DNA of 64,000 nucleotides, from positions 2,170,001 through 2,234,000 of the forward strand of contig MCFH01000001.1 of assembly GCA_002104945.1 (NCBI GenBank), in the 5' to 3' direction. A model generated the notes under the pieces. It did no database searches. It was given only the letters and a program-made list of their open reading frames with translations, and was not told where the DNA came from. The DNA comes from Piromyces finnis finn. Lineage: Eukaryota > Fungi > Neocallimastigomycota. Made by a program: the position numbers and the translations under genes. Shown here one piece after another: positions 1-64,000 of this stretch; the stretch's first letter is position 1; each line of letters begins with the position of its first letter.

Positions 1-1994
1 TTCAATAGCAAGAAAGTTTTTAAAATAAATAAAAATTAATCAAGCATTTTAAAGTTTCAATTCAATTAACTTGCTTTATTTAATGTGAATAATCTCAAAT
101 AAAAAAATATATTAATTTAATTAAATATTATATATAATATATATATTATAATAATAATATACTAAATTGATTACCAAATTTGTTAAAAATCAATATTTTG
201 TTAAAAAGTTAAAATTTTATTTAATAATATATTAATATATATATTAATACATTGTTTATAAATCCTTTTTTATTGGCTATTTTTTGAATTATTGTATACA
301 ATACAGGATAGTAGAAAAAAAATAAATTAATTAAATCGATTATTGAAAGATAAAAAAAAAATCTCTTGTAAGATGGTGGTAGAAAGAATACAATAATAAA
401 GTATACAAGTATATATAATAATTTAAAAAATTCTCGAAAAAATATTATTTTTACAGAGATGTAGTTAATACAAGGTAAAAAAAAAAAATTATAAATTTTT
501 TAAAAATATAAAAATTAATTTTTCATACATAATATTTTATATTTTCAAACGTACAACGATCTTTATATTAAAATAATTTCAATTAAATATATTTATTTTA
601 TGTATAAATTTATTGTTTCTATTTATTAATTGATATATTAAATAAAGCATACATATATTATAATATATTGATTATATATTACTCTTAATATTTGCTTTGT
701 TTTTTTTTTTTGTTGTAAATTTTTTATCATTATTTATTAGTAGTTATTAAAAAAAATTTTTTATTCTTATTTTATAAAATTATTTATAAAAGAGTAAAGA
801 TATATAACACCATATAATATAAAATATAAAAATATATAATTAAAATAGAAAAGATTTAAATTTTAATCTTTTTTCTTTTAATATAATATTTAACATATTT
901 TTATATATGATAATATAATAAAAACTTAATCTTATATTAGAAATTCTTTATTATATAAGAAAAAGTAAATTTAAATATTTTTATTTATTTATTTATTATT
1001 TTAGATTATTACAAAATATCATAAATTTTTTAATCAAAATTAACAATCATTATGAATTGAAAAACAATTAATTTGTTGATATAAAAGGCTATAAATAGTA
1101 TACAGAATAATATACAGAATACTCATTCTAAACAGAAACTTCAATTAATTAAATTATTTTTAATCAATCAATTAACAAAATTTTTTAAGTCTTGAGTATT
1201 AAATGAGTTGTTTATTAATTGGTACACTTTAAATCTAAATATAATACTAAACATTCAAATTAATATAAAAATTTAAAGTGAGAAGAAATAAGTAAATGTA
1301 TAACGAAAATGAAAAATAAATGAAAATTAACAATAAATGTATACAAATGAAATTTAGTAGAAAATTATAACAATAATAAATAATAAATAATTATTAAGCT
1401 ATAAATTCATAATATGCTGAATCAATGAAAATATTAAACACAACTTTGTTTATTATCACCATAATCTGTGAAACTAATAGAAAGGAAATATATAGTATTA
1501 TAAATTTGACGAAATTTCAAAGCCTCTTTATAATAAAAAGAATATTATTATTATTATGATTATTATTATGATTTGATAATTCGATTTTTTGAAAAGAATA
1601 AGTAGATTCTTGATTTTTAATGAATGTTTATAGTCATATAAATTCAAATAATACTATATTTGCGTCATGAATATTATTTCTTTTTTCAATATATTAATAA
1701 TATTGGTATTTTAAAAAAAAAATTCAAAAAGGTCATACAAAATTTTTATATAATGAAACAATATGGATATTATATAATTTAAAATATTTATCAAACACAT
1801 TCTTTTTCTATAAAAAACAAATTCCATGTTTGTAAAGAAATATAAAAATTAAAATTACAATTGATTCAAAATAAATTTATTCATTTTTAAAAAATTTTTA
1901 AAGTTTAAAACAATAAAATATATTATTATTATAAAAATATTAATAAAATTTTTTTTATATCTTTATAAATAATTAAAGAAAAATAATATTCAAC

Positions 1995-3433
1995 ATGACA
2001 TCTAATCAGGGATTTCTCATGCGCCACTTAGTGGATATGAGAGTTGGTAACAAGTACAAGATTGGAAAGAAATTAGGTAGTGGTAGTTTTGGTGAAATTC
2101 ATTTAGGTAAAAGCATAATCAATATATATCATCTTTATATACATTCGTTATTATAAATTGTAAGCGGAATATGAAATTTATACTCTTTATTGCATGTATA
2201 ATAATGATAAAATATGTAATAAAAAGGTACTAATCTTATTACTGGAGAAGATATTGCTATTAAGATTGAACCAGTTGCTACTAGACATCCACAATTAGAA
2301 TATGAAACTAAAGTTTATAAATGTTTAGCCGGTGGTGGTAAATATATATTTTTTCAAAAAAAAAAGTTTTATTATACAGGAAATTTTAATTTTTAAATAA
2401 TATATATTAATAATAGTTGGTATACCTTTTGTTCGTTGGTTCGGTACTGAATATGATCATAACTTTATGGTTATGGATTTACTTGGTCCAAGTTTAGAAG
2501 ATCTTTTCAACTTTTGTCACCGTAAATTCACTCTTAAAACAGTTTTACTTTTAGCTGATCAATTAGTAAGTTTATAATTATATAAATTAGTATTTATTGG
2601 TTTAAGATAAATAATATTCTAACATTTATCATATTAGCTTTCCCGTATTGAATATATTCATTCTAAAAACTTTATTCATAGAGATATTAAGCCTGGTAAA
2701 TAAATAAATTATAAAAAATAATTTTAGATTTATAATCAATTATTTTCATTACTAAAACAGAAACTATGATATATAAAATATATATAATCTATATAAATAA
2801 AAAGATAATTTCCTTATGGGTTTAGGAAAACGTTCAAATCAAGTTAATGTTATTGATTTCGGTTTAGCTAAAAGATACAGAGATCCAAAAACTCATTTAC
2901 ATATTCCATACAGAGAAAATAAGAATTTAACTGGTACTGCAAGATATGCTAGTGTAAATACACATCTTGGTGTTGGTGAGTATATTAGCATTTATTATAT
3001 AGAAAATACGGTTATACTGCTTTAGCCTATATACAAGTAACATAAATAAATAATATTAATTTTGGTATATATATATTATTATTATAATTATTAAGAACAA
3101 TCTCGTAGAGATGATCTTGAATCTCTTGGATATGTTTTAATGTACTTCTGCAGAGGTTCATTACCATGGCAAGGATTAAAGGCTATCAATAAGAAGCAAA
3201 AGTACGATCGTATTATGGAAAAGAAAATGACCACTCCAACTGAAATTTTATGTAGAGGATTCCCAAATGAATTCGCCATTTACTTAAATTATACCCGTTC
3301 TTTACGTTTCGATGATAAACCAGATTATGCCTATTTAAGAAAGTTATTCAGAGATCTTTTCGTAAGAAAAGGTTATTACTATGACTATGTTTTCGATTGG
3401 ACTGTAGTAAAATACCAAAATATTGAAGGGTAA
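1995..3433 (+). CDS. HRR25: Casein kinase I (CK1/Hrr25 family), 6 exons; a short 7th exon may extend it to 3580
   Basis: Spliced GT-AG exons from ATG 1995 give [93 protein letters not shown], all CK1 signature motifs. Stop at 3431-3433, or GT at 3430 spliced to an AG at 3560-3561, adding NEETS* (ends 3580). Confidence 0.93.
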
Positions 3434-3787
3434 ATAATAATTTTAAAATCATAATTTCTTATTAAATAATCATTTTTACAAAAATAAAAATAAAAATATA
3501 TAAAAAAAATCACAAATACTTCTTATTAAAACTATATTTTTTTTTAAAAAAAAAAAAATAGAAATGAAGAAACGAGTTAATGAATCAATCTTATATTCAT
3601 TATTAGTAAAGAATAATAAAAAAAATTTGTAAACCAAATTTTCAACAAGAAAAAAGTTCAATTCAAATCAAAATATATAAAAGAAATAAATAAACCAAAT
3701 CAAATTAATACAAAATTTAAAACATTTTTAATACAAAAACAAAATAATAATCAAAAAATATAATAAAAAATAAAAATAAAAAAATTA

Positions 3788-3819
<32 letters not shown>

Positions 3820-4361
3820 AAATAAATAATAATAATATTTTTAAATTACTTCAATATTCTTTTATAATAAATTTATAAATAATTAATAAAATAAATAAAA
3901 AAAGAGAGAGAGAAAGAAAAAAAAAAAAAAGAAAGAAAGAAAAAGAAAAAGGAAGCGTGAGAAAAGATAAAAGAATATAATGATCTATATTTATCCATTG
4001 AATAATTACAAGAATAATATATTTATCCTTTTTTTATTCATTAATATTAAATTAAAAGTTAATTCTAAAATATCACAAAACATACAATTATCCTTTGTAA
4101 TTTGTTCTGTAAACTTACAATTTATAAATATTATAAATACATTATTTTCTTTGTTCTTTTTTTTTTTTTTTTTTTTTTTTCTATCTATTTATTACATTTA
4201 TTCATTTTTTTTTATTTGAATAATAAATAAAATAAATAAAATTTATAAATATCATATATAATAGATTTTAGATATCATTGTTGGGTGTAAAAGACATTTA
4301 TAAATAGTGTATTGTTGGATACTCAACTAAAATTTTTAAAAAGTTTCTAAAGTCTTTTTTT

Positions 4362-4397
<36 letters not shown>

Positions 4398-5348
4398 CGC
4401 TATATCATTAAAAAATTTAAAACTGAATTTTTACCCTTAAGATAATATAGTTATTATAATGGTTAATTAATTAAATCTATATTTATTAAAATTAAATATA
4501 TGTGTAATGTTTATTTATATTTTAATATAATATAAAATATATATTAAAATAAAAATTAACAAAAAATGTATATATAAAATTATTTATATTTCTAATTTAA
4601 ATAAATGAATAGATGAAGAATTTATAAATAAAAAAAATTTATATATAATTTTTTTATATTAGATTTAATTTTATAATATTTTATTTTATTACTATTATTG
4701 TTATTATACTTTTGTTGTTTAATCCTATTTCATTTAAAATAAATAAAGGAAAAGATTGTAACTATTATAATAATTACATATCGAATTTCTTTATGTAAGT
4801 TAAATATATAATTAAAAAAAAATAAAATAAAATAAAATAAAAATACCATATATATACTAATAATATTTCATTATACATTTTTTTAAAAAAAAAAGTCTAT
4901 CTTTTTAGCAATAGGCCAATAATAAAATTACATAATAAAATAAAAATACTACAAATAAACAACTTAATATAAAGAAAAAAAAATTAATAAAAAGAAAAAA
5001 AGAAAGAAAGAAAAATTAAAAAAAAAATATAAAAAAAAATAAATAAATAAATAAGAAAGGAAAGAAATACAGAGAGAATCGGAAAATTCAATAAAATATA
5101 TAATATTAAATCTTTCATATTTTTCTATCCAACAATAAATTTATTCAATTGTATATAATCACTATCACTTTGCTAATATTTATGAAATTAAGATATTGAC
5201 AATTTAATAAACAAAAAAGGGGGAAATATAAATCAATATAAATTATTAGAAAGTGTGTCTTTATATCATATCTATTAATAAACAAATAAAAATAAGAAAT
5301 TGAAATTTAAGAGCAATATTTATCACTACATATAAATAATTATTAAAA

Positions 5349-8300
5349 ATGAACAAGATAAACAGTAAAAAAAACAATACTGATGCTAAATACTTTCAAA
5401 GAGGTATATCATTATATTTATAAATATTTATGACTTAATATGTATAATATATCATTGGATGGATTGTTTTCAAAATATATTTATTGTGTAATTACTATGA
5501 ATAAAAATATAATATAAAAATTATAAATATCTACTATTTACCTTTATTTCAAAAATAAAATAAAATGAATGTGAATGACAATCACTATATATTATACTCA
5601 TTTCATTTCTTTAAATGTTTTTATCGAGGAATATTTTTTTCTAAAATTTTAAATAGTATAAATATAATAAATTTATGAACATTTCAATTTTTTTTATTTC
5701 AATTTTTCATTAAGATATGACAAAGAATATATAATTAAAAATAATAACAATAAATAAATAAAATAAAGAAAAAAAAAAATAAAAATTCAAAGTATAGAAA
5801 TTAAAAAAAATATATAATTATGTGAATATAATTATAATTAAATATAGGTAAAATTCAGGAATTAAAAGCTGAATTAAAGTCAGAGAAGAAAGATCCAAAA
5901 TTTGCAAGAAAGAAGAATGTTTTAAAGAAAATTGTTGCTAATATGACTATGGGAAATGACATGTCTCCACTTTTCTCAGATGTCTTAGTTTGTATGGATA
6001 TTCCAGTTTTGGAAATCAAAAAAATGGTTTATTTATATTTAATTCATTACGCAAGAAATAAGCCAGAAATGATTTTAATGGCTTTAAAGTCTTTCACCAA
6101 AGTAATATAAATAATGATTAAAAAGAATTAAATGATTATAAAATAAATAATATCAATAAAATCAATATATTACAATAAATTATAAATTAGCTACTATTAA
6201 TCTATTAATGTTTTTGTTTTTGTCTTTTTACAGGATGTTAATAGTAACAATCCATTAATTAGAGCTATGGCTATTAGAACTATGGGTTACATGCCAGCAG
6301 ACAAAATTATAAATTGTTTAGGAAAACCATTACATGACTGCTTACAAGATCGTGACCCTTATGTTAGAAAAACAGCAGCTCTTTGTGTTCCAAAACTTTT
6401 TATGGATGATCCAATCCTTGTCGAAAAAGAAGGATATTTAAATCAATTAAAAGATTTACTTAATGATACAAATTCTACTGTAAATATTTCAATAAAATTA
6501 ACTATATTGTTATGAAGTTCCTTTTCTAAAAAATATATATTTTATTAAAAATATATCAATAAATCATTATCACATTAATTTAGGTTGTCGCATCAGCTAT
6601 CTCCGGTTTAATTGAAATTGCTGATAGATCAGAAAAATTTGATTTGTCTATAAACTTTAATTTAGCAAACAAACTTTTAACTGCTATGAATGATTGTAAT
6701 GAGTATGTATATATTTATTATTTAAAAAAAAATGAATATTTTTTAAATTCCTAATTATATAAAAAATAATTAATGAAAAATAAATTTACTTCTCAAAAAT
6801 TAAAAAAAAAAAAAAAAAAAAATAAGATGGGGACAAACATACATTCTTGAAGCCATGATGTTCCATGTTCCACAAGAACATCAAGATGCTGAATTACTTG
6901 CAGAAAGAATCGTTCCAAGATTACAACATGCTAACGCTGCTGTTGTCTTAACTTCGGTTAAAGTTATTCTTTATTTAATGAATTATATGAATAATGAAGA
7001 AGTTGTTAACGGTTTATTTGCAAAACTTGCACCACCAATGGGTAAATATTAATAAATTATTGTTTATTCATAATAATAAAAGTAATTCGAATACTTATTC
7101 ATGGTCATTTAATTTTTTTGTTAAAAAAAAAAAAGTTACACTATTACACAGTGGTTATGAAATTCAATATGTTGCTTTAAGAAATATTTTATTAATTATT
7201 CAACGTAGACCGGATTTCTTAAAGAATGAACTTAAAGTTTTCTTCTGTAAATATAACGATCCAATTTATGTCAAATTAGCAAAATTAGAAATTATTATTC
7301 GTTTAACCACTATTTATAATGTCTCTCAAGTTCTCTCTGAATTAGAAGAGTAAGCTTAAAAGAATAAAAATAGTCATTATTATTAACTATGAAATAATTA
7401 ATCATAAATTGACGATTTATAAATTGACAATTTATTTTAAAAATAAAAAAAAAAAAAAAAAAAAAATAGATATTCTTCTGAAGTCGATGTTGGATTTGTT
7501 AGAAAGTCAGTTCGTTCTATTGGTAGATGCGCCATTAAAATTCCAGAAGCTACTGATGAATGTATCGATGTTTTAGTTAGATTAATTCATACTAAGGTTG
7601 ATTATGTTGTTCAAGAAGCTGTTGTAGTTATCAGAGTAAGTATAATGTAAAAATAAAAAAAAAGAAAAAATGTTTTAAAAAGAAAAAAATTAAGTTAATT
7701 AATAATAAAAACTATATTTATAATATTAGGATATTTTCAGAAAATATCCAAATAGATATGAAAGCACTATCGGAATTCTCTGTGAAAATTTGGATAGTTT
7801 AGATGAACCAGAAGCTAAAGCTTCCATGATTTGGATTATTGGACAATATTCTGACAGAATTCAAAATGCTGATGAATTATTAGATAATTTCTTAGAAACC
7901 TTCAAGGAAGAAACTACAGAAGTAAGAATGAATACTTTAATTTTTTAAAATACTATAAATTCTGTATTTATTTTAAAAATTTTTCTTATATATATTTTAT
8001 TATATAATAAAACCAATAATTTATTTGAAATGAATTTTAAAAATAAATAAGGTTCAACTTTCACTTCTTACAGCAATTGTAAAATTATTCATTAAAAGAC
8101 CAACTGTTGGTCAAGCCTTAGTCCCAAAGGTATTAAAATGGGCTACAGAAGATGTTGATAATCCAGATTTAAGAGATCGTGCTTACATTTACTGGAGATT
8201 ATTATCTAGTGATCCAGTAGCCGCCAAGGTATTTATATAAAAAAAAAAAATATTTTTTATTACATTTTAAAAAAATTAATTATATTATTTTTATCATTAT

Positions 8301-10241
8301 TATTATAACAATAAAACAATAACCATAGGCTATTGTTTTAAGTGAAAGACCAGCTATTACAACTGAAGTTGAAGATATGGATTGGAATTTATTAGATGAT
8401 CTTTTATTAAATATTTCAAGCTTAGCTTCTATTTATCACAAACCACCAACTAACTTTATCAATGGTATTAAATCAAGAAAGTTAATTCAATCACCAGCCT
8501 TAAATCCAAATATTCATATGCAACAACAAAAAACATTCAACTTTGATGATGATGAAAAGTAATAATATAAATTAAACTATATTACTTTTAATATATAATA
8601 ATAATGAAAATTTAAATACTAAATATTTAATAATTTTTAACATATTATATAATATATAAAATTAAACTTTTTTAAATAATTATAAATATTACATAATTAT
8701 AAAAAGTCAAAATATCTATAATAATGTTAATAATCCATATTCTATGAATGATGTTGAACCAATGAATGCCAATCAAATTGATTTACTTGAGTTTGAAAAT
8801 GCAGACCAAAATAATCAATTCCCTGAATCACCTCAAGTAGATACAACTGATATCTCATCTAAGGGTGAAAACGATATATTCGACGTAAAGGAAAATATGA
8901 CTCCAACTAACTTTGGATCTAACACTTCCTTTAAGATTAATAATGATTTACTTGGATTAGATATGAATGTTACTGACCAAAATCAAAATATGAATAACAA
9001 CAACCAATTTAACAACATGGGTTTCATGAACAACAACATGAATAACATGAATAATATGAATAATATGAATAATATGAATTTCATGAATAATAACATGAAC
9101 AACATGAATAATATGAACAACATGAACAACATGAATAATATGAATAATATGAATAACATGAACAACATGAACAATATGAACAACATGAACAACATGAATA
9201 ATATGAATAATATGAATAATATGAATAATAATATGAACTTTATGAATAATAATATGAATAACATGAATCCAAATATGAATCTTCTTACTGATGGTATGAA
9301 TAATATTAACATTAATCAAAATAATACTACCAATGATGCCTATATTCCAAATAAATCTACCTTCTTATCATCACAGTCAGGTAATGGTATGCAAATTATT
9401 GGTACTTTTGCTAGAAGAAGCAACCAAATGCAAATGGATCTTACTTTCAATAACTTATCTCAACAAGTATTAAGTGGATTTGCCATCCAATTTAATAAAA
9501 ACAGGTTAGTAAATATATTGATATAATAATGAAATGCTAAAGCATAAATATATAAATATAAATTAAATAAATAAAAAATTAAGATGAATGATAAATTAAT
9601 TATTTGCACCTTTATATAAAGTTTTGGTATAACACCAGCCAATGATTTAAATATTAATACACCATTGAATCCAAATGATTCAACAGAAACAGTATTAAAT
9701 TTAAGAAATAATGGACCAGTACAACAAATGACACCAATCAATAACTTACAAATTGCTGTTAAAAATAATACAGGTATTTACTATTTCCAAACTTTAATTC
9801 CAATTCACATTTTATTCGATGAATCTGGTAAATTAGAACAAGAAGAGTGGTTTAAATATTGGAAAGATAATTCATTAAGTGAATATAAATATAATATTAC
9901 TAATTTGAATAAGTATGCTGATATTAAGGAAATTGTTGAAAAGCTTCAAATAAATAATGTATTCTGTATTGCCGAACGTTATGTTAATAATATGGTAAAT
10001 ATAAATATATATAGAATATAAATATAATTTTTACAGATATTAGCAATCTTGCTAATCATTTTTTTTTTTTTAAATATAGAATGTATTGTATTTATCTGTC
10101 AAATTAGAACAAAATATTGTATTTGTTATGGAAATGCTTATTGATCAACCATTAAGAAATGTCATTCTTTCTTCAAAGACTTCTGCCGCATCATTAGTTA
10201 GTCCATTCCAAAAAGCAATAGAAGATATTTTAAAATCATAA
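5349..10241 (+). CDS. APL1: AP complex beta subunit (beta-adaptin), AP-2 beta type, about 13 exons, with hinge and full ear domains
   Basis: The joined exons read [17 protein letters not shown]...[14 protein letters not shown] (fungal AP-2 beta N-terminus), [89 protein letters not shown], followed by beta-ear sandwich and platform segments. All junctions are GT-AG and in frame. TAA at 10239-10241. Confidence 0.9.
9000..9290 (+). repeat. (ATG AAY AAY)n coding minisatellite encoding an MNN-rich hinge
   Basis: 9-bp units such as ATGAATAAT/ATGAACAAC are repeated in frame inside ORF 8744..9526. Confidence 0.9.
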
Positions 10242-10818
10242 AATAGATTATATGAATGAAAACAAAAAAAAAAAAAAAAAAAAAAAAAAAATAAAAGTAA
10301 AATAAAATAAAAATAATAATAATAATAATAATAATAACACTAAAATAAATAAATATATTATTAAATAATAATTATAAAAATAAAATTATTAAATATAAAT
10401 ATATAAAAATAAACAAAAATAAAATAAAAAGCATTTCATAATAAAGAAATAAACTTTATCATTTATTAAATATAAAACTTTTATTTTAAAAAATATTTTA
10501 TTATTGTGTTTTAAATATATTATGAATATTAATTACTTATGTAAATATTAATTTAATAAAAAAAAATGACTAAAAAATTATATTAGGATTTAATGAATAT
10601 ATTTATAATATTTTTCTATTACAAAAAAAAAAAAAATTAAAAATGGTAATAAATTAACAAAAAAAAAATAAAAAATAAAAAAATCTTAAGATGAAAAAAT
10701 ATATTATATGTAATTTTAATGAATATAAATTAAATTATTTAAAAAAAAAAAAAAAAGAGAGATGGGAATAATAAAATAAAAAAAATTTTTTTATTTTTTC
10801 TCCCCCATAAATTTAATC

Positions 10819-13800
10819 TTAATGTCTCTTCTTATAGCGACCAGAATCACCAGCTTCTTCTCTAGCTCTCTTTTTACCTTCAGCTCTATAAATTTCCTTA
10901 CGCTTTTTGGTTTGTTTTTCTTCTCTAATCTTTTCTTCTTTGGCTTGCTTTTTAAGATATACTTCCTTACGTTCTTTAAGCTTTAACTTTCTCTTCTTAT
11001 CTTTTTCATGCTTTAAGGTATTAATTTGTTGCATTAAAGTATAAATCTTTTTCTCCTTTGGTTCCAATACAACAGCACGACGAGCCATTAATGAAGGCTT
11101 CTTTTGTTTCTTTAACACTTTTGGTTTAGAAGCAAATGGAAGTTCTTGTTGAAGAGCCTTTGGTATTTTTAATGGGTTGAAACGACGAGTTTTTCTTTCA
11201 ATTGGTTTATAAGAAGAATCTGGATTCATTGGAATTGGTAATTTATTTACTCTTCTAATTTCAGATACAGTCTTCATACCTTGCCATGAAGTCTTTTCTG
11301 ATAATAATAATGAAGTAACAAGATTATAGAATTTCTTTGGTTTTACTGGATACCAAGCTCTTAAAAATACAATATCACTCATTAAAATCTTATCTTCAAA
11401 AGTTGCACGAAAAGCACCATCTGGTTTTGGTAAATGTTTTTTAATTTGACCACGAATACCACTAACAGTTCTAATTGCAACACCCTCGAATTTAGCAACT
11501 TCAAGTGAAGAGTTAAACATATCTCTAATGAAAGCAGTATTTTTAAAGATCTTAAATGGAGTACCGGTAAGCTTTAATTTTTTAACAATTTCAGTTGATT
11601 GATTAATATCTAATACAACACCAGTTGCTGCAATACGGAAAGCTTGAGTAGTTTCTGTCATGGTTCTAAAAGCACAGAAACCAGTATTTGGCTTGGTAAC
11701 AGGACCATAGAATTGAGCCAAACAGTGCATATGTTCTGGAGTATATTTAAGCATTCTATTTCTAGTACCATCAATATTTAAAGAATAGATTGGAATAGAT
11801 TGGAATCTTCTCCAACCAAGGGAGAAAATCAATGGATCATTAGTCTTTAAAACTTTTTGATGCCATCTATGTCTCTTAATTCTAACTTGCATAAAACCAA
11901 AGGCTTCTTCAGTAGAAAGAAGACCACCAACAATAACAGGATAGGCTGGATCAAAATGTTCAATAAATTCACATGGTAAATTCTTAATTAAAATTCTAAC
12001 ATATTGACCTGGACGATAACCTTCAATCTTAGCTCTTGTTTCTGGATCATCTTCTTCAAATTCAGCTCTATTTAGTTCTAATTGTTTACTAATACCACTT
12101 TTAATTTCTTCATAAAAGTTTTCATTTTCTTCTTCTTCACCATCATATTCAGCATCAAATTTCTTCTTTAATTCTTCCTTCTTTCTAGCTAATCTTTCTT
12201 CTTCAGTTAATCCATCATCTTCTTCATTTTCATTTTCTTCTTCATCATTATTTTCACCCTTAACAACTTCACCAGTTTCTAAATCTTCAAAATCACCATA
12301 TACTTCATCATCTTCACCATTATTATTTTTATTACTATTGTCATCACCTGTAATAAAACGATATCTTAATGATTCAATTACTTCTTCATCTGACCAATTT
12401 TCCAATTCATCATTTAAAACAACTAATTTTGAAGTATCTATAGTATCGGTGCTAATTCTCTTCTTTGGTTTAACTTTAACAAATAAATCATCTTCGTCAC
12501 CATTATTATTTTCTTCTTCTTCTTCTTCTTCTTCTTCTTCTGAATCAGAACCATCATAAACAATTTGCATTAAATTCTTTTTTCTCTTTACATCTTTAAA
12601 GTTTTCGGCAGCTTTTTCTGCCATACCAATCTTCCACTTTAATTCACCATCATCATCATCGTCTTCATCACCAAGTTCACTATCACTTTCAGCAAATGCA
12701 ATTTCTTCATCATTTTGTTCTTCATTATCATATTTGTCAAATGCTCTTCTTCTTCTTCTAGAAGATTGATCTGCATCTTCCATTTCTTCATCATCATCAT
12801 CTTCTTCTTCTTCTTCTTCATCGTCATCATCATCTTCTTCGTCTTCTTCTTCATCTTCATTTTCTTCATCTTCTTCATTTTCATCATCTTCATCTTCATC
12901 ACCAAATACAGCCTTTCTACGAACATTACCATTCTCATCTATCTCTTCAGTATAAGAAACTTCTTTTCCTGATATAGTTTTAAGATCTGTAGCCTTTAAT
13001 GGGGCAGAATTTTTGAACAATTGAAGTTCACTCTTTTCAATTTTATCAGCTAAAGTATCTTGAGCATCTTGAAGATCAATAACAAGCTTTTCACCTTCAG
13101 TTTTTTCTTCATCTAAAAATTATATAATTATTTAAGTTAATGCATTATAAATTAAATTAGCTTTATATAATTATAAAAATTTCATTTATTTTATTATTAA
13201 TTATTTAAATATATAATAAAATTATATCATACCGTTGTTATCTTTATTAAAGTTTCCTGTTACATTAATATATACAGCATCTTTATCATATAAAATACCA
13301 CCAACATCTGACATTGGAGCATAAATTAATTTTTGTTTGTCGTTTAATGATTTTTTAACTTTATCTGGAAGTGGACATGGATCCGGTAATAAACTTATAT
13401 CGGAAATCCAATGATCTCCAGAACCTGGTATATGTACCTTTTTACCATTTTTAAAAAAAGTATTTAATGTTACATTTAAGTTTCAAAAGTTTCCGAGTTG
13501 TTTGAATTTTTTTATTGCAATAATTTTTTTAAATGATGATTAATAGTTAATATTTCATTTTATGTTGATGGTTAATGCCATTATAATATATAATAATAAT
13601 ATTATATTATAATTAATATATAAACAATTAGTTTTAACTCTATTTTATATCGATATAATACAATAAATATTAATTACACAATTTAATGAATAATTACCTT
13701 CATATTTGGCTTTAAATTGGTACCTCTCATATAACCATAAAGAGTTACATCTCTATCACATTTTGGATTTTTATGAATTAATTCTGGATCAGTCATATCT

Positions 13801-15287
13801 TCAGCTCTATCACATAAAACATATGGGTGAGTATTTCTCCAAATTAAAGGTCTAAATTTCATTACAGAAATAAAACGAGATAAGTTCATAACTTCATTTT
13901 TAGGGTATTTTCCATTAATAATACCAGAAAGATAGAAAAGTTTAGCACCTTGGTAAATTTCAGTCCAGAAACGATGCTTTAATTGTTTTTTGGTATTTCT
14001 TAATTTCTTATTATTTTTAAATTTATCTAAATGGGTTAAAACACCCATAATTTTTGGAAAACCATGAACTTGGAGGATATTTAAAAATTCAAAAGTTTCC
14101 ATTTCAAAACCAAAATCAGCATCAATTAATAATAAAACTAAATCTGCAATTTTAGCTATATCAATCATTGAATTTATATCGTTTGCACATTCCATAAAAG
14201 TTAATCTCTTCTTTTTACCTATATAATCAAAATTTAAATTATAAGTTTATTAAAATATTATATATATTTAATTAGATAATATCTTCATTATTTATATTAT
14301 TTTCACTGTTGTTTTTATTATAATAGCAATTATTATTAAGTTTTATAAATGGCATTATATTATACCTGAAACAACAGTAATTGGACCTTTTATTTCATTT
14401 AAATTGTATTTTGTGTATCTTTTTACTAATGAACGAATTAATGTAGTTTTACCACACTAAAGATTATTTTATTTTTATATTTTAAATCATTTATATTATA
14501 TATATTCATATTTTATCATTAGATATTTAAAATGTAAATATAACTAATCATATTTAATAATGAAATACAGATAACTTACGCCTGGTGGACCAACTACCGC
14601 AACCATAATTGGAGGAGCTTCATCTGGTGTTCTATCAACTAATGGGACATGTAATCTTTTTTGTTCTATATCAGCATTTCTCATAGCATTTTTAAATGCT
14701 TTAACACCAGAATTTAAAGCGAAAGCCTAATGTGCGAATAAATAATTTAATAAAATATATTAATATATAAAATTTAAAAATTTTTATAATATATATTATG
14801 TTAAACTAAATATTTGTATATAATGGCATTATATTATTCTAAAAAAATTTATTTTAAATTATATAATAAAAATTTGATTAAACTTTTATATCATCAATAT
14901 GTGTTATTGTCGTTATTATATATATTTTATTGTTTTACCAATAAATACAATAAATACTATATATGATTGATTATTTTTCTTAAAAAAATGAATATATTGA
15001 GATTTCTAATTAATTCCATTTTAAAATCTCAACTCTGTATCACTATATTTTAATGTAATGCTGTAATATAAATTACAATAATATCATATACAAATTTGAA
15101 TATTGCTACCATTTAAAATCTTCAATATAATATTCATTCAATATTTGTCTTTACTTTAATTCACAGTATTTTAATTTCAAAAAACATTAACCTTTGGATT
15201 ATTCTTTTCGCTATTTTTCCTTTGCTTTTTTTCAGCTTTTGGTCCAGCTTGTTTAGCTCTATGTGGTTTTCTTTGTTGTTCTTCCAT
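10819..15287 (-). CDS. BMS1: Ribosome biogenesis GTPase Bms1, 6 exons
   Basis: [17 protein letters not shown] start. The P-loop GPPGCGKTTL is assembled across an intron. Also [65 protein letters not shown], an acidic central region, and C-terminal [15 protein letters not shown] and [18 protein letters not shown]. Confidence 0.97.
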
Positions 15288-15568
15288 TGTCTATATTTCT
15301 TTTATATATTTTAAATTGATTTTGAAATTGATTTTAATTTTGAAAATTGAAAACTGAAAGATATTTGAATCTAAAATATATAAATTACTAAACTAAGGAA
15401 TTGTAAATATAATTAAAAAGAATTATAAATAAATTAATTAATAGTACAGTTTCATGAATTTTATTAAAAGAAAGTTTTATTTTAAATAATTAATTCTTTT
15501 TAATCTTCTTTTTCAATTCCTTTTTTTTTTTTTATTTGAAAACTTTCTTTAATAAGAATAGAGAAAAT

Positions 15569-15607
<39 letters not shown>

Positions 15608-16333
15608 AAACACTCAATATATTATAATTATATTATATTATATTGATTTTAATACATTATTTAATAAATATATAAAATATATAAAAATATTATAAATTTA
15701 TAAATTTTATAAATTTTTCAATTCTATAAAAATGATAGAATTTTTTTAGAATATTAATGGCTAATAATAAATCTTGAATTTTTGCCAATCATAATACTCG
15801 AAATTGTTTATAAAAATTAAAAATATGTATATTGTGGCTTGTATATTGTTATATTTCAATAATTATTATAATTCTTATTAATTTTTTTTTTGCTTTACGG
15901 CTTAATAAATTTTAAATTTTAATAGTAATCTAATGCGCCATAAATACCTTTTTTTTAATTATTTTTAATTTTATTATTAATTAATTTAATACCATAACAA
16001 ATAATCTAACATAAAATATCATTTTCAATTATACTAATGAATACTTTTATAATTTAATTTAATTAAATATATAATTATATTAGAATAATAAAATATAAGG
16101 AAAATCTTTAAATATTCTTTTTTAAAGTCAAAAATATATATATATATATATATTAAAAAAAGTTGATAAAAAAGTAATACATTAAACATTAAAAAGATAT
16201 TTATATAAAACATTATTTAAAATAATAATTGAATAATTATAAAAAATAGATTTTTTTATTAACATTAAAATCTTTTAACAAATAAAATACATATATAATA
16301 AATATAATAAAAAAAAAAAAAAAAAAAAGAAAA

Positions 16334-18813
16334 ATGGAACAATTACACCAAAACTTTATAAGAAAAGCTGGGGAATTTGCTAGTCCACCAATGATAAATC
16401 GTTCTTCGTAAATATAAAATTATAATAAACTATTATACTATTATATAATACATTATACATTATACTCAAAAAAGAAAGATAAAATAGTTACCAAAGTAAA
16501 TTATAAAAATATAAAAAGAATAAAGTATTTGAAATTACTTTTAAAACTACAAGTACATTGAAAAAGTATATATATTAACATTAAATAAAAAAATCAAAGA
16601 TGAATTAACACTTGGATAATGAAAACTATTAACATGATATTTGATAATTTATAATTTATAAAAACTTTAAAACTTTAAAAAAAAAAATATTCATATACAT
16701 AAAATTTTCATACATTTAAAAAGGAATTAATCAAGTATTAATATATTATTTATATTCAATATTTCAATTTCACTTATCATAATATAGATCTAACGTCTTT
16801 GAACCAACTTCACCAGATAAGTTCTTTGATAAGGTTCAAGGATTAAAAATTGAAGGAACTGAAGATATATCCTTTTTTTTAATAATAAATTTTAATTTTT
16901 TTATTATATTTATTTTAATTTTATTTTATTTTATTTTATTGTCAAATGAGTTATTATAACATTGGAAATGATAATAATAAATAAATAAAATAAAATTAAT
17001 TGATAAAGTAATCATTAAATTCATGAAAAGATAGAATAAATAAAATACTGAAAAAAATAAGGAATTTACAATTCATTAAAAATTATAAACTAAATGTATC
17101 ATCCCTAACCTTAATTATTATCTTCATTTATTCAATATTGAATAAATACGTCTTTCAAGTTTATCAAATTAACCCAGAAGAAAAGAAAACTGTTTTTGTT
17201 TTCCATCATGGTGCTGGTCTTTCTGGACTTTCATACGCTTTATTAACTCAATATTTAAGAGAATTCAATAAAAACCAATGTGGAATTTTATGTTATGATT
17301 GCCGTGGACATGGTAAATATTATATTTACAAAAAATATAAAATACAATATTATCAAAATAATTTATTAAGTAATTTATTATAATTTATATTTATGTAAAA
17401 AATGAATTGTTGTTGTATTGTTTATTTTTTAATATTGCCCACCTCCATTATTACACACTAAAATATTTCTATAATGAAAAATAAAAAAAAACGTACATTA
17501 ATAATAAAAACAAAATAATAAATATTTATAAAAATAAAGGTCAAACTCACACTTCTAATGATGAAGATCTTTCTCTTGAAACTCTTAGTCAAGATTTAGT
17601 CAATATTTGTAATGCATTATACCCAGATCCAACAACCGAATTTGTTCTTGTTGGACACAGGTAATATAAACATTATCTATAAATTTAAAATATGTATTTT
17701 TTAATAAAATATAATTTATTTAATTCTAATATAAATTCTAAATTTTATAATAATAGTTTAGGTGGAGCTATTGTTTCAAATGTTGCAGCTAACCAAATGT
17801 TGAAAAAAATTTTTGGTTTAATTGTTATTGATGTTGTAGAAGGTACTGCTTTAGAATCTTTAGTTCATATGCAAAATGTTTTATTAAGTAGACCAACTTC
17901 CTTCAAAAGTGAAAAGGAAGCTATTGAATGGAGGTAAAAAAAAAAAAAAATAAATAAATAAATTATACTATTAAAATATTATTAATTATTTAATAATAAT
18001 ATCAATAATAATTTGTTAAAATATTACTATATTTCATTATAGTATTTTATCTCATACAATTAGAAATGTCGAATCTGCAAGAATTTCTGTTCCATCTCAA
18101 TTAGCAAAAATTGAAGGAAAGACAGGTGTTAAATACATTTGGAGAACCAATCTTTCTGCTTCTGAAAAGTATTGGGAAAGTAATGAGATGAAAACTACTA
18201 TTTTTTGTATTCTGAATATTTTTTTCTAATTTATATAAATAAATATTAATATATTAAATTAAATATTATTTTTATTATGTATAATGTATAATGATAGAAT
18301 GGTACCAAGGATTATCCGAAAAATTCCTTTCTGCTAGAGCTCCAAAATTATTATTCATTGCTAGTAAAGATATTTAAAATATGTTGTGTTAATAAATATT
18401 TAATTTATTTGCTTATTTTACTAAAATAAATCTCTATGTATATATAATTCATCGTGGTAATAATTGTAATTATAATTAGGTCCAGATAGATTAGATAAAC
18501 CATTAACTATTGGTCAAATGCAAGGTAATTATTCATAATCGACGTAGAATTATAATATATATAAAATAAAATAGTTCACCTATACATAAATGTAATTTGT
18601 TTAATTCTAAATTATGTATATATATATACTTAATTAGGTAAATTCCAAATGGAGATTTTCCCAGAATGTGGTCATTTAATGAATGAAGATGCACCAGATA
18701 AGCTTGCCTCTGTTTTAAATGACTTTTATAATCGTAATAAAGTTTTCATTCCAAAAAGATTTAATATTCCATTAAGACCAACCAACAGAGCTACTGCTCC
18801 AACAAGAAATTAA
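16334..18813 (+). CDS. PPE1: Protein phosphatase methylesterase 1 (PME-1), alpha/beta hydrolase, about 9 exons
   Basis: VFVFHHGAGLSGLS, DCRGHG, nucleophile elbow GHSLGG (assembled across an intron), IVIDVVEGTAL, SARISVPSQ, W.GLSEKFL, DRLDKPLTIGQMQGKFQM, CGHLMNEDAPDK. Intron 2 is AT-AC. Confidence 0.94.
16867..17149 (+). other. U12-type (minor spliceosome) AT-AC intron in PME-1
   Basis: 5' end ATATCCTTT at 16867 is the U12 donor consensus. Branch-like ATCCCTAACCTTAAT lies at 17101-17115 and the intron ends in AC at 17148-17149. Removing it gives in-frame GTED|VFQVY; no GT-AG pair preserves this segment. Confidence 0.88.
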
Positions 18814-19532
18814 AAAATTAAAAACTTTATCAATCCAATGTTTTTTATTTTAATATGCAATATACAATATACATATAATACATAAATAATTTAAAAAAAA
18901 AAAATAAAAAAATAAAAAATAATTTTGGTGTCCTTTAATTAATATAATAACGACATGAATATATAACCATAAAAAGAAAAGGGAACTTACATAGTAATAA
19001 ATAATTACGAATAATATATATCTTTTTTTTTTTTTTTTATTTTTTTTTTTTTTGTATACATTATTTCTGTACTAAATTAATTTCAAAAAGTTAAAAATTT
19101 GATAGTTTAAACAGATGTATTATAAATATTATATAATAGTATTTTCTTTTTTTTTTTCATTATTATTAAAACTATATATATTATATATGATTTTATGAAT
19201 AAATATAAATTAATTTATATTTTTATCTTATTTTGATATTGAATTGTTTTTTAATAAATTCATTTTTTATTTATTTTTTATTATTTGTTTATTTATTTGA
19301 GTGCTTTGATATGTTATATTCGTATTTGAATGTTTATATTTAATATTTATATTATTTGTTGAATATTTTTTGTTATATTCAAACATTTTTTTTTTTCTTT
19401 ATTTTTTAATATTATACTTTTATTAATTAAAAAAATATAAAAAAAATAAAATAAAATAAATGCATTGCGTTAATTTAATTGTTTTAATATTAATTAGATT
19501 TAATATTTTATATATTAATTATACTATATTCG

Positions 19533-22034
<2,502 letters not shown>

Positions 22035-25000
22035 TTTTTTATTTATTTTTTATTTTATTTAATTTTTAAATGAAGCTATATTTATAATGATAATTATTAA
22101 AAGTGTGAAATTAGAATTAAAATAGATTTTTTCTAATATGTAAAAACCAAAATAAATAATATTAAGAATTTATTTCTTATTTGATTATTATATTATAAAT
22201 TATTATAGTAATAAAAAAAGGGGGAATAATTTATATATTATCTCGATAAAAAAAAAAAAAAAAAAAAGAAAATTTCATTTTAATGTTAAAAATTTCAAAC
22301 TAATTTATCAATTTGAATTTTTTTAAACTTTTTTTTTAAAGTATATGTTATATACATAAATTGCATTAAATTATTAATAATTTATTATAACTAAATATTT
22401 TATACGTTCAATGCTATTTATTTCAAAAAAAAAGAAGAGAAAAAAACGACAATATTTATTACCATTTATTATTATTGCTAGTAAGGGTATTTAAAAGAAA
22501 TTAATAATCTCAAAATACTTGGGATTTTAAAAATATAAAATTGTTTTTTTTTAAGTATATACACTGAAAAAATTTACTGAAAATTTTACAAATCTCCGTC
22601 ATATATAAAATTAATAAAGATTATTAAATATTTATAAACTTACTTTAATAATTCTTATGATAATATTCTTTATTATTACTGTTTCTTGATTTTAATATTC
22701 TGTTGAACATTAACTAATCAATTTCTACTTTTTTAAATTTTGATAAATTTAATTGATTTTAAATAAAAAATTAAAATTTAATTTGAATTTCAAATTAATT
22801 ATTGATTTAAAGATATATTTATTAACCTTGGTTTTTTTATATAATATTTACATAAAATAAAAATAATGTGTTGATATTATTTATATATTATTTATACAAC
22901 ATATAAATTATTACTTTTCATTTAAAAATACTATGATAATAATGAAAAGAATAAGTTGAAAAAAAAAAATTCTTTTAATATTTTTATCATTGAAAAAAAA
23001 ATTTTTTTTTTTAGATATACATTTTAATTTTATAAAAAAATTTTTTTTTGAATAAATAAATTTTAATGATATAAAGTTTAAAAAAAGTAATTTAAGATTA
23101 CCACAATTTTTGTGTTAAAAAAATAAATTAAAAAAAATGAAAAAGATAAATAATAAAATATGAAAAAAAAAAAAAAAGATTAGTAATAATAAATATATAT
23201 TATTTATTTCAATTGGAATTTCTAAATTTTTTTTTTGTAATGCAATAAAATTATGTAGAGTTAATAATAGAAAAATTAGTATTTATATCATACTTTTTAT
23301 TCTATTTAAAACTAGGAATTATAACAGTAAAATTAAAATTTATTGAAGCTCATCGAAGTTTCTAACTATTAAATTTTTAACATCCTATTCTAACCTTTTA
23401 AGTTATTTTAATATTGTTCCAATATAAACAAATAATATTATAATTTATTATCCTTATTTTTTGTATATATATTACACCAATTAATATATTTTAATATATT
23501 AATAATATAACCTATTATAAGAACACTTAGTTTTAATTTATAGTAATAATAATATCAAGAGGTTCCCTTTCTTATTGCATTTAAATGTATATTATTAAAA
23601 ATTAAACAAAAATATAATAATAATAATAAGGATTACAAATTATGAAAATACATAATATGATGGTTATACCAATATTAATTAAATAATTTTCCATCTTTTT
23701 ACTTTGCTATATTATAAAATATAAAGAATATTGATAACCTTAAGGATATATATTGGGTATGATAAATTGAAGTTTTAAACCATATAAAAGTATAAAAGAT
23801 GCTGTATAGCTTTTAATTAATTATTAAAATTCAGAAATATGGAATTGTCGAATGTGGCTTGATTGTGTTGATTTCTCACATGTTGAACAATAAAATCTAT
23901 TTGTTCTTCCTTACATATATAATTTGAAATATAAAATAAAATTTTAATTTATAATATTCAAGATAAAAATTAATATGGTACATTATAAATATAGTAATCC
24001 ATTTGTATAGTTGTATAATAAATCTAAATATGTTTTTCTATTTAGATTTATTATTTATGATTGCCAATAAAAAAAATAGATATTAATTTAAAAAAAAAAT
24101 ATTAAATTGAAGAGGTCGTCTACAACTCTAAAATGTTTTTTCATAGAATATTGACTTAAGTGTATATATTAATTATGTTATTAGTTTGCTTAATTTATTA
24201 ATATAATAATAAAGTATCAATAATACAATTGTTACATTAATACGATGTTATTTATTATCATTAAATAGTATTATTATTTTATATATTAAATAATGTATAT
24301 ATATATATATACATATGCAAGTAATTTCCTAATAATTATTCTAAAAAAAAAAGAAAGAAATATAGTGTTTATAATGATAATTAATTGATCTTTTTGAAAT
24401 TCCTTTATATTCACATACTCATATATAATATTATATAATATCATAATATATTATTTTAACTTGCTTTTGTTTTTGTTTTTTTTGTTTTTGATCATGTATC
24501 AATCATTTTCCTTTCTTAAATTTATGGGATGCTTTAACATTAATATATTATTATATTATTATAATATATTATTTGTATTTAGTAATTTTTTTAAAATATT
24601 TTTTATACCGAAATATCAAATAATATAATATTAATTTTTATCATGTGTATATGTTTGGGAATTCTCTTTTTAATTCTAGTAAATAAAAAATTGGTTTATA
24701 TTTTTTATCATTATTATTTAAAGAAATTAAAATAACTTAAATAATTTAAATATCTCCTTATTAATAGAATAATTATAACATAATTACTATATATATTTAA
24801 AATTAAAGAAAATAAGTAATATGTTTTTTTTTATTAGGCATTATATAGCTAATAGGATTATAAATGATAGTTAAACTATTTATTTTTGCTAATTTTTTTT
24901 AATAAAAGGGTTTAATTTTGAGTTTTAAGTGGCAATTATATCCTATTATCCTACATTTCACCACGAAAAAAAATTATTTTCATTCTGTTAATCATTTATA

Positions 25001-25479
25001 ATCTTAATATATGATATAATATATTATTATATAAATAATACAATATTTTTATTTAATAAAAAGATTTTCTTACAAACCTTAAATTGATTAAATTAACCAA
25101 AAAAGTAAATAAGCAAATGCATAAATAATAAAATAAATAAATTATTTAATTATAAATAAATGTATAAATAAATAAACGTTTAAATAAAATTAATAAAGTA
25201 AAAAAAAGATTACATTTTTATGTTTTTCATAATATATTAAATTTATTTGTTTATATATTTAGATGTTAAGTATTAATTCATAAATTTATATTATGAGTAA
25301 TTTAAAAAATTTTTCCGTATATAAAATGTGAAGAAATATTCATTATTTATAATTTTTTTAATAAAAAAAAAACAAAAATAAAGAAAATATATATTAATAA
25401 TACTTATTTATTAATATTAATAATTATTGTAAAAAGAAATAATATTATTTATTTTTTTTTTTGAAAAGTAATAATTAAA

Positions 25480-27356
25480 ATGACTGACAACCATAATTTA
25501 AACGAAGTTTTAAGAGAATCTCACAAGCCAGCTTTAATTTTACCATACAGAGATGCTAATACTCAAAAAGCTGACCCAATTTACTTATACAGTACTGAAT
25601 TAATTGAAATTATTGATAAGCTTACTCAAGAAGCTCCATTAAAAAATTTAAAACCAAACGATAGAGTTGTTTTCCTTTTCCCAAACTCTGTTGAATTCAT
25701 TGCTGTTTTCTTTGCTATTTTAAAGGTTCAAGCTACTGCTTGTCCATTAAACCAAAATTACACAGTTGATGAACTTGACTTCTACTTAAATGATCTTTTA
25801 CCAAAAGCCGTTATAATCCCAAAAGGTGGCTCTCCAGCTTCTCGTGAAGCATGTAATAAATTAGGTATTCCACTTTATGAAATTGAAACTAAGTTTGTTG
25901 AAAAGGATGATATTGGTAGAATTCCAATGTTAACTTCTCATCCAGTTGAATTAGAAAATAAAACATTAGCTTCTTGGATTGCTGAAGATGCTCCAATTGC
26001 TTCTGAAAAGAATATTGCATTATTTTTACACACTTCTGGTACTACTGGAAGACCAAAAGGTAAATATAAAAATTTTATTTTTTTTTAAACATAAATAATT
26101 AAAATATAGTTAGTGAAAATAAATAGTTTTAAAAAAGTCATATTTCTTCTTATGAAATTGATAATGCATAACAAAATATAGATATATAATAAATAAAGAT
26201 AATAATTAATTGGAGTAATAGTTTATAAAAGCAAATAAATATAAATTTTTATATATTTTTTCTTTTTAAAAGTAAAGTTAATAACTAAAACATATTATAA
26301 TAAATAGGTGTTCCATTAACCCACCACAATATCTTTGTTACTTTAAAGAACATTAAGGATTCTTTCCAATTAACTGAAAAGGATACTTACCTTTTAGTTA
26401 TGCCACTCTTCCACGTACACGGTTTAATTGGTGTTCTTTTAACCACACTCTATGCTGGTGGTACAGTTGTTGTCCCACCAAAGTTCTCTGCCACTACTTT
26501 CTGGATGGATTTCGTTGAATTCGAAGCAACTTGTTATTCTGCTGTTCCAACTATTCATCAAATCTTATTATTAAAGAAGGAAGAAAACTACCCAGGAAAG
26601 GATAAGACTAGCAAATTAAGATTTATCAGAAGTTGCAGTTCAAGTTTAGCCCCAGCTACTCTTAAAGAATTAGAAGAATCTTTCAATGCTCCAGTTATTG
26701 AATCTTATGCTATGTCTGAAGCTGCTCATCAAATGACTTGTAACTTCTTACCACCAGGTATTCGTAAGGCTGGTTCTGTAGGTAAGGGAAGAGGTGTTGC
26801 TGTTGTTATTATGGATGATAATGGTAAGATCGTTGATAATGGTACTGTTGGTGAAGTTTGTGTTGCTGGTGAAAATGTTATTACTGAATATTACAATAAC
26901 CCAACTGCTACTGCTAACTCCTTCTGGGATGATCCAACTGGTACTTTACCAAATGGTATAAGATGGTTCAGAACTGGTGATTTAGGTTACAAAGATCCAG
27001 ATGAATTCATTTTCTTAACTGGTAGAATTAAGGAACAAATTAACCGTGGTGGTGAAAAAATTTCTCCAATTGAAATTGATCAATACATTCTTCAATTGGA
27101 TAATGTTGCTGAAGTATGTACTTTCCCAGTAAGTAGTGAAATTTATGGTCAAGAAATCGAATGTGCTGTTGTTGCTAAAGACGAATCTTTAACTGAACAA
27201 CAATTAACTGAACATTGTAAGGCTAAGTTAGCTTCCTTTAAGGTTCCAAAAAGATTCTGGATTGTTGAACAAATTCCAAAGACTGCTACTGGTAAGGTTC
27301 AACGTAGAATTGTTACTCAATACTTTGAAGAATTAGCTAAAAAAGAAGCTAAGTAA
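25480..27356 (+). CDS. PCS60: Oxalate--CoA ligase-like acyl-activating enzyme (AAE3/PCS60 family), 2 exons (intron 26060-26307)
   Basis: ALFLHTSGTTGRPK|GVPLTH, MPLFHVHGL, FSATTFW, SAVPTIHQI, LRFIRSCSSSLAP, ESYAMSEAAHQM, GSVGK, WFRTGDLG, GRIKEQINRGGEKISPIEID, FKVPKR, PKTATGKVQRRIV. These match the AAE3/PCS60 subfamily motifs as recalled. Confidence 0.85.
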
Positions 27357-27914
27357 ATTTATTAATGCATAGCATTCAGTTCAATTAATCATTAAACCAA
27401 TGATAAAAAAATGCATTATTAAATCTTACAGCAATTATTATTTATTAAATATATATATATATTAAAATTGAAAAATAAAAACTTTATATATTTTTTAAAA
27501 AACAATTTTAAAAAGAAACATAACCATATTATATCATTTGTAAAATAAAAAAAAATGTAACTATATAAATTATAAATTATATTCAAAAAAAAAAAAAAAA
27601 AAAAAACCTAATAGCAAATAAATAAATAAAAAAATAAAATAAAAATCTTTAAATGAAAGGTTGTTGTTTTTTTAAAATAAGAGTAAATGAAAATTTAAAG
27701 TTTATCCTTCAAAATTTATGTTTTAGATAATTTTATAATTAAAATTCCTTATTTTTTTATAATTAATATTAATATATTACCAAAATAAAATGTTAAACCA
27801 ACTAAAATCTTTATTTAATATATTAGTTTTTTATATTATTTGAAAATAAAAAAAAAAATTAATTTATTAAGAAAAAAAATTAAATTTTTTTTCTTTACTA
27901 TTTTATTTTTGCAA

Positions 27915-28206
27915 CCCTCTCGGGAACGTGCCTTCATTTATTTAATAAATGTAGTTTCTCAAGGGGGTCTACTCATGCTCATGGTACTGAGAGAGTAGAA
28001 AGAATCAAATCCAAGTATTGCGCAATGGATGCTTGGTGCCCTCTTGGGAACGTGCCTTCATTTATTTAATAAATGGAATTTCTCAAGGGGATCTACACAT
28101 GCTCATGGTACTGAGAGAGTAGAAAGAATTAAATCCAAGTATTGCGCAATGGATGCTTGGTTAGTCTTTAAGGGAAAATTATTAGGACTAAGCTCATGGT
28201 ACTGAG
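27915..28206 (+). repeat. Tandem ~124-bp 5' monomers of the LINE (two copies plus a 15-bp remnant)
   Basis: Copy 1 is at 27915-28038 and copy 2 at 28039-28161, with few substitutions. GCTCATGGTACTGAG recurs at 28192-28206. Confidence 0.92.
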
Positions 28207-28805
28207 CGATTAAAAAACATTTTATTCATCGAATTTAAGTATTTGATGAATAAGTTGAATGTTTGATATTCAGGTAAGTTTGTATAGTATTTAATTAGAA
28301 GAGTAATACATTTTGTTGCTGTATTTTTTCTTTTATTCATGTATTCATGTAGTACTACTCTTCTCTTGTAAGAATCCAATGTAGTCAACTTTAGCATTTG
28401 CATTGTATTTTTATATTCATGTAGCTATTGTTGTATTGTTTCTTGTAAGAGACTGATTCACTCTACATCATGTAAAAATACTATTCACAAGCTTTCTGGT
28501 GTCGACATTCTTGATTCAAATTTTTTACCAATTTAAATATTTAATGAAAAGTAAAGTCAAACAAGTTTAGTGTCAAAAAGCGAATCGAATTTACTAACAA
28601 CAAACCAAAACTAGAATTTTTAAAGAAAATTTACAACTAGAATTCAAAAAATAAGAAACTTTAAACAAAGCATCGTAACAATTTTTGTACTATCCAGTAC
28701 TTTTAAGAAGAGAGAGAGAGACAGATTTTTTCCATATACGTTATATTTATAATTTTTATTAGTATTTATTTTATATTCAATATTTTTTAATTAGAATTTA
28801 TTATC

Positions 28806-31800
28806 ATGTCAGTCCTTTATATTAAAGATAAGAATTATATCAGACGTGGTACCCGGTCTTATGGTATCCCCTTAGATGATATTCGCTCCTTCTTTATCCG
28901 TGGTATTCGATCATGGTCAGTAAATATGCTATGGGAAAAACTCGAGGTTATTCTAGAAGATAAATTTAATTCAGTTATTAGTGTTAAATATTTTCAGACT
29001 TTCAATGATCACTTTTTCTTAGTCAAGGTTCATGGTTCATCGAAAGATTGTATTAAAATCTTACACATGTTAAAGAAGAAACTTTCAGTTACCTCAATTT
29101 CCTTTTCAGCTCGTAGTAGAAGGAATCACAAATACACTTTTTCCACACTCAAACGTAAAATTTTAGTTTCTAATAAACATCAACATTCTATTCAACAATC
29201 ATTTCAACAATCAGTTCAACAATCTCATCAACAATCCGATCTTCAACAAGATCTTCAACAAGATCTTCAACAAGTTTCCCATCATGAAAATATTCCAGAT
29301 CTACAGCAAACACAATTTCAATCTCAACATTCAACAATTAATTCTAATAGTTCTATCAACTCTGATAACAGTTCAATAGTTGATAGTTCTTCAGTTTCAC
29401 AGCCATCTAGTAATAGTTCTACTTATTCCTCTGATGCATCATCCATTAATAACGATGACTTTAATAATAATAATAATAGCAACGATTCTTCCTCATCCAA
29501 CAAGCCTGATAACTTTTCTTTTTGTCTTAGTTGGAACACCAATGGGTGGAATCACGAAAAGAGAGATAGTATTAGCTATTTCACAGCTATTTTCAAACCA
29601 TTATTTTTATGTTTCCAAGAAACTGGTAATGGTTCTGGATCGAATACAGATTATCCTTGTCGTGTTACTTTGCGAAACTATAGACACTTTTTCAAGAAAG
29701 CTGATGAATCAGTTCCTGGAATGAGAGGTTTATATTTAGGTTTTCACAATTCGTGTCAAGCCTCACTTGAAAACTTCTCTGGAAAGTATATTATTTCTAT
29801 TTATACTTTTAGTCTCTGGAATAGATTCAAATGCTCGATTGGTAATGTTTATATGCCTCATAGTCATCACAACATCTATGTTGATCATGCAAAGTTAGAA
29901 GTTCGCTTGTGGTTACAAACTCATTCATCCCATCCATCGATTCTTGTTGGTGATTTTAATATGTCTAAAGTAAAATTATCCAACTGGTTATCAACTAATG
30001 GATTAGGAGATTGGGAAATTCTTCCGCTTAGAGGGTCGGCTATCTCTTGGACTCGAGGTGATCAATCTTCCGACATTGACCATGCTCTTATCAATTCGAA
30101 GATGAAAGATCTTATTCACTCAGGATCATTTATAAATAATTTTTATCCTGTATCAGACCATAAGCCACTTCTTATTAATGGTAAAATTATTCCTATGGAA
30201 GATTTTTCTAATGACTTTAATGTTCCTAAGAAAATTCTGAAATGGAATAGATTAAAATGTATTGAGGAAAAGGAATCTATTCTCAGTCATAATAAATTCC
30301 AAATACTTTCAGCAAAATCCAACGATCCTAATGTTTCTACAGATGAACTTTCCAAAGAGTTTACTTCAACTGCTTTTTCAATTGCAGACGAGCTCAGTAT
30401 TACTTCAGCAAATAATGTTATAAAGTCTTCATTTCATATTTCACAACAAATTTTTAATCTTCAAAAAATCAAAATGAAGTTGTATAAGAAATTTAAAAAA
30501 GAAAGAATTTATGATATAGATGAATTTATTAAAAGAATTAAAATCTACCATAAGCTCATTGATTACATCCACAAAAGATGTAATGAATTTAGGAAACAAG
30601 AATATCTTCATTGGATTAAAACAGGATGTGAGTATATGAAGAGTCATAATCCTAAGAAGGCCTGGAAATGGATCAAGAAAACTACAAAAATTGGAAAAGA
30701 TTCTTTCTTTATTGCTCAACCAATTAAAAATAAAAATGGAGAATTAGTTGTTGCTACGGAAGAACAACTAGAAGTGTGGCATGATCATTTCGAAAACCTT
30801 GCATCAGATCCAAGTGGTATAAGTCTTGATTTGGAGCATTGGTATGAAGAACCAACGAATAAACGTTTTTCACTTCCTATGCTTGATGAGTGGGATATCA
30901 ACCAAGATATTAGTATTGATGAAGTCAAGTCAGCTATCCTCTCTACTCCAAATTATAAAGCATCAGGTCCGGATGGTATTCCAATTGAATTTTACAAAGC
31001 ATTAATTCCATCAAGTAATGATTCTAATAATGCTACAGATAATAATTCTTCTGGTAATACCACTTCAGATAATGATGCTCATGGTTTAAATTTTATTCTT
31101 AAATTATTCAACCGTATTTGGGATGGAGACTTCCCCAACTCATGGAATGAATCCAGTATTGTTTCTATTCCTAAGAAGGGAGATTTGACAGATTGTGATA
31201 ACTATCGAGGTATATCACTTATCAATAATGGTATTAAGTTGATTTCAAAAATTGTCACCACTAGAATCTCAGAATATGGTTTAAAGAATAATTTCATTAG
31301 ACCTGAACAATTTGGTTTTCGAAAAAAGGAAGAAAGTATCAGTCTTTTCATCTCAATCCAAGAAATATGCCGTAGACGTCAATTAGATAATAAAGAGACA
31401 TATTTGGCCTTTTTAGATCTCAGGAAAGCATACGATTCAGTCCCAATCGGTAATATTCTCCATAAATTAGATTGTTTAGGAATCCGAGGTAAGAGTTTAC
31501 AATTCATCAAAAATTTATATTTAACATCTAAGGCTAATGTCAAATTAGATGGACAATTCTCGAAATCTTTTGATGTGAAGAAAGGAGTCCGTCAAGGTTG
31601 CCCTCTTTCTCCTATTCTCTTTAATCTCTTTATTAATGATATATTTAGAGAGTGCGAAGATCTAGAAGTCAGTTTAGGTGACACTCGATGCTGTGGTGGA
31701 CTTTTTTGCAGATGATATAGTTATTTGTGCTCCAACAAGAGGATGCTTAAAAAAGATGCTTAGAAGAGTTAATGAATGGGCCTTGTATAATGAAATGGAA

Positions 31801-33305
31801 TTTGGTATCCAGAAATGTTCAATGATGGTGATCGTCCTGAATCAATAGAAAATCAGAACAAGAGAGATCCAACATTTTACTTAGCAGGACAACCCATTCC
31901 AACTACTGATTGTTATACTTATCTTGGTGTTCCATTTGATAAGAATCTGTCCCTTAAACCAGTTATTAAAGCTCTTAATAACAAGGTTTTGAAAGGACTT
32001 TTCTCAATCAGTAAATTCTTAAGAAATCCTAATATTCCTATTCCCTTCAAAAAGCTAGTACTTAACTCACAAGTGATTAGCAGAGTTTCATACTTTGCAC
32101 CATTACTTGGATCCAACAAAGCTAGGTCTAGGATTGCTCAGAAGCATGTTAACAAAGGAATACGATGGGTTGCCGGAGTTCATAAAGCTGTATCGTTTAT
32201 ATCTTTATACTCTATCTCAAAAGATTTGAATATTCCTCCATTGTCAGCCAAATGTGCTTTAGCTCAGGTTAGATGTTTTAACAAATGGAAAAACTCAAAT
32301 TGTATTATCTCACACCTTGTCAATTACATTCCTAAATTTAGAAAATACACGTGGTGCAAATCAAGTAGGACACTTGATAAAAAACTAAAGAAACATGGAG
32401 ATGGTAAAGCAGTTAAAAACTTTTATTGGAAAGATCTCAAAGGGAATTCAATCAAAGCGCAATATTATGATGATAATAAATTTATTGAAACTAAAGATTT
32501 TATTAAATTATGTTATGAGTACCCAGAGTTTGCCTATGGCTTCTACTGGCTATTGAAAGCAAGAAGCGGATACAAGTTGGATGCTAGAGTTGCCAAAGCT
32601 GCTAAATTTGTTGATCCAGTTTGTCCTAACTACTGTCCATGTTGCAAGTGTGGAGATCAAAGTATTAAACATTGGTTATTAGATTGTCCAACATTTAGAG
32701 ATATCCGTATTAAACATTATGATTCTATAGTCCATCTATTAAATTTTTTCAGTCAACGTAATTCCAATAGTCCTATCAATAATAATGAAAATGTTAATAT
32801 CAGCAGAGATAGCAATAACAGTAATAGTAATAGTAATAATATTAATAATGACAATAGTAATAATAACAATAGTAGTAATAGAAATAATAATATTAGTAAT
32901 GATAGCAATAGTGATGATAATAATTCTAATTTAGATAGTAATTTAGTTAATAATTGTAATAGTTCTAATAATCCGGTGAATATTAATGTGTATGATTATT
33001 CTAGTGTGTGCAGTAAAATATTTAAATTCCTTCTTGGGGGAAGAAGTTTTAACAATATTAATTACAATTCAAGGGAATGGAAAGAACTTTGTAAGCGTCA
33101 GATTCAATCTGGTACTAACGAAGGAACACCATTCTTGACGGTAACCGCGGAACTTCTAACCAAAATCATGCCTTTTGCTATTGGCCAGCAATGGTCAATG
33201 TTCAAAAGGTTTGAAGCAACATCCAAGAGCGTCAATGCTGAAGAAACAGTAAGACAGGCCAGGAGGACCAGCGCAACCAATGGAGATCATAATTTTGTTC
33301 CATGA
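28806..33305 (+). pseudogene. LINE pol ORF interrupted by two opposite 1-nt indels
   Basis: An extra T in the run at 31702-31707 and a missing C near 31833 put LFADDIV...FGIQKCSMMVI out of frame. ORFs 28806..31715 and 31815..33305 share the same frame. Confidence 0.85.
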
Positions 33306-33799
33306 CAAAATTTTGATTTTTGGCTCGGTGTCCCATTGGAAGTCAAATACAATTATTATACTTTAGTATAATAGTGGCTTTCTTACTTTAATTAAAATTA
33401 CTAGAATACATTATACCCAATTTTTATTCATTTGTGTTTATTTAAACATATTTTTTTTATTTTTATTTTTATTTTTAATTTTTTATTACATGTATTATAA
33501 TTTTAATTAAATTAATAATAAAGTTTAAAATATTTGATGCCGTTAAAAAAAAAAAAAAAAAAAAATTTATTTTTGCAAATTATAAATTTTGCATGATTAT
33601 TTAAAAATGATAATGATATGAAAATAAATTATATATTTTAAAATATATACTTTTATTATAGAAAAAAAAATAATAATAATTAAAAAGTTATTATTCTTTT
33701 TATCATTATAAGTATGTTTTAGAATAAAACAATTATCTCCTTCACCCGACAAGAAAAATTAGAAAATTATTTTAAATCTCAACAAATTCTAATTTCAAT

Positions 33800-36700
33800 A
33801 TGATTTCCGATGAAAATAAAAATAATAGTATAAAATCTATATTAGATCTACATTCAACTGTATTAAATAATTCCACTTTAAATGAAAATTGGATTGATAA
33901 GAAAAAGAAAAAAGAAGAATTAGAAACTGTTTATGCATCTGATTCATCCGAAATTTCAGTTAAAGATTCATTAACAGAAGGAATTATTTTACGAGCCCCT
34001 CCTGAAAAGAGTATAAGTAGAAAAAAAACAATTCAAAAACTATCAAAGAACAGCGGTAAAACAACTAAAAGAAAAAAATCTCAAAGTAAAACAACAAAGG
34101 AACCCTCCTCTGAAGCAAATTCAGTTAAATCTTTAAAAGATAGACCATTACCAATCTTATTTCACCAACTTAATGATTATAACAAATTTAATCAAAAAGA
34201 TGATACAATTTTTAATTCTCATGTTACCAAAAAAAGTCAAGGTAAAAATAATATTCGTATTTATTATTATTATTGCTGTTGTTATTTGAGGAATGAAATC
34301 ATAAAGTTAGATTTAATATTAATTAAAATATGTATATTTAAAAAATAAATATAATTTTAATGAAAATAAATTAACTTCAATTTTTATAATTAGTATATAC
34401 ACAAAAATTGGTTTTTATTGTAATTTTAAATAATATAAAAAATAGTTTATAAATAACTATACATTTTATTATTTCTTTTTTTCGAAAATAGAGAACATAA
34501 AATTAAATTTTAAAAAACTTTTATGTAACATTATTAACTATCTCAAATTATTTTATTTTTTTTTTTTTAATATTATTTCTTTTAACCTAAATATTATAGA
34601 CGATGAAAAAGCTGTTAAAAAAATCAAATTAAGTCAAAATATTTCAGATATTGATCTCCAAGATAAATTACTGTTAGAAAATGGAAAAAAAGTTAAACAA
34701 AACAGTAATATTGATTCAAAAGTGGAAGAAGATAATAGTAATGAACATGAAAATGATTATGATTTTGATAGAAATACAAATGTTGATATTAAAAAAAACA
34801 AATTATTAATTAAAATTAAAATTAAAAAAAATGAAATTAAGGATCAAAATACACATCGTACTATTAATGACAACCCGGATAAATCATCAAATAATAATAC
34901 TTCTTATTCATTAGAAACAAATGATAATAAAGTTACTAACGAAGAAAAAGTACATAATGATAATAATAATAAGGAACATATAGAAGACAAAAAGAGTATT
35001 AAAGTTTCGGAAGAAATAGAAAATTCAGAATTCAGTAATAATAAAAGTGATCAAGAAAATACAATTAATACGAACATAAGGGAAAGTTTTAATAAAAGTG
35101 CTTCAAAAACCAAAGATATAAATAAACTTTCAAAAGATACTATAAATAATGAAAAATTATTAGATAATAATGATAAAATAAATATTAAAAATGAATTCAT
35201 GTCAACAGTTATTAGTAGTAAAGTTAATAATAATAACAATAACAATAATAATGATGATGATGATGATTTGAAGAAAGCTAAATCTTCTGATATTCATAAT
35301 AAAACACAATATAATATTGATAATGAATTTAAACAATTATTAAATGGTATTCAAAAACTGAATAAAAGTGTAATAAATGATGAAATATCTACAGGTGCTA
35401 AAATATATAATAAATTATCAACAAATATTAACAACCAATTAGCAATAAGCGATTTATATAAATTGCCATCAAATGATCGTAATAGTAAAATATCATCGTT
35501 TACAACAAAAAATACTGTAAATATGAATAATTCAAATATTTGTAATGATAAAATAAAAACTGACAGCATACAAAATCTTAATAAAACACCAACTAATTTT
35601 TCAAATACTTCTAAAGGAAAAAATATTGATAGTAAATTAACTCTAAGTATTTTAAAATCAATTCAAGATAAATTACCAGCAAATTCCATAAGTATAAATA
35701 AAAATAAAAAGCAAACTAACGACATTACAAATAATTCACCGAAAAATAATACTATTGGTAACACATCAAATAAAGTCTCAGGCATCATAAATAATGATTT
35801 ATCAGTTTCTAGCTTAAATGTTAATTTGAAAGAACCATTTAGTAATATAAATAATGTTGATGATAAATCATCTTTTAACAATTATTGTAATCCTAAATTG
35901 AATAATAATTTTATTGATAATATCAATGGTAAAACACTATCTTATTCATCAGGTTTTGCAGACTCAAAACTCCAAAAGAGTAACATAAATACAATTAATG
36001 AAATATTTCAAATCACCCCACCTAACGAATGTAAGCAAGTTCCAAATAGTTCATGTAATATAGTAACTTATCCTGTGAGGTTTTCAGATATAGATAATAA
36101 TTTGATGTATAGTAATAATTTAAATAGAAATGAAAATGATGTGATATTTACACCCTCTTTAAATATAACTAATGTAAATCAAGATTATTTAAATACAGAT
36201 AATACTAATATTTATCATAATAAGTTAGATACAAATGATAATGATAAATATAATGATTATTCCAATTTATTGATTAATAAAAATAATAAAAAATATTATG
36301 ACGAATATTTTAATCTTCTAAATGCATCTAATAATGAAAAGTATCATGAATATATAAATATACTGAATACAGAAAAATGCAGAAAATATCATAATTATTA
36401 TAATCATTATAGACATTTACATATTAACAATCGTACAAATTCTAATAATTCATTAAACATGATAAATAGAATAAATATAATCCCGAATAGCAACAATAAT
36501 TTAACTAATAAAATATTAAAAAATCCAGATAATATAATCCAAAATAATTCTTTTAGTAATTCTCTAATGCATTCTAATGATTATTTACTTAATTCATTTA
36601 ATAGTTATGGAAATAATATTTCTAATAATAAGAATCAAATACTTAATAATAATATAAAAAATAATAGTTTTGTTAAACCGAATGTTCAATTTGAAAACAA

Positions 36701-39700
36701 TATGAGCAATAATAGTTTTTTGGATATCAAACAAAAAACTCAATTTAATAGTAATATTATTGATAAAAACCAATATAATTCCTTCGTTATTAATAATAAT
36801 AATCCATTGTCTAGAAAAAATAATAATATAAATAATAATCCAGTACCTTATGGTTTCAATACTACCAACAATAGTAATTTACTTAACGATATTAATAAGG
36901 AATTAGAAATAATTAATGCTATGTTATCATCTAAATATAATAAAAAGCATTTGAATAATTCAAAATCCAAGATACCAATAATTAATGAAAAATCATTAAA
37001 TGATGCCATTAACGAAGTATTTAAAAATAAAACGAAAAGCCATGGATATATTAATAATCAAGCATCCTCTAGTAACGTGAATATTAAAAAAGATGCTACG
37101 AAAAGTATTGTCAAAAATGAAAGAAAAGATTTAGATAATAATGGTGTATTATCGAAAATACCGCCTGAGAAATGTCAAAAACTTAATATTATAAATGTTG
37201 ATGATAATATTGGTAGTAAGCCTTCTAAAAAAAGAAAGAGAACACATAAAAACACGACATCCCATAATGATATTACTAAAAATGATATTATTGAAGTAGA
37301 AGAAGCAATTAAAGCAGTGAATCATAAAAAACATAGTAAATTAACTAAAAAAGCTAAAAATAAAATTGATATTATTGATATTGAAAATTATTCTGACAAT
37401 GAAATAAATAAAACAAATAGCGAAATCGATATTGATATTCTGAATAATAAGACATCCAAAAATAAAAAAGCAGCAAAACTTTCTAAATCAGAAAGACAAA
37501 CAAAAATTAACGAGATATCTTCAACACCAAATGTTTCCATCGAAAATTCAGTTATTGAGATTGATGATAAAAATGAAAATGAAAATAAAACGGAATTAAA
37601 CTCAAAAAAATATAAATCGCATTCAAAAAATAAGCATAAGCATACTTCTAAAAATAAAAGAAAAACTAATGTTAAAAATGAAATAGATATTGAAATTATA
37701 TCAGATGGCTCTTTTGATACACCAAAATCTATCAATTCTAAACCTTCTACCTCCGCCATTAATATTATTGATGTTGACTCTATTCCAGAACCAAAGTTAA
37801 ATAAAATAAAAATTAAAATAGAAAATAACCAAGCCTCTAAATCTTCAATAACCGACAACAGTAAATCATCAGTATTGGAAAATAAATTATTAGATAAATG
37901 GGAATCGAGATTAAGAGGTACTACCATTGCTAGTCGGTCAAAGCATCTTTATGTCTATCCAAAAAATATTTATTCTAATAAATACAACATTGAGAGCCAA
38001 AATTCTGTAAGGAAACCTGTGCTTGAAATAATTCATGATGATCAACAAAAATCCAAACATAAATATCAATATACATTCAGTAGCGATGAAGAAATTGAAA
38101 TTGACATTACAAGCTCTTCATCGGAAAAAGATAAAATAGAAGAAGATAGTATAAAAATAAAAAAGGATAATACATCATCAAAATGTATCAATGAAAAAAT
38201 GCCTATAGTGGATTCTAAATCATCTCCATTTTTGAGTACAAACAATACTACAGAAATTTCTTCAGGACCATCATCTCTAAGTGATGTTAAAACTGAATTT
38301 TTTGAAGATTCTAATAAAGTTTTGTTAATTGAAGATGAACCACCTATAAATAATGATAATACATCAGTAAATAAATCCGTTAATCCTTCGCATAAACCTA
38401 ATTTCACTTTTTCTTCCGATATTTTCTATTCCAGCCATACTAAGCCTAATTATATACCTCTTGAATTAGATGAATCAACATCAGAATCATCTAAAATCAA
38501 ATATGAGACTCGATCAAAGTCTCTTTTATCTATAATATCTTCTCCATCCCCCCATTCTTCTCCAATTTCAATTTCTAGCAATAAGTCAAAGTCAAAGAAT
38601 TGTAAACAACAGCATGTTTCAAGATCTTCATCTTCATCATCCCTTATTCTTAAAGAACAAAAAAGATCAACTAGTTCTAAACCGAAATCCAAGAATCAAA
38701 GAGAAAGAAATAAAAATGATTTCATTGGTATTATAAGTAATAATATAGAAAAATTAAAGGAAGAAAAAAAGAAAAAGGAACAAGAATTATTATTATATTC
38801 AGAAAAATATATACCCTCTTCCAATAAGCTTTCTATAGATATATACCCCTCTACTGTTAAATTACAAACATTAAATTGTGTTCAAGAAATACTTAATCGT
38901 TCTCAGATTATGCAATGTATGAAGATTCTTTTTAAGAGTAAAAAATACCCTAAACGTAAACGATCTCCTCGATATTACCCACAAGGAGGTAAAATCCTTT
39001 TTTACACCAAGTGTAACCCTATAAATTTTCATTATCGCTGGAAACCTAGACGTTTTAATCTTTTAATCTCTAAGAGAGTTTTTATTACATTTATTCGACC
39101 TTTAGTTCGTCGAATCTCCTGGGAGCAAGCATGGTATTTAACAAATATCAGTATTCTCATGACCTTTTTAAGAACCCAACTTCAAAATCACTGTTATCTC
39201 CTTAACTCAAAATATAGTAATCCTTCTATTCAACATAATAATAATACCATTAGACTTGCTTTAGATAGAACAAAAGGTAAGAATAGAGACCAATATTATT
39301 GTGATGATTTCAGAAGGAATCACCCACGTCGTAGTCAACGTGATAAATTTTCTTCTGGCATTATGAAATTTAAATATTCGGATAAATTGCTTCTGAATAA
39401 GAAAAAAGGTAAAGAATTAGATAAGGAAGATTCAAATATCAAAAGTATTGAAGATTCAAATTCATTTTTAGATAATATTACCGATTCCTTTAAAACTAGA
39501 AAATACCCAAAAATTGAAAAGGTAAAAATAAAGAGAATTATTATAAATGAAGTTATATAGGAAAATTGATATTGTTTTCTAAATTTTCTAATTATATATA
39601 TATATAAATATATTATTTTATAATGATCTTTTAAATCAATTAGATAAGTCTATTTAGTAATGCTTATAATAAACAATTAATGGAATTGCTTGATAAAAAA

Positions 39701-40846
39701 GATTATAATAGTTTAATGAAATATCTCTATTATGTAAACGATCCAAAAAATATTTCATTTAAATATGAAGCTATTAGATATTTAAAGAATTTTAATACTA
39801 TGAAAAAAAATAGTTATAATAGAATTAATCGAAAGAAATTTAAAAATCCATCTTACTTTAAAGGAAAAGGTTTCTTTGAATGGAGTTGTCCGGTAGATCA
39901 TTGTAATGAAAAGTACTCTTCATCTATCTATATTCCCAATATTAATAATATCTTGGAAAAAGAACAAATTTTCAGTAAACAATGGTATAAGCTTCATCCT
40001 TATAATAAGAATCGTCATGGCTATCTCCGTATGGTTCGCTTACTTGATGCTTTCCATCATTCATATAGATGTCATCAACAACATATTTTAAATATGCAAA
40101 TTCTAGAGCATCTCTTAAACCATCGTAAGGTAATACGAAAGCAAATGAATGAAAAAATTGAAGAAAGTATGGATGTTGAAGAAGAATATGAAGAACCTGA
40201 TTCTCTTCTTAAAGTACTTACATTCAATGGTAAACTCATTAATGCGTATAAACCATGTGCACCCTTTTACAAATACAATAAAAATGATCCACCTATATTT
40301 GGTCCACTAATTTCCATAAATAATGAGGTAAATTTCCTGTTTCATTATTCGAACAATTTATAAACTAAGAATGATATGTTTTTTTTTTTTAAATGGACAT
40401 TTATTAATATATATTTCATAATTCATTTATTGTTAATAATCCTTCTCTATAGATAAGCACGGAAATGGGAAATCGTGTAAAGTAAGTTAATAAAAAGGAA
40501 AGAAGAATAAATTTTATATAATAAAAATAAAAATAATTATATTCATTTATTCACAAATCTTTATATCTACCTCATTTTATTTTTTTTTTTTCCATTATTA
40601 TTTAAATATTGAAATAGTTCCTTTAAATCCAAATTGGTTAATCAAATCGAAGATCAAAAACGTAAAGAAACTGAAAGCCATTTTGTTATAAGTAAATTGA
40701 AAATAAAAAAAAAAAAAAAAAACTTTAATTGAATTATTATTGTATTAAATATTAACATTTTATTTTTATATTTAATATATAATATTCTTTATACGTCTAT
40801 AGAAAGGGCTTTTAGTGAATTTAAGAATGCTAAACTTAAAAATTAA
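33800..40846 (+). CDS. Large (~2,050 aa) N/S/K-rich hypothetical protein, 6 exons
   Basis: In-frame GT-AG joins: 33800-34241, 34600-39521, 39644-~40329, 40453-40481, ~40618-40691, and 40803-40846 (TAA 40844-40846). No recognised family. The C-terminal third is more complex (WSCPVDHC, FHHSYRCHQQH). Confidence 0.6.
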
Positions 40847-43431
40847 TTATTTATTTATATATCATTATTTAAATTATTTTTTAAAGTAGTTCAATCCTTT
40901 ATATATTAATATGAAAATAGACTTTTAAAAAAAAAAAAGTTTAATATCTATTTACTTTTTTTTTTATCTCATACATTATATATATACATATATATTATGA
41001 TAAAAGTAATTGAATAAATAGATTTAAAAAATATGTATATATAATAGAATATAGAATTTCTATCACAAAATAACTAATATATCCACAGTAAAATATATCT
41101 TTTTTTTTATATATGAAATTTTTAGATCATAGATAAAAACAAAGCATAAAATATAAATAAATTTTTGGTATCAATAAAAATAGATATTAAACGGGAATGT
41201 AAATACAATATACCATATATAGAGTATTAATAAAATAATTATTTATATCAGTCAACATCAATTTTTTAAAACTTTTATTTTTATTAATAAATAAAATTAA
41301 AAACTATAGTGTAATTTTTCAAAGTTTTAAAAATATTATCTTTTTAAAAAAAAAAAAAGGATTAAATAGATTTTCATTTTCATAAAAAGAATATTAAAAG
41401 ATTTTGTTTTCTATGAAAAGTAATACTTTTGGGTATACTATATATTTATATTTATTATTAGGGATGTGTGATATAATAAACATATTAGTTATTTAATTTA
41501 TATTCGATAAAAACAATGTATCAAAAAAAGTCTGGCTAAGGTCAAATTTTGTCTGGCTACAAAATGTGGCTAAAATCCTGAAAAATGGGGGTACAAATAC
41601 TAAATATCATTATTTTTATTTTTATTCTATCTATAGTTCTACACCTGGTAATAATTAACTAGAAAATTTTATCTTTAAAACTTTATATTCTGAAGGTTTA
41701 TTGTTTATAATGGTTTATTTTTTAAGGGGAATAATTTAGTACCTCATTTCAAAAAGAAAAATACTTCAAATTTATTAAATAAAATTTATTGGATAACTAT
41801 AATTATTTAGGGAAGAAGAACATCTTTTTATCTGCCATAATGACTCCAAAAAAATATATATAGTATTATTGGATACTTTTTTCATTATTGACTTTGTATA
41901 TTCAAAGTTAAAGTTACAAAGATTTTAAGCTTTTAATTTCTTTTCAAAGATTTGTATTCAATTAAACTCTATAAGATTTTCTATTGAATAAATATAAACA
42001 ATAATGATTAACTATTTATTATTCTTTTATATTCTCTTTTTAAAAAAATGGTTTAAATATAATATCTTTAAAATAAAAATTTAATCTAAACTTTTTAAAT
42101 AATTTTTATTTTAGGGTGACATTTCTCCTATTATATTTTTTTCTTTTTTTTAATTAATATATTTTTGGAAAAAAAAAAATTTTTTTTCTATTATTTAATT
42201 AAAAAAAAGTTCTTTTAAATACAATTATTCTATATAAAATAGTATTATTTAATTCTTATGTTATATAATTTAAATAACTACAATAATATATAATTATTTC
42301 TAATTATTTAAACCTTTTAATTTAATATTAGAATAACCTATTCTTCTTAAAATACATTTAAGACGAAATAATATTATTTGGATATTCTTTTCAATGGCTT
42401 TAAAATTTAATTCATTAAAACTTTGCAAACTTTCATTATAAAGTATTTTATTTGGAATTTCAATATTATAAATATACTTTACAAAACCTTATTTATATTA
42501 AAGCTTATTAATTAATAAATGATTAAACAATGGAACATTTGTTTAAATTAAAATTGCTATTACATCATTAATGATTAATCGTATCATAGCATAGTGGTTC
42601 TATAGTGGTTATGTTATTTTATTATATTTTAGAATTTAAATAACAGAAAAATTTATATAATGTCACAAAGATTTTTAATTTATTTGTGTTTAATAGAATT
42701 TTTTTATTTCAAAAGATTTTGTAGACAATTTGTTATATATATCAGAGTATATTCATGTATATATAAATTTTTCTATATTAAATATAATAATTATATTACA
42801 ATATCAATATATAATTTTATATATTAAAAAACAATAGATTAATTAAAAAATTCAACAATAAAAATAATCAAAATGAGTAATATATTTCATGTGTATTGTT
42901 GTTAGGGTTGGCTCTTTGAAATTAAGCATCACTATTATATTTAGAGATAGATTTTTATATTAATTGTTTGTCAACTTTATTGATATAATTTACCAGCCAA
43001 CAAATTCTAAATAATAGATAAACATATTTATGAAATATGTATTTATTAAATTTAATATATTTAAGAAGCATGGCATACACGATCTATTGTTATCAATTAC
43101 AATCCACTATTTCATTTTAATTAAGATTTACATACATAATAAGTATAATAAAAAGCATTAAAAAAAAAAAAAAGTAAAGAAAAAAGTATATAAAAATATA
43201 ATTTTCTACCAAATTATATGCTTTTCAAAAAAAAAAAAAAAAAAAAAATTAAAAATAAAAAAAATATATATATATATATTTCATATAATACATAATAAGA
43301 TTTAAATAATAAAAAATATAAATATATATATCAATTTTTTTTTAATTTTTTACATTAGTAAAAATATAAAAAAAAAAAAAAAAAAAAAAAAAAACTACTA
43401 TAATAAATATTAGGAAATATATAATACAAAA

Positions 43432-44897
43432 ATGGTAAATAATTATGCAGAATTAGCTGCATTAGATAAAGATAAATTTATTGAAAATGGAGCAGACGCT
43501 AGTTTTTTTCAGTGGTTAGAAAGTAAAGGAACAAACTATAGTTGCTATGAGCAGTTTTTAAAAGGACAAACAGAGCAACAAATGATAAATAAAAAAATTG
43601 ATATAGTAAGAACAATAATATACTCACTACAATGTCCATTTACATTTATCTATTTTTATTGGACTTTATTGATTTTATTTCTACATAAATTTAATTTTAA
43701 AAAGCCGATTATGAAACTTATTTTACTTCATTATATATTAAGGTAGCATACAAAAATATTTAGCTATATAATTATATAATACATATATATATATATAAGA
43801 TATTAAGATATATGAAAAAAAAAAAAACTAAAATATAGTTAATTTTATTATTTATTTGTTTTCCTTCATCAAAATAAAGAACTTTAGGAGATATATTCAA
43901 TCAATTAGGTGAATTGTTTAATAATTATTACACTACTAATATTCATTATGAATTTTCTCCTCCAACTTATGATTGTAAAAACTATGCTATGCATCCATTC
44001 AAATGGTTCATGACTAGACAAATAAGTACAATTCTTTGGTACTCTGGTGAAATAATAGGTGATTGGTATCCATTACTTCGAACGCACGCTATTGTTAAGA
44101 ATAATAGATTAATATTGTTAGTATATGCAACATGTGGTATATTTAATTTTTCAAAAATCCTATTAATATTATTACACCTTTCCTATAATCCAGCAAAAAT
44201 GTACACAAACGAAGGGGCTTTTGATGACGATAAATCAATAAAATTTTATTCTTATTATTATATTATCCAATTTTTTATTATATTTACTTCAGTAATATAT
44301 GATTTATCCGTCTACTTTGTTTTGAAAAAAGCTATATTTAAAAAGAAAAATTATGATATTGGATTCCTAAAAAAGTTTAAAAATCTTTCTGAATATAGAA
44401 TACTTATTTCATGCTTTTTTAGTATAATATTTTTGCCAATTATAGCTGTAACCATAATAATTAAATTTTATACTTTATTAAAAAATAATTTAAGAGCATT
44501 AGATTTTTCATTTGAAGAAACAAGAATGATGATCACAAATATTCAATATTATATGATATTTATTGATCAAATTCTTTTAATATGCTATCGAGATCAAAGT
44601 ATCCAATCTAACTCAAATCAAAATCAAAATCAAAATTCAAATTTCTATAGTTCTAATAGTAATGGAAATATGAATATATCTTCAAAAATAAAAAATAATT
44701 TTAGTAATGAAAATTTAGAAACAATGAACATTATTGATACAAATGAAAATATGTATACAAAAATAATCAATAATAATTATTCCTTGAATAAAAATAATAA
44801 TAACAATTCTAATTATTATTTTAATGCATTAAATTCCAAAAATGAAAACCAAAAATTACAATATAATTATAACAGTGATAACCTTGGATGGATATGA
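43432..44897 (+). CDS. Putative seven-transmembrane (GPCR-like) protein, 2 exons (intron 43743-43879)
   Basis: AG|GT donor at 43743 and acceptor AAAG at 43876-43879 give HYILR-TLGDIF. About seven hydrophobic segments, a GEIIGDWYPLLRT motif and an Asn-rich cytoplasmic tail. Confidence 0.7.
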
Positions 44898-47800
44898 AAA
44901 AAAAATAATAATAATAATAATAAAATAAAATGAAAATGTATAATTATCTTTGTAATATATAATAAATTTATATGTAATATAGTTATAAGTATTATAAATA
45001 CTATTAAAAAAAAATAAAATAAAATTTATTTTATTTTCAATAGTTGTAAAAAGAGAAACTTGTAGTGCTAATAAATTGATCTTTATATTGTCAAATTAAA
45101 GTTTAGTATTTTAATGCCTGCCTATTAATTAGATAGTTATATTGTTAAATTATTATTTCAGTATTAATTAATTAATTAGATTTTATATTGTTATATATTA
45201 TTTTAGACCAGTACTAATATTATAGTTAATAATATATATATTAGGGTTTATAAAAACTAATTTATGAAAGTAATTACAGTATAAAAAAATTTTTTTAAAT
45301 AAAATTTTATTTAAAAATATAGTTTATAGAATTATAAAATTGTAAATATATATATGTTAAATATTATACTTGTATAAATTGATTATTACTAAAAATTTAT
45401 ACTTTTAATAAAATGAATCACTAATAAATTATGGTATAATAAATATATATAAGCAGTTATAAAAAAAAAAAGAAATTAATATAGCAATATAACATAAGCA
45501 TCAAACCAATACATTACATATTATAATAGTTTTTTTAAATATATGTTGTTTTTTTTTGATCTTTTAAAGAAGATATTGTTGTAGGACATTAATAATTTAA
45601 TTCGTTGAAATATTACATTACATTTCAAATGGAATACATAAAATTCCATAGATTATTTATCCTTGTATAATATTTGACAAGGGTAAATAAATATATAAAA
45701 AGTATAAATATTAGGATTATTACAATAGTTATTTATATTATAATATATTAATAATTTAATATATTTAATATTGTTTTTATCAATAGTTATTAAAATATAT
45801 TATCCATTCAATACAATATATTATTTTTAGTTATTATAATATTAAATGATATGAATTGATAATTTATTCAAAACATTTTTTGAAATATTTAAAAACAATT
45901 TTTAAATTATTATATTATATTATTTTTATATGATATAATATATTTAATATATTATAGCAATGTTGTAATTCTTACTTTTGTTTATATTTTATTTTATTAA
46001 ATATTTACATTATAAAATGAACAATTTTTTAAAAAAAAATATTATACAGAATATGAATTAAAATTAATAATATATTTTTAATAATATATCGATAAATAAA
46101 TCTTAATATATTAAAATATACTTTATAATAAATTAAATTTCTATAATCATCCACAAAAAAAAGTTTTCATTATTCAATGATTTATTATTATTTTTTTTTT
46201 GGTATTATTATTATAATTAATAATTAATTATTATTATTATTCGATATATTAATACTATCAAAAACATATAAATAATTGATAATAATTATCACACCCATTA
46301 ATAATACTAAATAATCAAGATTTCATTTTATACTTTTTATTATAGCTAAATTTAAGCATACTAAAAGGATCTCCTATGTAAATAGTTGTTTGTTTTTTAT
46401 GAATAGTTTTAATTTATAAATTTTAAATGATGTATAGACTATTGATATTGGTATTAAAGGACTTTGACATCAATGTAGTCATATAATCCTTCTTTATTAA
46501 TGCCCATTTATTCAATTACAATTTAATCAAAATTAAAAATCTTTATTAATATATATTACATTAAGAAAAATTACATTTTATTTTTAATATGATTTACAAT
46601 TATTATGGCATACATTAATTATTTAGTCATTTATCTGTATATTCATTCATCAATTCTTTATTACAAAATCTCTATTATTGTTGTTATTAATGATGTTGTT
46701 GTTGTTGTTAATATATAATTCCACAGCTTCATTCCATCAATAATTAAAAATTATTTTTTTTTTTTTGGTTGAAATTTTTTAAATTTCTTGGTATAATTTT
46801 ATTTTTCAACTACAATTATAAAGAAATTCTATTATTAAGAATTTTTAAATGTAACAAATAACGAAAATAATTATATATAAAATCAATATATTTCAATATA
46901 TTGATTAAAAAAATTTTATATAAATATAAAATTTTAAAACGAAAATTACATTTTGAAAATAAAAATAAATTGACTTTTATAAAAGATTCCATTTATTATT
47001 CGTAAAAACTAAAAACTAATATTTATATATTAATGATACTTCTCGACTAAATATAACTATAAAATATTATTATTCATATTGTAAGTTTCTTATATTTTTA
47101 ATAAATAAAAAAAGATAAAATGTTTTTTTTTTCCTAAATTGTTAAAATATAAAAAGTTTTTTTTTTTTTTTCAATAATGTTATTAACTTTTATATTTTCT
47201 TTTTTCTTTTAATATATAATAAAATGATAATAATATTTGGTATTCTTTTTAAATAAAAAAATATATTATAGTATTGTATTATTGGTAGTTTTCCAATTGT
47301 ATATATAATAAATAATAAATATTGTATAAATATTAAGGTAAAAAAAAAAAGTCTTCATTGTCATTAATATTTATATATTGTGATAATTATAATAAAAGAA
47401 AATGTTTTATATATGTAATTATATTCAAAAAGATATATGAAAATATATATTTATAAAAAAGATGAATAAGGTTTATAATTTATACATATTTTATTTATAA
47501 ACATTCTTTAAATAATATTAATGAGTAAAAAATAAATAAGTAAATAAATAGCTCTTATAATGTATTAACAATAAAAGTAACAATTCATGTTCACAAAAAT
47601 AAAAGTCAATTTATAAAGATATATAGAGAAAAAAAAAGTTTATTTAGTAATTATAAATTTTAAAAGCAAAAAGTTAAACCCTATTAAAACAAACTCTCAA
47701 TTATATAATATAAACTCGATAAACAAGTAAAGTAAATAATTATATATACATAATTGTTAAAGTAAATTATAATAATTTTTAAAAGTAAGCTATCAAAAGT

Positions 47801-48374
47801 AGCTAAATAAAATTAATAAATAAAATAAATCAAAAAAATATAAAAAAATAATTACTTTCGATATTTGGTATATATAATATATTAATACTATTTAAATTAT
47901 AAATAGCAAACGATAACTTTATTATAATTAATATTCCATTTTAAGAAATATAGCTCTTTTTTTTTTAACATTCTTTAAAAAAAAAAAAAATAAATAAAAT
48001 AAAATAAAAAATAATAAATTAACATTCTATTTATTAATATTTTTGTTTTATTATTACTATCGTAGATAACTCAATCCACAAAATTTTATTTTTAATTTAT
48101 ATTTCAAAATTGACCTCTTTAATATCAAAAAACTATCATAAACAAAAATTAAAATATATCAACTTAACTAGAATTTATATATAACAATTAATTTAATATA
48201 TAGAAACGTCTTCTTTTTTTTTTTTTTAATATATCGGAAAATATAAAATCGCCATTTTTAAAAATTCTCATTTTTTAATACCTTTAAAAAAAATTAATAA
48301 TAATTCCATATTTATATATATGATAAATAAAAGTTTTATACAAATAATAAAATCATACTTTACATAATATAAAA

Positions 48375-52839
<4,465 letters not shown>

Positions 52840-53020
52840 AAATAGAATGTATTTAAGTAAAATAGCATATTTTATAAAAACAAAAAATAATAATAATAAT
52901 TTTTCAAATTTACAAATAACCAATATCCATTCAATTCATTAATAATATATTTATAGATTACTTATTTACTTATAATTAAAAATCAATTAAATAATTATTG
53001 ATTTTTATTAATTTTCACTA

Positions 53021-53051
<31 letters not shown>

Positions 53052-53219
53052 TATTCATTATATATTATATATTAATTCTTTATTTTCAAATATATAAAAA
53101 AAAAAGAGATACCAAAGGATGAATCATTAAATTCCTAAAAAAAAGCATTAAAAGTTTTATTAAATAAAAAATAATAATAAAATATTTATTTATAATATTA
53201 CGTAACTTAAAAAAGATAT

Positions 53220-53223
53220 CTAT

Positions 53224-53286
<63 letters not shown>

Positions 53287-53361
53287 TAATTATTAGTACG
53301 TATATATTTAAATAAAAATTAAAAGAAATAGAATTATATACTTATTTATTTATTTATTTGT

Positions 53362-53428
<67 letters not shown>

Positions 53429-53589
53429 TAATTATTAGTAAGTATATATTTAAATAAAAATTAAAAGAAATAGAATTATATACTTATTTATTTATTTATT
53501 TATTTATTTACTTATTTACTTACTTATTTATTTATAATTATTAGTACGTATATATTTAAATAAAAATTAAAAGAAATAGAATTATATAC
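53220..53589. repeat. Three copies of a 56-bp core separated by variable (TTTA)n tracts
   Basis: Core ATAATTATTAGTA(C/A)GTATATATTTAAATAAAAATTAAAAGAAATAGAATTATATAC at 53286-53341, 53428-53483 and 53534-53589. Confidence 0.9.
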
Positions 53590-54639
53590 AAATTCTATTT
53601 ACTATTATTAAAATGAATTTATAGGAATGATTTTTGTTGTGTAATTTATGTAATTGGTATATTGATGTTCATAGATATAATTAGTTTGATTAAATTGGTT
53701 TAGATAAAAACTGGCATTGATTGATTAATTTTATTGATGAAAATTAATAATTAAAATATAATAAGCTTATGAGAAAATATTTTAATATTAAAATAATATT
53801 ATGAATGATTTATTTTTAAAAGAAGATTTTACTAATAATTACATGAAAATACCAAAATAGAATGTTTTTTAATAATATTTCTTAATAATTTTATATATAT
53901 ATAATATGTCAATGTAATGTCAATACTTGGTAATTTAATATATTTGTTTAGGTTGGTGTCATTGAATTATTTAATATTCCAAGAATAAATAATAAAAAGA
54001 ATTTCGAATTTCTATTATTGAAATTTAATTTAATATTTTGAAACAAAATTTTGATAAATTAAAAAAAAATCTTTTGATACAATAACAAATCTATAGAACA
54101 AAAATTATTTATATTATTAATAGTTATATAATCATTGTTATTCAGTTGTATATAACTATTTCTAATAAATAATTGTTCATTACCTTCATATCTATTTATT
54201 TATATTAAAAAGTATTAATGATAAATCAAAGTCTTCTTTATATACTTTTATAAAATATTTTATAATGATATATAAATTTGTTGAATTACTATTATTTTTT
54301 ATTTTTAATATTAATATCAAATTTTTTTTATAAAAAGATTTTAACACTTTCATAACCCTCTTTATAAATTAATATTACTAATAACTAATAGCGAAATGTT
54401 AATTTTTTCATACTTTTAATTGATACTGGGGAAATATTTAAATAATAATTTTTTATTCATCCTTTTCATATAGCTATTTTAAGCAAATATTTTTTATTAA
54501 TTTATAATATAATCAATATATGTATTATATGGTATTGGTAAATTATATATTTACTATTTTGCTTTAGATATGTTAACATAAAAATTAAATAAGCTATATC
54601 ACATAATGCCATTAACATGTCTTTTTTTTTTTTTTTTAC

Positions 54640-54679
54640 AAAATTTATCTATTGATATCAATATCAATAGATAAATTTT
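54640..54679. repeat. Perfect 19-bp inverted repeat with a 2-nt spacer
   Basis: AAAATTTATCTATTGATAT-CA-ATATCAATAGATAAATTTT. Confidence 0.9.
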
Positions 54680-57623
54680 CAATTAAGGCAAATTTAAATT
54701 ACAAAAATTTTATTATGTGAATAATAAACTTTTTATAACTAAATTTTTTAATTGTCATTATTACATTATTATACAATTATACAATACTTTATTATCTTTT
54801 TTTATTTTAATTTGTTTGAATATCATTAAAAAAAAAATATTTTAAATAAAAATGAAATTTAAACTTTTTTATATTTTTTTTTTTCAAATAGATAAAATGG
54901 TTTAACCTAATTTTATAATTTAATTATTTCTATATATGTATCATTGTAAAAAAAAGAAATTTTTGTAATTTTTTTAAAATATATTTCTTTATTCTAATAA
55001 ATTAAAATTACATGTAGTTTAAAAGTATGATGGAAAATGCATTTCATTAATAAAATTAAAAAAAAAAACAACCTTGTCTAATAAAATTTGAATAAAAAAT
55101 ATTTTTTACAATTTTAAATATTTCATTTATCTAACCCTTTAAAATTATTTAATCTAACCGATAAATTTATAAAGAAAAATTAATACCAAGAAAAAAAACA
55201 ATTTTATTTAAAATGTAACCCACATAATATTACATAAATATTACCATTATGAATAAAAAAGTAAATAAATAAATAAATAAATAAATAATTATAACTTTTT
55301 TTAAATAATTAATAGGAACTAATTAGTGAATCAGTCATTATAACCATTGAATTAAAAATTTTAAAACTTTTCCAATATAATAAAGAAAATACTATCTAAA
55401 TAAAAAAAAGAAAAGCCCTTTTTTTTATGATATTTTAAAACAAATTTAAATATTATTCATAATCTAACCACTAATATCAAATTAAAAAAAATAAGAATTT
55501 GTTATTAAATAAGATTAATAAATTTCCTCCTTTTTTTTGTGGACATGATACAAATGTTTTAGTAAAATAAAATATATTATTTTAATATATCATTTTCTAC
55601 TTTCTATATAAATTCAATAATTTTTAATAAAAAAAATATAAAAAGAGATATCGTCCGTACAAAGTATAATATTTAATAATAGAAGATAAAATTCTATTTA
55701 TAATTAATAGGATCTTTAGTAACTTTATTTGATTGGTCTATTTTTTGTTACATTATTTCTTTTATTGATTAATCAATAAAAATTTAATTATTACTTTAAA
55801 ACAGATCTTTCCCCAATTTAACAGTTTAAAAACAATGTAGAGGTATAGAAAATTTATTTTTTTTTATAATATATAAGTTTTTTAGTTTATATATTCTGTG
55901 ATAAAATAGTTTAATACTTGTATTACTAGTGTATTTTACTATTTACGTATTTTTTTCTTCTTTTTAATAATGATTTATATATGGTTGAACTTTTTTATTT
56001 TATTGTTATTAGAGTATTAATTAAATTTAAATATTAATATAATAAATAATATAAATTTTAATTTATCATTGTATATATTGTGTATATTTGCAATAATATA
56101 TTTTATAATATATTCAACTATATAAAATAAAATACAATTTATTAATTGTATAATATATTCAATATAATTATGTAATCAATTATTACATTTCAAATAATAT
56201 TTTTAATATACATTTATAATTAATGTACATTACATTTAAATGTAATATAATTATTATACTTTTTTAGAAATTCAACAACATACATTGTATTGGTATAAAC
56301 ATAAATAAGTAAATAAATAAAATTATTAATATATATTAATATATATTATTATATATTGAATAAAACAATAAATTATATTAAATAATAATATTTTTATGTG
56401 ATAATATTAATAAATAATATTAAATACTGATGAGATATATTAAAATAAAAGATAACCCTTTGAAATGTAAATTAATAGATTAATAATAAATTAAATAAAT
56501 TTTTAGAATGGAAATTATAATAATTATATATAATATATAAATGAATAAATCAACATTTAGATAAAATTTATAATTTTTACCACAATACTAAAATTTGATG
56601 GTAAAAAATTAAAAATTTATTATATTTTAACATTCATATGGTGAACTTATTGATATATTATAAATCATATTAAAAATAGTTATAATACCTAATAATTAAA
56701 AAAAGAAAATTAATCATTATATATAAAGATTAAGGTTTCCTATATTTCACTTTTTTATTCAAAAAAAAAAAAAAAAAAAAAGAAGTAAATAATAAACATA
56801 AACGAAAATAATTGATACAACTACTTATATAGTTATTGTTAACTATTTTTATATTATTATTCCAGAAGAAACAAACATTAATCATTAATACTATAATAAT
56901 AAAAACAATAACAATAAAGATAACAACATAACAATAATAATCAAAATTAGGGATATATAAAATATTAAAATTAGTATAAAGTATATTTTTTTAAAAAAAA
57001 AAAACTAAATATTTTTACTTTAAAAGATATATTGTAATAATAAAACGTGAAAAGTAAGTGAAGAATAAAAATAAAATAAGTAATATTTTTTTTATAATTA
57101 TATAATTATATTTTGGAATTATTTTGACAAACTAATTATATTTAATTTAATAAATTGAAAAAAAATTTTATAAAGATTAAGAAAATATTTAACATTAAGA
57201 GATAGAAATATTATAACTTAAGAAGCTTAAATTAATAATATTTAAACTAAAATAAGATGCAAAAATTTTATTAAAAGGTTTATTAAATAAATATTATTAC
57301 CAAAAGGTAAAAAAAAAAAAAAAAAAAGAAAAGAATAATATATTAAGTGTTTTAAATTCCTTTTTTATTTTTTTACTAATGGATAATATTTTTTTAATAA
57401 TATTTTTTTAATAATTCAATTATTATATAAGATAATAATTTATAATAAGCAACTACTTTTTTTTTTTTAAATAAAACCAATAAAGACAACCATATTTCAC
57501 ATAAATATAAATCAAAATTAAAATATCATATTTAAATACCTCAGTTAAAGCATTTTAATATATATAAAATAAATTTTAAAATATCCTTATCAAAAATTAA
57601 CATTTTTTTAATAAAAAGTAACA

Positions 57624-60600
57624 ATGAGTACAAATATAAGTAGAAGGCCACCACCACCACCAAAGCGTATATCATCTGTATTTCAGGAAGGTCCAAAACA
57701 TCCAGAACCAAAAAATCAAAATCCATTAAAAAATGAAATAGAAATAGGAGGTAGTGATGATGATAATTCAATTGATTCTCTTATGAAAGATTTATCGACT
57801 TTAAGCTTCGATGATTTAGTTGAAAAACACTCTGAAAATTCAAAAAAATCAAATAGTCCATTAAAAACAGCTCTTCAAAATAATTCTAATAAAAAAAATG
57901 ATACGAATAATATCTTAGATGGTTTAAATGATTCAAGTTCAAGTTCTTTAAAGTTAGAGTTAACAGCAGAAAACAGTGAAAAAGAAAATTCAATTTTAGA
58001 TGTTAAAATTAGTTCTTCACCTGTATTAAAAGATTTAAACATTTCAGATGATAATTCGTTAGAAAAGAAAGCTCATTCACCTGAAAAGGAAGCTAGTTCA
58101 TTTAAAGAAGAAAAGTCTAAAGAAGAAAAATCCGAAAAGGAAAAATCTCATAAAAAGGATAAAAAGTCCAAAAAAGATAAACATAAATCAAAAAATAAAT
58201 CACCATCATCATCTAATAAAAGTCCTCTAAGCTCAGCTATAAATCCTACTAACTCAATGATGGGTTCACCAAATGGTAATGTTATAAGCCCAATTTTACC
58301 ACAAGTTATTTCTCCTATAGTTAGCCCAAATCAACCTATATCACCAAATTTGAATCTAAGTTTTGATCAAGTAAGTGTTCAACTTCAGCAATTACAACAA
58401 GTACTTGTACCAAGTATTGTTCAAAGAACTCAGCAGTTAACTCAACAAAGAATAGCTTATGCTAACCAATTAAGTTTCATTCAAACTCAACCAGCCACTC
58501 CAGAAAATCAACAAACATCTATACAACTTTATCAAATGGTTAATAACATTAATCAACAATTAATTATAAATCAAAATCAATTTAACTTGGCTCAACAACA
58601 AATAAGACAATTTCAACAAATTCAACAAGATTTAATTCAAAATGTTCCACAGCCTGGAGCTTTATTAACAAGTCCGGCAAGTAATGTAAGTCCAACAAAT
58701 TCACAACTTCCAAAATCTTCAACCCCACAACGAACTTATTCAATAAATAAAAATAAGAATTCTTCAGAAGTTCCAGAAATGTCACCAACTGAATCCCTCA
58801 TACTTAGTACTGACTCAGATGAGCCAGAAATTAAAAATAAAGAAAACAAAATAAATATTGAATCAGTTAATCTTGATGATTTAGCAAAGGTTGCATTAAT
58901 AGAAGGTGAAGAAGAAAAATCAACAAAAAGTGTATTTGACGATAAAAGCGAATCAGAAAAAATTTCTATTGATAGTAATAAGCATTCAAAAATAACAGAA
59001 AAAGAAGAAAAAGAAGTCACTCGTTCCAGATCAAGAAGTTCAATAAAATCTTCAAGTTCTAGAAAACATCATTCAAGATCTAGATCTAGATCAATAACAA
59101 GAAGTATTTCTAATGAAAACAATGAAGTTAAGGAAGGTTCCAAACTTCGTAATGATATTAGTAATGAAGTTAAACAAGATATTAATAATGAAGTACATGA
59201 AGATGTCAATCCTACAAAGACTATAAAAGCTTCTACAGTTAGTGTTCCTATAAATCCATCAAATGCTCAACCACCTCCACTCCCTAAACGTCAAGTTTTT
59301 ATTAATAATGTTCAACCAATACAGGTTCAACCAATACAAAAACAACAATCTTTAGATAATAATCAATTTAACAATTTAACTTCAATGCAAATACAAACCT
59401 TAAATAGAATAAATCAACCAAATAATCATATACAACAAGGCAGAACAATGTCTTATATAGGAAATTCTCCATCCTTTATGCATGGTCAGCCTGTTGTTGC
59501 TTCTAATTCAAATTCTCCACCAATAATTAATGGTCAAATGCCATTACCAATTAACAATATGAACTCTCCAAAACATGAATCTCTTTTAATGATTGGAAAA
59601 CCAAATGGTTCAATTGTTAATAATAGAATGAGTGTTCCTCCACCTTATATGAATCAAAACCAACCAGTCATTCCAGTCATTCCAACAAGAGGAGCAAGTG
59701 TTATTCAAAATCAGTCACCACCAGTCGTTCCAAATAGAGTCATATCTCCAGTTCAACAAAATCCTCCTCCAGTTATTCCAAATAGAGTCACATCTCCAGT
59801 TCAACAAAATCCTCCTCCAGTTATTCCAAATAGAGTCACATCTCCAGTTCAACAAAACCCTCCTCCAGTTATTCCAGCTAGAATGATAAGTAATCCAGTT
59901 CAAAATATGTCACCAAATGGTATGGCTCCTCAACAAAGACTTCCAGTACAAGGTATGCCACCACAAGGTATAATACAAAAACCAATTCAACCAGGTATGA
60001 ATCAAAATAGAATATCACTTTCTTCTTCACCAAGACCAGGAAGTGCAATAATAAATAATATACCACCACAAATAAATAAAACAAATTCACCAAGACCAAG
60101 TAGTGCAATAATAAATAATGTCCCACCACAAATAAATAAAACAAATTCACCAAGACCAAATAGTGCAATAATAAATAATGTTCCATCACAAATAAATAAA
60201 ACAAATTCACCAAGGCCAGGTAGCGCAATAATAAACAATATTCCACCACAACCACAAATTCCATTAAATAAAGTAAGTCGCTTAGATTCTTCTTCTTCAG
60301 TTTCATTCGATACTGAGGGAGATGATTCTATTAATGCTGATTCTGTTGATAATATTAACTTAAACAGAAGACCAACATTTAAGAAAGTCAATAGTAGTCT
60401 TAATTCTACAATTCGTTTAGGTGGATCTGATCTTACTGCTTTCCAAAAAACTATGGATGCTTATCGTCAAAATGTAAAAAAGACTTCTGATCCAGGCCTT
60501 CAATTTAACTATGCTAAATTCTTAGTTAATGCTGCAAATAATGAATTCCAAAATGATAAAGTGGTTAGAGAAGATTTATTAGAAGAAGGTTACCGTTTCC

Positions 60601-61698
60601 TTAAAAAATTAAGTAATAACGGATATCCAGAAGCTCAAAATTATCTTGCTTCCTTCTATATTAATGATAATGATTGGGATAAAGCATTACCATTATTAGT
60701 TCAAGCTGCAAAACACAATCATGGTCCATCATGTTTTGAAGTTGGTCAATACTATGAACGTAAGCGTGATAATGTAAAAGCAAATCAATATTATAAAAAA
60801 GCAACTTCTAATAATTCTACTGCTGGTATGTATCGTCTTGGTAAAGCAAGCTTAAATGGTGAATTAGGACATCGTAAAGATTTAAAAACAGCTGTTAAAT
60901 GGTTTAAACGTGCTCTTAATACTAATGAATCTGATGCCTCGACTGGAAAATGTGCTTTTGAAATGGCTCAGCTTTATGAAATCGGTTATCCACCAGTTAT
61001 TTATCAAGATGATAATTATGCTCTTGAACTTTATGTTCAAGGTGCAGAATTACAAGATGTTAAATCTCAATACAAACTTGGTGAATGTTTTGAAAGAGGT
61101 TATTTAGGTTGTCCGGTAGATGCTGCCCAATCTATACATTGGTACACTGTATCAGCTGAAGCTGGTGATCCTATGGCTCAATTTGCTTTAGCAGGTTGGT
61201 TCTTAACTGGTGCTCAAGGTATTATGGATGCTAATGATCAAGAAGCCTACCGTTTATCTGTTCTTTCTGCTAAACAAGGCTACCCAAAAGCAGAATATGC
61301 TCTTGGTTATGTAAGTATTTTTTTTTAATATATAAAGTTGAAAAATATGACATTAAATTGGCGATATTAATATTTCTATATTCATTTTTAGTTCTTTGAA
61401 ATGGGAGTTGGTGTTCAAGCTAATAAAACTGAATCCCATAAATGGTATAAGAAAGCTGCAGACCATGGTGATAAGAGGTATAGTTTTAATTTAATAATTT
61501 TTTTTTATAAAATTTTGAATAATTAAGAAATATTATTATATCACATTTAAATTAATTTATTATTAATATTCTTATATAAAATATAACAGGGCCCAAGATA
61601 AAATTAATGGTATTTTAATTTCAAGGAAACCTTCTTCTAATAGTAAGGAAAGAAGAAAATATATGGATGAACATCAACAAGAATGTGTAATATCCTAA
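57624..61698 (+). CDS. SKT5: Sel1-repeat chitin synthase activator (Chs4/Skt5-like) with a long Pro/Gln/Ser-rich N-terminus and C-terminal CAAX; 3 exons
   Basis: Y..NVKKTSDP.LQFNYAKFL, LKKLS..GYPEAQNYLA, AAKHNHG, MYRLGKA.LNGELG, AVKWFKRA, SQYKLGECFE.G.LGCPVDA..SIHWY..SAE.G, AQFALAGWFLTG. Introns starting at 61311 and ~61478 lead to ...QQECVIS* (TAA 61696-61698). Confidence 0.85.
59716..60250 (+). repeat. Two coding tandem arrays: 48-bp (SPVQQNPPPVIPNRVT, ~3.5 copies) and 60-bp (SPRPxSAIINNxPPQINKTN, ~3.7 copies)
   Basis: Visible in both the DNA and the translation of ORF 57624..61328. Confidence 0.85.
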
Positions 61699-62748
61699 GA
61701 AAAACAAACAAGGCAAAAAACAAAACAAAAAAATAATATTAAAATTATTAAATATTATCGAAATATCAATTAAAAATATAATTTAAAAAGATAAACATAT
61801 AATATATATTTTATATGTTTTCATTCATTAACATATTTATCCATTTTAACTTTAAATAGAATATATTTGCTTATTATGAATATAATATAGAATAAATGTA
61901 ATATATATTATATATATTATGTATTTATTTGATAATTATATTCTGTCTTTTTTTTTTTTATTATAATCTTAATGTCATTAAATATTTTTTCTTTAATTTA
62001 CTAATATGCTTAAATATATTATTAATAATAATTAGCACCTTTTTAATTTTTTAGAATTATCTTTTATATAACCTAATTAATAATAATAATAGTAAAAATA
62101 ATAATAATAAAAATAATAATATAACAATAACAATAATAACAACAATAATAACAAGAAAACAAAAACAAAACAAAAAAACAAAAAACAAAAAACAAACAAA
62201 CAAACAAACAAACAAAAATAAAAACAAGCAAAATAATTTAAAAACATTATTATAGTAATATAAAATTATAATGATAATAAATAGTATTATAAAATAGAAT
62301 AATAATCATAATAATTTTATATTAAAAAAAAAAAATAAACGTTTTTATTTTTAATTTATTATTTCTTTCAATTATAATTTTTAATATTATCATATCATAA
62401 GAATATTATTTTAATTATACTTTGAAATAAAATATATAAAGATATTATTTAAGCTATAATTTACTTTTTGATAATTAAATTATTAGTAAATTTTAGTTTT
62501 AAATATTTAACAATTAATAAAAATTATTTAAAATATTTAATATAATAATTGATAGAAAAGTATTTGAGATAATAATGTTTTTCTTTTTTTTTTTTTTTTT
62601 TTCTTCTTCTTCTTCTTCTTTAATTCATGTTTATAACAAATTCTTTCAATTTAAATAATAATAATAGTTATAAAATTTTATTTAAAATATATATAATTTG
62701 ATAAAAATTAAGAAAAACTCTACTGTATAACATGTTTTTATAATTATT

Positions 62749-63294
62749 TTTTTTTTTTTTTAACTTCCGAGTGCATTTCTCCCATCGATCAGAGTTAGCT
62801 CCAATGGTGGTTCTTAGAGAAACGTTGGCTCATTCCTATTGCTAGGTGGTTGTGACCCTCCTGGTCTGTCATACTGTTTCTTCAGCTTCGACGCTCACTT
62901 AATCCATGTACATTAGATGCATGTCGTTGTACGATATTTCACAACTACAATGCTAAGCCTCTTATAGTCAATTTGATCACGTGTCAACCGCCCCCTAATG
63001 TTTACACTTAAATTGATTAAGGAATATTATGTGTTTTTGGCATAGCCTAAGTCACCACTTATTAAGTTCTAATTTGGAATGTACCATGTACACTAGACCC
63101 TCTCAGGCCGGCTAGACGAGTGTTATTATCATAGTAGTAAATTAGAAAGTTCATTTATACTTACCTGAATATCATAACCCAACCCATGGCAAACCCAGTG
63201 GGAAAATCCACAGGCACTGACATCTGCGGGGTCGAACCAGAAGCCTTATGTATGCTAAGGAAACGCCTTAACAACCAGGATAAAAACTGGAACG
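62749..63294 (-). mobile_element. tRNA-Ala-derived SINE, complete insertion
   Basis: The 17-bp TSD ATGTTTTTATAATTATT sits at 62732-62748 and 63295-63311, with an A13 tail (plus-strand T run 62749-62761). The 5' head has B box GGTTCGACCCC (63238-63228) and CCTTAGCAT around anticodon AGC (63256-63254). The element is a GC-rich island in very AT-rich DNA. Confidence 0.88.
63219..63290 (-). pseudogene. Degenerate tRNA-Ala(AGC)-like head of the SINE; not a functional tRNA
   Basis: GCGTTTCCTTAGCATACATAAGGCTTCTGGTTCGACCCC aligns with the eukaryotic tRNA-Ala(AGC) anticodon-to-T-arm region, but the anticodon and acceptor stems do not pair. Confidence 0.7.
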
Positions 63295-64000
63295 ATGTTT
63301 TTATAATTATTATATGCAAAAATTGTATATAATGAAAATTAATTTTATTTTACTTATTCTAATTTTTTGTGAAATACACTTTAATGAATTATTGGTTAAA
63401 TTTTAATATTTTTGAAAAATTCATAAATTAAATAATAAATTAAATTTTGAAGTTTATTAAATTTTTAATTTTAATATAGTAAAAATAAAAAGCATAAAAT
63501 AAAGTAAAAAAAAAAAAGTAAAAGAAAAAATAAAAAAAAACAGCAATTTTAATTAAAGGCTTAAAATATAAAAAAATCAAACAAACAAATAAACAAAAAA
63601 AAAACAAAAAACAAAAAACTAAAAAAAAAACAATATAAATATTAAACAATAACATTAATAATAATAAAAATAAAAATTAAAACATAAAAAAGCAATTCAT
63701 TTACTTTTTTCATAATGTCAAATTAAAACATTTGATATACAGTAATGATTTATCTATAAAATTGAAATTCATAAAATCGTTTATTTCAAAATACTGAAAT
63801 AAATAAATAAAAAGAAAAAAATAAATAAAACAAAATAAAGCAATATAATATTAAATAAATAAATAAGCAAAAAATAAACAAGTAAATAATATTAAAAGAC
63901 CTCAATTTTAATGAAGGCTTTTTTAGATATTATAAAACTTTGAATAACATTTATATTAATAAAAATAATAACATATTATTATTATTATAAGCAATAATAA

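Follow-up and report, generated by a model that had tools for sequence, protein, structure and literature searches.

Positions 16867-17149 of the 64,000-nt stretch of Piromyces finnis DNA analysed here (the window) very probably form a genuine U12-type AT-AC intron, placed in phase 0 within the single-copy gene for PME-1 (protein phosphatase methylesterase 1); we put the probability of this reading at about 0.93. The intron lies on the forward strand between exons 2 and 3, is 283 nt long and has a G+C content of only 13%. We infer that it is removed by the minor spliceosome. The case for this assignment is built from spliced contigs that cross the junction, from the splice signals and their conservation in other fungal lineages, and from candidate minor spliceosome components elsewhere in the genome.

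The PME-1 gene and its spliced transcript

The PME-1 coding region extends from 16334 to 18813 on the forward strand and was resolved, from spliced contigs together with the sequence, into nine exons: 16334-16407, 16788-16866, 17150-17312, 17540-17660 and 17757-17933 (exons 1-5), followed by 18043-18179, 18298-18363, 18480-18524 and 18638-18813 (exons 6-9). The joined coding sequence measures 1038 nt, corresponding to 345 codons and a TAA stop. Exon 2 (79 nt) ends in ...KIEGTED, and exon 3 starts with VFQVYQINPEEKKTVFVFHHGAG and encodes the oxyanion-hole region of the alpha/beta hydrolase fold. The exon 4/5 junction splits the nucleophile elbow as GHS|LGG.

The identity of the gene was examined by searching either with single exons of the window or with the uninterrupted cDNA ORFs of relatives. 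With exon 5 as the sole query, human PME-1 (3C5W) was matched at an E value of 7.8e-12; exon 3 on its own, which is too short to score, found no match in the PDB at E 0.01. Used as the query in a metagenome scan, exon 3 retrieved three contigs from close relatives, L005-L007, which lack introns, show 85-87% identity and carry uninterrupted ORFs of 344-348 aa. Such relatives, together with the base composition of the window, accord with an anaerobic gut fungus as the host. The ORF of the first of these, L005, matches 3C5W at E 4.9e-81 (residues 31-326), and a protein search with it returned more than 1600 matches; among the 120 listed, those with names are mostly annotated 'protein phosphatase methylesterase 1'. 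The relatives' full-length cDNA ORFs are collinear with all nine exons of the P. finnis gene, with 72-96% identity exon by exon. Their contigs run continuously through the position of the exon 2/3 join, where they read ...KIEGTED(V/S)F(K/R)VYQINPEEKK..., and tblastn of the relatives' proteins on the window leaves no residue gap there (P0002, for instance, aligns over residues 26-52 and then over 52-106). Given this similarity over the full length of characterised PME-1, the GHSxGG elbow and the motifs VIDVVEGTA and QMQGKFQ included, the gene is, on the strength of homology, PME-1, and the AT-AC join as read against these relatives yields the conserved protein. The counterpart of the EGTED-VFQVY segment that the original prediction had expected the join to restore, EGTED-(V/S)F(K/R)VY, is uninterrupted in the relatives' cDNAs.

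In two of the relatives' contigs the PME-1 ORF is followed, on the same strand, by a second ORF that is unrelated to it (L006:1152-1694 and L007:1442-2521). The second ORF of L007 encodes a PAP2-like membrane protein with a tail of NER(F/M/I)D(N/T)R repeats. These two-ORF contigs may be read-through transcripts or chimeric transcript assemblies.

Contigs assembled from the sequencing runs were compared with positions 16200-18950 of the window. In each of three runs, X1, X2 and X3, which come from two studies, a single contig of 1.14-1.18 kb joins 16866 exactly to 17150 with 0 mismatches. The joint, recorded as 'skips 283, AT..AC', has no positional ambiguity, and all 79 nt of exon 2 lie on one side of it. 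The AT-AC termini are thus used in RNA, at precisely the junction that had been predicted, and the coordinates and letters given for the intron proved exact on re-reading. The other eight introns of the gene are likewise missing from the same contigs and all eight are GT..AG, again as anticipated; seven of these are listed as contig joints, and the eighth, 17934-18042, was deduced from contig pieces and sequence, a repeat having been skipped there. Within 16300-19300, 27-30% of sampled words are present in four public runs, which is about the exonic share. The runs are not recorded as RNA, and we take them to be so because the contigs lack all nine introns. This evidence consists of assembled contigs, from which the level of intron retention or of minor isoforms is not readable.

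Splice signals and conservation of the intron

The open frame ...AAA ATT GAA GGA ACT GAA GAT continues up to 16866, and ATATCCTTTTTTTT begins at 16867. At its 3' end the intron closes with ...GAATAAATAC (...AATAC) at 17149, and GTC TTT CAA GTT TAT resumes from 17150. The 5' splice site, ATATCCTTT (16867-16875, forward strand), conforms to the U12-type donor pattern /[AG]TATCCTT and is a perfect match to the consensus, bearing out the donor class assigned originally; a run of T residues follows it, to 16880. The best match to a branch site is ACCTTAAT at 17108-17115 on the same strand, which includes CCTTAAT at 17109-17115. Only the CCTTAA core of this element fits the branch consensus (TCCTTRAY), and its CCUUA is complementary to UAAGG within the segment GAGUAAGGAU of the U12 snRNA. 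The presumed branch adenosine is 17114, at a distance of 35 nt from the final base of the intron, compared with 16-24 nt in the orthologous introns described below; in animal U12 introns the branch site usually lies roughly 10-26 nt from the 3' end. Downstream of the branch motif, no other AC precedes that of the 3' splice site (17148-17149). RNAduplex preferred a long AT-rich pairing with U12 over 17114-17135, nearer the 3' end, that includes a 4-nt bulge; we regard this as a by-product of base composition and not as a canonical branch helix.

The G+C content of the window ranges from 13 to 32% per 2 kb, and the word RTATCCTT occurs in it five times, against 8.95 occurrences expected from shuffled sequence; the donor motif alone is therefore not above chance. 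The four other occurrences, at 57581-57588 on the forward strand and at 6430-6437, 23742-23749 and 26379-26386 on the reverse strand, have no open frame upstream and were set aside as chance matches. With one exception, they also have no branch-like word downstream. We judge the site at 16867 to be real because of its position and the RNA evidence, and not on account of the donor word alone.

For comparison with PME-1 orthologues, each public protein was mapped exactly onto its own DNA and the codon boundary before VF.VY, in phase 0, was compared. Three fungi hold an AT-AC intron at this boundary. In Rhizophagus irregularis (Glomeromycotina; L008:3367-3492) it runs from ATATCCTTTTAT through the branch box TCCTTGAC, 23 nt from the end, to AC. 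The intron of the chytrid Polychytrium aggregatum (Chytridiomycota; L018:2091-2221), with 57% G+C, has ATATCCTTTTAC, the same box TCCTTGAC at 24 nt, and AC. In Gigaspora margarita (Glomeromycotina; L016:2315-2428) a probable intron begins with ATATCCTTTTTTTT, carries TTCTTGAC at 16 nt and likewise ends in AC. The donor ATATCCTTTT is common to all three, and their branch boxes share the form T(C/T)CTTGAC. Beyond these signals, the introns of these fungi and of P. finnis, at 13-57% G+C, cannot be aligned with one another. That the donor and branch box have been kept while the rest of the intron has not is a mark of selection on the U12 signals.

Because the same position and phase hold an intron of the ATATCCTTTT...AC type in Glomeromycotina and in a chytrid, the PME-1 AT-AC intron is, on this comparative evidence, ancient and inherited, not new. 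No intron occupies the position in Powellomyces hirtus, Batrachochytrium dendrobatidis, a Mortierella, the basidiomycete Rickenella mellea, or the fungus Basidiobolus ranarum, whose whole PME-1 gene is intronless. The original prediction had proposed checking whether position and type are conserved in animals and plants. The position is indeed kept, with phase 0, in two angiosperms, Capsella rubella (L010) and Nymphaea thermarum (L017); the type is not, since both introns are GT-AG with GTAAAC or GTAAGT donors, and the one animal checked, the hemichordate Ptychodera flava, has no intron there. Either one ancient intron has changed its type in the angiosperms, or theirs was inserted independently.

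A tentative extension, to which we give rather lower odds than even, holds that a single, originally U12-type intron is older than the plant-fungus split, and that the minor spliceosome of gut fungi maybe tolerates the longer distance of 35 nt between branch site and 3' end. Under such a history the intron would have kept its AT-AC form in Neocallimastigomycota, the chytrid and Glomeromycotina, switched to the U2 type in the line leading to angiosperms, and been lost in Dikarya, in several zoosporic and zygomycete fungi and in at least one animal. Tolerance of the longer distance, if true, would imply relaxed or altered selection of the 3' site.

Several public gene models depart from the conserved protein at this position. 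The PME-1 model of Gigaspora margarita (GCA_009809945.1) avoids the AT-AC intron by means of a GT-AG pair and a 16-nt micro-exon, with part of the intron translated ('DGSNYENYEILDQILVY'). The true junction in this species appears, from its DNA, to be ...PDSEN|IFRVYD..., made through ATATCCTTTT...TTCTTGAC...AC. Four further public PME-1 sequences, from Rhizophagus diaphanus (P0017), Dentiscutata (P0034), Ambispora (P0014) and Diversispora (P0029), are likewise aberrant or cut short in their N-terminal part at the intron site.

Minor spliceosome candidates and alternative readings

Searches of the whole assembly for the minor snRNAs, scored against Rfam cut-offs, returned one candidate for each of the four that the original prediction had called for. 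U12, whose branch-site-binding segment is GAGUAAGGAU, scores 66.6 bits (cut-off 53), and the single-copy U6atac (L003:1501-1649, corresponding to G000:C112:211500-211648, forward strand) scores 52.1 bits (cut-off 33). The other two fall just below their thresholds: a U11 candidate (L002:1500-1615, G000:C152:317514-317628, forward strand) at 38.2 bits against 39, and a U4atac candidate (L004:1501-1639) at 49.2 bits against 53. The U11 candidate has the near-invariant stem-loop III, GUGCGGAAUCGAUAUCAAGAGAUUUCG, and an Sm site, AAUUUUUG. The 5' end of U4atac, CGUCCUUAUCU, forms a perfect 11-bp stem II with AGAUAAGGACG of U6atac, in which one pair is G-C and not the A-U implied by the Rfam consensus (a compensatory change), and in stem I GGGAU pairs with AUCCC. 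Some 550 nt downstream of the U11 candidate there is a SNORD14-like C/D box snoRNA (L002:2162-2325, reverse strand), whose 52 bits fall below the cut-off of 64.

Two of these RNAs depart from consensus. The 5'-splice-site box of U6atac is GCCGA in place of AAGGA, with GGC where the consensus has AGC. A '[GU]CCGA CC variant' of U6atac has been described in cnidarians, Trichoplax, Acanthamoeba, Physarum, Physcomitrella and oomycetes (Davila Lopez 2008; PMC2396436). Readings of the GCCGA sequence as a pseudogene or as a novelty were ruled out by its single copy, its perfect pairing with U4atac and this published variant. The U11 candidate begins with AAAGAAAAGU, where the consensus is AAAAAGGGC. 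In the PME-1 intron, C6 and the T run after ATATCC offer a pairing partner for this 5' end (9 bp, including one G-U, at -5.6 kcal/mol), which may represent a co-adaptation to the AT-rich extension of the donor.

Among the proteins, CENATAC serves the splicing of minor introns of the AT-AN class. The genome holds a CENATAC/CCDC84 homologue (PF14968) at G000:C112:739085-740745 on the reverse strand (loci L020 and L021), found as three collinear exon matches above cut-off. There is also one zf-U11-48K match, which is ambiguous since TRM13-type proteins could give the same result, and an uninformative profile search of the genome for PDCD7 (PF16021) gave no match.

With these components, the U11/U12 di-snRNP would recognise the ATATCCTTT donor and the CCTTAA-type branch site; U4atac/U6atac.U5 would then join, and the intron would be excised with ...EGTED joined to VFQVY.... 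By reading of the frame, a retained intron would end translation 31 codons into its own sequence, ahead of the hydrolase domain, so that functional PME-1 needs this splice. Its production would therefore depend on the minor spliceosome, in support of the earlier suggestion that a PP2A regulator relies on this machinery.

The major spliceosome might instead remove the intron despite its terminal dinucleotides, as a U2-type AT-AC intron. Rare U2-dependent AT-AC introns do exist, and the branch motif of the PME-1 intron is imperfect and unusually placed, at 35 nt from the 3' end. The donor, however, is the full U12 consensus and not an ATAAGT-like U2 donor, and the ATATCCTTTT donor and T(C/T)CTTGAC box persist in three other fungal lineages in introns that are otherwise unalignable and range from 13% to 57% G+C, a pattern that argues against U2-type recognition. 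The genome, moreover, contains CENATAC and a candidate for each of the four minor snRNAs, and we consider removal by the major spliceosome very unlikely. Still less probable is that the junction itself is an artefact, with the contigs stemming from contaminating DNA, a retrocopy or faulty assembly, and the genuine mRNA spliced at a GT-AG pair instead. Such an account gains some room from the RNA status of the runs, which is a guess, and from eight stop-free in-frame GT/GC-AG alternatives that can be drawn on paper. Yet every one of these alternatives would remove conserved residues or else add 30-60 AT-rich residues found in none of the homologues, and all are incompatible with the RNA contigs. 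The identical joint in three runs and two studies, free of mismatches and in contigs from which all nine introns are gone, also speaks against an artefact, as do the relatives' independent cDNA contigs, which give the same protein over the junction. A retrocopy is excluded as the source because the 56.5-Mb assembly contains a single copy of exon 3. We therefore retain the reading of 16867-17149 as a U12-type intron.

Comparison with known minor introns

Minor introns and minor snRNAs have already been reported in Neocallimastigomycetes, with Piromyces finnis mentioned by name (Larue & Roy 2023; PMC10639083). The novelty that the original prediction implied for minor splicing in this organism consequently falls away, and the PME-1 intron leaves the known distribution of the minor spliceosome unchanged. 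What is new is the conservation of one intron over three deep fungal lineages, the U2-type intron at the same position in angiosperms, the moderately long branch distance, and the explanation that the intron provides for an error in one or more public gene models. Our literature search on PPME1 and minor introns found no paper on the PME-1 intron or its conservation. The intron is a transcript-verified addition to the small set of individually documented minor introns in anaerobic gut fungi, and it offers a usable marker for minor-intron retention, loss and possible U12-to-U2 conversion.

Classical AT-AC U12 introns of animals and plants share with the PME-1 intron the terminal dinucleotides, the donor consensus and the lack of a strong polypyrimidine tract. 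As in P. finnis PME-1, they also stand alone among the many GT-AG introns of their gene, which has a housekeeping or regulatory role. The P. finnis system differs from these classical ones in its extremely AT-rich genome, which is mirrored in the composition of the intron, in the CC variant of its U6atac (GCCGA for AAGGA; PMC2396436), and in the 5' end of its U11, which is AAAGAAAAGU and not AAAAAGGGC. The gene of Ptychodera flava, in contrast to that of P. finnis, is uninterrupted at this position. The angiosperm PME-1 intron, seen in Capsella rubella and Nymphaea thermarum, agrees with the fungal one exactly in position and phase, falling between ...(D/T)D and VFHVY; unlike it, the angiosperm intron combines its GTAAAC or GTAAGT donors with AG acceptors and bears no U12 signals.

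The PME-1 intron also closely resembles the U12 AT-AC introns described in early-diverging fungi, represented by Rhizophagus irregularis, Neocallimastigomycetes and Spizellomyces (PMC10639083), with which it shares the ATATCCTT donor, the AC acceptor and a putative CCTTRA-type branch box. The likeness extends to the machinery, in that the P. finnis genome, like those systems, has candidates for all four minor snRNAs. In R. irregularis it extends to the gene itself, since PME-1 is interrupted there by the orthologous intron between the same two codons; what sets the P. finnis intron apart from its fungal orthologues is the greater distance between the presumed branch site and the 3' splice site.
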